A DNA stretch of 64,000 nucleotides, from the NCBI GenBank assembly GCA_964016885.1, contig CAXHJY010000359.1, forward strand, positions 1-64,000. The letters run 5' to 3'. The translations under genes were made by a program, and so were the position numbers. Shown here piece after piece: positions 1 through 64,000 of the stretch. The notes under the pieces are model-generated. The model had not been told where the DNA came from, did no database searches, and saw nothing but the letters and a program-made list of their open reading frames with translations. The DNA is from Eledone cirrhosa. Taxonomy: Eukaryota. Numbering within the stretch: the first letter of the stretch is position 1; each line of letters starts with the position of its first letter.

Positions 1-117
1 ATGCCGTCTTCAGAAATAATGAAATATATTTATTGATAATAACAATTCAAAATTTCAGGTCCGTTTGGGAACGGAGTTCAAATTGACCAATGAAAATACA
101 AAAAATTTTAATTTAAT

Positions 118-807
118 TTACAAATTAAGGATAATATTGCTAAAAAATTTTTTTATATCCTAGAGAAAAACTTCCCGCCAAACCAAATACCATCAAATCT
201 TAAATAGGTCTACAGTTAAATTCTCATACTCAACAACAAATAACATAAAACAAAATATAAGTGCCTATAATGCATATAAATGTAAGAAAACCATAAGTAT
301 ACCACCAATACATCAAACTAACCATAATATCTCCTCAAATACAGAATTAACGAAAGGTTGTAACTGTAGAAACAAAGCAAACTGCCCATTAAAAGGTAAT
401 TGTCTTGTTAACAACAGTCTATAAATGTAATGTTAAAACTAAAGATTCTATTTGCTCATATATAGGAGCTACTTCTAACAATTTTAAGACAAGGTTTAAT
501 ACCCACAAGCATAGTTTTAAAAATGCCGCACTGGCTAATACAACATCTCTAGCAGAAAAAATCAATAGTTATAAAAATAAGAATATAGAATGATTTGACC
601 TGGAGTGTGCTCAAAAGAGCCACCCCTTATCAAAATAATAGAAATGAATGTAGATTATGTTCCCAAGAACTATTTGAAATAATGAAATCTAAGGATATCC
701 TATTAAATAAACGACAGGAATTAATTATATCGTGTAATCATAAACTAAAAAAACATTTAAATATTATAAACCTAATTAATAACATTATTTTAGAAATTAA
801 TATATAA
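118..807 (+). mobile_element. Penelope-like retroelement (Neptune-type) 3' fragment: RT thumb/linker, Cys-rich linker and GIY-YIG endonuclease, frameshifted
   Basis: Stitched frames read IKDNIAKKFFYILEKNFPP / HQILNRSTVKFSYS / GCNCRNKANCPLKGNC / VYKC..SYIGATSNNFKTRFNTHKHSF / TWSVLKRATPY..CRLC..E...LLNKRQELIISCNH. This is the typical C-terminal GIY-YIG layout of Penelope-like elements. Broken by frameshifts and a stop at 591-593. Confidence 0.85.
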
Positions 808-1115
808 TTTAATTTAAATGTTAGTTAACCTATAAATTTAATTTAATTAAAATTCTACTACAGATGAGAATATAAAATATTGTGTAATCATAAATTGTGA
901 AAAACCTTTAAATATTACTAATATATACTTAGTAATTTAATTTATAGATTAATTTTAATTTATTTAACCCTTTATTAAATTCCTTTACAGATAAAATATA
1001 ACAAAATATCGTGTATTCAATGACAGAGAAATAATTTTTAGTATTATAGACCTAATTATGTTTGGTATGTATATTTAATCTTGATAGTTTGTATAATTTT
1101 GTATAATTTTGTACA

Positions 1116-1178
1116 TAGATCTGTTGAATATGCATGCCAATTCTAACACGTATATATCCTAGAAACGATCGTTAAATA
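1116..1178 (+). ncRNA. Degenerate type I hammerhead ribozyme remnant in the Penelope 3' repeat
   Basis: CTGTTGA (1121-1127, one change from CTGATGA), stem ATATGCATG/CACGTATAT, then GAAAC-GATC-GTT (1162-1173) with a palindromic loop. Stem I is poor, so probably inactive. Confidence 0.35.
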
Positions 1179-1239
1179 ATGAACTTTTTTTGTTTAATAT
1201 AAGGAACTGTTTCATTGTTTTATTCATTATTTTTTTAAT

Positions 1240-1370
1240 ATTTTATATATTATATATATATATATTATATATATATATTATATATATATTATATATAGAT
1301 ATTATATATATATATATATTATATATATATTATATATTATATATATATTATATATATATATTATATATAT

Positions 1371-1404
<34 letters not shown>

Positions 1405-1429
1405 ATATATATTATATATATATTATATA

Positions 1430-1480
<51 letters not shown>

Positions 1481-1546
1481 ATATATATATATTATATATT
1501 ATATATATATATATTATATATATTTATATATATTATATATATATAT

Positions 1547-1579
<33 letters not shown>

Positions 1580-2420
1580 ATATATTATATATATATATTA
1601 TATTATATTATATATATATTATATATATATATATTATATATTATATATTATATATATTATATATATATATATTATATATATTATATATATTATATATATA
1701 TATATAATTATATTATATATATATATATATTATATATATTATATATATTATATATATATAATATATTTATATATATATATATATTATATATATATATTAT
1801 ATATATTATATATATATTATATATATATATATTATATATATATATATTATATATATATATATATTATATATATATTATATATTATATATATATATATATT
1901 ATATATATATATATATTATATATATATATATTATATATATATATATATTATATATATATATATATTATATATATATATATTATATATATATATATATTAT
2001 ATATATATATATTATATATATATATATATTATATATATATATATATTATATATATATATATATATAATATATATATATATATTATATATATATATATATA
2101 ATATATATATATATATTATATATATATATATATAATATATATATATATATTATATATATATTATATATAGATATATTATATATATATATATATAATATAT
2201 ATATATTATATATATATATATTATATATATATATTATATATATATATATTATATATATATATATTATATATAGATATATTATATTATATATATTATATAT
2301 ATATATATTATATATATATATATTATATATAGATATATTATATTATATATAGATATATTATATTATATATATATATATTTATATATATATATATTTATAT
2401 ATATAATATTTATATATATT

Positions 2421-2456
<36 letters not shown>

Positions 2457-2728
2457 ATATATATATAATATATATATATAATATATATATATTATATATA
2501 TATATTATATATATATATATATTATATATATATATTATATATATATATTATATATATATATTATATATATATATTATATATATTATATATATATATTATA
2601 TATATATTATATATATATATATTATATATATATATATATTATATATATATATTATATATATATTATATATATATATATTATATATATTATATATTATATA
2701 TATTATATATATTATATATTATATATAT

Positions 2729-2762
<34 letters not shown>

Positions 2763-3330
2763 ATATTATATATATATATATATATATTATATATTATATA
2801 TTATATATATTATATATATTATATATATTATATATATATATATATTATATATATATATATTATATATATATATATTATATATTATATATATTATATATAT
2901 ATATATATTATATATATATATATTATATATATATATATTATATATTATATATATTATATATATTATATATATATATATATTATATATATTATATATATAT
3001 ATATATTATATATATATATATTATATATATATATATTATATATATATATATTATATATTATATATATTATATATATATATTATATATATATATATTATAT
3101 ATATATATATTATATATATATATATATTATATATATTATATATATATTATATATATTATATATATTATATATATATATATATTATATATATTATATATAT
3201 TATATATATTATATATATTATATTATATATATTATATATATATATATTATATATATATATTATATATATATATATTATATATATATATATTATATATATA
3301 TATATTATATATATTATATATATATATATT

Positions 3331-3364
<34 letters not shown>

Positions 3365-3406
3365 ATATTATATATATATATATTATATATATATATATTA
3401 TATATA

Positions 3407-3465
<59 letters not shown>

Positions 3466-6400
3466 ATTATATAGTATATATATTATATATATATATTATA
3501 TATATATATATTATATATTATATATATTATATATTATATATATATATATTATATATATATATATTATATATATATATATATATTATATATATATATATTA
3601 TATATTATATATATTATATATATATATTATATATATATATTATATATATATATATTATATATATATATTATATATATATATTATATATATATATTATATA
3701 TATATATTATATATATATATATTATATATATATATATTATATATATATTATATATATATATATTATATATATATATATTATATATATATATATTATATAT
3801 ATATATATTATATATATATATATTATATATATATATATTATATATATATATATTATATATATATATATTATATTAATATATATATATATTATATTATTAT
3901 ATATATATATTATATATATATATTATATTATTATATATTATATATATATATTATATTATATATTATATATATATATTATATTATTATATATTATATATAT
4001 ATATTATATTATTATATATTATATATATATATTATATTATTATATATTATATATATATATTATATTATTATATATTATATATATATATTATATTATTATA
4101 TATTATATATATATATTATATATATATATAATATATAATAATATATTATATTATTATATATTATATATATATATTATATATATATATTATATTATTATAT
4201 ATTATATTATTATATATTATATATATATATTATATATATATATATTATATATATATATTATATTATTATATATTATATATATATTATTATATATATATAT
4301 ATTATATATATATTATATTATTATATATTATATATATATATTATATTATATATTATATATATATATTATATTATATATTATATATATATATTATATTATT
4401 ATATATTATATATATATATTATATTATTATATATTATATATATATATTATATTATTATATATTATATATATATATTATATTATTATGTTATATATATATA
4501 TTATATTATATATTATATATATATTATATTATTATATATTATATATATATTATATTATTATATATTATATATATATATTATATTATTATATATTATATAT
4601 ATATATTATATTATTATATATTATATATATATATTATATTATTATATATTATATATATATATTATATATATTATATATATATATTATATTATATATTATA
4701 TATATATATTATATTATTATATATTATATATATATATTATATATATTATATATATATATTATATTATATATTATATATATATATTATATTATTATATATT
4801 ATATATATATATTATATTATATATTATATATATATATTATATTATATATTATATATATATATTATATTATTATATATTATATATATATATTATATTATAT
4901 ATTATATATATATATTATATTATTATATATTATATATATATATTATATTATTATATATTATATATATATATTATATTATTATATATTATATATATATATT
5001 ATATTATTATATATTATATATATATATTATATTATTATATATTATATATATATTATATTATATATTATATATATTTATTATATTATTATATATTATATAT
5101 ATTTATTATATTATTATATATTATATATATATATTATATTATTATATATTATATATATATATTATATTATTATATATTATATATATATATTATATTATTA
5201 TATATTATATATATATATTATATTATTATATATTATATATATATATTATATTATTATATATTATATATATATATTATATTATTATATATTATATATATAT
5301 TATATTATATATATATATTATATTATTATATATTATATATATATATTATATTATTATATATTATATATATATATTATATATATATATTATATTATTATAT
5401 ATTATATATATATATTATATTATATATTATATATATATATTATATTATATTATATATATATATTATATATATATATTATATTATATATATTATATATATA
5501 TATTATATTATTATATATTATATTATTATATATTATATATATATATTATATTATTATATATTATATATATATATTATATTATATATTTATATATATATTA
5601 TATTATATATTATATATATATATTATATTATTATATATTATATATATATATTATATTATTATATATTATATATATTATATTATTATATATTATATATATT
5701 TATTATATTATTATATATATATATATTATATTATTATATATTATATATATATTATATTATTATATATTATATATATTATATTATTATATATTATATATAT
5801 TATATTATTATATATTATATATATTATATTATTATATTATTATATATATATTATATATATATATTATATTATATATATATATATATATTATATTATTATA
5901 TATTATATTATTATATATTATATATATATATTATATTATATATTATATATATATATTATATTATATATTATATATATATATTATATTATTATATATTATA
6001 TATTATATTATTATATATTATATATATATATTATATTATTATATATTATATATATATATTATATTATTATATATTATATATATATATTATATTATATATA
6101 TATATTATATTATATATTATATATATATTATATTATTATATATATATATATTATATATTATATATATTATATATATATATATTATATATATATTATATAT
6201 ATTATATATATTTATATATATTATATATATATATATATATATTATATATATTTATATATATTTATATATATTTATATATATTTATATATATATTATATAT
6301 ATTTATATATATATTATATATATTTATATATATATTATATATATTATTTATATATATTATTTATATATATTATTTATATATATTATTTATATATATTATT

Positions 6401-9400
6401 TATATATATTATTTATATATTATTTATTATATATTATTTATATATATTATTTATATATATTATTTATATATATTATTTATATATATTATTTATATATATA
6501 TTATTTATATATATTTATATATATATTTATATATATATTATTTATATATATTTATATATATTATTTATATATATATTATTTATATATATTATTTATATAT
6601 ATTATTTATATATATATTATTTATATATATTATTTATATATATTATTTATATATATATTATTTATATATATTATTTATATATATATTATTTATATATATT
6701 ATTTTTATATATATTTGTATATATATTATTTTTATATATATTTATATATATATTTTTTATATATATTATTTATATATATATTATTTTTATATATATTATT
6801 TATATATATATTATTTATATATATTATTTATATATATTATTTATATATATATTATTTATATATATATTATTTATATATATATTATTTATATATATATTAT
6901 TTATATATATATTATTTATATATATATTATTTATATATATATTATTTATATATATATTATTTATATATATATTATTTATATTATTATTTATATATATTAT
7001 TTATATATATATTATTTATATATATATTATTTATATATATATTATTTATATATATATTATTTATATATATTTATATATATATATTTATATATATATTATT
7101 TATATATATTTATATATATTATTTTATATATATTATTATATATATATTATTTATATATATTATTTATATATATATTTATATATATTTATATATATTATTT
7201 ATATATATTATTTATATATATTATTTATATATATTATTTATATATATTATTTATATATATTATTTATATATATTATTTATATATATTATTTATATATATT
7301 ATTTTATATATATTATTTATATATATTATTTATATATATTTATATATATATTTATATATATATTTTTTATATATATTATTTATATATATATTATTTTTAT
7401 ATATATTATTTATATATATATTATTTATATATATATTTATATATATATTATTTATATATATTATTTATATATATATTATTTATATATATATTATTTATAT
7501 ATATTATTTATATATATATTATTTATATATATATTATTTATATATATATTATTTATATATATATTATTTATATATATATTATTTATATATATATTATTTA
7601 TATATATATTATTATATATATATTATTTATATATATATTATTTATATATATATTATTTATATATATATTATTTATATATATATTATTTATATATATATTA
7701 TTTATATATATATTATTTATATATATATTATTTATATATATATTATTTATATATATATTATTTATATATATATTATTTATATATATATTATTTATATATA
7801 TATTATTATATATATATTATTATATATATATTATTTATATATATATTATGTATATATATATTATGTATATATATATTATTTATATATATATTATGTTATA
7901 TATATATTATTTATATATATATTATGTATATATATATATTATGTATATATATATATTATGTTATATATATATTATGTATATATATATATTATGTATATAT
8001 ATATTATGTATATATATATATTATGTATATATATATATTATGTATATATATATATTATGTATATATATATATTATGTATATATATATATTATGTATATAT
8101 ATATATTATGTATATATATATTTATGTATATATATATATTATGTATATATATATATTATGTATATATATATTATGTATATTATATATTATGTATATATAT
8201 ATATTATGTATATATATATATTATGTATATATATATATTATGTATATATATATATTATGTATATATATATATTATGTATATATATATATTATTATATATA
8301 TTATATTATGTATATATATATATTATGTATATATATATATTATGTATATATATATATTATGTATATATATATATTATGTATATATATATATTATGTATAT
8401 ATATATATTATGTATATATATATTATGTATATATATATTATGTATATATATATATTATGTATATATATATATTATGTTATATATATATTATGTATTATAT
8501 ATATTATGTATATATATATATTATGTATATATATATATTATGTATATATATATATTATGTATATATATATATTATGTATATATATATATTGTGTATATAT
8601 ATATATTATGTATATATATATATTGTTTATATATATATTGTGTATATATATATATTGTATATATATATATTGTGTATATATATATATTGTGTATATATAT
8701 ATATTGTGTATATATATATATTGTGTATATATATATATTGTGTATATATATATATTGTGTATATATATATATTGTGTATATATATATATTGTGTATATAT
8801 ATATATTGTGTATATATATATATTGTGTATATATATATATTGTGTATATATATATATTGTGTATATATATACACAATATATATATACACAATATATATAT
8901 TACACAATATATATATATTGTGTATATATATATTGTGTATATATATATATTGTGTATATATATATATTGTGTATATATATATATTGTGTATATATATATA
9001 TTGTGTATATATATATATTGTGTATATATATATATTATGTATATATATATATTATGTATATATATATATTATGTATATATATATATTATGTATATATATA
9101 TATTATGTATATATATATATTATGTATATATATATATTATGTATATATATATATTATGTATATATATATATTATGTATATATATATATTATGTATATATA
9201 TATATTATGTATATATATATATTATGTATATATATATATTATGTATATATATATATTATGTATATATATATATTATGTATATATATATATTATGTATATA
9301 TATATATTATGTATATATATATATTATGTATATATATATATTATGTATATATATATATTATGTATATATATATATTATGTATATTATATATTATGTATAT

Positions 9401-12145
9401 ATATATATTATGTATATATATATATTATGTATATATATATATTATGTATATATATATATTATGTATATATATATATTATGTATATATATATATATGTATA
9501 TATATATATTATGTATATTATATATTATGTATATATATATTATGTATATATATATATATTATGTATATATATATATATTATGTATATATATATATTATGT
9601 ATATATATATATTATGTATATATATATATTATGTATATATATATATTATGTATATATATATATTATGTATATATATATATTATGTATATATATATATTAT
9701 GTATATATATATATTATGTATATATATATTATGTATATATATATTATGTATATATATATTATGTATATATATATATGTATATATATATATGTATATATAT
9801 ATGTATATATATATGTATATATATAGTTAATATATGTATATATATATGTATATATATATGTATATATATATGTATATAAATATGTATATAAATATGTATA
9901 TAAATATGTATATAAATATGTATATAAATATGTATATAAATATGTATATAAATATGTATATAAATATGTATATAAATATGTATATAATATGTATATTAAT
10001 ATGTATTAATATGTATATAATATGTATATAATATGTATATAATTATGTATATAATATGTATATAATATGTTATATAATATGTATATAATATGTATATAAT
10101 ATGTATATAATATTATATATTATATTATTATATATTATATTATTATATATTATATTATTATATATTATATATATATTATATATATATTATTATATATATA
10201 TATTATATTATATTATATATATATTATATTATATATATATTATATTATATATATTATATTATATATTATATTTATATTATATATATTATATTATATATAT
10301 ATTATATTATATATATTATATTATATATATATATATTATATTATATTATATATATATTATATTATATATATTATATATATTATTTATATTATATTATATA
10401 TATATTATATTATAATATATATTATATTATATATATATATATATTATAATTTTATATATTTATTTTATATATATATTATTATATTATATATTATTATATA
10501 TATATTATTATATTATATATTATTATATTATATATTATTATATTATATATTATTATATATTATATTATTATATATTATATTATTATATATTATATTATTA
10601 TATATTATATTATTATATATTATATTATTATATATTATATTATTATATATTATATTATTATATTATTATATATTATATTATTATATATTATATTATTATA
10701 TATTATATTATTATATATTATATTATTATATATTATATTATTATATATTATATTATTATATATATATATTATATATTATATTATTATATATTATATTATT
10801 ATATTATATATATATTATTATATATATATTATATTATATATATATTATATTATTATATATTATATATATATTATATTATTATATATTATATATATATTAT
10901 ATTATTATATATTATATATATATTATATTATTATATATTATATATATATTATATTATTATATATTATATATATATTATATTATTATATATTATATATATA
11001 TTATATTATTATATATTATATATATATTATATTATTATATATTATATATATATTATATTATTATATATTATATATATATTATAATATTATATATTATATA
11101 TATATATTATATTATATATTATATATATGATTATATTATATATTATATATATGTATTATATTATATATTATATATATGTATTATATTATATATTATATAT
11201 ATGTATTATATTATATATTATATATATGTATTATATTATATATTATATATATATATTATATATTATATATATATATTATATTATTATTATATTATTATAT
11301 ATTATATATATATATTATTATATATTATTATATATTATTATATATATATTATTATATATTATTATATATTATTATATTATTATATATTATATATATATAT
11401 TATTATATATTATTATATTATTATATATTATATATATATATTATTATATATTATTATATTATTATATATTATATATATATATTATTATATATTATTATAT
11501 TATTATATATTATATATATATATTATTATATATTATTATATTATTATATATTATATATATATATTATTATATATTATTATATTATTATATATTATATATA
11601 TATATTATTATATATTATTATATTATTATATTATATATATATATATTATTATATATTATTATATTATTATATATTATATATATATATTATTATATATTAT
11701 TATATTATTATATATTATATATATATTATTATATATTATTATATTATTATATTATATATATATATTATTATATATTATTATATTATTATATATTATATAT
11801 ATATATTATTATATATTATTATATTATTATATATTATATATATATATTATTATATATTATTATATTATTATATATTATATATATATATTATTATATATTA
11901 TTATATTATTATATATTATATATATATATTATTATATATTATTATATTATTATATATTATATATATATATTATTATATATTATTATATTATTATATATTA
12001 TATATATATATTATTATATATTATTATATTATTATATATTATATATATATATTATTATATATTATTATATTATTATATATTATATATATATATTATTATA
12101 TATTATTATATTATTATATATTATATATATATTATATTATTATAG
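1240..12145. repeat. Giant (TA)n-derived compound microsatellite array of about 11 kb with successive sub-domains
   Basis: Almost pure A/T. Units shift from (TA)nT to TATTATTTATA (about 6.2-7.8 kb), TATTATG(TA)n (about 7.85-9.8 kb), TATTGTG(TA)n (about 8.6-9.0 kb), TATATAAATATG (about 9.87-9.98 kb) and TATTATTATA (10-12.1 kb). Confidence 0.98.
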
Positions 12146-13004
12146 AGATTATATATATCGGGTTGCTGACCAATAACTTCTCAATGTAAAGGCGCTAACA
12201 TTTTCGAACAGAGGCAACTCACAAGATATTATTGATACAATTTAGATATTTTGTACTAAAAATAAAATATGATCAATTAGAGCAATGAAACGTTACTTGT
12301 GTGTGTATGTATGCACACGCACGCACGTGTGTGTCCCATTGTCATGGCTAAATTGACTGGTAGTAATTCGTTACTTTGACCTGCACCAATATATTTCATA
12401 GCTGTATGAGTTTTCTAGTATTTTTGCAAGCTTAATTCTATTCGGGTTAAAAATATCAATCTACCGAGGTTAGTTAAAAATTCAACAGAACCTCCTAGCT
12501 CCTTTACGGCTTCCCTTGCTTCACATTTATCTTATGCTTAGTTTGCCAATTTCATTAAAAAAAAAATGTATTATATTCACTTCTGTTTTGTTTTTCTCGA
12601 CTGTAAGAAGTCTTAGATACTCCTCTAGCTAGCTCTATAAGGACGTTTGAATGGATTAAATACTAGAAATTTAAAGATCTTCTTCGGCTAATTTCAAAGT
12701 GTGTACAATCCCTCAACCAACTCTTTATGATAAATGCATGCTCTCTTCTCACCAAATTTTAAATTATCTAGAAATCATTTTTCTATTTGTAGCAATCCAA
12801 GGAAATGGTTAATTTGACTGAAATCCCGCAGCACAAGTTGGCCAGATAAAAAAGAAGAAAAAAAATGGAAGCTCATGAAACGTGGAATCATAATTTTCGA
12901 AATAGAATGGAATATAGAATTGACTTGAAACACTGCTTCAAAGGGCGTCTGGACTGGAGATATGGCACATTAATTTTACCTGTATCTAGGCTAACTGCTC
13001 TGGG

Positions 13005-13745
13005 CTGACTGAAGCTGATGACTGATATCCAGCCTGAAACGTGCTCTATTTATACTTTGCCAAAGCCTACCGTACCTCACCAGAGACTTTTATTCCAATT
13101 GAAACGAGTATACGTGGCAAAGTTCTAAGTTGGATCAAGTCATTCATTTACTACCGGCAGCAGATTGTGCTTCAAGATGAAATATCTTGGAAGAATCATC
13201 AGAGAGATCCCCAAGGTTCAGTCTTGGGGGCCCATTCTGTTTTTGATACACGTAAATGACATCCCTGATCTAATATCCACAGCCAAATTGTTCGCTGACG
13301 ATATCTAGTTATATCCTCCTATTAGCAGGAATGATTGCACATTATAACAGGAAGATCTGAATTTACTCTAGGCCTGGAGTTTTTTGGCGTTTGAAGTTTA
13401 ATGCTGAGAAAAGCATTGTGGTGAAGATTAAAGAAGCATGACTACACGCATATTCTAGATTGAGTTTACCCTGAGCAAGTAAACAAATCTAAGAATGCTC
13501 GTTTCACAAGATTTATTACCAAGAAGACTACATACTAATGGAATTGTTGAGAAGGTTAACTAATCAAAGAACATGTATGATTGACAGCTGGTTTGAGATT
13601 TTTCCTCCTAAAACTATAGAAACTTTTTACCACACTCTTATTCCACCAGTACTTAACTATGGGGCTGTTATATGGACCTTACACTTATAAAAAGAATGTC
13701 GAACTACTTCAGTTAGCCCAGGACTGGTGCCTCAACCTAGCTACG
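13005..13745 (+). mobile_element. CR1-group LINE reverse transcriptase remnant
   Basis: VLYLYFAKAY (cf. VIYLDFAKAF), IRGKVLSWIKSF, PQGSVLG, HVNDIPD, KLFADD, QEDL motifs with many stops and frameshifts. Confidence 0.8.
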
Positions 13746-15676
13746 TAGGAGGCCAGTTAACCTTCACTTAGCGTTCCTTTTCATATGATTAGGATCCTAT
13801 CATTAATGCACCCATGGAACCTGATATACAACCTCATTGGAAGCCAGTTAGTCTACATAAGTATGAGCTATAAATTCCATTTAAATTTTTTTATTATTTA
13901 TTTGAAATAGCTTAGTCAAGAATTCCAAAAGTTTTACTTTTTCTCAGTTCTTGAAATTCGCAAATGTTCAAATATTTAATGCATTTTGTTTTTAAATTTG
14001 AAATCTTAAACAGATTCCAACAAATGATCTTTCACATTAATTTAGACCCCAAAATTAATGGAAAACTTTGAAATATCGTAGAAATTGTTTTTCTTTTAAT
14101 CTTTCTTTTTTTTTTTCTTAAATTTATTTTTCTCTAAAAAGACATGTTGCCAAAAGGCAACACGTCTTTCGACAAGTGTCCCTCCCCACTCAAGAGAAAT
14201 GGTATACAATGACGTTAATACATCTCAATAATATTAATGGTTTAAGTGAAGGGAACTAGCTTCAAACAAGGTTTGAAAAACATCGGTCACTTACCAGTCT
14301 TTTCCATATTTTTCGGGTAAGAATAGCCTGGACACATGACCAAATGGTTAAACTTGTTCGACAATACCTTTGCTATTTTATTCGCGGAACGCAGCTGAAA
14401 CACTGCTCAGACTGGGGTGTAGAATCGGTCTCTTTCCCGCCCATTCTTACGTTGCTATTTCCTCCTCACCTTTTCATCGTTCCCTTATTGCCATAAATAT
14501 CTTTACTTTTTTTACTTTTACTATATATTTATTGCAATAAGAACCGAGGTTCAATGTCACTGCCATGTTACCTCGAGCAAGTGCCTTTTACTATAGCCTC
14601 GGTTTGACTTATGCCCTGAGTAAAATTAGGCTGACGGAAACGAGAGCCTTATCGAGTAGACTGGACCTGTAATTCAAACTATTAATCTTGTCGTATTGAA
14701 TCTCAGAATTATCTTAAGGATACACATCTTTAGAATTTATTGCCACATTAAATTTTCGATTCAGCCCCAGGGGTTCCCAACCTTTTTCTTTGTTTGCGTC
14801 ATCACCCACTTTCACATGGAAAACTATTCCACCGCCCTCTTGTATAGTAAATACTCCAAAGTATACCAGAACTATTTCGTAAAAGTTAATGGTTCGATAT
14901 TTCCATTTCGCATCCTTTGAATATTTTTTTTCCTGATAGCATATGCTGCAATACCTTAATACTCAAAATCCTATATCGTCTACCCAAATTTCCGATTGCC
15001 CACAATTTTCTGTTCAGTTGCTCATCGTCTATTCAGCTGTTGAAATGGCTCACTGGTGGGCAATATCACCCAGGTTGGGAAACCCTGGTGTAAGCGGTTC
15101 TGTTGCTCGAATAATTGAAATATTTCGTCGAAACGACAGAGGTCCATTCAAAGAAATAACCCCTATTTCTAATGAAATTCAACTATTTCATTTTCTTTAG
15201 CAGTTTTTTTTCTTCGTCTGGTTTTGTAGAGCATTCTTTACCTAAGTTTTTTTTTAGTCTGGTTCTGTATATTTTTTACCTAAAAGTATTGTTTTAAAAC
15301 AATTGATTCGTAAATAACATTTTAGATTAACTGAGGTTTTCATGTTTTTTACTTTAAAATATTTCCACTTTCTAAATGTAATTCTTTTATCTCGAATTTT
15401 GATACGTCAACCTCGTAGACTTTCTAGAAACGAGTCTCAAACATTTCTATCTTGAATTAGTTTTTGGTCGGATGAATTCAATTTGATGTTAAATATTTTC
15501 TTTAACATAGTTTATGAAGCTGGACAGGAATGTGAAAAAAGTTCCATATTTTTGTGTAAATCATCGCCAAGATCTGACAGCGAAAATTTATTTCTGTAGT
15601 TTCTTAGTTTATTATTCGAAAACATGCTTAATATGGCGAATTAGCAGTTGCTAATCGGATTAAATGCCTTCGTTAA

Positions 15677-15915
15677 TGGAGGCGAGTGGCTTACGGTCAT
15701 AATGTCGTGGTTACGATTCCTGGACTGGGCTGTTGCGTTCTTGAGCAAAATTTCATTTCACGCTGTTCCAGTACACTCTGCTGAAAATGAGCTCCAGAAA
15801 TAGCTGGAGGATGGACTGGTGTCTTCTTTAGGTGGAAGTCTTGTGCCCCGAGCCGCTTAACGCCATGAAAATCGGGATAAGCATCAGTCTGATGAACCTC
15901 CTGGCTCGAGACACT
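15677..15915 (+). mobile_element. tRNA-derived SINE, degraded
   Basis: GGAGGCGAGTGGCTTACGG head, GGTTACGATTCC B-box-like motif, then TTCTTGAGCAAAA..TTTCACG body shared with 18886-19010. Confidence 0.55.
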
Positions 15916-16327
15916 TAAGATCTTTTTATTCCGGTTTTCTGAACTGAGTTAAAAGCTAATTGAAGTCAACTTCCTTTGTAGTCGATACATACCAGTTTAT
16001 GGGCGACGGATTGGCGAATATGTTAGTGGGACAGGCTGCTCTGTGGTATCTAAATGGATTTGTTCACTGATTTGCGAGCGGCATATAGTATTGGTAATAG
16101 AAAGACCAGTGGAAACATTGTTTAATTGGTCCGATCTAACGATCAGCTCTTTTCATTCTTTATATTTAAACTCTGAAAGTCTTGTTTCATAATTTACCTT
16201 TGTCTTTAACGATCTTTACTTTAGTGTAATATCTTGATTGTTTTCTTTAATCCGACAGAATGAATAATTTTATAAATGTTGCATTAAATATAACTGGTTT
16301 CGATTGGTATAACAATCTTATCAAATA

Positions 16328-17239
16328 TACGAGGTGTCAAAAGTTCCAGGACTGATGTCACAAAAGATTTATTTCAAACCTAAACTTCACACTAAGAGGT
16401 TTTTCCTTCAAAGTAATCCCCCTGGATCTGGAGTCTAATGCACTTTTCCATCCTTTTCTGCCACGTTTGCATGCACTCCTGGAAGGATTCTTCCGGGATC
16501 CTCCGCAGTTCCGTCGTCACGGCCTTTTTGATGTCGTCTGCATCTTCAAAACGGGTCCCCTCCGGGTCGTACTCGAAGATCCATGACTCATCACCGGTGA
16601 TGACTGTCCCTAGCAAGTCTGGTTCGGTTTCAAGACGCTCGAGGATGTCCTGGCACACTTGCATGCGTCGACCCTTCTGGTCATCGTTCAGCAGTTCTGG
16701 CACCATCTTCGCGCAGACTTTTCGCATGTCCAAATCTTCAGTGAGAATCTTCCAGACGCTGTCTCGATTCATGCCCAGCTCATTTACCATCAGTCGAACA
16801 GTCAGCCGACGATCGCTACGCACCATCTGCCTGACGCGCTCAACGTTGACCTCAGTGCTGGTTGTTGAGGACCTTCCGCTCCAGGGGTCATCTTCCACGT
16901 CCTCGCGTCCTTCTTTAAACCTCTTGTACCACTCAAAAACACGTGAGCGTGACATCGTCTCATCTCCAGACACTTGCTGCAGCGGAGTTTTCCCCAACCG
17001 TACCAGAAACTTCAAGTTTGTTCGTTGCTCTGTGCTCATTGCTTGACGACCTGAAACAGATGTATATAAAATTATGAAGAAAAAAGTTTGATCGCTGCAG
17101 AGAGCTAAGATAAGTTACATGTTACATACTCCAGGGGGGGGGGGGGGTACTTTGAAGGAGAAAACTCTTAGTGTGAAGTTTGGGTTTGAAATAAATCTTT
17201 TGTGACATCAGTCCTGGAACTTTTCTGACACACCTCGTA
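16328..17239 (-). mobile_element. Mariner (Tc1/mariner) DNA transposon, internally deleted, with about 90-bp terminal inverted repeats and TA flanks
   Basis: Ends TATACGAGGTG... and ...CACCTCGTATA. The inverted repeat continues through GATGTCACAAAAGATTTATTTCAAACC..ACTAAGAG.. to about 16422 and 17145. Contains a transposase ORF. Confidence 0.95.
16392..17039 (-). CDS. Truncated mariner transposase (215 aa): HTH DNA-binding region kept, catalytic core deleted
   Basis: MSTEQRTNLKFLVRLGKT..VFEWYKRFKEGREDVEDD..DRRLTVR..KVCAKMVPELL..ITGDESWIFEYDPE joined in frame to GTRFEDADDIKKAV..WQKRMEKCI..GDYFEG. The HDNA and YSPDLAP.D motifs are missing. Confidence 0.85.
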   Translation of the reverse strand: MSTEQRTNLKFLVRLGKTPLQQVSGDETMSRSRVFEWYKRFKEGREDVEDDPWSGRSSTTSTEVNVERVRQMVRSDRRLTVRLMVNELGMNRDSVWKILTEDLDMRKVCAKMVPELLNDDQKGRRMQVCQDILERLETEPDLLGTVITGDESWIFEYDPEGTRFEDADDIKKAVTTELRRIPEESFQECMQTWQKRMEKCIRLQIQGDYFEGKTS

Positions 17240-17539
17240 TATTAAATATTAAAATGCTTTTTCATGTATTTTGTGAGTAGTTAGAATATATGAATTTTTA
17301 GTCAAAATGTATGTTCCTTATGGTGTGGAGGTGGGGTTCAACAGGTCGAGCATTCAATATACCATGTTTCTTTTACATATCTCGAATCTTTAGTTTACGT
17401 TCAATTTATTATAACAGGAACATTTAACAAAATGAGTAACTACATGAATGACTATAAAATTAGAAAAACACTAAATATTTAAAAATGGAAAAGGAAGGTG
17501 CAAGGGCTTTAGGACCACATAAGAATGGGGGTGAGGGTG

Positions 17540-18235
17540 ATAAGCTCTGGGCTTAGGGTGCGGTGGTGTTGGGGCTGTGCCTCGCGAACAGTGGCCAGCG
17601 ATACACGCTGCAACAGCCACTCCACTTCGCGGGGCTCCTTCTTCAGACGGGCAGCTGTCGTTCCGATCTTGCGGAGGAGCTCTGTAATACGGGGTCTGAG
17701 TACGCCTGAGATCTTGACGGCGACCGGTACGAAGAGAAAGCGACTGGTATGTTTGTCGTCCTTTCCTCTACATTGCGGGCCGCAGTACCGGGGCTTGTGG
17801 TCGAAACGATTAAGCTGGCGACGGAGAACGTGTCACATGTGGCGTCTCAGATGAGAGTTCTACCTTCCTTCGAGTGGGAAGGAAATTCCATCGGGGCGCT
17901 TGCCACCTCCGCGGGCGAGGCCTGCTGGCTCCAGTTGTGATGGGAAGCTAGCTGCATCCAGGCTCCTCAATATGTTGTTTCAATATGTTGTTCAAAGCGG
18001 AATGTCGGAAGCGGCCTGCGCTCTGGGGGCAAGACAGTGGATGCAGGCCGAACTTATCAACGACCACCCGGCAACGGCATTTATGTGGCTCACACATGCG
18101 GAGGCCGAAATATTGGGCCACTCCAATGTGAGTGCACTCGTCATCAAGAAAGGTACCTGTTGTTCAGGGGAGCACCGAATTGAGCCGCTGTAAAGCTGAG
18201 CAGAAACAGGCGAGGTAGTTTTGGTCCAAGCCAGA
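17540..18235 (-). mobile_element. CRE-like RLE non-LTR retrotransposon 3' fragment
   Basis: Minus strand gives LEPAGLARGGGKRPDG (RPDG endonuclease motif) and an EPREVEWLLQRVSLATVR terminal helix; degraded. Confidence 0.7.
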
Positions 18236-18885
18236 CGTCAATCCGCTTGAAAAACCTTCATTTGATGTCATCCCAGTTGCCTGAAATCTTTTTTCCGATG
18301 TGTAATCGAATGAATATGATGTTTGTCATTTGTCTAAAGTGAGTTGCATTATTTATTGCAGATGTGATACACGTAAAATCAATCTAAAACTTTTATTCAG
18401 CTGGCAATGGTAGTCAACAATTTTGTAGCAGGTTGTAGTAAAGCTAAGGAAAGTGGTATCGTCCATAACAGCACGAGCAAGTCATTTAACAATTCGTTCT
18501 CCTATATACACGGCATTAAGATATTATGTTCCTATTAATTGACATTTCACCACAAGATATGTCAATAGCAACAGCAGCAGGTGTCGAAATTGTGGTATTC
18601 ATATATCGTTGTCAGTGCTTTGCCCGGAGTATGAAATACGTGTATGGGGAAAGGAAACGGATTGGCCACTTTGAACAGGCCTCACATTGAAATCAATACA
18701 TTATATTGACAATGAATTTAAACGCCTAAACCTAAGAAAACAGATAATATAGTATAGAAAATGCACTAAGAAAATGCACGTTCAAATAAGAAGTTTTAAA
18801 TAAACTAGAATTATGAATATATCTATGCTGACTCGTAATAGCTGTGAATTTGATTCCAAAGAGAATGTGAGGCCTAAACGCCTCT

Positions 18886-19012
18886 GAAGGCGTCTGGCTT
18901 AGCGGTCAGAAAATTGGATTCGGAATCGTGAGGTTGCTAGTTAGTTTCCCGGACCGGGCGATGCATTATGTCCTTGAGCAAAACACTAAGATACTTTATT
19001 TCACGTTGCTCT
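18886..19012 (+). mobile_element. tRNA-derived SINE head
   Basis: GGCGTCTGGCTTAGCGGTCAG A-box-like start, then TCCCGGACCGGGCG..TGTCCTTGAGCAAAACACT..TTTCACGTTGCTC. Confidence 0.6.
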
Positions 19013-19629
19013 TTCTGATTTTAGCACGGTTGCAGAATGTTTTATAGTCAGATTTTAGTGGAAAGTGTAACCACTTTGAACGAAGCGCCAGTGGTTTCAC
19101 GGCTGCGGCTTTTCTTTTTTGCTTTGCGTCTTCCGGAACATAGGTGTTCTCGTTTGATATTGGCCTTCATATTTTTCTGCCACTATGTGGTGTTGCCATT
19201 TGTCTGCCACACAATTTCATATTAGCATGTATGTATTGTTTTGTCTTTAGTGTAAATCTAGGCGTCTCTCAAGTCGAACCATAGCTACATGCTACTTTTT
19301 ATCATAGGAACCATAAATTAGCAACCCAGTTTGAAGATTTTCTTAGTAGTAGGTGTTGCAAATGGCTCTACCAACATGCTAGCCACAATCTGTTGTGGTT
19401 GGCTGTGCGAGATATATAAAATTATTTTTTATAGCTCTTTAGGCTAGTTATATTTATGATGTGCGGGTACTAACAATTTTCTGAAGCATCACTTCCGACT
19501 ACAAAACGTGTATATATTGTATTATATACTACAATATATATATATATCTATACAGGGTTCACGCCGACTATTCATAAATCCAACTTTACACCCACTGTAA
19601 AGTTCCCATTCTACCGACCAGCCGTGCAT

Positions 19630-21280
19630 AATTGATCATGTCTATCCATTCTCAGCCATTTCAGTTTCGGGCACTGGCAACTCAGTTGCGAAATGGTTTC
19701 CGACGCTGCACCACAACGCCTGTCGAACTTGGATCCGCGTCCTCCTCGCGTCAGGCATTCGTGAGTCGGAAAGGTGCTCGATCGCAGTTTAAAGCAGCTT
19801 TAAAAGCTACTCTCGGGTATCCTGCCCGACCGAAGCAACCGAGCGTTCCCAGGCTTATTGCCCTAGAAAGAACACGCACACATGCTCTGAAGGGGTTGGT
19901 ATTGACGTAGGCCCGAGTTGTAGGCGGCAACTGCTGATAAGGGTGGCGACGGGAGGCCATTGCGGGCCACGATATTAATATTGTTTTTGGCAAGTTCTGC
20001 AGTCTCGACCAGAATAAGTACGGTATCGTAAGGAGGCGGTGGTTACGGCGGATAAAACTAGCTGGAATCAATTTGGGCAGTTGGAAAACTCCAAGACCAC
20101 CCATTCGAGCTGTATAGGAAGTGCACAGAGGTCTCTCGTAGAGGTGGACAATCTTACGAGTCGTGGAGCGACGATCGAGTCTAATGCTTCCAAGGCGCTG
20201 CGGGCTAGCACATTGTGACACTGTTGACTAAAATATTTACTTAAATTCTTAATTGAGAAGGTGGCGCATTTGGAGACATTGACCACCGGGTCAACCTCGC
20301 TGAAGAAATCAATGTTTTTATTGACTAAGCGCTGAAGTCTCACGGTAGTCAGCCAAGAGTACTGTTATTAGCGTCCATCGTATACTTCGCGGATAGAGGA
20401 CAAAGCCTCAACGACGAGATCCGTGGCGATGTTAGAGTAGAAGCAATAGTACGTCCCCTTGTTTGACAACCCGCAAGATCGGAATGAGTTCAGTCAATTA
20501 CGGAAGCATATTGACCGCTAATTGGTCGCACAGAAAATGAAGATTAAATGAAATAACGTTTCGTTGGAAATTGAACTGGTGGTTCTAAATGACAGGAACT
20601 GTGTGTTGAATTGGAACATATGTCACTAATGTTCAATTGATTTCTAGAATGTACTGGTTTGATTTTCCACACGTGGTCACGGAAGACATTTATCTACGAG
20701 CACGAAACATGAACTGACTTTTAGCCTTAGGGAGCAGCATTTCGCTGACGGATTAATCCCTGAAAGCTGGATATCATCGATTTTTAGATACACTAATATT
20801 GATCGTGTTTCCCCCATGATTTCACTGAAAATTTACCGCGCGTTTGACCTCAATAGAATAATGTATATCCATTGACCAGACGCTGCAGTCTCGCCGGAGA
20901 ATCAGCCACCAGGGCATTGTCGTTCACGTACACCAAGTTAGATATACGTACTCCTGTCAACCTCTAAGTCACAGTTGATTTACAGGAGTGAGAGAACGAC
21001 GTCCTGTTCGACTCCTTGGCTGATTTCGGTAAATCTGCTCGTTTCCGCTCATTCCGAGAATTTTTGTGGCCCAGCCGTCAGATCTTTCGTGCATCGATCG
21101 TATATGCTCGTGAAAGTCACGTCATCTCGTGCATGCAAAAAAGCAAGTGCTACGTCGTACCGATGTCCATCACCAGGTCGATGAAAACCACATCCAACAT
21201 GTGTTACATTTTCAGATATGGGGAACAATTGCTAGAGAGCTGTCCAGACATCCAAGGAGATGCCGAGTTCTGCTTCGTTT
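19630..21280 (-). mobile_element. R2-like non-LTR retrotransposon RT fragments, interrupted by other repeats
   Basis: LQRLVNKNIDFF..VNVSKCATFSI, RKIVHLY..RMGGLG and PFRACVRVL segments. 20950-21260 is homologous to the RT core at 22.9-23.3 kb. Confidence 0.65.
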
Positions 21281-22399
21281 AGTGTAGAGCGAAGCAAAGT
21301 CCTGGGTTGCCTGTGTTCGGGTGTGTATTTACAATTTTTACTATTTCCTCATCTGCAGTTTCACCACTTGCTCACCCCCTCAGCGGTCTGGTGTCATGAG
21401 AATGAGTTGATAGATTTTATTAGAAATAATGACTTATGAATGACTTGAAGTGAGGTAGAGGGATACAACGCGTCAGCCCCAGTCTCTCGTCACTGCCTAT
21501 CTATATCCAATGGCAAGACAATCGAAATGACTGGAAATGCAATGGATGGCTAGCAATGGCATATACCTCACTGTTCCCTAATTGCTCTCCACAGCTCTGT
21601 ACTATGTTACACATTCTACTCGTTGGACCATTATGGGTTAGTTTCCATGTAGTCCACTGTATCAGTCTTTACAGGTATAAAGTTTTAGCCACTATTGTCG
21701 GTTAACCCTTGAGTTCCTCCGCCCTTTCATAGGTTTTGCTTTTCACTCCCATAGGGTGTCCCGAAATTACCCTGCAGGCTTGGTGAGGTTGCCGGTTTAG
21801 TCGATGAACTAACCATGTAATAGGTTGTACTGAGTTACATGTTACCAGTAGCGCTCGAGAGCGACCTAAGTGGACCTACTTACACTACAAACCTCAGATA
21901 TGTACGAGTAGACGGGTCAGAGAAGTGCCACTAACCTACGGACAGAACATAAAACCAAATTTAGGTTTCGCCAGGCAAGACGTGATGACCGATCTTTTGA
22001 TGCTAATGCGCTGGAAAAGCTAAGCTTCCTTTCGAGCATCACTTGATAATTCTATTTGAAGAGCCGCCAAAAATGACAAAAAGCTCGTTGTCAGCGGTTT
22101 AGCAGTGACCCCCGTCCTGACATTCGTATCAGCATCTATGGTATGAAGAGTATCTAATATATTTAAGAAACCTGTATTACCAACACCTCCACCAAACTGT
22201 CAATTAAATTATATTTGTTTTGATGTGACTATTATTTCCAATATAGTTTCTCTACACTCATCAACGAAACTCTTGAGGCTAGTGGTCTGGTCTGTAGTCT
22301 CTCTACACGAACAAGATAGCGTAGTGCGGCATAACTAGAGACCAGCAGACGAAGATTCTTGCGAATCGCGATGGAAGGAATCTTTTTCGTCAATTGACA

Positions 22400-24560
22400 G
22401 TCAGCCCAATATCTCGTCTGCTACAATAGAGGAAAGAAACATAGGTCGTTTCATGCAGATACAGTATCTTATGGGTCCCTGCACGATTAGCCGTGTCCAG
22501 CGCTTCAAGATTACTCTGGGCAGGCGACACATGCGACAAGGTGTAGAACAGCCTCGGAAAGTAATATTGCTGCAAAAGATGTAACCTTTGTCTGGGTCCC
22601 AGTGGAGCTCTGCATATTTTATCGATACAGTGACACCTTCTCCACTGAAACACCGATCTTGGAGTCCGGCCATGGGCCAATATTGACCCCTAAGTAAGAG
22701 CATTTATCTGCAGGTTCGATTCTCGAGAGCTGAGTTCCATCGATCTCTGGACATCGATCTCTGGAGGAGGATCCGTGTTGACCAAGAAAGGTTTCTCCCA
22801 CGATTGTACCGAAAACTAGGCGCATTTAGATATTCATCGCTGGCCACACTTCACGGCAGAACGACACGTATCTGTCAACGAGATGTTGCAGCTCCATTGG
22901 AGAGCCGACAACTAGCGCATTATCGTCCCCATACACCAAGGTCGACAACCCCACATCTTTAACCAGTCAGCCACAGTTGGACAGAACGTCCATCAGCGAG
23001 TCCGTGGCTATGTTAAAAAGAAGAGGCGAGAGTGTATCTCTCTGCCGGACTCTACGCTTGATATCAATGAGTCTGCTCGTTTCCGCTCCGACCGAGAATT
23101 TTGTACCGCATCCTTCATAAAGACCTTTCACGACACCGATCATATGTTCGTGAAAGTCTTCTCATGGCTGCAAGCTCGAGTGATAGCAGAACCGATTGGA
23201 AGACCTTGGCCAGGTCGATGAAGGCAACGTCCAACCACCGGATCCTCAATCACGCTTCCATGCTGCGTTTGAGAAGCTGTTGCAGCAAGAACACGGTCTC
23301 GCTGCAACCGTCAGCACTTACGAATCCCCTTTCGGAAGAATTCAGAGGGGTTACCTGAAACATCCTATTGGAGAGTAACTTGGTGTATAGGCGATAAAGG
23401 ATAGAGCATATCGTCAGGGGTCTCCAATTAGATAGGTCATGCGGATCATCCATCTTCTTAGGATTCAGGACAGACCTGCCGAGTTTCAAGCCATCGGATA
23501 GCTTCCAAATCCCGCAACATGCAGTTAAAGGTTCGCAAGAATTGCAGGGTCGTTGGCGCGAACCTGTCGGTGTGATTTCGTCGGTCCCCGGGGCAGAGGT
23601 TGATCTCTTACACCTCCGTACCACAACAACCTCAAACGAGGCGAATGGTTGCAAAAGCGGTGCGTTATCCGCCAGTTTCGTTCCAGGATAAGCACCGAGA
23701 TCGACCTCCAGTCCCGGGTGGGAAAACTTGCCCGAATAAAAACCGACTCGATGTCGGCAACTGGGAAAGGACACCCCCATTGGTTTTCGTCCACTAAAAT
23801 CACAAGGAGCTTCTTCCTATTACGATCGTACAAATTCTGGTAGCGAGCATAAAGCGCCCTACTTCCTTTACTTTTACTACCAGAATTCCTGTAGGGCCGT
23901 TTCGGTCTTCTCCTTACGGTCTTAATACGTCTCCTACGTGAGCGTGCCTGCTCCAACCATCCTCTAACACACTGCGCAACCGCGCTCCGGCCCTCGTCCG
24001 TGACCTCATCACATAATGTGGTGAGGCACTCGTCAAAAGCAGCGCACCATCGAGAGCGACTCGCCTCCACTGCAGCGCCGAGCGAATTCCTCTAGGCGGC
24101 ATCGTAAGATGCCGGAGAACCAGTTCCACTCACCTGGCTAGGCCGCCGCTCGCCAGCCGACTTACTTACGCGGGTAGGGGACTAATTCCTGCACTTCTTT
24201 TTATTCAAATCGCTCCTTTTCGAAATAATTTGCTGAACGGATTTTCCAGGCAGAAACGGAGCGATACCTGCGTGGATGTGACCCACCGCAAGGAGTTCTT
24301 TCTTCACTTCACGCATCGCCACCTCCTCTTCAGGCCAACACGAGTATCGGGTAGCGCAGCCGTCTCCCAAGGGGCGGCTGCCGCACGAGTTGCACACTAA
24401 CGCTCGACTTCCGTAGCGTGCCTTGCGATCCTCCGCCGATTGGAAATCTATTCGGAACGCACATACGAATGGTAATTGTCGGTAGAGCTACATCAATACT
24501 TTGCGGCTGGCCAGGATACCCCATCTTATTCGTTCTAGTCAATGGTTTAACGGCCCCCCC
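22400..24560 (-). mobile_element. R2-like RLE non-LTR retrotransposon, copy A (5' end, Myb domain, RT), pseudogenised
   Basis: Myb-like WPEEEVAM..IAPFLPGKSVQQIISKR. RT motifs SAPGTDEI, NWRPLTICSILYRLY..ERGF..GCSE, AFIDLAKVF, LSPLLFNI, VYGDD, YLGVNIGPW, RAPLGPRQRLHLLQQYYFPRL. Confidence 0.85.
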
Positions 24561-24964
24561 AACTGTCGTATGTATTCGTCATATCGATATACTTTCCATT
24601 TTTGGTATATGCTCTTAGTTCGTCGTTACGTGGAAGACAACTCGAGAATGGTTGCACCTGTGAAGACAGCGACCGTCACCGTAAGCACTCTTCTCGTGAC
24701 AAGGTGGTGTAGTTAAGAGAAAGCTGTTATAGCTAATGTATCTCACTACGTGTCGTATCTCGTGGTTTAAATGTCTACATTTGCCAAACACCAGATATAG
24801 CCGTCATTCAACCACTCTTTAACGACATCCAGTCAATTGTTGGCACCTTCCTCGTTCTGTCCTAACAGTTTCTCCATCAATACTATTGCCAGCAGTCCAT
24901 TAGCCCACATGTACCTAAACTATTCCAACTCTTTCCTTTTGACTATACCTTGAGCTTAAGTAAT

Positions 24965-25215
24965 AGTCCTTTCGTTACAATGTTTCTAATGAGATTGTTT
25001 ATGATACACAAATTCTTCAGACAACGCAGAATCTGTTGATTTAGTAATATAACTTTATTTCTCATTAAGTTGGTGTTTGGAACATTAAGGTTCTTACATA
25101 AGATTATGACGGAAGGTTTTTTTTTTTTTTTTTTTTTGCTTTGATAATTATAAATACTTTAAAATAAACGGCTTACATATGATCAGTGGCGGTTTCAGGT
25201 TTGTAATTGAGGGTT
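24965..25215. mobile_element. Short non-autonomous repeat (piggyBac-like MITE); further copies at about 34575-34812 and 36388-36616
   Basis: Three copies start with CC(T/G)TTCGTTAC and end GGCGGTTTCAG..AGGGTT, sharing the TTTGGAACATTAAG core; weak terminal inverted repeats. Confidence 0.5.
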
Positions 25216-26149
25216 ATTTTCTGAAGACATCCTGAAATTGATTGGCACCGCACCAGGAATATATCCTGTTAGTATCCACATTCTCAGGAACATTCTTAGT
25301 GGGGAAAAACACACAAAACGAGTAACTCCGAATGTAGGATGGCTTAAGGCTTGTTCAAGGCGAAGTATCTGAATGGTGACATTTTTCACCATTCAGATAC
25401 TTTCCATTTGGCTCCTACCCATAATACATGTAATAGCAGGAAAAGGTGAAATCTCTTTAAAAAAAGACATCCTCGTGCGCGCCCCGTGGGGTCCATTGAA
25501 AAATCCGCCAAAAAGTTTCGCGCTAAGATTCGGACAAATGTTCGAAACATTCTGGTGGAGCTGAGCCATGCAGTATGGTGCTACCAGTTTATTAGGGAGC
25601 AATCATTAATGATACCAAAAAAGCTACAGCACCGAGCTGCATGCCCTATCGAAACCGATTGGACATGCAGAATAGACCATTGACCCAATCAGCTGCGGAC
25701 GCAATAGGGAGGGCCTCACGCAGCTGCCAGCTGGATGGAGTCTGAGATGGTCTTACGTCCGGGTATAAATGGGGTCCTTTATTAGCACCTAAAGCATATG
25801 GGGGATCGAGATCAGACAGCACAGCTGCCTAACCCGAGATATGAAACGCCTAATATCAGGCTAGCCGGCATGACTAGTAAATTTGTGGGTGTGACCCGAC
25901 GCCATTAACGAACGAACGTCCACCTTTAGAAACGATTGATATCCCACTGAACCATAAACAGTTGGGTTGTTTGTCACACCAACTCCCACTCGTTATGCCG
26001 GACATACATTGCTGTCTAAACAGCACTTCAGAACCGCTAAAGTATGCCTCTCCATCACCTCCACAGCAGGTTGGGCCCCTTCAGTTACTGAAGCATAGCT
26101 TACGTTTCTGGCACCACAGGACGACACAACGTCTGAAACGACTCATCTG

Positions 26150-26480
26150 TGCTCCCTAGCACCGATATGGCCTCGTCGGCGACCTTGGACGAAGCTCTAT
26201 ATGCACCAACGGGCAGCTGTGAACCACGTCTCGCCCATCCAATTCTTCCTGAAGTAGAGCAATCGGTGGCTGATATTTACGCACCTTCTCCGCTGCCTCG
26301 TCATTCAAGCCTGTGCATTGCTCGTACCGAACTGTTATACCCACCTCCGCAGTGAATCCCACCTTTCTCGAGGCCAAATCTGGGATAAGTCTTCTTTTTC
26401 CACATAAGATGGCCCACAGCCAACCATCCAACCGTGGCGTATGCTTTCGCCTGCAAAGATGGTTTTTCTTGGTCATGTGG
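26150..26480 (-). mobile_element. R2-like restriction-like endonuclease fragment (second copy at about 35750-35980)
   Basis: LIPDL..AEVGITVRYE..LNDEAAEKVRKY, a PD..(D/E)..K..KY pattern. Confidence 0.75.
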
Positions 26481-27189
26481 ATGACCAAGAAAAACTATCG
26501 TTGGCTATGTTCTCTGGCATTTAACTTAATTTTCAATTCAGAAAATATAAGAGACGCCTTTCCCTCCTGGTTTAGTGTGGGAGGTTCCACGGCCTACGCC
26601 AAAAGCGACATCTGCATAACGCCGTGTCCCAGTCAGTCCGGTAGTAAAGTCCAATCCTTTTCTAAAATGTCCTAAACTAAAGTAAGGTGGTCGTGCACCG
26701 CTCGACCACCCGTTTGTAACGCGCTTCGGGTCCTATTTTTCCTTCTCTCTTCCTATAAACATTAGTAAACTTATTAGTTAAAAACAAACATTATAACGTA
26801 ACGCGTAACCCTGCAATGGGGTGGGGGGTGAGGGCGTGCTATCGTGCACCCAGTACGAACGCCCAGACTAGCGGAACCGGCGGAGGCGTCTTACATCTCC
26901 ATCACTCGGATATCTATTCGACCGCTTGCTCAAGTTAGTCGAAATTCTTTTTTCTAAAGAAAATAAAAAAGAAAAGAGGAAGAGATTCTAGACCCTAACG
27001 CCCCCCTCCCCCCCAAAAAACCCCTGAGGCAATCATCCCCCGGACCCGGCAAGGGTTCATAAAGGAGAAAAGGGGATTAGACGACAGGCAGCCACAGTGG
27101 AGGGGACTCGGAAGCGTCCAGAGACCCCCATATGTGGGTGATTGTCTCTGCAGATGCATGGCAGCGTCCGCATGCCTTCGATCCGTGTC

Positions 27190-27580
27190 CTCCTCTCAAG
27201 ACATTCGCGAGAGGGGAATGTATAGGTTTGCATCTTAAGCCAATTCAAAAAGCACCACCCCGAAATACCACTCGGCTGGAATAATCGATGTCGATTGTGT
27301 TATCCCGGACAAGCTGAGATGGCCACGTTTCGGCATGTTTGCTGTAGAATCCAGGCGTGTACCTCATTGAACCTGACGGAACCTGGCAAAATGTAACATA
27401 ACGATAAATTGCCATTCCGTGTGATGAAGTCTGCAGCCTTCGACAAAGGTGTGCGGTCGGTCAGCGAGTACGTGTGTTGTCTTGCAGAGACTAATTTGAT
27501 AAAATGTCTTCTCGGCTTAGCATAATGGTCTACGTAGTCGTTTGGTCTACTGAAGATGCGAGGCTTTTTCATTCCCGCTG
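27190..27580 (-). mobile_element. R2-like fragment between RT and zinc knuckle
   Basis: Homologous to 40560-40780 (FLNWLKMQTYTFP versus FLNCVKMRINMNP; shared GTCTGCAG..GACAAAG segment). Confidence 0.55.
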
Positions 27581-28267
27581 ACGGTTCCGTCCTATTTTTT
27601 CATCTCTGGGCTATAAATTTGTGAAGTACACTATATCTACTATTGATTTGTATTAAAGATTTTTGTTGAACATATTTCATTTGGAATTGATGCTCTATGG
27701 TCATTTTCTGTGGATTGGTATTTTTGGTATTGCCACCTCTCTCTATCTTCAGATTCGTTCCAACCGTATTTATGTATATCGAGGAATGTTTGTCATTTAA
27801 TTTATTTAGACGGTAGGGTGTTATTTGAGGGAGATTAGATTCCTTTTTCTAGTAGAAATTGGATTTCTACTGTGAGAAAGTTGAAGACTACATAATAATA
27901 ATGGCCTTGTAACATTTCTAGAATGTTGTCCCTCAACTTTATATTTTTCATAACTTATAAAAAAGTATGTTTCTAGTTTGAGCTGGTAGATTACAAATAA
28001 ACTTGTCACCTTTTCCTGAAATGTCGCTCCCCGCTTTTTTCACGCATGCTTTAAATACGAAAGTATGTATACACAATATATTTGTACGTTGAGCAGAAAG
28101 ATGGAAAACTGTTTCCCCTCCTTATTATTTAGATGTAAGTAAAAGTATGTTTATATTTAACATATGAGTGTGTAGCATTGTTGATAATAGAAACGGAAAC
28201 CGTTATTGTAGTTTCACTCCAACCTATCAGTTCGTTCTACACGAATACATCTCTAGTAATAGACAGG

Positions 28268-28420
28268 TAGACGTAGCATGGTTGACTGGTTAAGAAATTT
28301 GTTTGACTATCATTAAGTCGTCCCAGGTGAGGTCTCACTGTGTAGCATCTAGGACAAGTGTCATTTATCAAAGCCTCCGTCTGACTCGGGCCTTGTGAGT
28401 GAAATTGGGTAGACGGGAAT
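28268..28420 (+). mobile_element. SINE (paralogous copy at 44503-44640)
   Basis: GTAGCATGGTTGACTGGTTAAGAAATTTG head and GGACAAGTGTC..GCCTTGTGAGTGAAATTGGGTAGACGG tail; related fragment at about 14530-14640. Confidence 0.6.
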
Positions 28421-28644
28421 TTTTTTTTATAGTACCGTCATATGGACTGTACCTGTTATTTAAAAGGAAGTTATCGCTTTGAATCTCCCTGCGAACTACA
28501 ATAACAATGTCTGTGAAAAGCTCAACAATTTGTACGTTAATTTCACATTCATCCTGTTCTTTTTGACCGAACTGGAACAATCATCGTTAAAATTGACGGA
28601 GATCCCTTCCATTCCAGCAATAGTTAGCTGAAATTGAGTGCAAA

Positions 28645-29345
28645 CAATACGTGATTTATTTTTGTCAATTTAAAGATCGTAAAAGAGAGGTCATGTCTTA
28701 ATCTGTATGGTGAGCAAATGGGTCCCACGTGCTGGCCTCCCAACAGACCCGGCGGACAGAATGGAGAAGGCGTTTCCCCGGAGGATGGTAAGGGAGATGC
28801 GCTGGAAGAGCCATTCCAACTCGCGAGGCTCACACCTGCAGCTGGCCAGCTCAGCGCTTATAGTGGGTAATAGGAGGTGGGCCAAGGACACCAGAAGTTG
28901 CCACTGCCAAGGGCCAATCAGCTCGAGTTGGGAGGGAAAGCCTGCAGTGTCCAAGCCATGCTTTATGACCTCGTTGAGGGCAGCATGGCGTAAAAGGCGA
29001 CCGGCACTGTGGCGAAAGGAAAGCAGGTGGAGGCCGAAAGAGTCCACGGTGAGGGACATTTACACGGTGGATCCACAGGGACATTTATGTGGCTCGCAGA
29101 TCCGGAATCCAAGCCTTAAGGAAACGCCGATGCGCAGGCTATCGTTATTCAGCTGCGTGCCAGTGGAGAAAGGGGGTAAGGCAAGGAGCCAGGCACCACT
29201 GTGGGGTTTGGAGGCCGCGTGAAAGCAGGGAAGACACCCCTATCTCACTCACCAGGGGTGTTCAGACCCGCCTGGCTAAACTCAAGCTGGTTCGGCCCGC
29301 CAGCCAAGGCAGTTTACCGGGGTGTGGCCGCTGTCGCACGTTACA
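28645..29345 (-). mobile_element. CRE-like RLE non-LTR retrotransposon 3' end, internally deleted
   Basis: [35 protein letters not shown] and [28 protein letters not shown], followed by a 3' UTR with AATAAA. Absent from the paralogous site near 44850. Confidence 0.8.
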
Positions 29346-29829
29346 GCTTCTTGGGGCCACAGGTGAGAGCTGAGTATCGGGTGGGACCCAATGCACGACG
29401 AGCTATCCTGAAAAGGGCATGGCTAGCCCCCCCCCTACAGAGGTACATGCCCCCTCTCTCGTGTACCCACCTCATTAAAAATATATTTGTTGAACTAATT
29501 CTAGTCTCCATCGCTGGCCTCTTCGGAGAACAAACGGGCAGACGAACATGACAACCTTTGGTTGGTTGATTCATGCTGTTACTACACACACCAACATATA
29601 TGTATGCACACTAATTCTTTTTGTAATGATTCTACTATAGATATAAAATTACGCGGTTAAGATTAAGATATTTGTATTTTTTCTTTTGACGTAAAATATT
29701 GGGCAGTTTCGTTGGAAAGTTCAACGAAGAGGCTCATGGTAATTCGGTTCGTTTGGAGTTGAAATTTCTCAAAGGTTAACCTTTGTCTTTTGTCTGGTGT
29801 CGAAGATTGAATGATTGTTGCTTAGTCAA

Positions 29830-30770
29830 CCTTTATCTTTGTGGCGGAAAGACGCGAACTACTTCAAATAATGACGGCGTGAACGAACGCGAGAAGGACT
29901 GTCCCACGTACTTGGGTTGGTCCGCTTCGAGGTAAGGGGTGCCGGCTACACTGGCCGCCGGCCGATGCGTTGAAAAACGTCCGGAGTGATCCGCTATTCC
30001 CTTGGAAGTTTTGCTCGGCGATTAGTTTAGGTTCGTCAAGCAGACTGCTGGGTCCGGAGCCATACAACCGCTCGAGTTTGTCTTACGAGGCCATTGCCAA
30101 CGACGGACTGCATGGGTCTGGAAGTTGGCCTTCGCTTAGTGTCCCCTTTCGAGGCTGTTGGTTACGACGGGCTGCAGTCAGTTGGGTGTGGGTGGGCGGT
30201 TCGGTACCGCGAGGACGAGTTCGGGAGGGTTAAAGTCAGTGTATCCAGGCCGGGTGGGCTGGGTGTTAGTATATGGATACATAGGAAGATGATCCTCAGG
30301 AGTCACGTTAACGAAACGGGCGCTGACCCTCTTCTCGGTGCGTACTGACTTCTTCTTTAGATCAGCAGCCTCGGTCCTTTCGACGGGCCAGGTGGCGGAG
30401 TTGTTTTCCTCGTAAGATCAAGGTGTATAATAATCAAGCAAACATTTTTAGTTTGAACTACGATCAAAAATGATCATTGGTATCCGGTCCAAGTCGTTAA
30501 CCAATGGGTCGACGGGCTTACTAAGGTGTTGGCCCGATTTGATGGCCACACCTCGAGGTAATTGCTTGGCGCCATTTCGGGCCACAAATAACCGGAGTAA
30601 CTGGTTGAAGGACCTTAATCCAGTACCCTCGACCGCAGGCTTAACGAGTCCCTGCCCTCGGATAATACGAGATTTGAAGCGCCGACCTATTTGCTACTCA
30701 AGTACTGAAGCCTATTTAATCGATTTCATCCTCCTTCCCTACCAAGTCGCTGACTTTGTCTCTAAATTCT
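29830..30770 (-). mobile_element. Possible Gypsy-type LTR retrotransposon integrase-tail remnant
   Basis: GC-rich island. The minus strand has a Pro-rich stretch followed by LVRQTRAVVWLRT, resembling the TRSGRVVR-type tail after Gypsy integrase. No catalytic motif seen. Confidence 0.25.
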
Positions 30771-30789
30771 AATCCATAATTTCCTCATA

Positions 30790-30985
30790 GTAGGCCGGTG
30801 GATTAGCAGTGTCGGTAGTATCGGACAACATACTTCGGCCCTTTATGTTCTGAATTCAAATCCCGCCGAGTTTAGCTTTGCCTTTCATCATTACGGGGAT
30901 CGATAAAATAAAGTACCACGGTAGCACTGGGGTTGATTTTAATCGAATTTTCCCCTCCCCCAAATTGTTGGCCTTGTGCCTAAAC
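30790..30985 (+). mobile_element. Octopus-type SINE
   Basis: TTCAAATCCCGCCGAG..TTTGCCTTTCATC..GGGGATCGATAAAATAAAGTACC..ACTGGGGTTGAT..CCCTCCCCCAAA..GGCCTTGTGCCTA. Other copies at 44190-44372, 46195-46320 (-), 48020-48170 and 48530-48645. Confidence 0.8.
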
Positions 30986-31559
30986 TATTGGGTCGTTAAG
31001 TATGAAATTTGTAGAAACTGTTTTTTTTTTTCTTTTTTTTTTTTTTTTTTCTACACATTTCATACTTGACACAATATAACCCATTATTTCCCCATAGTTG
31101 ATTTTCGGTGACCAAAAAACAGCTTTGGGAAACTGGTCAATAGTCACAGAAAATGTAGATTAAATGAAATAGTTTTATTGGAAATTGAACTGGTGGTTCA
31201 ATATGACAGGAATTGTTGAATTGGAACAGGTCACAAATGTTCAATTGATTTCTAGAAATAAATATCTGTAATGTACTGGTTTAATTTGTCACTCGTGTTC
31301 CTCGCAAAACATTTATCTAGGGGTTTGAAACATGGACAAACTTTTAAGTTACATTAGGAGCATTTATCTGACGGATCGATCCTCGAGATCTGAAAGCCGA
31401 ATCCCATCGAGTTTAGTAACACTAGTGTTGATCGGACACCCCCGCCCCACGATTTCACTGAAAACGAGACACTTGGAGAGAGATACCGCGCGACCAACCT
31501 CACGATAGAACGACACATTTTTATCAACCTGGCTGGATTTATACTGCCTAATTGCAACA

Positions 31560-31875
31560 CCGGACATTCTGAATCTTTTCTTTCATGTTGTCCGAGTGCA
31601 TATACCCAACAAAGACCAAGATGCGTTTCCAAATGAGAACTGGAGCATCATCAGATGATTGAGGCCATCTGGAAGCTTAGGGAATTTGCGAAAAAGCCAC
31701 CGCTCCAAAACGTGTATCAACCACCAAATTCTGTGAGCTGGCACTTTGATGTGCTCGGCTAGTCTTTGTTGACCAGTGCTGTTCTTTGTTGTTGTCCAAC
31801 AGATTTCGCAATTTCCACGTGCAAAGTTTGAGTTCTTTCCGCACCTGCAGTTTCACCACTTGCTCACCCCTCAGC
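31560..31875 (-). mobile_element. RTE-like LINE endonuclease N-terminal remnant
   Basis: ELKLCTWKLRNLLDN (cf. TWNVRTLLD) and GAVAF motifs; partial copy at about 21230-21400. Confidence 0.45.
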
Positions 31876-31959
31876 GGCATGGTGTCATGAGAATGAGTTT
31901 ATAGATTTTATTAGAAATGACTTATGAATGACTTGAATTGAGGTAGAGGAATACAACTC

Positions 31960-34160
31960 AGCAAAAATATTGCTGCAAAACATGTAATCTTTACCGGGGT
32001 TTCAGTGGAGCCCTGCATATTTTATCAATACTGTGACACCTGCTCCACCTAAACACTCATCTTGGAGTTCGACCATGGGCTGACTTTGACCCTTAAGAGC
32101 ATTTTTCTGCAGGTTCGATTCTCGAGAGCTGAATCCCATCGATCTCTGGAGGAGGATCCGTGTTGACCAAGAAAGATTTACCCCACGATTTTACCGAAAA
32201 CTAGGCGCATTTAGAGATATTCACCGCTAGCCACACTTCACGGTAGAACGACACGTATCTGTCAACGAGATGTTGCAGCTGCATTGTCGTCCCCATACGC
32301 CAAGCTCGACAACCCCACATCTTTAACCAGTAAGCCACAGTTGGACAGAACGTCCATCAACGGGTCCGTGGCTAAGTTAAAGAGAAGGGGTTAGTGTATC
32401 TCCCTGCCGGACTCCACGCTTCATATCAATGAGTCTGCTCGTTTCCGCTCCGACCGAGAATTTTGTACCACATCCTTCATAAAGACCTTTCACGACATCG
32501 ATCATATGCTCGTGAAAGTCTTCTCATGGCTGCAAACTCGAGTGATAGCAGAACCGATTGGAACGCCTTGGCCAGGTCGATGAAGGCAACCGCCGAATCC
32601 TCAATCACGCTTCCATGCTACGTTTGAGAAGCTGTCGCAGCAAGAACATGGTCTCGCTGTAACCGTCAACACTTACTAATCCCCTTTGGGAAGAATTCAG
32701 AGGGGTTACCTGAAACATCCTATTGGAGAGTAACCTGGTGTATAGGCGATAAAGGATAGAGCATATCGTCAGGGGTCTCCAATTAGATAGGTCACCGGAT
32801 CATCCATCTTCTTAGGATTCAGGACAGACCTGCCGAGTTTCAAGACATCAGGTAACTTCCAACCACGCAACATGCAGTTAAAGGTTCACAAGAATTGCAG
32901 GGTCGAGGGCGCGGACCTATGGGGCTGTGATTCCGTCGGTCCCTGGGGCAGAAGTTGAGTTCATACACCTTCGTGTCACATTCGAGGTGAATGGACGCAA
33001 AGGCGGTGCGTTATCCACCACTTCCATTGCAGGATAAGCACCTCCGGTCCCGGGTGGGAAAACCTGCCCGAATAAAAACCGACTCGATGTCGGAAATAGG
33101 TAAAGGACACCCCCCATTGGTTTTCATCCACTAAAATCACTAAAAGGAGCTTCTTCCTATTACGATCATACACATTCTGGTAGCGAGCATAAAGCGGCCT
33201 ACTTCCTTTACTTTTACTACCAGAAATCCCGTAGGGCCGTTTCGGTCTTCTCCTCACGGTTTTAATACGTTTCCTACGTGAGCGTGCGTGCTCCAACCAT
33301 CCTCTTACACACTTCGTGATCGCTCTCCAACCCTCGTCCGTGATCGCTCTCCAACCCTCGTCCGTGATCTCATCTCCTACTGTGGTGAGACACTCGTCAA
33401 AAGCAGCGGATCATCGAGAGCGACCCGCCTCCACTGCAGCGCCGAACGAATTTCTCCAGGTGGCATTGGAGGATGCCGGAGAACCAGTTCCACGCACCTG
33501 GCTATGCGGCCGCTCGCCAGCCGACTTACTTACGCGGGTAGGGTACTGGTTACTGCATTTCTTTTTATTGAAATCGCTCCTTTTCCAACTAATTTGCTGA
33601 ACGGATTTTCCAGGCAGAAACGGAGTTGTGGATGCGACGGCACCCCGCCACAAGGATCTCCCTCCTTTTCAAGAAGTATCACCGCAATTCCCACACTTAT
33701 AGTTGAGGCTTGAGGCAGCGGAATTGTCGTCCTATCTTCTGCCTGTACATCGGCCAGAGTGGACTCTGAGCGAATGAAGGTGTTCACACTCCCTACCACA
33801 TTTGGAACATTTAAAAATCAGCCTTCGCCAGACAAGTTGTGCGGACACCATAAACAAAACATTACGTTGTTGCACGGAATCTCCAGGCAATCCTCCTCCA
33901 CTAGGGGCCTGTAGACCTCTTCAACACGACCCACGGTGTCGCGAGCCCATTGCGAGGGAAGCTGTTTGCCCTTCAAAACCAAGACGTGTGTACCGTAGTC
34001 AAAGGTAGATCTATCCGGAACGAACTTACGAATGGTAATTGTTGGTAGTCAGTCCTCGGAGATGATTACCGCTCGCCACGAGCGGCCATTACAGTAAGTC
34101 GCGGCTGGCCAGGAGACTCCCATCTCATTCCTCCTAGTCAATGGTTTAACGGCCCCAAAA
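31960..34160 (-). mobile_element. R2-like retrotransposon, copy B, with N-terminal zinc fingers, Myb remnant and RT
   Basis: Collinear with 22560-24560. Carries FKCSKCGRECEHLHSLRVHSGRC (about 33740-33815) and YKCGNCG (about 33680-33705) zinc-finger segments and LPGKSVQQISWKR. Confidence 0.85.
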
Positions 34161-36779
34161 TGTCGTATATATTCGTCATTCGATATACTTTCCATTTTTG
34201 GTATACGCTCTTAGTTCGTCCTTACGTGGAAGACAACTCGAGAATGGTTGCACCTGCCAAGACAGCAACAATCACCGGGGAAAATATTAGGAACTTAATA
34301 AAGACGATGCTGCCTCTCTCGTACAGCTTTTTCCCAGATGTAAGTACTCTTCCCGTGACAAGGGGGTGTAGTTAAGAGAGAGGTCTGTTATAGCCAATAT
34401 CTCTCTACACGTATCATATCTCGTGGTTTCAGTGTCTGCATTTACCAACCAAGCATCAGATATAGCCGTCATTCAACCACTCTTTAACTACATCCAGTCA
34501 ATCTTTGGCACCTTCCTCGTTCTCTGTCCTAGCAGTAGTTTCTCCATCAATACTGTTGAAGCATATTAAGTAATAGTCCTTTCGTTACAATGTTTCTAAT
34601 GAGATTGTTTATGATACACACATTCTTCAGACAACGAAGAATCTGTTGATTTAGTAATATAACTTTATTTTTCATTAAGTTGGTGTTTGGAACATTAAGG
34701 TTCTTACATAAGATTATGACGGAAGGTTTCTTTTTCTTTGATAATTATAAATACTTTAAAATAAAGGGCTTACTATATGATCAGTGGCGGTTTCAGGTTT
34801 ATCAAGGGTTATTTTCTCAAGACATCCCGAAATTGATTGGCACCACACCAGGAATACAATCTCTTTGCGACACAGCACAAGAAGATAGGTAAGCATTTTC
34901 TGTCTGAAATTAATAGTAACATTTTCTGACAAAGATTTCAAAACTGCATTTTATATACAAAAACAGAAACGTGGTTTAGTGGTTGAAGTGTTCTGCACAC
35001 GATCGTAATGTCAGGAGTTGAAATTCCGACAGCGCGTTTCTTTTTGTCACATGTGCTTACTTTTTCTATTTGGTTCTAGTAAACCTCCTCCATCGTTCGC
35101 GAGTAGGACCTGGAAAAAGAATATTGTTAGTATCGACAGGAACGTTCTTAGTGGAGGAAAAACATGTGAAACTAGTAACTCCGAATGTAGGATGGCGAAC
35201 GCCTAGACAAACGGAGGTATGGTGACATTTTTTACCATTCAGAAACTTCCAGCCGGCCCCTACCAATAATACATGTAATAGAAGGAAAACAAAGTGAAAT
35301 CTTTTTAAAAAGACGTCCTTGTGAGCGCCCCCGCGGGATCCATAGAAGACGCCCCCCCCCCCCAAAAGAAAAATATCTTCAGCCTAAGTTTCCGTCAAAT
35401 GTTCAAAGAATTCTGGAGCTGAGCCACGCAGTATGGTGCCACCAGTTTATTAGGGAGCAATCACTAATGGTATCAAGAAACCCACAGCACAGCACAGCAC
35501 GATCGAAACTGATAGGACATGCAGAGTAGACTTTTGACCCAATCAACTGCGGACGCAATAGGGAGGCCCTCACGCAGCTGCCAGCTGGATGGAGTCTGAG
35601 ATGGTCTTACGTCCGGTATAAATGGGGGCCTTTCTTAGTTCTTAAAGTTTGTAGGGGTTCGAGATGAGAGCACAGCTGCCTAACCCTAAACATGAAACGC
35701 CTAATATTAGGCTAGCCGGCAAGAGCACCAAATTTATTGTGGATGTAACGTCGGCGACCTTGGACGAAGCTCCACATGCACCAACGGGCAGCTGTGAACC
35801 ACGTCTCGCCCATCCAATTCTTCCTGAAGGAGAGCAATCTGTGGCTGATATTTACGCACCTTCTCCGTTGCTTCGTCATTCAAGCCTGTGCATTGCTCGT
35901 ACCGAACTGTTACGCCCACCACCGCAGTGAATCCCACCTTTCTCGAGGCCAAATCTGGGATAAGCCTTTTTTGTTCCACATAAGTTGGCAAAATGTAACA
36001 TAACGATAAATTGCCATTCAGTGTGATGGTCTGCAGCCTTCGACAAAGCGCGTACTGAGGCTTGGCTTGAGACGAGCATGCGGATTTAAGACTGAAGGTC
36101 TGTTATTTTGAAAGTCAGTCGTAATAGACTGATCAATTAATCTCTGGAGTCTGGAGGTTTGTTATTTTTCATATACTCGCACTACTTATCAACAAAATTC
36201 TCGAGGTTGGATGTCCGTTATTTTTATTCATTCATATATTCAATCAATCTTTGTCCCCTTTCTTGTCCTCTGTCCGAGAAGTAGCCTCTCCATCAGCCCA
36301 CATGTGCTCAAACTATTCTAACTTCCTCCCTTTCACTATGCCTATAACTTATTTGATTGTTTTGCCGATTTTACGCACCTTATGTATGTAACCGTTTCGT
36401 TACCACCTCTTTGAGATTTTTATGCACAATTCTTTCTAACAAGGAATAATCTAGTGTGATTTACTAATATAATTTCTAAAATTTAATATTTGGAACATTA
36501 AGATCCTTATATAGAATTATGATGGAAGTTTTGTAAAAATAATTATAAAAACTTTGAAATAAACAGCTTGGTATGATATAATCGGGGCGGTTTCAGTTGG
36601 GTTGCTATCAAGGGTTCTTTTCTCTTCAAGACATCCCGAAATTCATTGGCACACCAGGAATACAATCTCATTGCGACACAGCACAAAAGGATAAGTGGGC
36701 CTTTTCTGCCTTTATTGTTGTCTTGTTGAAAATAATAGTAACAGTTTGTGACAAAGATGTCAAAACTGCATTTTATATA

Positions 36780-36975
36780 TATTACCTTGACCGGCCAGAC
36801 AGTCGGATCGCACTTTGAATCTTCTGTCCACAGCATATCATCCATTCCCTTTTTGATCTCGCCATCCTTCTCCATTTCGGTCCCATCATTCCCTTTGTGA
36901 TCAATCGGAGTGGAGGCCTTCCGAGGGGTCGTTTTGGCTCGCCTCGGTACCACTCGATGGAGACATGGGTTCGGC
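36780..36975 (-). mobile_element. RTE LINE 3' end (related copies at about 38295-38600 and 39340-39715)
   Basis: IEWYRGEPKRPLGRPPLR, the RTE C-terminal W..P...KR..GRP motif, followed by a shared tail in three places. Confidence 0.7.
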
Positions 36976-38280
36976 CGTGTGATCGCACCAGGGATGCTGT
37001 CGTGAGCGTTTAAGGCGGAGAAAGCGACTCGGTCTCTAAGCATATTGAGCGTGCTCAATATCTTCCGGCGACAGGTAAATATCTGGAAGGCCTCGTCACC
37101 GATACCTAGCACCTCGAGTGCCTCATCTGCTGCCCCGGACAGGGACCCGCACGAACCCATCGGGCACCCATGAATCAGCACAGTCGGTCACTGCTCAGAT
37201 CTAAGATGCTTTACAAGCTCGCGATATTTGCGGACCTTCTCATCGGCCGCGCATCTTGAAGCGGGCGGTAATATCGAGCACAACGATAGTGTCCCCCCCA
37301 TTCTCAGAACCAGGTCCGGAATTAGGTGCATCTGGTTGACACGGAAATCGGCTCCGACCAGCCGCGCAACCAGTGACATTTCAGCTTGAGGCATTGACCA
37401 CTGAGGTGGGAAATGGAGTCACACAGCTCCACAACGGCTACATGCCTTGGAGCCACAGCTACCTCGAGTTAAACATTCTTAGGCTGGAAAAGTGTTGGAG
37501 TGCAGCTTCAGGCAGTTCAGAAAGCTACTCTTAACAACTCGGCTGAAGCAATTAAGCATTCCTACCTCAATCTTTCCCGGTATGCACACTCGATTTCTTG
37601 CAATCTAATGGGACATTCGCCCGGCAGATCCAAGTATCAAAGTTAAGAGCAGTTTCTTATTGTGATCGAAGATGTGCTGGTAGCCGGTAGTGTCCGCCGC
37701 TAGCACCGCCTCCGCACGAGGGAGACCGATCAGTACTTGGCCCGCGCTTATTTTTAATATTCATACGGATACTTGTACGGGGTTTAGTCGTACGGAATTC
37801 CTACAGCCAACCGTAAAGGCGGTCAGAAAAGGTTCGCTAGGAGAGTCGTGCCTTCTTCACACACTGATTGGGCACTCAACGGAGGTCGCCGAAAGCTGAT
37901 CGTCACGGGACTGCTGCATTGACGAAGCAGTCCCACCAGGATGTACCCCCCGGGGTACAGTGTTCAGGACCGGCTCATGTGTGACACTGACTCGGTGTCA
38001 TTTGCTGGCGAGCTCTTTATTACCATGGGTACGCTGCTGCTCGGCCTTGTAGCCACGGCTGGACACTGCACAGTCACTGGCTTAGTTGATCTGCTCTTCG
38101 CTAGTCACTAATCTGTTTCCTGGTCTTGCCGCGAAGATGTTCCTCAGGAGTTGCGTTGACGAAGGGGGCGCGGATCCTCAGAAGTTCATCACTTTACTCG
38201 GTGTGTAATGATTTCTTCTTTAGACCAGTAGCCTCGGCTCTTTCAGTGGGTCTCGAGCTCAACCAATCTCCTCACAGCGC
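36975..38280 (-). mobile_element. R2-like 3' region (CCHC knuckle and RLE endonuclease) with upstream fragments
   Basis: KACSRCGAV..SISHLSGQC knuckle; HLIPDLVLR..AADEKVRKYRELV..HGCPMGSCG..ALEVLGI..RRKILSTLNML. Confidence 0.8.
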
Positions 38281-39724
38281 GCGCCTCACTTCTTATGAGC
38301 GTTTCGAATCTTCTGTCCACAGCACATAATCCGTTTTATCTCGCAATCCTTTTCCATTTCGGTCTCTTCATTCTCTTTATGTGATCAATCCAGCTGAGTG
38401 TAGGCCTTCCGAATAGCCGTTTCCGTTCGCACTAGTACCACTCAGCAACTTCACGGGTCCATCGATTATCAGTGGCCTGTGTGACATGTCCAGCCCATCT
38501 AAGTTTGTTTGGACAGTACTCGGCGATAACGTCCCTTAGTACTGTTCTTTCCCTGATCTGCTCATTTTGGATATCTCTGAAGTCGATTCCCACTGCGTTG
38601 GTGAAAGAGTTCCTCCTGGCGGAGTCGGTAGCTGCCGGGTTGCCAGTTAGTCATCTGGCTAGACGGCTGTTCGTCAGTTCAAATATTCTAAAAGGTAGGG
38701 GACCGTATTTTGCATGTTTTTATTGATGTTCTTTTTCGAACTGATCTGCGTTAGTCTTTCCCGGCTGTAAAGGAGAGGCATCAACGTTAATGCGACGGAT
38801 TCTCGCCAATGGGACAGTGGTCATGAGGTTGAAGGACTATTATTTCTGATGTCGTTATCAATATACTTATAAACTAAACCCTTGATGCCTGTTATTTTTA
38901 ATGTCATACGTAATACATTATAAATGAAACTCTTGAAACTGAAGGTGTAGTATATCTGATGTAGTTTCTCTCTACACTTATGAACGAAACTCTTGTGGCT
39001 GGTTGTCTGGTATTACGAATTTAGTCGCATTTAGAACACCTCGAGCTTGTTCAGGTCTTGCTTGAGAATGTTCCAGGTCTAAATGCTGTAAAGGACATGT
39101 AGGACCAGCGTGCGTAAAAGACAGATCCTGGTCCTTTGGGAGATATGAGGCTTCTTCCAGACACACCATCGAAGGGACCCAAACGCAGAAGTCGCAGACC
39201 CGATTTGGCAGATGGTCTTTGCTGTTGTCGCCATTTTGTTTTTTCTGCAGGTAAAAACTGCGCCTTTTCTGCCTTTATTGTCGTCTTGGAACTAATAGTA
39301 AGTTTGTGACAAAGATGTCAAAACTGCATTTTATATATACCAAATTGACCGGCCAGATAGTCGGATGGCGTTTTGAATCTGCTGCCCACAGCCTATCCAT
39401 TCCCTTCTTGATCTCTCCTTCCTTCTCCATTTCGGTCTCATCATTCTCTTTATATAGTCAATTCATGAGTGGAGGCCTTCCGAATGGCCGTTTCCGCTCG
39501 CACGGATACCACTCGATAACTGCACGTGTCCATCGATTATCAGTGACCCATGCGACATGTCCGGCCCATCTGTTTGTTCAAACGGAACTCGGCGATAACG
39601 TCCTTTATTCCGGTTCTTTCCCTTTTGGATATGATCTCTAAATGAATTCCCGGCATTGACCTTTATATGGCTCTTTGCGCTAACGTTTCTTGCATCGCAG
39701 GACGGCACAAAAAACTCTTAAATG

Positions 39725-41170
39725 ATTAATTTATGCTCCCCACCACCAACATAACAACGTCGGCGGCTTTGGACCAAGCTCCACATGCACCAATGGACAG
39801 CCGTGAACCCCGGCTTTCCCACCAATTCTTCCTGCAGCAGAGCAATCTGTGGCTGGGATTTTGCACCTTCTTCGTTGCAAGCAAGGTAGAGCCTTGAATG
39901 AGGAGGCACCGGGCTGTTAATCCCAACACCACGCGGGTTCCCGCAATTCACGTAATCAAATCTGAGATAAGACTTGTTTGTTCAACACTGTAAACTCAAC
40001 CCTTGCCTATCCTTCAGCCATGGCGCGCACTCTCACCTGCAATCAACTGGCAAAGATGGCTGGTTATGCCTGACCACCCTTTGCCTTTTCAGCAAAGGAT
40101 ATTGGCCACAGATGTATGCAATTGTCTCTGCTGCAACATAACACCAACATAACCACATCGGCGGCTTTGGACCAAGCTCCACCACAAGCACAAATGGCTT
40201 TCCCACCCAAATCTTCTTGCAAGAGGGCAATATGTGGCTGAGTTTTTGCACTTTCTTCGGGGCCTCGTCATTCAAGGCCCTACCCTGTCGGCAACGGACT
40301 GTTATGGCCAATACCACGCGGATTCCGGCCATTCACGTCATCAAATATGGGATAAGACTAGTTTGTTCAACACTGTAAGATCAACTCTTGCCTACCCTTC
40401 AACCATGGTACACACTCTCACGTGCAATCAACTGGCAAATATGGCTGGTTTTTCCTGACCATCCTCTGCCTTTTCAGCAAAGGATATTGGCCACAGATGG
40501 GGGCAATTGTCTCTGCTGCAGCATGGCAGCGTTTGCAGGCCTTTGAACGGGATTCATATTAATTCGCATCTTGACACAATTCAAAAAGCTCCCCTCGGAG
40601 ATCCCACTCGGCTGGAGCAACCAATCGTTACCGTTTGGGTCATCCCTGACGGCTTGCGATGCCCACTTCTCGGCGTGTTCCCGGTGAAATCCAGGCGTGT
40701 ACCTCGGTGGCATACCGTAACTTCGCCACTCCGTGTGGTGAGGTCTGCAGACGTTGACAAAGCGCGTATAGCGGTGTGGCTAGAGGCGTACAAGATGAGG
40801 TTCCGTGGATCCTTACTAGAGGGTATTGTCTCCGGCGGCTGACAGTGACTCGGGTAACAATCAACCCTGCCACTGTACAAGAATGAAACCATGGTAGACT
40901 CATGCGGATGAAACATCCTGTGTGTCCGCAAGCGAATAACCGTATCTAGCAAAGATTGTAATTATTCCGAGCAGGTAGGAGCTGTGACATGTAGAACCGG
41001 GGCAGGTAATACTGATTCAGGAGATGGAATTTCTGCTGGAGTTTCAGTGGAGACCTGCATATTTTGTAGATACAAACACACCGGCTCCACCGAAGCATTC
41101 ATCTTGGAGCTTTGACCCTACGTACGAACACTTTTCTGACACTTCGATCCTCGAGAGCTGAATCCCGTCA
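39725..41170 (-). mobile_element. R2-like RT-end, CCHC and RLE fragments with internal tandem duplication
   Basis: DPNGNDWLLQP..FLNCVKMR, AAETIAYICGQYPLLKRQRVVRHN, L(I)PDL-like and DEAPKKVQK. The knuckle-endonuclease block occurs twice (about 39750-40140 and 40150-40525). Confidence 0.75.
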
Positions 41171-41399
41171 AAGTTTGGCGGAGGATTCGTGTTGAGAAAT
41201 AATTGGTGACGGTGTGGTGGAATGATGGTAGTGGTGGTAGCATTGGAGGGTGGTATAAAATGTCAATGTTGACACAATTATGAGTTAATCAGTAGTTTGA
41301 GTCAGCTAAAATTGAGCAGATCTATGATGAAGTGCGTTCCAACCGAAACCATCTTGTCTTGTTTTCAATGTATCTATAACTACTTTGTGTTTTATTATT

Positions 41400-41850
41400 A
41401 TAGGGCGTAAAGGTTCAACATATCACATGATCCACATGACAGGTGCAATGTGTCTGAACACGGAAGATCCGAACTGCCACTGTCATCCCTCGCCATCTCT
41501 CTGTATTGTGAGCAGTGGAGGAGGAAGATTGTTGTTTTGAGAGGTAATTCGCCATACTTGGTCACTTTCAGGGGAATGATATCGAGCCTCGGGGCTCTAA
41601 AAGATTGGATGGACTTGAGTGCAGCTTCAAAATCATGATAGGTAGGGTTGGCAGACATTGTCGCACAGGGTGCTTTGGGGTGCGTTTGAGAAAGTTTTGT
41701 ACTACAGTGCAGTTAGAACTGAAACAATATTTTGGTGATGTCAGCCGCTTCGAGGATAGATATAGACATCCTGACGGGCCCGAAAACCTTGTTTCTTTAG
41801 AAGAATTCTCATATTTTGGCGGTCAGCGTATTGTATTTCTTCGGCCTTAT
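41400..41850 (-). mobile_element. RTE-like LINE fragment (linker before RT)
   Basis: PTYHDFEAALKSIQSFRAPRLDIIPLKVTKYG resembles P...EV..AI..L...KAPG.D.IP.E..K.G. Confidence 0.55.
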
Positions 41851-42544
41851 CTCTCCACCAGTGCTTTCAGGATTCTGCGGAGCTCCCTTTGGTAGCAGGC
41901 CTTGGGATGGAGGAATTTGGCTTTCAGTCGTTGAGATGATGGGTGGGATCCATACTGAAATTTGGCTTTCCGTTTCGCTTATTGTTTTTAATCTCTCAGC
42001 TACAAAATTATGAAGTACACTATTTCTAACATTGAATTGTGTTAAATATTTTTTTAGAAAATATTTCATTTGGAATTGTTGCTCTATGGTCAGTTTCCTT
42101 GGATTGGTATTTCTGGTGTTGCTACCCCGCCTATCTTTAGATGCGTTCCAACCGTATTTATGCATGTCGAGGAATGTTTGTGTCCTTTTATTCTTTTTAA
42201 ACGGTAGGGTGTTATTTGATTGCTATTTCTAGTAGGCTCTCGTCAGGTTTATTGGGGAATAGGTAGAACGGACAGCTAGAGGGGTCCACTAACCGACACT
42301 ACGTTTTAGCTTAAGCGACATTTCGGGAGACATTTGGTTTCTACTGTGAGCCTGTTGAAGACTACATATCAAAGGCCTTGTAACATTTCTAAAATGTTGT
42401 CCCCCCCCACCCCAAGTTTATATTTTTATAACTGATACAAAAGTGTTTCTAGTTTGAGCTGGTAGATTACAAATAAACTTGTCACCTTTTTCTAAAATGC
42501 CACTCCCACCTTTTTCTTTTCATATATACATTACATTTCATAAC

Positions 42545-44090
42545 ACAGAGAGAAACCAGGGCCATAGAAAGGCAAAGGAGACTGCCTCGGTACACTGCAA
42601 GATTGGGCTCAGTTTTTTCTATAAAAAAGGCTCGTTGACCGAGGATCCTGAAGAGATAAGTGAGATTCTGAATGAACAGTACAAGTGTTTTCACACACCC
42701 AAATAAGCACATTCAAATAAAAAAGCCAGGGGAATTCTTTGATGCCACAGCACTACACAGAGAAATGGCGCCCATCAACCACGTAGATATAACGGAGGAA
42801 GATGTTATATCAGCCATAGAATGAGAGCAAGCTCAGCTGCTGGACCTGAACATACAAGCGTGCCTTAGCAAGATCACTGAAGATCCTCTTCAGAAGTTCT
42901 CTGGCTAGCGGTAAACTACCCAGAGAACTAAAAAGGCATAATATGCCCTATCCATAAAGGAAGAAGCAGAACAGAGGTAACAAATACTCTCGCCTAACTA
43001 TAGGTGACTTAAAAGACAGAGGCCAGACTGTTGCAGCCGACAGGCCCTCTCAAAGGAAACATCAATAACGAGTGGGGTTCCCCCAGCATACTGTCTTCGG
43101 ACCACTACTGTTTTTGGTGTCTTTCAGACATGCATACTGTAGTAGAACATCCCTCACTAGCTATGTTGATGACACAAAAGTAGCACAGGCAATCAAGAAC
43201 CCAGCTGATGCTACTCATTTACAAGATCTGGATGCCATATACAAAAGAACTGAGGACAACAAAATGCAATTTAATGCTGGAAAATTTCAAGCACTACGAT
43301 ATCAACCTGCTAACACGACAGTACAACAAAGCTACATCGGACCAGGAGGGATCGAAATCCCCATATCGAAATTGATACAGATATAGACATGAGCGACGAT
43401 GTATCGTTTCATTCACACATGAAAATTGCGACAATGTGCAGACGACTCGCTTGTTGAATCTTACAGGCTTTCAAGACAAGAGACCAAGAAACCATGTTGG
43501 TACTATGGAGGACAATTGTCCTAAGCCGACTGGACTATTGCTCCCAACTGTGGTCACCCCATAGTGTCAAACTAACCAGAGCTTGAAGCAATCCAACGAA
43601 GCTACACCAAGAGGATTTTCATTATGAAGGAGTGGGAGAGGCTAAAATAACTAAAATTCTACTCCTTGGAATGAAGACGGCAGAGGTATGCAGTGATACA
43701 CATATGGAAGATCCTTGAGGGACTAGCACCGAATTTTGGCATTCAGAGATTGACCAACCCTCGAACAGGACGTCACTGTGTGGTGTCAAAGGTTCCGTCT
43801 TTCACATTTAGAGTAAGGAGCAATATCACAATAGTCTGGGGTTCAAAGGCCCTCAACTCTTTAATAAGCTGCGAATAAAATTGAGACAGCTGCATACTGT
43901 TGAAGTGAGTTTTCAAGAAACATATTGATACTTTGCTATCCAGGATCCCAGATGAACCCACAGCACGGAATGAAGGTAACGTAAAAGCAGCAGAAGCGAA
44001 ATCCCTCCCACATCAATTCCCAGCCAACGCAAGCTGGATATAGAAAGTGAAGCAACAAGGATGGTGCCCCAGCATTGCTGGAACAGGTAA
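42545..44090 (+). mobile_element. CR1-group LINE (RT and 3' end), degraded
   Basis: LTEDPEEISEILNEQY, SAAGP, ICPIHKG, GFPQHTVFGPLLFL, SYVDDTKV, MQFNAGKF, RLDYCSQLWSP, IHIWKILEGLAPN. Absent from the paralogous site at about 28020-28060. Confidence 0.85.
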
Positions 44091-44189
44091 AATAGTAAGA
44101 GTATACGCAGTATATTTGTATGTTGAGCAGAAAGATGGAAAATTGTCTTAGTCTATTTTGACTTCTACTCCCTTGACCCTTTCTGGAAG

Positions 44190-44372
44190 GGTGTGGATTG
44201 GCAGTATCGGTAGAGGGTCGGACGCCATGCTTTGACGTATAGTTACGGCCCTTGCCATTCTGGGTTCAAATCCCGCCAAGGTTAACTTTGCCTTTCATCC
44301 TTACGGGGTCGATAAAATAAAGTACCAGTAATGCACTGGGTAATTGCTGGCCTTGTGCCTAACGTAGAAACA
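44190..44372 (+). mobile_element. Octopus-type SINE
   Basis: TTGGCAGTATCGGTAG..GGGTTCAAATCCCGCC..TTTGCCTTTCATCCTTACGGGGTCGATAAAATAAAGTACCAG..GGCCTTGTGCCTA. Confidence 0.8.
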
Positions 44373-46194
44373 ATTATTTAGATGTGGTATGTTTATATTT
44401 AGCATATTAGCATTGTTGATAGTGGAAACGGGAACCGTTATTGTAGTGTCACTCCAACCTATCAGTTCGTTCTACACGAATACATCTCTAGTAATAGACA
44501 GGTAGACGTAGCATGGTTGAATGGTTAAGAAATTTGTTTGACTATCATGAGGTCTCACTGTGTAGCATCTAGGGCAAGTGTCATTTATCAAAGCCTCTGC
44601 CTGACTCGGGCCTTTTGAGTGAAATTGGGTAGTCGGGAATTTTTTATAGTACCATCATATGGACTCTACCTGTTATTTAAAAGGAAGTTATCAATTTGAA
44701 TCTCTCTGCGAACTAAAATAACAATGACTGTGAAAAGCTCAACCATTTGTACGTTAATTTCACGTACTTGCTGTTCCGCTGACAGAATAACTGGAACAAT
44801 CACCGTTAAAATTGACGGAGATCCATTCCATTCCAGCAATAGTTAGCTGAACAATACACATTTGATCGACATATTTTATGTTGATTAAAATATTTCTTCT
44901 AGCTACGTCTAATTCATATTTGCTGTAAGGTATTTATAATTTAAAATATATGTATCCACCTCATTTAACAATATATATGTTTAACTGACTCTAGCATGTC
45001 TCCCTCGCTATCCTCCTCCCGGCACCACGAAGCTATGTCTACCTGAGGTTCTGCACTTCAGAAACAGATCATACAGACGGAAGTGACAACCTTTTGGTTG
45101 GTTGATTCATCTCATTACTACACACGCATACGTAAATATAATATTACGCAGTTAAGATTTTTTTTTTTTTTTTTTTTTTTTTGGCGTTAAATATTGGGCA
45201 GTGTTTTTTTTTTTTTAAAAGGCACTTCAGCGTGGAGGCTCTGTGTAAGGTGTAGTTTGTTGCGCAACTTGGTGTCTACCTCAAGCAGGTAGATTAATAC
45301 TGACAGCCTCATTGTAACCTCCTTTCAGAAACGTTATCATAAAAATATATTTAGCAAGAAGCCTTTATTTGTGAAATTTTCGAGACTTCCGTCATTTAGA
45401 AGTTTGCTTTTTAATCAAATGTGTAAAAAGAGATAAAATAAAAGTAAAAAATCAAAGAATGTTGTAAAATTTTTCACTTTTCTCTCGTGTTTTGATAAAA
45501 AAAATGTTAGTAGTTGAAGCATTTCCTTTTTAAAAAGCCAATCAGATTGCAGAAAAAAGGTCTTTCATGTTTTACCGAGTAAATTTGATAAAATTTATTT
45601 ATAAATATGCCATTTTCAAAACATTAACCGTTAGGCAGAAGAAAAGTTCCTCATACTTGATATTCTTTAAAATGAAATCTGTTATTTATTCTCCTTTCAA
45701 ATCTAAGTGATGACACGTCTTTTTAGATAAAATTCTTTTGACTAAAGCAGACGAACGTGCTTAGAAAGTCGTCTGGCATATTTGATTCAAGTGTTTTTTT
45801 TTTTCTTTGTATTTTCCCCCAGTTGAATAGCATTTAAAAATCACTTCCACCCCTAATGCATTTATATCGGTGAAATAGATTTAAAAATCTTGTTGGTAAG
45901 GCGAACCTTCGATATTGTAACCTGGCTTCGATTCTCGTTCAAACCATCTCATTTCACTCATATAAATGATGAAACCTATTACAAAATTTTGTTTGAGAAT
46001 CATTTGAATAAAATTTTCACTTGTGATTCTATGGATCCTATCTACAGTAAAAGAAAAGCGTGGAAAGATTGTGGAACTGAAACAACTCAAAATAAAACTT
46101 TGTCATCATTTGCCCTTCGTATTTTTCTATCGTTTTGAAAATTATCGGTCTTCTATTACATATTTCACAATGCTTCGTATTTACACTTTATTCT

Positions 46195-46320
46195 CAACAA
46201 TAATTGTTTCTACTTTTGGTACAAGGCCAACAATATCCCAGTGCTTTATTTTATCGACCCCGTAAGGATTAATGGCAAAGTTAACCTTGGCGGGATTTGA
46301 ACTCAGACCGTAAAGGGCCA
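46195..46320 (-). mobile_element. Octopus-type SINE, minus strand
   Basis: Reverse complement of GAGTTCAAATCCCGCCAAGGTTAACTTTGCC..GGGGTCGATAAAATAAAG..GGCCTTGTACC. Confidence 0.75.
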
Positions 46321-47821
46321 TAATTCTATGTTTGATTTGACGTCTATTAAGAAATTTAACAGTAAATTTTGTGTACAACTATTTTAAGTAAAAATTCTTG
46401 AATCGTATAGCTACTATAATCCTTTCCATTTCCGCTTATTTGAAATTACGACATTGAAACGATGAATCGATAAATGTAAAATTAAACCTTTGCTTAAATT
46501 TTACGTAGAACTATTTTATTGTTAGTTCTGTTTATCTTGTTGCTGTCTATCCCCCAAGTCATTTCTGATCTGACAGACGGAGGATTAAAGATTTATCCGG
46601 TCATTTTTTTTTCAGAAATTGTATCTAAAAGTACATCCGTATTTTTCTTATAAGATAAGCTTATTTCTCACAACTCGCAACTTGCCATTATCACTAGCAG
46701 GTTCAGCTCCTTCGAATAAGTTCTTTTGTCTACTCATTAAGTTCTCCATTAAACAATGTCTAATTTTCACTTTTATATAATTTAACTACAGTTCAATAAT
46801 CAAAACACGCACGATCGAATTGTACAGCTGAAAGATCGTTAGATCGAACCAAGGAAAGTTTCCCCTTTTCTTTTTTTCTCGCTATTGTTTCTAGCTCAAT
46901 AACAACGCACCGCCCGGCCCAAGAATGAAACCCACTATATTATGATAGTGAACCCAACATTCCTAACCAATAGGACACTTTTTTCAAAGTATGACATCTG
47001 TTTGCAATGAGTATCATTTTCCTTTTAGACTTAATATGGATATAAAATTTAATATGGATATAAAATTTAAAGTTAAAATGCAGTTACATCCTGGAAGAGT
47101 CATTTTAGTTACGAGTTTTAACTCGCATCGTGAGATGCTACGGTATGTATGGAATACCATGTTTGCGTTTGTCGTTGCATGGCGGTGTATGAGTTCCACT
47201 CTAATCAGTCTTTTAATGACTGAAATAACTCTTCCACAATGTAATTTCTTTAGTTTTAAGTCTCAGATACTCATTTGCCAAAAAAGTGCACCTAAAGTTA
47301 AATGAAACGGCGTAAAAAAAAAATAGTGAAGTAAGGATCAACAGTGCAGAAAAAATTAAAAGATCCCAAAATAAAGGGTAGATTTTCATTTTAAAATGAA
47401 AATTGTCCCTTTATTTTGGACCCTTTTTTTTATCGTTTTTTTTTTCGATTTTTCGTTTTTTTTTCGGTAAAACATTACCAGTAACGCACTCCCCACCCCT
47501 CAAAAAAAATTGTTGGCCTTCTGTCTAAATCAGAAACCATATATCTTGTTTATTGTTGTAGAACTATATCCTTATTTCATGTTTTATCAAATTTTATAAC
47601 CTCCTTGCTCCCAAATCTTCGTTTTATGTAACTTTGTTTTTCCAACGTCATATCTATTGTAACCCTTGTTTATTTACAGTATTCTATGTACAATCATTTG
47701 AGGTTAATAAAGAAATCATTAATTCATTATTTATATTATTGCTGATTCCCCACTTCAACCCTTAACATTTTTTTTTACTTGTTATAACCATCCTCTAACA
47801 TTATTTATTTGTTTTCACTGT

Positions 47822-47993
47822 ACCAGGGTCGGCTGAAAAGCATGCATTAATTTCAAATCTTAATTGCTTCTTTCCAGGGACTGTTGAAAAATAAACCTCA
47901 TTTGGTCATTCTCTGAGAGTATCATGCAAGATTTCACAGCTCTAGCATCACTCCTTCATAGTCAGCCTGTGAACTTTTCAGTCGACTCGCCTA
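47822..47993. mobile_element. Small mariner-like MITE or deletion derivative
   Basis: Imperfect TIRs TACCAGGGTCGGCTGAAAAG ... CTTTTCAGTCGACTCGCCTA around about 130 bp. Confidence 0.55.
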
Positions 47994-48019
47994 TAATAAT
48001 TGGGACTATTCCGGTCAAT

Positions 48020-48170
48020 AGGCGGTGAATTGGAAGTCGTTAGAACGTCGGATAGAATGCTTTATGGCATTCGTTCCGGCTTTCTACTGAGTTCAAATCA
48101 GTGCTCAACTTTGCCTTTCATCCTTTTGAAGTCGATAAAAAAGTACCAGTCTAATACTGGGGTGGATTCT
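48020..48170 (+). mobile_element. Octopus-type SINE (another degraded copy at 48530-48645)
   Basis: GGCGGTGAATTGG..CGTTAGAACGTCGG..GAGTTCAAAT..TTTGCCTTTCATCCTTTT..GTCGATAAAAAGTACCAG. Confidence 0.75.
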
Positions 48171-48656
48171 TCATTTCTCTTTCTCCATTTCCTATCTCTC
48201 AATTTCTTTCTCAGGAAGAAATCTGCTGTACTCAGGCCTGGAGAGAGATGGGCTCTGCCAGGCTTAAAATGCCCAAGAAACGCCATATGTCAATACGGCG
48301 ACTCTACAACTCCCTCAGGAGTTACAGGACAATACATACATACATTCTGGTCAATACTCTATCTTAACCCTGTTATTTTCCAAGTCTTTATTTGGATATT
48401 TTTTTCGACCTTCTTTATCGAAACGTTCTAATTATTTAACCAACCAAATTACATGAATTAGTGTACAAAAGCTGCCTTTTCTGATGGTGCACTGTAGGTA
48501 TGCAGTTCTTTCTGTGTAGAGCTGCACACTAGGCAGCGTTAGAACGTCGAATAGCTTTGCAGCAGGCGTTCCATATCTCCAAGTTCAGATCCTGTCGAGG
48601 TTAACGTTTATCCTTTTGAGGTCGATAAATAAAATACTAGTCCTGTACAGTTGAAT

Positions 48657-48945
48657 TTCCTTTCTTCCCTTTTTCGCTCTCGCTCGCTCGCTCGCTCTCT
48701 CGCTCTCTCGCTCTCTCGCTCTCTCGCTCTCTCGCTCTCTCTCTCCTCTCTCTCCTCTCTCCTCTCTCTCTCCTCTCTCCTCTCTCCTCTCTCTCTCCTC
48801 TTTCTCTTCTCTTCTCTCTTCTCTTCTCTCTTCTCTTCTCTCTTCTCTTCTCTCTTCTCTTCTCTCTTCTCTTCTCTCTTCTCTTCTCTCTCTCCCCTCT
48901 CTTCTCTTCTCTCTCTCCTCTCTCTTCTCTTCTCTCTCTCTCCCT
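48657..48945. repeat. Polypyrimidine compound microsatellite (CTCG)n/(CT)n/(CTCTT)n
   Basis: About 290 bp almost entirely C/T on the + strand. Confidence 0.95.
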
Positions 48946-49905
48946 GGAAATTATTTAGTATTTATTGAATGGTTACTTTTCCATCATGTTCTAAATCTTA
49001 AGTATTTAGACCATCTTCGTCCGTACATAAACTTACATAAAATATATCCCATGTATATACGCACATTCTTTATACCACCCCACACACGTACGTATACAAA
49101 TATATATATATTTCCATCCATCATTTAAAGTATAATAAAGTAAGAAGCGCGGGACTGCGTACGGTTTATAATTTTTTTTTTATTCCTTTAGTAAAATAAG
49201 TTGGATTACTTTGAATAAATAATGAATATTACATAATTTATCTAGTAAATTTCGTGGCTGTTCATTAAATATATTTTATTACTTATTTAAAGATTCACTT
49301 TAACATTTTCAAATGTCAACACTTCCGGTTAGCGTTCGTTTAAATAAATATTCATATATTTCTGTCACTAATTTTCTTCTAATGCAGTTTATATATATCG
49401 TTTTTTTAATTTTTTTTATTTTTTTTTATTTTTTAATGTATCATGGATTACGTTACTGATTACATAAAACAGTGTAACGCAGTCTTTGTTCAATTTCTGT
49501 GTATTTGTCAATTACGATTTTATTTGTATCATATCTACATGCATATATACTTGTGTATAATATCAATATACACACTATACATGCTAGTAGAAAACCACCC
49601 GAAGGGTGGTTTTTCTGCTAGTATACATAATAGATACATTTTCGGTGTAAAACCATTCAAACAGACACGTATATATATATCTATTGATATATCTAGATAT
49701 TTAGATATATTTATAGATCAATAAATATGTACATGCCATATTTATATGTATTAGGTATATTTAGATGAGCATGTAGTCGCGTCTTTTGGTTTTATAAGTT
49801 TACAGTATATTTATCGAATCGTATATTTTTGTATGTTATGATTGCTAAGATTTGCCTACTTAAATACATATGTATGTAAATATGAACATACATATCTCTC
49901 TACAC

Positions 49906-49961
<56 letters not shown>

Positions 49962-50143
49962 TATATAAACACGTAAGTTCATATATTTTTCATTCACATG
50001 TATGTGTAGGAACGAACGTATAATTCAACTTAATGTGATATTCGAGACATTCGTTTTTATTTGTGATTTAGTCTCGCATTAAGACACGCAATGCTATCAT
50101 TTTACGCATGCATGCATGTATACTTGTGCGTGCGTGTGTGTGC

Positions 50144-50144
<1 letters not shown>

Positions 50145-50185
<41 letters not shown>

Positions 50186-50221
50186 CATACATTTGTGTGT
50201 GTGTGCACAAAATCATACATT

Positions 50222-50265
<44 letters not shown>

Positions 50266-50537
50266 AAATCATACATTTGTGTATATATATATATATATAT
50301 AATATATATATATACACAAAATCATACATTTGTGTATATATATATAATATATATATATACACAATCATACATTTGTATATATATATATAATATATATATA
50401 TATACACAAAATCATACATTTGTATATATATAATATATATATACACAAAATCATACATTTGTATATATATAATATATATATATACACAAAATCATACATT
50501 TGTATATATAATATATATATACACAAAATCATACATT

Positions 50538-50585
<48 letters not shown>

Positions 50586-50727
50586 AAATCATACATTTGT
50601 GTGTGTGTATATATATATATATATACAAAATCATACATTTGTATATATATATATATATATATATATATACAAAATCATACATTTGTGTGTGTGTGTATAT
50701 ATATATATATATACAAAATCATACATT

Positions 50728-50767
<40 letters not shown>

Positions 50768-50781
50768 AAATCATACATTTG

Positions 50782-50819
<38 letters not shown>

Positions 50820-50863
50820 CATACATTTGTATATATATATATATATATAAAATCATACATTTG

Positions 50864-50901
<38 letters not shown>

Positions 50902-50915
50902 AAATCATACATTTG

Positions 50916-50953
<38 letters not shown>

Positions 50954-50967
50954 AAATCATACATTTG

Positions 50968-51005
<38 letters not shown>

Positions 51006-51021
51006 TAAAATCATACATTTG

Positions 51022-51059
<38 letters not shown>

Positions 51060-51073
51060 AAATCATACATTTG

Positions 51074-51111
<38 letters not shown>

Positions 51112-51125
51112 TAAAATCATACATT

Positions 51126-51167
<42 letters not shown>

Positions 51168-51177
51168 CATACATTTG

Positions 51178-51213
<36 letters not shown>

Positions 51214-51227
51214 AAATCATACATTTG

Positions 51228-51261
<34 letters not shown>

Positions 51262-51274
51262 AAATCATACATTT

Positions 51275-51319
<45 letters not shown>

Positions 51320-51378
51320 AAATCATACATTTGTATGTATATATATTATATATATATATATAAAAAATCATACATTTG

Positions 51379-51416
<38 letters not shown>

Positions 51417-51424
51417 CATACATT

Positions 51425-51466
<42 letters not shown>

Positions 51467-51474
51467 CATACATT

Positions 51475-51514
<40 letters not shown>

Positions 51515-51546
51515 CATACATATATATATATATAAAATCATACATT

Positions 51547-51580
<34 letters not shown>

Positions 51581-51594
51581 AAATCATACATTTG

Positions 51595-51632
<38 letters not shown>

Positions 51633-51670
51633 CATACATTTGTGTATATATATATACAAAATCATACATT

Positions 51671-51714
<44 letters not shown>

Positions 51715-51728
51715 CAAAATCATACATT

Positions 51729-51760
<32 letters not shown>

Positions 51761-51880
51761 CAAAATCATACATTTGTGTATATATATATATATATTTAAT
51801 ATATATATACAAAATCATACATTTGTGTGTATATATATATATATTTAATATATATACAAAATCATACATTTGTATGTATG

Positions 51881-51918
<38 letters not shown>

Positions 51919-51920
51919 AA
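50145..51920. repeat. Compound minisatellite: constant AAAATCATACATTTG core plus variable (TG)n(TA)n spacer
   Basis: Roughly 35-40 copies of the 15-mer (counted by eye), period about 30-60 bp. Confidence 0.95.
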
Positions 51921-52534
51921 TGTATGTGTGTGAACATATATTTATGTATATATGGATAATATATAATACATATATCTTTCTATGTACGTATACATATCTA
52001 TATATAAATGTAAGTATATTTATGTGTTATAGAGATAGATATTCTTATATCGATAGATATGTGTTTATATACTTACTGCCATATATTTATATATGCAGTT
52101 AATTCTTTATACACACATATATATATATATACTTACAGCCATATATATTTGCAGATATGCATATATATATACATATATGCGCACGCATGTACATACATAT
52201 TCACACGTACATGTAGACACAGATACATACATACATATACATACAGATGTGTATATGTATGCTTGCATCCATAATCTATGTATATAGATGTGTGTATATC
52301 ATAGACATAAACACTTGCAACCATATGTAAACATTATCTGAATTTAATTTCTCTAACCGTCCCTCTCCTGTTTATATTTTAAGTTTGAGCTTCAAAGTCT
52401 TTATGAATATTTTTCGATATTTAGTGTTAATCTATATATTTAAAAAAATATCTTTTCATATACATGTGTGTGTGTGCATGCATGTATAAACGATAATAGT
52501 GTCCGTTGTTGTCAGTCCGATGATAGGGCGTATG

Positions 52535-53670
52535 TCTTCGACAGGATGAGAATGTCAGATATGATCGACCCCATAAATGAAAGAACCAGAACTGAATACA
52601 TCAGAGTAAAGAAAATATGGTCACAAGAAAGAACTATCGGCGTATAACAAATACATTGCCCACAATACTTATGCTGTGCCAATCCTAACGCCAACATTTG
52701 GTCTGCTGAACGGGTCATTGCAAGAACTGAGATGGATGTAAGAACTCGCAAGCTTCTCACTGTTACTGGAAACTTTAACATCAATGGCGATGTTGATAGG
52801 CTATACTTCTCATGCAAGGAAGGTGGCCGGGGTCTAACATCCATATTAACATCATACGAGACCCGGACCGTAACATTGAAGCAACATCTTCAACAGAAGA
52901 AAAAGGTCAGCAACCATTAAAGCACAACTGGCCCGATATTGTACAGGCCAGTTGTGCTTTAATTTGGTTGCAGTTTTTATTTTCAGATTCCACCAATATT
53001 CCTTAGTGTCATCTATCTCAACATATTCCTCCTCGTTTGTTTTTAATTGGGTTTTCCTAAGTGCGTTCCAGATGGTTCTCGCTATCACATCGAGTCTCAT
53101 AGGAATGAGACGACATTCTTTCGCAATTGGTAACAATATAACGATTGGTAACGATCTTTATTTTACATGGCCATCAGTCGACAATAAATGTAGGCTATCC
53201 TCTTTTGGGTAGCAGATATTTGGTAGGGATTTCTTATTCCTGTATTGCATAGATATCCTTGAAGGTGGGATATCATAAACTGGTCAGAACTCTCTGCCAG
53301 GCTTTTTGAATGATTTATGGTATGTTTTTCGTCTCAGATACCCATGCACAACTTTCTCTGTAAATTGTTCCATTTTAGTGTTTGGGATCACACAATGAAA
53401 ACGTGATCTTTTGTAGAGATCAGCTGCCCATTTGATGTCAATATTGCAAGAAAAAGTACAAGAGATCTGCGGACCATTAATGAAGAGTTTGCAGATCTAG
53501 TATCTAAGGTGCACCTTCAGCTTCATACCCATCATTATTGGAGATACAGGTTATATACAAACCCATTTGGACCAACGTATAACTGAACTAGGATTTGTGG
53601 ATAAAGAGCGCAGTTCCCTAATTCATAGACTACAAATGACTGCGATAGCTGGCACCTTCAAAATTTGTCA
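52535..53670 (+). mobile_element. R4/Dong-like RLE non-LTR retrotransposon 3' fragment with an internal inversion
   Basis: Plus strand: MDVRTRKLLT..DVDRLYFSCKEGGRGL, KHNWPDIV, then VEISCPFDVNI..LQMTAIAGTFKI. The segment 52946-53380 reads on minus: HGY..RLDVIARTIWNAL..EYWWNLKIKTATKLKHNWP. Confidence 0.8.
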
Positions 53671-53861
53671 TCCCTTGAATGGCGAATGTTTTGCAATTTC
53701 TTTTCTTTTACAACCTTGCCACCAGGAAGATGGCTCGTCAAAAGTGTGTGTGTGTGTGTGTGTGTGTGTCGATTCTAATCAATTTTTATGCTCTTTAAAC
53801 TCAGACGAAATTTTGTCAAACATTAATAGGAAAAGTCGTGTGTGTATATGATGTACTTGTT

Positions 53862-53892
<31 letters not shown>

Positions 53893-54367
53893 TAACCCTC
53901 TAAAAAGGGAAATCATATCAAATCCCAGACTACCATTTGCCTCCATTATGGCCCAACCAAGCGCTCTTGCCATAACACCTTTTAAACTGCTTATCCTCAA
54001 GAACTATGCCTGTAGATAATATTCTTTCTTTCCCATTACCTTATGTTCCACATCACCCCCCCTTTTTTTTTCTTTTTTTCTTTCTACTTCAAAAACCTTG
54101 TTTGTAAATGATATATTTTTACTTTCCCATTTCCTTAACATGTTCAACATCACATTATTTTCTCTCCAGCATTTTATACCAATACAAATTCCCCCCTTTG
54201 ATAATGCATAAAATGCTAAGACAATTATTAAATAAATAAATAAATAAACTAATACCTTAACACTTCACAAAGTAAAAATATTTTGTTTTAAACATTTTCT
54301 AACCCAGAAAAAAAAGGATTAAGGGGGAGGAAAAAAAAATGTTCTTCCTAATAATCGTCTTTTTCTC

Positions 54368-54412
<45 letters not shown>

Positions 54413-54926
54413 TATATATATATATATTATACTTGGGGAGGGTCATATTTGTGCAATAATATTGCCAGAATTAATAACGGAACACACTCACTGTTTGGTT
54501 GGTTTTCGCTTCTGTGTCTTTTTATATCGGTTAATTGTAATAATATTGCCAGAATTATATATAAAGGAAAAGAAATCGTAAATGCAACTGGAGTCTTTAA
54601 GAATATTTGTTTCCTTTACCAGTTTCACAGTTCTTATGCTTTTCAAAAGTACAATTGAGATGGAGGGTTTGTGGTTAAAAACCACACTCTCTTTTTTCTT
54701 TTCTTTTCTTTTTTCTTTTCTTTTCTATTTGCTTTTTCTATTTGCTTTTTCTATTTTCTTTTTCTCTAAATATAGAGATAAGGTAGATATAATTTCTTGT
54801 AAACAAGAGACAGATGAGAACATTCAATACTATTTCCTCATAGTTCATTTATCCAAACAAAGGTAGTTAACAATATTTAACAATTATATATGTAAATCAT
54901 TACATTCTATGTAGATTGTTCAGTAG

Positions 54927-55079
54927 ATAACCAGATACCGAGATTTGACCGGCCGGTTGCCGTCGAGATACCCGGTTCCGGTGTCCTCGAAATCTGCTAC
55001 GGACTGGCGTTTTCTTACCACAAATCATGAGGGCCTCCCGCTTCAAGAAGGAACCTTGCGAGCTGGAATGACTTGTGCA
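54927..55079 (+). CDS. Candidate internal coding exon of an unidentified host gene (51 codons, phase 0-0)
   Basis: Non-repetitive GC-rich island in AT-rich DNA, bounded by ttgttcagtAG and GTatgt. Open frame ITRYRDLTGRLPSRYPVPVSSKSATDWRFLTTNHEGLPLQEGTLRAGMTCA; the other + frames contain stops. Protein not recognised. Confidence 0.45.
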
Positions 55080-55103
55080 GTATGTTTGTGTGTCTCTATA
55101 TGC

Positions 55104-55145
<42 letters not shown>

Positions 55146-55239
55146 GTGAGTGTGTATATATACATGCATGTATGCATATATATTTGTAGTAAGGTTGCTT
55201 GGATGCGTCCATGGGCGGTATGCCTGATTATTTGTTTTA

Positions 55240-55281
<42 letters not shown>

Positions 55282-55285
<4 letters not shown>

Positions 55286-55360
55286 AATATAGAAGAGATT
55301 CTACAGGACTAGAACTGTTTCATTCGTGAGAAATCATCAGTAATCTCTTCTATATTAAAA
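55282..55360 (-). ncRNA. Type I hammerhead ribozyme candidate (copy 1 of tandem pair)
   Basis: Minus strand: ttttaatatagaagagatta-CTGATGA-tttctcacgaat-GAAA-cag-ttctagtc-ctg-TA^-gaatctcttctatattaaaa. 19-bp stem I with an A:G mismatch next to the core; GTA cleavage triplet (cut 55302/55301). Confidence 0.75.
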
Positions 55361-55539
55361 CTTTTATACTCTATGTATTGAGTATTGGAATAACATACTA
55401 TATATATATATATTATATATATATAATATATATATATATATAGTAAGTTATTTATTATATATATATAGTAAGTTGAATCGGAGGTAACCACAGTAAGTAA
55501 GGTACTCAATACATAGAGTATAAGTTTTAAATATAGATG

Positions 55540-55590
55540 AGATTCTACAGGACTAGAACTATTTCATTCTTGAGAAATCATCAGGAATCT
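55540..55590 (-). ncRNA. Type I hammerhead ribozyme candidate (copy 2 of tandem pair)
   Basis: Minus strand: agattc-CTGATGA-tttctcaagaat-GAAA-tag-ttctagtc-ctg-TA^-gaatct. Perfect 6-bp stem I; cut 55546/55545. Confidence 0.8.
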
Positions 55591-55739
55591 GACTGTCCAA
55601 ATAAATGTGGTGGTATTTATATCTTTTCTTTCAATCAATGACCTTCACTCATCCCACTCCACACCCTCTCCTACCACCAGAAAAGATATACCACCAGATA
55701 TAATACCAGCATCTATATTAAAACTTATATATAGGAGAG

Positions 55740-55986
55740 AGAGTGACAATAAGTCAGATTTGCAGCTTTTTATGAAACTTTATTGCATCTTACAATTGTT
55801 TTGATATCGATTAGCTTGGGTTTGATCAGGCGACCGGATCCCGTCTCTTAATCTACACTTCTTCGTGTAGATTAAGAGTCGGGATCCGACCACCTGATCA
55901 ACCCAAGCTGATCGATATCAAAACAATTGTAATATACAATAAAGTTTCATAAAAAGCTGCAAATTTAACTTCTCATTGTAACTCTA
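55740..55986. repeat. Long imperfect palindrome (arms about 120 bp, spacer TTCTTC at 55859-55864)
   Basis: ..TTTGCAGCTTTTTATGAAACTTTATTG..CTCTTAATCTACAC | GTGTAGATTAAGAG..CAATAAAGTTTCATAAAAAGCTGCAAA. Confidence 0.95.
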
Positions 55987-56052
55987 TATATTGACTCTGC
56001 AAACTACAGCCGCCTTAAATTTGGAGCACAATTCTACGAGAGACGGACCCCG

Positions 56053-56091
<39 letters not shown>

Positions 56092-56236
56092 TTTATATAT
56101 ATATATATAAAATGTATGTATGTATGTATGTATGTAATATATATATGTATTTGCATGCATATTTGATATGCAATTGGAGTTGTAGACGCATGGAAAAGAT
56201 GGCAGAGAAAGCGTAGACTCTATTTTATTCTAGTGA

Positions 56237-56385
56237 TCTATATATATAAAACTGAAGTTGTCTGTGTCCTCATTTTTGCAAAGTCTATATAAATCCACAT
56301 TTCTACTCCGATTGACTTCAAACTTCCATTTATATATTCCTTGTGGTCTAAAGATATTAACTGCCGCATTTATTTTTTTCAATTT
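56237..56385 (+). mobile_element. Possible non-autonomous Helitron 5' end
   Basis: A|TCTATATATATAAAACTGAAGTTGTCTGTG..CCGATTGACTTCAAACTT, the TC-start pattern typical of invertebrate non-autonomous Helitrons. No 3' hairpin/CTRR found downstream. Confidence 0.4.
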
Positions 56386-56634
56386 CTGTTGTTAAAGGGT
56401 GTTAGGCGCCGGTTATCCATCTCCGTCGCGCTCTTATATCTGTCTGAATGCCTGACTGTCTGCATAACGTCATTGCTGACATTATCTTCGCTACATTCGC
56501 GCCACGCACGCGCACATATATATATATATATATACATATATACTTATATATACATATACACACATATATACAAACACATATACACATATATAGATACAGT
56601 CTTTCTCTGTATATATATATGTGTGTGTGTGTAT

Positions 56635-57127
56635 GTACGTCCTTATCAGATAAAATAAGATGATGCATGACATACCCTGACATAGTCGATGGTTAAGATC
56701 CAGTCCTGGTAGTAAGATGACACCAGTCCTGGTAGTGAGTAAGATATGACAACTCAATATTTATATACCTTAAGATTGATACATGAAAAAACCTACATAT
56801 AATACAGAGGGTGCGTGTAAGAAAGCTTAAAAATACATAACAGTAATTTACATAACTGTTAAAGATTCAAATAATTATTGAAGAAAAAGGAAAGTCTTTT
56901 TTCTTTCCTTTTTCTTCAATAATTATTTGAATCTTTAACAGTTATGTAAATTACTGTTATGTATTTTTAAGCTTTCTTACACGCACCCTCTGTATTATAT
57001 GTAGGTTTTTTCATGTATCAATCTTAAGGTATATAAATATTGAGTTGTCATATCTTACTCACTACCAGGACTGGATCTTAACCATCGACTGTCGTGCATC
57101 ATCTTATTTTATCTGATGAGGACGTAC
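56635..57127. repeat. Long near-perfect palindrome (arms 56635-56894 and 56903-57127, 8-nt spacer)
   Basis: The inner 170 bp or so are reverse-complement identical by eye. The left arm carries small extra internal duplications (CCAGTCCTGGTAGT twice, TGACATA twice). Confidence 0.97.
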
Positions 57128-57171
57128 TGTTGATGTTAGCTCAGTACCTCTGAAATATGTATAATAAAATA
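57105..57171 (+). ncRNA. Type I hammerhead ribozyme candidate with minimal stem III (Penelope-type)
   Basis: tattttat-CTGATGA-ggacgtactg-ttgatgttagct-cagtacctct-GAAA-tatgta-TA^-ataaaata. 8-bp stem I, 10-bp stem II with one mismatch, near-palindromic stem III, ATA triplet (cut 57163/57164). Confidence 0.85.
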
Positions 57172-57458
57172 TACTTGATCACAATGAAGTACTATTTTGT
57201 TAATATTTTGAATGAATGTTAATAACTCCGGAAACCAAATCTGTTGAGTGCTGCCAATCTATTGTAAAACTAATTCTTTGATTTATTCATTAACCTTGTT
57301 TAACCTTTGTGTGTGTGAATAAGGGTTGACGGACCCAGCATATTTATCAATGCCAGTACCGGTTGTATCTCGGCGCACTCAATGGGCAATGTAAGATACA
57401 TTACCAGAGTATACAGTTATTTTCCTCAACACAACACACGTAAAACGGGTGCCTATAA

Positions 57459-57578
57459 GGTTCCCGGACTCGAGTTTCTGCAGCACTAATGCAGCAGTAA
57501 GGTGCACTGCACCATCTGTCTGCATATATTATGCAACAATGCACAATCGGCTTATGCGGCTTCATCAGCGGTATCACC
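57459..57578 (-). ncRNA. Hammerhead-like core with an 83-nt multi-hairpin insert in domain II
   Basis: Minus strand: ccg-CTGATGA (57568-57562) ...83 nt... GAAAC-TCGA-GTC^-cgg (57478-57464). The insert holds four short inverted repeats. Stem I has only 3 contiguous G-C pairs. Confidence 0.5.
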
Positions 57579-57949
57579 TAATCAATAACCAATCGATCGA
57601 CAGAACCCAAACACCGGCCCATGCCGGTCATGAGTGCTTGTGATAACCGACACGGTAAAGCGATGAGCAACTGGCAACCGATAGGACTCTCTCTCTCTCT
57701 CTCTCAACTAGCCACTGATTTACACATTTTACGTGGGGACGGGAAGCTAAAAAGAATCAATCTTTTAGTTCCTGTCAGAAGCTCTCAGCCAACGTCTCAC
57801 ACACAAATTATCAAGGGGTGAAAAGATGGCTATTAGAAATAGCAGTTCACATTGATATAAAATAGAATGGTAGCATTCGGTTCATGTCTCCAAGCCCCAG
57901 GGCTAGAGGAAAGCGATGGTAACAATGGTGGTGCCAAGAACCTTTAACG

Positions 57950-64000
<6,051 letters not shown>

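Follow-up and report, generated by a model that had tools for sequence, protein, structure and literature searches.

Positions 55282..57578 of the 64-kb window (the whole stretch of DNA analysed) carry four true hammerhead ribozyme motifs and a broken fifth, far above chance. The cluster is likely a pile of independent, 5′-truncated insertions from at least three families of Penelope-like elements (PLEs), each of which would have brought in a minimal hammerhead with its terminal repeat; on this reading, a single zone rich in TA/TG would have received four or five insertions separately. The putative PLE membership of the ribozyme families A, B and C is deduced from their structure because no Penelope open reading frame was seen; six-frame reading by eye gave no reverse transcriptase (RT) or GIY-YIG frame in the units.

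The window was scanned with a type I descriptor, consisting in this order of CUGANGA, helix II, GAAA, helix III, UH and helix I, and the stems were checked. Among 31 CUGANGA boxes, four pass, all of them within 55282..57578, and all four contain CUGANGA, GAAA and NUH in type I order together with helices I–III. More than one core occurred in none of 2000 dinucleotide shuffles of the 2.3 kb (mean 0.007), while block shuffles (n = 100) of the 43.9 kb of non-array DNA gave a mean of 0.28 cores and a maximum of 2. The four cores, A1, A2, B and C, agree with a preceding sequence-only reading, which had proposed four hammerheads of three sequence types on both strands and none intact elsewhere in the window; no further canonical core is present in the 64 kb. 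Since A1 and A2 share 88% identity over 82 nt and constitute one family, at most three independent ribozyme families are present; their occurrence inside 2.3 kb has p = 0.008 under uniform placement across 43.5 kb. Core C no longer passes when the stem I minimum is raised to 4 bp. A broken half-hammerhead of family B, on the minus strand at about 56635-56663 and with G8 changed to A, had been overlooked before. A relaxed U3-A8 core variant gave three weak matches, at 45585 (plus), 54646 (minus) and 16324 (minus), a count that 4 of 100 shuffles reach. No Rfam family matched the 64 kb at its gathering score, and none of the 69 matches at E ≤ 10 in 54000-58200 came from a hammerhead model. The Rfam hammerhead models miss minimal variants.

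Table 1. Coordinates of the hammerhead units and surrounding features in the window
Feature	Position	Strand	Remarks
Candidate exon of the earlier reading	54927..55079	plus	AG/GT boundaries, 51 open codons
(TA)n tract	55238..55281		at the outer end of A1
Unit A1	55282..55398	minus	hammerhead plus inverted copy of the downstream flank; CUGAUGA at 55340, GUA, predicted cut after 55302
Interrupted (TA)n tract	55399..55467		from A1 to A2
Unit A2	55468..55731	minus	upstream region, hammerhead, downstream flank, inverted pieces; core at 55584, GUA, predicted cut after 55546
Palindrome 1	55740..56056		arms 55740-55858 and 55865-55985; TA at both ends
(TA)n/(TATG)n tract	56057..56150		
(TA)n/(TG)n tract	56517..56634		left end of unit B
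Left arm of unit B	56635..56894	minus	inverted copy ending within the hammerhead, 5′ half only
Right arm of unit B	56903..57308	plus	repeat element end
Hammerhead B	57105..57171	plus	CUGAUGA at 57113, AUA; 8-bp stem I, self-complementary AUAUGUAU; predicted cut after 57163, as stated in the earlier reading
(TG)n remnant, (TG)5	57309..57317		junction of the B and C 3′ ends, tail to tail
Unit C	57318..57685	minus	repeat element end; outer boundary approximate, near a (CT)n tract
Hammerhead C	57458..57579	minus	core at 57568; branched helix II, palindromic ACUCGAGU, GUC; predicted cut after 57467
Giant TA/TG array	57949..64000		flanks the cluster

All four motifs have a self-complementary stem III/loop 3, with modelled self-duplexes of -12.8, -9.0, -2.2 and -10.7 kcal/mol, the weak value of -2.2 belonging to B, compared to hairpins of -1.4 kcal/mol or none. 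This feature is the dimer signature of PLE ribozymes and therefore counts for a PLE origin. An extra base follows A9 on the 5′ side, the next pair being G-C in B and C and U-A in A; one further base intervenes before GAAA in B and C, and the G10.1-C11.1 pair expected immediately before G12 in metazoan PLE minimal hammerheads is not seen in this form, which speaks against PLE membership. The type I core, the self-complementary stem III/loop 3 and the unpaired base after A9 resemble the minimal hammerheads of PLEs in the accessible text of Cervera and De la Pena (2014, PMC4209133), as do the predominance of single motifs from truncated copies, the opposite-strand pairs and the presence of several families per genome. 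The dual PLE motifs described there lie 100-700 bp apart on opposite strands. A location of hammerheads within pLTRs is a further described feature of PLEs. Unlike those ribozymes, all three families here carry an unpaired or wobble base also before G12, helix II measures 3 bp in family A and 83 nt, with branching, in family C, compared to 6-8 bp in the part of that account available, and stem III/loop 3 of family A is 16 nt long. Judging by neighbouring repeats, the DNA may be cephalopod-like, and Penelope families are reported to be abundant in cephalopods in the accessible part of PMC13282606.

Two fold-back repeats claimed by the sequence-only reading were recovered, at 55740-55985 (palindrome 1) and 56635-57127 (palindrome 2). 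Rfam miRNA models matched the palindromes far below gathering, which reflects long hairpins. Palindrome 2 consists of two family B copies arranged head-to-head. Its inner arms of 172 nt are 100% complementary around an 8-nt spacer, while two substitutions and indels of 23 and 12 nt distinguish the outer arms. The left arm, which carries the G8 change, stops inside helix II. An assembly or library fold-back artefact, with the cluster itself partly due to chance, would account for the perfect inner arms, and the 3-bp stem I of C in the present copy could be taken in the same sense. Such an artefact is nevertheless extremely improbable: the outer arms are not identical, other copies, represented by 358 reads and 21 contigs, also contain the 12 nt kept in the left arm, the arms of palindrome 1 are about 10% apart, the C architecture is better paired in related copies, and the chance expectation for cores in 2.3 kb is tiny. 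Over 56723-57074, both B arms have in common letters unlike those of related copies, with the inner 172 nt identical, and arm-to-arm conversion is possible.

The B and C units recur outside the window. Four of eleven sequencing runs, none of the eleven listed as RNA, were compared with 56899-57945 at 80% likeness, and these 1047 nt matched 3404 contigs in run X1, 12 in X4, 8 in X6 and 3888 RAD reads in X9, where depth on the interval does not equal copy number. B and C are dispersed, many-copy repeats in three organisms. A deep contig of organism C is identical to B over 57090-57170 save three letters (57094, 57134 and 57136, among the best 40 of 164 letter changes), which fall outside the core and the stems. 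Stem II of B consists of G.U/G-C/A-U, a C.C mismatch and 6 bp. In metagenome contigs, the B motif was found in no case.

The ends of these copies bear on the earlier proposal that (TA)n tracts serve as a landing pad for Penelope-type ribozyme elements. Among the best 24 of 385 loose ends, other B copies run into (TA)n behind 57308 (8 contigs in X1, one in X4 and 155 reads in X9), behind 57291 (28 X1 contigs, whereas 215 X9 reads at this position do not) and, with one contig each, behind 57208 and 57180; within the same selection, other C copies are preceded by (TA)n before 57318 in 29 X1 contigs, with an agreement of 0.59. The abutment of other copies on (TA)n at 57308/57318 and a geometry that fits published PLE insertions uphold the proposal. 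The accompanying claim that the units are separated by (TA)n holds for the tracts around A1 and A2 but fails between B and C, where (TG)5 is found. The cores lie 59, 117, 494 and 431 nt from the nearest (TA)5+ tract, compared to a window median of 3.9 kb; these distances add little, since local TA density is so high that 81% of positions in the TA-rich zone at 52.3-57.9 kb are no more than 500 nt from such a tract. Landing in microsatellites is a described PLE behaviour and not the mark of a special island. The giant TA-rich array said to follow directly downstream is a TA/TG array that continues to the window end. Large TA-based arrays occupy three intervals (1238-12158, 50147-52006 and 57949-64000), with a strong strand skew in the outer two and a recurring AAAATCATACATTTG spacer in the middle one.

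The arrangement of the units resembles insertions of endonuclease-bearing (EN+) PLEs as described in the accessible portions of Craig et al. (2021, PMC8557442) and Arkhipova et al. (2013, PMC3846280), with truncation, an inverted neighbouring copy and palindromes, and it shares with the elements of PMC8557442 a one-sided extension and a microsatellite bias without visible target-site duplication. In those texts, adjacent inverted truncated copies occur together with one-sided tails of 30-40 bp and a microsatellite bias (PMC8557442), and head-to-head PLE palindromes are ascribed to self-priming (PMC3846280); PLEs are also reported to insert into or beside existing copies (PMC6765202, accessible part). 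Adjacent inverted partial copies in head-to-head arrangement are present here, arm asymmetry is seen in every unit (about 25-50 nt in A, 70 nt in palindrome 1 and 180 nt in B), and no target-site duplication is discernible at the units. The lack of an ORF in the present units and the B extension of about 180 nt, against 30-40, differ from the EN+ elements as presented in the available text of PMC8557442.

Family A shows both a seemingly intact unit and a rearranged one. A2 apparently retains the native layout, with an upstream region, a 6-bp stem I, the core and the downstream flank; its stem II comprises a U.U and 3 bp, the full length of helix II in this family, and its stem III/loop 3 of 16 nt is near-palindromic. 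Short inverted pieces occupy its far end (55672-55731). In A1, the downstream flank recurs in inverted form (55342-55384) in place of the upstream side, and this copy begins exactly at the stem I strand, so that stem I reaches 18 bp. The A1 arms are identical over 18 nt and have in common a letter absent from both A2 copies, and position 1.1-2.1 is A.G in A1 compared to a C-G pair in A2. From this we infer that the inverted end of A1 arose by fold-back or template switching at stem I. Simple fold-back does not suffice, because the arms are unequal, with 43 nt on the right and about 19 nt on the left; it would have to be complemented by subsequent loss or by a second template. Palindrome 1, the next unit, has arms that are about 86-93% alike (86% counting gaps), separated by a 6-7-nt spacer, and its right arm bears about 70 nt of extra sequence. 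The candidate explanation of palindrome 1 as a degenerate hammerhead was discarded, as the descriptor scan finds no core in it; it may conceivably be of MITE origin.

These features are consistent with the following course. A GIY-YIG endonuclease would nick a TA/TG microsatellite, and reverse transcription would copy only the element end. Fold-back or template switching would then add an inverted partial copy, yielding the head-to-head arrangement of B and palindrome 1, with the switch point in A1 falling exactly at ribozyme stem I. As each insertion would leave TA on both sides, it would provide a new target. Tandem transcripts of the parent elements would be cut by ribozyme dimers that pair via their self-complementary stem III. 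For the present copies, little activity is predicted: they would mostly be carried along passively, with B locked by its inverted arm and A1 the least hindered. On the minus strand, adopting the active fold would cost 4.2 kcal/mol in A1, 10.3 in A2 (and equally in the A2/A1 dimer) and 10.4 in C relative to the free ensemble; these are model values that leave out tertiary contacts. A1 would be the likeliest motif to cut here, if any does. Decay is visible in the G8 to A change of the B half-copy, the lost 1.1-2.1 pair of A1 and the shortened stem I of C.

In family C, the core boxes are 83 nt apart, and a branched helix II lies between them. Its inner 64 nt are predicted to form two hairpins (z = -3.1; 1 of 200 shuffles is equally stable). 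Five contigs among the best 24 of 3440 pieces span this long helix II, which is thus family-wide; within that selection, one contig has a single changed letter and one gap over 57431-57598, and the others have 17-26. Stem I contains an internal loop and only 3 bp. An extra G behind 57569, found in most related C copies and absent here, would make it 4 bp: among the best 40 of 164 letter changes, it occurs in three X4 contigs at full depth, in one X6 contig and in 240 of 275 X9 reads, whereas in X1 only 672 of 10097 in depth carry it and 38 contigs break off at this point (among the best rows listed). In the same selection of letter changes, a C at 57482 closes a C.U mismatch in helix II in 13571 of 15650 in depth in X1 and in about half in X4. 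The stem II change at 57482 is probably common to a contig of organism B, so that it need not be private to the present copy. Related C copies are therefore better paired than this one, where "decayed here" is relative to sequencing runs that may come from related species. Uniform conservation of the C region is contradicted by single X1 contigs that skip 32 or 77 nt, and one RAD stack disrupts a pair at 57481.

A bolder reading combines two proposals, namely that family C represents an undescribed architecture with a type I core and a family-wide three-way-junction domain of about 65 nt in helix II, possibly a binding or regulatory module, and that stem I of A1 acted as the fold-back primer that makes Penelope inverted ends, a second, structural role of the hammerhead in retrotransposition. 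Taken together, we consider these proposals doubtful. In the literature covered (main texts of openly accessible papers), neither families A, B and C nor PLE hammerheads with a branched helix II are described; the shape of family C may already have been described among the PLE hammerhead variants by Lunse et al.

Scanning for the stem III pattern of C returned at least 117 stretches; among the matches listed, stems I and II of at least 3 bp are present in 16 of 116 loci, of which 14 constitute one unrelated repeat family. None of the listed loci matches units A, B or C or palindrome 1 by blastn, and 15 scanned ORFs of the 49 from these loci gave no Penelope RT or GIY-YIG domain. The unrelated repeat, about 1.5 kb long, contains a well-formed type I hammerhead with the stem III of C and was seen at loci L017, L018, L021, L025, L049, L052 and L058, with further copies at L064, L069, L079, L081, L089, L091 and L116. 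Locus L002 carries two hammerheads with the C-type stem III inside a 662-nt direct repeat.

The non-coding character of B and C and their unit lengths of about 400 and 370 nt, within the size range of retrozymes, bring in a second class of ribozyme-bearing elements. The motifs could be solo, non-autonomous retrozymes or ribozyme-bearing SINE-like elements, moved in trans through circular-RNA intermediates, and not the ends of autonomous elements. Non-coding units of 300-400 nt with a type I hammerhead are described for non-LTR retrozymes (Cervera and De la Pena 2020, PMC7229834; Li et al. 2026, bioRxiv 10.64898/2026.07.22.740005), the U.U at the helix II base of family A is the same as in the axolotl HHR_Amex2 (PMC7229834), and solo monomers are common, with retrozymes reported to derive from PLE pLTRs (bioRxiv 10.64898/2026.07.22.740005), in each case according to the accessible part of the source. 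The location of A1 and A2 on one strand, 244 nt apart, would also suit such elements, but the two do not constitute a repeated unit. Unlike non-LTR retrozymes, the cluster contains inverted arms and no unit-length head-to-tail repeats; among the seven joints listed for B and C, none goes back by one unit length, and a head-to-head arrangement of inverted arms is typical of PLEs. Retrozymes and PLE ends overlap in origin. Solo retrozymes come close to the preferred explanation as an alternative, yet we think it unlikely that they explain the cluster.

The sequence-only reading had further suggested that the plus-strand ribozyme cuts a host pre-mRNA at 57163. The candidate exon on which this depended gave no Pfam match, no homolog and no Atlas match. 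Three phmmer matches of this exon, with E as low as 1e-12, were discarded: the proteins consist of tandem repeats over which a short, SATDW-like chance match is summed. A 44-nt AG...GTAAG mini-exon on the minus strand (55019-55062) overlaps it and is as plausible, so that any host gene here is putative and could lie on either strand. In a plus-strand read-through RNA, the left arm is predicted to pair with 57099-57127, that is, with the stem I strand and the CUGAUGA of B, and the active B fold would lie 39.8 kcal/mol above the free ensemble with the left arm and 18.6 kcal/mol without it. The suggestion is thus not borne out by exon, strand or model.

More generally, a ribozyme island retained by the host to cut or regulate a pre-mRNA passing through it would fit the concentration of three families in 2.3 kb, the agreement of the B core with the family sequence, the modest cost of about 4 kcal/mol modelled for an A1 monomer, and a possible nested fold in which A2 and A1 form a double hammerhead. 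We give this interpretation very little credence: clustering follows from target preference, B would be sequestered by its inverted arm, changes that break pairs have accumulated in A1, C and the B half-copy, and, in vitro, monomers of metazoan PLE minimal hammerheads did not cleave and dimers cleaved at a low level (PMC4209133, accessible text). B and C are many-copy sequences, and no verified gene or strand accompanies them, other than would be found for a host-exapted intronic hammerhead. The amniote intronic hammerheads HH9 and HH10 are single-copy and conserved. The present motifs, by contrast, occur in many copies, show signs of decay and lack a verified host gene, and the likeness lies in the role that had been proposed.

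A stack of truncated Penelope-like ends, the preferred explanation, makes the locus, as it stands, ordinary transposon debris that adds three families of Penelope-type hammerheads and clearly exemplifies stacking guided by microsatellites. The kind of arrangement is already published, and families A, B and C are new members. Two modest points of interest are suggested, the 83-nt branched helix II of C and the inverted end of A1 at stem I, which points to fold-back priming. Greater weight would follow if selection keeps the branched helix II of family C and cleavage changes with it, or if elements that bear hammerheads have, across the genome, their inversion breakpoints at stem I. Either case would matter because the function of the hammerhead in endonuclease-bearing PLEs and the origin of inverted ends are named as open questions in the accessible text of PMC8557442.

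Several other elements surround the cluster. A decayed non-LTR retroelement fragment at 52500-53720, the middle of which is apparently inverted and which has no Pfam match, is presumably R4/Dong-like; the R4/Dong clade targets simple repeats. Between two TA tracts, a short element at 56236-56510 starts with TCTATATATATAAAA, and resembles a Helitron-type non-autonomous element. A mariner-like transposase remnant, recognised by HTH matches, occupies 16392-17243 and has inverted ends at 16324-16422 and 17141-17243.

Follow-up and report, generated by a model that had tools for sequence, protein, structure and literature searches.

The 64,000-nt stretch of Eledone cirrhosa DNA analysed here (the window) carries on its minus strand two hammerhead ribozyme motifs in the same orientation, which raises the question of whether they delimit a mobile RNA or are remains of something else. 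Both were recovered where the preliminary description had placed them: the CTGATGA...GAAA cores start at 55584 and 55340, GTA follows each of them, and the predicted cut sites (Table 1) are the same and lie 244 nt apart. That description proposed a non-LTR retrozyme, i.e. a 244-nt monomer that would be cut out by both hammerheads, circularised and mobilised by the RT of a Penelope-like element (PLE). Non-LTR retrozymes are presented as tandem, many-copy monomers that yield circular RNA, with a proposed origin from the terminal repeats (pLTRs) of PLEs, in the consulted part of a recent survey (10.64898/2026.07.22.740005). Our analysis makes this proposal highly improbable for the window. Very probably, the two hammerheads are pLTR fragments of a Hydra-clade PLE, likely brought by two insertions that hit the same TA microsatellite; the 244-nt rod would be made up of their facing tails.

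On sequence grounds, both motifs are real type I hammerheads for which self-cleavage is predicted. Each has the CUGANGA and GAAA segments of the core and an NUH cut triplet. The match to an Rfam hammerhead model that had been suggested as a check was not obtained: the scans gave no hammerhead family at E<=1 or E<=10 and returned only sub-gathering look-alikes of hairpin type (miRNA, snoRNA). Hence, the hammerhead call rests on the core consensus, on conservation within the family and on covariation in stem I. The repeat family to which the motif belongs has thousands of copies, which excludes a chance occurrence; reversed-pattern controls gave 0 matches. From 368 motif matches in the examined loci outside the satellite described below, 93 distinct copies passed a native-upstream filter, which let through a few non-native flanks, and were aligned. 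Core positions are conserved in 86-92 of these 93 copies and loop 2 varies. The G10.1-C11.1 pair closing stem II is absent, 88/93 copies having U:U instead. The U:U that had been regarded as a weak point of the window copies is present as described, is family-wide and has a precedent in a cleaving axolotl hammerhead. The other weak point, an A:G mismatch in the 55296-55346 copy (hammerhead 2), lies at the core end of stem I exactly as described and is a rare variant.

Across 32 chosen hammerhead copies, 93.8% of cells pair and all three helices are supported by variation. Two stem I pairs are changed on both sides (AU to GC and AU to CG) and stems II and III show no double changes; the 32 copies are related sequences, so these pair changes are not independent events. 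Both window hammerheads, like one young copy, are predicted to pair little in the active fold; in the window copies, stems II and III reach at most 0.18, and the value for stem I of hammerhead 1 drops to 0.02 in context. PLE hammerheads are generally weak according to the consulted part of PMC4209133. The axolotl HHR_Amex2, which has the same U:U at the base of stem II, is reported to cleave 22% in 1 h and to perform better as a dimer (PMC7229834, in part).

Several features of the 244-nt unit do recall a retrozyme. As previously noticed, 55342-55385 forms an inverted repeat with 55503-55544 (the alignment has 40 matches, 1 mismatch, 3 internal gap positions), and part of this arm, first located at about 55709-55730, was found again at 55710-55731. 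The rod expected for the excised unit was also reproduced in silico: once circularised, the unit is predicted to fold at -67.5 kcal/mol, because of the inverted arm and of the self-pairing TA tract. Two co-oriented intact cores 244 nt apart fall inside the 170-400-nt range given for metazoan retrozymes (PMC7229834, in part), both cuts could in principle occur in one read-through transcript, and the pLTR origin proposed for retrozymes would agree with such a reading. Metazoan non-LTR retrozymes, as far as the consulted parts of two reports describe them (Cervera and de la Pena 2020, PMC7229834; Li et al. 2026), share with this locus type I hammerheads, a co-oriented pair a few hundred nt apart, low GC, a predicted self-paired circle and the U:U of HHR_Amex2. 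However, they are many-copy tandem monomers giving circular RNA, whereas the 244-nt unit is single-copy among the loci examined and is not part of any monomer repeat. The repetition in the window is limited to the 72-nt hammerhead, whose two copies are 89% identical; TRF detected no 244-nt period, and TA tracts only at 55238-55280 and 55399-55467. The unit is absent from 46/46 other fold-back sites, 12/12 other close pairs, 60/60 sampled loci and the 29/29 best BLAST loci, which are samples and not a full census. In a BLAST-type search of the genome, a check of the kind that had been recommended, none of the 29 best other loci had the arrangement of the window. Furthermore, the 5' flank of hammerhead 1 is PLE promoter sequence and not a copy of the end of the unit, and all parts of the unit have their counterpart in the terminal repeat of an autonomous Hydra-clade PLE. 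The low predicted pairing of the active folds and the A:G beside the core of hammerhead 2 also argue against a monomer released by both ribozymes. With no repeated monomer, no second locus among those examined and all its parts found in a PLE terminal repeat, the 244-nt unit is very probably a composite one-off and no circular-RNA element family. The window locus is ordinary transposon debris, and it calls for caution since PLE ends that stack in TA repeats can look like a retrozyme. Three presumed RNA sequencing runs contain 0 family contigs and another run, of RNA or DNA, contains 9,683, none spanning this part of the window; these counts do not bear on expression.

The link with Penelope-like RTs, which had also been proposed, is well founded. 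Searching the 3.0-Gb genome with a BLAST-type method yielded 3,074 preliminary candidates, and 40 of them were scored; the best 29 other loci match hammerhead 1 together with its tail and (TA)n at 84-89% identity. One locus (L002) carries the start of an RT-like frame, and its peptide used as a query gave 150 scored matches, many of them in 758-codon frames. In all 13 regions fetched around ORF matches, the family hammerhead lies directly 5' of the PLE ORF, which has 758 codons in 11 regions and 632 in two. This single ORF encodes an RT followed by a C-terminal GIY-YIG nuclease, with YRDD at 392 and VYKC...KTYIG at 631-649; the other motifs are RWR (83), DKT (161), CxCX5C (611), CxxC (711) and CxH (739). 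The ORF had no significant match in Pfam or among PDB sequences; at least one of its homologues carries PF01541 (best 120 of 1,408 database homologues, identity up to 54%). The first ATG is 136 nt after the hammerhead cut. A piece of the tail (33 nt) has 7,921 exact sites in the genome.

The Hydra clade is defined by a single ORF with GIY-YIG, DKT, RW(K/R), CxCX5C, CxxC and CxH, by hammerheads and by insertion in (TA)n (Craig et al. 2021, PMC8557442, in part). The family resembles the PLEs of this clade, such as Hydra-1_Obim and Hydra-2_Amil, by its ORF layout and motifs and by the hammerhead in the pLTR, as well as by (TA)n insertion, inverted truncated copies and one-sided tails. It differs from what the consulted part of the same study gives by RWR, a conservative variant of the RWK of Hydra elements, by its unit length (about 4.7-4.8 kb in two full-length copies, L081 and L090, owing to a long TA/GT-rich 3' region, versus less than 3 kb for most of them) and by its thousands of copies. 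The motifs and a visual comparison with the published alignment thus point to a Hydra-clade PLE as the host. Since a cephalopod Hydra family listed there, Hydra-1_Obim, has a hammerhead of another sequence, this is a further Hydra family. Two 10-11-nt motifs of the family hammerhead and the peptide EEDLF are absent from the consulted part of the supplement of PMC8557442. No earlier description of the family, of its satellite or of the clustering of 5' ends was found in the literature searched, which was mostly open-access and did not include Repbase or Dfam. It is a new family of a known kind of host element. Being young and abundant, with many intact ORFs, this family is more useful than the window locus itself.

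Typical copies of the family are head-to-head inserts of 150-300 bp in (TA)n, with one long tail (+90) and one short tail (+14/+21). A sample of 60 loci on contig C1 (L184-L243), drawn from the beginning of the 7,921-site list with a few sites near ORFs or already examined passed over, was mapped on a natural full-length copy. Their 3' ends fall at +14/+21 or at +85 to +95 after the cut site. An inverted short-tail partner is found at the 5' end of 39/60 loci, and a co-oriented hammerhead within 400 nt at only one. Half of the arm starts (52 of 104), which are BLAST ends accurate to a few bases, lie at -46 to -36, i.e. in the 5' strand of stem I; 15 lie at -35 to -5, five at -4 to 0, three after the cut and 29 farther upstream. 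In the window, 192 contigs of a sequencing run, which may be the source sample, end loosely at this same edge (55340). Upstream, among 63 distinct native copies, 56 have a TATA box at a distance of 30-33 nt from stem I and 55 have a CCAAT-like motif. Inverted truncated copies, one-sided tails and (TA)n targeting, all found in this family, are described PLE traits (consulted parts of PMC8557442, PMC11167929 and PMC3846280).

Table 1. Features of the window assigned to the two hammerheads and to the proposed PLE inserts A and B
Feature	Position	Strand	Details	Basis
Insert A, inverted arm, short tail	55710..55731	+	+6 to about +27 after cut, into TA; direct repeat	91% to full-length copy L081
Insert A, inverted arm, promoter-region fragment	55623..55702	+	CCAAT-like/C-rich box; hammerhead deleted	86% to L081
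Insert A, direct arm	55456..55629	-	pLTR truncated in 5', comprising the TATA box, hammerhead 1 and the long tail	87% over 154 columns to L081
TATAAATA box	55614..55621	-	Predicted promoter, 31 nt before stem I	Sequence; 30-33 nt spacing in native copies
Hammerhead 1	55540..55590	-	Type I; 6-bp stem I; stem II of U:U plus 3 bp; 4-bp stem III including U:G	Predicted cut 55546/55545
(TA)n target microsatellite	55399..55467	.	Between inserts; partly duplicated tail end	TRF; family tails end in (TA)n
Insert B, inverted arm	55342..55398	+	Long tail with internal deletion	Joined to hammerhead 2 via 6-nt stem I microhomology
Hammerhead 2	55296..55346	-	Type I; subfamily with CAC loop and CTT arm	Predicted cut 55302/55301
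Insert B, direct arm	55281..55301	-	Short tail ending in (TA)n at 55238-55280	

Both halves of the window locus can be read as inserts of this kind (Table 1). Insert A (55456-55731) would be a head-to-head insert whose inverted arm has suffered a deletion, and the promoter-region fragment of this arm matches the upstream region of the pLTR at 83-93% in many loci. The sequence at 55591-55709 was considered as an insertion splitting a long stem I; this was rejected since it consists of the native promoter and of an inverted promoter fragment. Insert B (55281-55398) would be a fold-back variant joined at stem I microhomology. Its exact junction occurs at 47 sites; among the 46 others, all of which were examined, 33 have a long arm and a short tail like insert B, 12 the reverse arrangement and one another structure. 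In all 46, the 600 nt upstream contain no hammerhead of the same orientation. The two hammerheads look like a tandem because inserts A and B face each other tail to tail, so that both direct arms point the same way. No target-site duplication is readable in the TA repeats. Next to insert A, the window also contains a near-perfect 220-nt palindrome (55751-55971), possibly the inverted end of another element.

Close co-oriented pairs are not restricted to the window. A gapped pattern for pairs 185-215 nt apart gave 1,915 matches, and at least 12 of the 100 matches listed are dispersed pairs. These 12 (spacing 234-258 nt) all have different spacers and five join different subfamilies. If 7,921 copies were placed at random, about 0.3 close pairs would be expected, and about 5 with a fourfold number of copies, so that TA targeting probably enriches them.

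Alternatively, both halves may have been produced by one complex insertion with repeated template switching, or by a later inverted duplication; the locus would still be PLE debris and not a family. A deletion of the same 3 nt affects both long tails of the window. It is found at 206 exact sites versus 7,921 tails, and this shared rare loss, which is the point against two independent insertions, hints at one complex event or at later homogenisation of the facing arms, repair between them being one possibility. Moreover, both halves come from a subfamily group with the same upstream sequence, and insert A has an internal deletion and a duplicated tail end. The deletion variant recurs in several subfamilies (30 of the 206 sites viewed) and was seen in none of the long tails visible among 30 loci of the hammerhead 2 type. 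On the other side, the linked variants of hammerhead 2 define a separate subfamily of 67 sites (30 viewed), and its upstream arm matches its own tail at 19/19 positions and differs from the tail of hammerhead 1. Each half has the set of one long and one short tail of a complete insertion, and composites of different subfamilies are common. We therefore consider a single event improbable and favour two insertions into the same microsatellite.

The inserts suggest how two such insertions would arise. The pLTR would carry the promoter (CCAAT, C-rich box and TATA), from which transcription would start at the first base of hammerhead stem I. By analogy with the chemistry described for the Anolis Poseidon element, the nuclease would nick both strands of the (TA)n target. 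Two internal positions of the RNA, about +90 and +14/+21 past the cut, would then serve as RT start sites; these are the positions where the tails end in the genome. Both cDNAs would run back toward the 5' end of the RNA and join head to head, often via microhomology, and the product would be the 150-300-bp inserts that are observed, in which a long tail is combined with a short one. This scheme, with its RNA start, its two-site priming and its order of events, is an inference. In Anolis Poseidon, the limits of the tail are set by two internal sites of RT initiation, extension takes place on both strands, and the RT mainly uses uncut RNA (Frangieh et al. 2024, PMC11167929, in part). Like Poseidon, this family has AT-rich targets and, probably, an uncleaved main template and two RT start sites, located past the hammerhead, from which the tails derive. 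Poseidon nevertheless belongs to another clade, its ORF starts inside the hammerhead and not past the cut as here, and its tails differ by 30-40 bp, against about 70 nt in this family (same source). Head-to-head palindromes have also been attributed to self-priming on an antisense template (Arkhipova et al., PMC3846280, in part), an explanation that fits the insert data as well as twin priming does. The window copies are likely dead-on-arrival debris.

We examined whether the fold-back junctions are marks of cleavage in vivo, and rejected this idea since the cut site is not enriched over a control position: 21 arms start exactly at the cut site, 16 of them being stem I fold-backs, compared with 16 for a control position located 5 nt upstream and two for a position 4 nt downstream. 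With 21 versus 16 arms, and only 5/104 sampled arms starting at -4 to 0, microhomology suffices to explain these junctions. As the template appears to be mostly uncleaved RNA, the ribozyme is probably weak or protein-assisted. The ends of the inserts map the RT start sites and, probably, the 5' end of the RNA, which bears on the role of PLE hammerheads: a ribozyme at the start of the RNA could remove the cap 45 nt in, yet most inserts would have been copied from uncut RNA.

The family hammerhead also occurs as a tandem repeat elsewhere in the genome. On contig C28, from about 30,496,750 to about 30,873,650, the hammerhead and a short tail form an array with a 78-bp period which, if continuous, comprises about 4,800 units over ~377 kb. 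All 17 interior probes were positive and those from 30,879,000 on were negative. In eight probes of the array, a 51-nt motif is whole in 107 of about 308 units (about 35%). The array starts from an ordinary head-to-head insert, and it can be traced to a parent PLE in the same genome. A matching go-back joint of the 78-bp repeat was seen in sequencing run X22. Another short array of about eight units of the same repeat, devoid of the usual tails, is located on contig C1 (about 350,200,250-350,200,900, L096-L099), which suggests that the satellite unit can move or be copied elsewhere.

Unlike the 244-nt unit of the window, the C28 array fits the tandem definition of a non-LTR retrozyme. A survey of 35 genomes reported retrozyme monomers of 51-972 bp in arrays of at most 300 units (10.64898/2026.07.22.740005); the C28 array, if continuous, has about 16 times as many units as the largest of these, as given in the main text, since supplements could hold larger ones. 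We tentatively propose, as a rather unlikely scenario, that a live Hydra-clade PLE makes an RNA starting with the hammerhead, that the mini inserts record this start and the uncleaved template, and that the hammerhead has seeded a transcribed, self-cut satellite giving short or circular RNAs. If so, close pairs like that of the window would be the raw material for such arrays. At another locus (L101, contig C3, about 39,697,400), a local direct repeat of about 250 nt contains the hammerhead, the tail and the start of the ORF in about 2.5 units; it is closer to a nascent retrozyme monomer than the 244-nt unit is.

The window carries other elements. At 56636-57185, a head-to-head, PLE-like insert of another family contains a long perfect palindrome centred near 56898, a minimal hammerhead (CTGATGA at 57113 on the plus strand, 7-bp stem I, tiny stem III) and an inverted remnant (about 56641-56680); the same motif occurs seven times among the examined loci. 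At 179-744, a frameshifted remnant of a Hydra-type nuclease is 37-47% identical to the family ORF (tblastn E 1e-22) and would belong to another, older Hydra family. The fragment at 16392-17114 (minus strand) presumably derives from a mariner-like transposase, judging from its motifs. Very long TA-rich arrays occupy 1244-12158 and 57999-64000.

Follow-up and report, generated by a model that had tools for sequence, protein, structure and literature searches.

A 64,000-nucleotide stretch of an Eledone cirrhosa contig (CAXHJY010000359.1, assembly GCA_964016885.1; hereafter the window) carries a hammerhead ribozyme motif at one end of a long palindrome whose other arm holds part of the same motif in antisense, which raises the question of what kind of sequence this is, how its two copies came to lie head-to-head and whether the ribozyme could act there. 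The locus is, in our judgement, quite probably a solo, non-coding remnant of an EN+ Penelope-like element (PLE), made up of two 5'-truncated copies of the pLTR/3' end placed head-to-head by a (TA)/(TG) microsatellite. We infer this ancestry from the sequence anatomy and the folding energies, which are themselves direct results. The hammerhead would be the family's own pLTR ribozyme, predicted to be nearly silent at this locus because there is no second intact ribozyme for it to pair with and because the upstream pLTR folds over its core.

Searched on both strands with a type I hammerhead descriptor, the 64 kb window has exactly one match (57105-57171, plus strand), with a helix I of 8 bp; no complete minus-strand hammerhead is found in the window by this descriptor. 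The match has the CUGANGA / GAAA / NUH core and arranges helices I-III in type I topology. In a control of 100 dinucleotide shuffles of 12-58 kb, matches occur in 8/100 shuffles when helix I is set to at least 4 bp and in 0/100 when it is set to at least 6 or at least 8 bp. Helix I (57105-57112/57164-57171) is composed of 8 bp, all A-U, and leads into the core at 57113-57119, which is followed by a helix II of 10 bp (57120-57129/57142-57151) that closes with a G.U pair, contains one C.C mismatch and has a loop of 12 nt. The GAA lies at 57152-57154, and helix III (57155-57162) consists of AUAUGUAU, 8 nt that are self-complementary. AUA serves as the cleavage triplet, with the predicted cut after A57163 splitting an AATAAA at 57163-57168; the overlap of this hexamer with the hammerhead, reported in an earlier note made from the sequence, is confirmed. 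In the best register, the extra base after A9 is absent.

The same note had called the hammerhead well-formed. The match is single and not expected by chance (0/100 shuffles), but that description is too favourable given the G.U closing pair, the C.C mismatch, the unstable helix III, the AUA triplet and an active fold that is not the MFE. The isolated 67-mer has a z of -0.42 and a ddG of +3.0 kcal/mol from the MFE to the active fold, and intramolecular closure of helix III costs energy (-8.5 to -3.9/-5.0 kcal/mol), helix III being unstable or weak in the monomer. As a self-complementary 8-mer is the hallmark of the dimer-dependent metazoan type, helix III is modelled as belonging to it; the active dimer reaches -21.6 kcal/mol and is likewise not the dimer MFE (-28.8). 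With respect to Rfam, the whole window gives 0 matches at the gathering threshold, and the 50 matches obtained at E <= 10 over 55500-58000 include 0 hammerhead families; most are miRNA models that fall on palindromes or microsatellites, and every match scores far under its gathering threshold. Rfam hammerhead models describe canonical helix sizes, so that the lack of an Rfam match lowers the case for "canonical" and not for "hammerhead-like".

A self-BLAST of 55700-57700 against the window (E reported as 0.0) delimits a palindrome of 493 bp at 56635-57127, in agreement with the near-perfect palindrome of about 490 bp that had been noticed before. It consists of a left arm of 260 nt (56635-56894, minus strand), an unpaired centre of 8 nt (56895-56902, TCTTTTTT), which forms the head-to-head junction, and a right arm of 225 nt (56903-57127, plus strand), AT-rich and non-coding, that carries the hammerhead-sense strand. 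We read the right arm as a pLTR-like copy and the left arm as an inverted, 5'-truncated one, with its 3' end at 56635 inside helix II of the hammerhead. The left arm contains the reverse complement of 57105-57127, including 8/10 nt of the 5' strand of helix II, so that its opening with an inverted stem I, a CTGATAA core and half of stem II is as the earlier note had described it. This half-hammerhead (56635-56657, minus strand) is dead: it comprises the 5' strand of helix I, a core with G8>A (CTGATAA on the minus strand, first base 56649) and 8 nt of helix II, and it ends without GAAA, helix III or a cleavage site, the microsatellite coming next. The two cores thus defined lie on opposite strands, 464 bp apart (57113 on the plus and 56649 on the minus strand). 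On the right, sequence belonging to the ribozyme extends one-sidedly beyond the palindrome for at least 44 nt (57128-57171, plus strand), as an analogue of the PLE "tail"; its right boundary is at 57171 or beyond, possibly at 57200, where a second hairpin ends, or at 57307, next to a weak target-site duplication (TSD) candidate. The left flank and the right continuation share no similarity.

The complementarity of the arms is perfect over the innermost 172 bp, and the arms differ at four places, two transitions (56644 and 56668) and two stretches present on the left only, all carried by the left arm. The 12-nt stretch (56672-56683, plus strand) copies the neighbouring TGACAT and looks like a templated insertion, and the 23-nt stretch (56700-56722, plus strand) is a tandem copy of the sequence after it with two small internal deletions, that is, a templated duplication. 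Of the 225 aligned positions, the outermost 53 contain all four differences (4/4; P ~0.003). The earlier suggestion that the insertion is young finds support in there being only 2 substitutions per 225 bp between the arms, but it holds loosely, since palindromes can be homogenised.

Several features of the arms and their flanks point to a PLE. The right arm carries a TATA box (TATATAAATA, 57030-57039) followed by a TCACT initiator-like motif (57059-57063), together spanning 57030-57063 on the plus strand with a predicted start at about A57061; a mirror TATA box and TCACT motif (56734-56767, minus strand) is directed leftwards, away from the right arm. In a post hoc test, 28/5000 shuffles of the arm give a TATA box with TCACT and 99/5000 one with TCABT, and in a whole-window shuffle control there is no enrichment of such pairs (10 observed versus 22.6 expected). 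We used the arm-only shuffles because the whole-window control is inflated by AT satellites. Promoter activity of these motifs is putative and read from their presence. At 225-260 nt the arms are near the size of the 181-218 bp pLTRs described in the available text of PMC3846280. Furthermore, an (AT)n/(TG)n microsatellite (56516-56634) directly abuts the left arm and is the probable target.

We find no TSD at 56635/57127 and no convincing one for the element. A possible but weak candidate at 57308-57320 (plus strand) matches the 13 nt left of the element at 12/13 positions; there are 10 equally good loci in 44.2 kb, and its P of ~0.045 per 200 bp is post hoc. In addition, an ATG within helix III opens a frame of 21 codons (57157-57222, plus strand). 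In PLEs, the pLTR and tail reportedly take in 12-22 codons from the start of the ORF, and the frame could be the start of the parent's ORF, with chance a possible explanation as well. Further points against the PLE reading are that the left copy ends inside the ribozyme, whereas RT start sites of the anole element lie downstream of its ribozyme cut, that helices I and II are longer than in the 56 published motifs of PMC4209133 and that the extension of at least 44 nt exceeds the canonical tail of 30-40 bp.

Searches for relatives of the locus gave little. BLASTN finds no sibling copies of the arms in the window, nhmmer gave just the query itself and the left arm, 56895-57300 has no homologues in phages and plasmids, an exact 21-mer has no match in GTDB genomes, and a scan of the PMC8557442 supplement for short ribozyme motifs returned no matching family. 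At the far left of the window, we observe a frameshifted PLE endonuclease remnant (164-807, plus strand), which in three frames encodes a Zn-finger-like linker CxC..CP..C, a GIY-YIG match (E = 0.0018) and the motif C..C..LLNKR..C.H. It corresponds to the C-terminal part of an EN+ Penelope-like ORF, and its presence in the window indicates that this genome contains EN+ PLEs. The remnant is followed by a very long AT satellite, and no intact hammerhead lies downstream of it. The linker points to the Neptune/Nematis type. An exhaustive protein search with 589-804 gives 315 relatives at E <= 0.001, and a word-indexed search gives 0/51 candidates; on rescanning 13 of those relatives in Pfam, we obtain one GIY-YIG, one unrelated RING-variant protein and no RT, so that the clade call for the remnant rests on motifs. 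Among GTDB contigs, 55 stretches were matched by a single-protein query for PLE endonuclease relatives and 0 were confirmed, and there were none in phages. The remnant is not shown to be the parent of the palindrome, as 1-1250 of the window compared with the arm scores within the shuffle range (50/200 and 163/200 shuffles score equally). The assignment as a non-autonomous Penelope-type insertion, already made in the earlier note, is therefore upheld in part: the hammerhead type, the opposite-strand cores, the one-sided extension, the TATA and TCACT motifs and the microsatellite flank favour it, and no parent has been located in the window or in the prokaryote, phage and plasmid collections.

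The surroundings are dominated by decayed transposons. One HTH fragment of mariner-like type and three weak fragments of RVT_1, none of which reaches the Pfam cut-offs, occupy 16395-17114 (-), 23253-23816 (-), 32608-32799 (-) and 43069-43383 (+), and a pair of 1.7-kb repeats (22563-24261 and 31966-33625) is 86% identical. AT-rich satellites of several kilobases extend over ~1250-12150 and 57950-64000, with a GC content below 1% at 2-8 kb and 10-12 kb; the part at 58-64 kb has 12-14% GC and a GC skew close to 1.0. An older, MITE-like palindrome (55740-55985) lies about 650 bp to the left of the element, with arms of ~122 bp that are ~86-89% identical, a short loop and no hammerhead. Short imperfect palindromes occur at 47358-47427 and at 52910-52971, the latter at the junction of decayed-coding-like stretches. 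A 72-nt direct repeat (55275-55346 / 55519-55590; 89% identity, 244 bp apart) is accompanied by a related 20-mer (55349-55368/55712-55731), and a TC-starting AT-rich motif at 56236-56275 (+) presumably resembles a Helitron 5' end.

As to how the copies came to be joined, they meet at their 5' ends when the ribozyme strand is taken as sense. Most likely, this arose by a snap-back route: the RT of the element would prime at the target, copy the 3' end of its RNA leftwards to ~56889 and then fall off; the cDNA's 3' end would snap back on a micro-palindrome of 6-9 bp around the 8-nt loop and copy itself, that copy being the left arm; and this second synthesis would slip twice and stop inside the hammerhead, so that the left copy came out shorter and an extension remained on the right side only. 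For a cDNA that ends at 56886-56889, folding back over the centre is predicted, with a stem of 6-9 bp (-4.5 to -7.5 kcal/mol; DNA parameters, whole fragment). The arm differences are consistent with the left arm being the copy made second, as each of the four looks like the derived state there: the core is broken by G8>A, a CpG with a G that is paired in the predicted fold is lost at 56668, and the extra stretches are templated repeats. Their clustering could alternatively stem from gene conversion of the inner palindrome or from a later repair event. In the available text of PMC3846280, self-priming is framed via an antisense template, and we infer that this template equates with a cDNA. The cited papers, in the parts available, term the formation of PLE inverted copies an unresolved step, for which the clustering of left-arm-only changes at the outer end provides a testable footprint.

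The same micro-duplications would also fit a different history, in which a solo pLTR or a solo hammerhead SINE-like copy came first and the left arm was added later by host fold-back replication or end-joining repair, apart from retrotransposition. The duplications near the outer junction are templated, as in polymerase-theta-type repair, of which such templated micro-duplications are typical, and the window contains three more hammerhead-free palindromes (55740-55985, 47358-47427 and 52910-52971). However, the centre of the fold-back coincides with the apparent 5' end of a pLTR-like copy, the arm is pLTR-sized, and the same geometry has repeatedly been described for PLE insertions, so we consider a host-repair origin unlikely.

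It is likewise improbable, to a slightly greater degree, that the locus is a fragment of a non-LTR retrozyme, a tandem hammerhead repeat expressed as circRNA, that inserted with an inversion. The type I hammerhead, the AT-richness and the absence of an ORF would suit a retrozyme, and the ribozyme-masking hairpins in the flanks are reminiscent of retrozyme monomers, which are highly self-paired according to the available text of PMC7229834. Moreover, retrozymes have been argued to be non-autonomous PLE derivatives (bioRxiv 10.64898/2026.07.22.740005, in the part accessible), which makes this rival a neighbour of the best explanation. A tandem unit is nevertheless absent: the sequence after the ribozyme is unlike the sequence before it (118/200 and 113/200 shuffles score equally), TRF reports no long period (period limit 500), there is one complete hammerhead only, and its helices are not the canonical 6/4 bp. 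The locus thus lacks the head-to-tail units with at least two complete hammerheads of a non-LTR retrozyme.

Returning to the pLTR ribozyme of a PLE remnant, its predicted silence stems in part from the right arm itself. An imperfect hairpin of 30 bp, predicted at 57067-57149 (plus strand), would tie up the core of the hammerhead together with the two strands of helix II, and through it the right arm disfavours the active fold: the ddG to that fold is +3 kcal/mol for the 67-mer, +16.4 for a transcript from the predicted start at 57061, ~+17 for the right arm alone and +37 for both arms. Both bases of the C.C mismatch of helix II form G-C pairs in this masking hairpin. The hairpin is plus-strand specific (z -2.9 versus -0.4/-0.6), and its z of -2.9, being equalled in 12/226 background windows, is not clearly above the local background. 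It is not the predicted fold of the minus-strand cDNA, which weakens the idea of a hairpin that stalls second-strand synthesis. A second predicted hairpin (57164-57200, plus strand) begins right after the cut site and competes for the 3' strand of helix I; it is weak (z -2.4, 8/200 shuffles).

These folds suggest, as a tentative and rather doubtful reading, that the pLTR family encodes its own anti-ribozyme and that the hammerhead is a conserved two-state switch that needs remodelling by the RT-EN protein. On the modelled folds, the first ~45 transcribed bases after the TATA/Inr start would pair with the core and the strands of helix II, and the second hairpin would hide helix I. The structured stretch would also mark where the snap-back synthesis slipped and stopped, which would make the asymmetry of the arms a record of a PLE integration intermediate. 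If true, this would offer a structural reason for the poor in vitro cleavage of PLE hammerheads and for the protein need of the anole ribozyme. A search by title and abstract start found no publication on an intrinsic anti-hammerhead hairpin in pLTRs, which is weak evidence of absence as subscription journals are mostly uncovered.

Silencing by the palindrome as a whole is a separate proposal, namely that it acts as a built-in antisense off switch of the element and as a substrate for ADAR or Dicer. The part of it that concerns the fold is borne out in silico: in a full read-through transcript over both arms the whole core is paired (unpaired probability 0.0; ddG +37 kcal/mol), and Adineta PLE copies give antisense-biased small RNAs, according to the accessible text of PMC3846280. 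The switch itself is not supported. The promoter-like motifs point outwards, so that the element's own transcripts would hold one arm each, and in the right arm alone the active fold is already disfavoured by a predicted 16-17 kcal/mol. If the left arm begins only at 56655 or 56700, a penalty of just 9-11 kcal/mol results, which means that the long duplex adds suppression only via its outermost ~20 bases. A host transcription unit was not found either: in a coding scan that compared 216/229 filtered ORFs (at least 62 aa) with Pfam, none near the element matched (0/24 between 52.4 and 57.9 kb), a scan by which small exons would be missed. Finally, one locus by itself offers no sign of selection. 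We therefore regard a designed switch as very unlikely; according to the model, long dsRNA would form only if an outside transcript crossed both arms, as a by-product of the insertion geometry, and use of the duplex by ADAR or Dicer is speculation.

That the palindrome is an assembly or long-read fold-back artefact is highly improbable. The perfect inner 172 bp would be expected of one, and inverted PLE structures are noted to trouble assemblies (PMC8557442). On the other hand, what separates the arms is a pair of transitions and two insertions that are structured and templated, not homopolymer errors, the inversion ends after 260 nt with unlike sequence on both sides, and the window is free of N bases. 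Least credible of all is a foldback/MITE DNA transposon whose TIR happens to take in part of the hammerhead, despite the MITE-like palindrome of similar scale ~650 bp leftwards (55740-55985), since the ribozyme runs seamlessly 44 nt past the right inverted-repeat end, its crossing of 57127 indicates that the repeat end is not an element end, and neither TIRs that define both ends nor a TSD at 56635/57127 are present.

In itself, the locus is routine transposon debris among repeats, and its value is that of a clean specimen. The predicted masking hairpin supplies a simple and testable explanation for the low activity of PLE hammerheads on their own; covariation in sibling copies, if it confirmed the hairpin, would interest ribozyme and retroelement specialists, and otherwise the hairpin would not. 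The locus is a new instance of a published architecture, as the head-to-head pLTR geometry is already in print.

In the available text of PMC4209133, metazoan PLE hammerheads are described as combining a long helix II with a palindromic helix III, with no detectable cleavage of the monomer for the one motif tested, and dual minimal hammerheads occur on opposite strands 100-700 bp apart. The hammerhead described here is similarly type I with a long helix II, a short palindromic helix III that implies dimer activity and AT-rich flanks, and a second core lies on the opposite strand within the same 100-700 bp. The minimal consensus given there includes an extra base H between A9 and 10.1 and a G10.1-C11.1 pair. 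Among the 56 representative motifs of Fig. S3, counted by eye from machine-read PDF text, G.U closing occurs in 8/56, an A at 17 in 5/56 and no extra base after A9 in 2/56; helix II ranges over 3-8 bp and helix I over 2-6 bp. The oddities of 57105-57171 are within this published variation, save for the longer helices I and II, and the nearest layout is the Saccoglossus kowalevskii (2) row, with no extra base after A9, an 8-bp helix II and an A at 17. The differences from the motifs of that source are a 10-bp helix II containing a C.C mismatch and a loop of 12 nt, a helix I of 8 bp that is all A-U, and a second motif that is incomplete and mutated in its core.

With respect to the insertion, PLEs are characterised by an inverted 5'-truncated copy adjoining the 5' end, a one-sided tail of 30-40 bp and microsatellite targets (PMC8557442). 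For Pen2a/Pen2_Av of Adineta vaga (PMC3846280; scheme in the legend of PMC8557442 Fig. 2), the accessible text reports pLTRs of ~200 bp in which TCACT is preceded by a TATA box 20 bp upstream, and it attributes head-to-head junctions to self-priming. The locus shares with these elements the head-to-head truncated copies of ~200 bp, the one-sided extension, a TATA box ~20 bp upstream of TCACT and a probable simple-repeat target. It differs from them, as far as they are described there, in that the repeats enclose no ORF, the extension of at least 44 nt is longer than 30-40 nt, the inverted copy ends inside the ribozyme and there is no clear TSD.

The non-LTR retrozymes, as described in the available parts of PMC7229834 and bioRxiv 10.64898/2026.07.22.740005, have in common with the locus that they are non-coding, carry a type I hammerhead and have a proposed derivation from PLE pLTRs; their head-to-tail units with at least two complete ribozymes are absent here. 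A last comparison is with PAc, the Poseidon element of Anolis carolinensis (PMC11167929, in the part accessible), which was assayed in vitro and is joined to a full ORF, whereas the present ribozyme is known from sequence and folding prediction. RT start sites of PAc lie downstream of the cut made by the ribozyme, at a distance of ~85-90 nt or more, and the source alludes to a masking structure in PAc, which its Fig. S2C on folding may already show. PAc is reported to cleave only with the protein of the element, which makes the masking hairpin more attractive as a lead, and here a competing fold is predicted. In both cases, a pLTR ribozyme does not reach its active fold unaided, at our locus according to the folding predictions.
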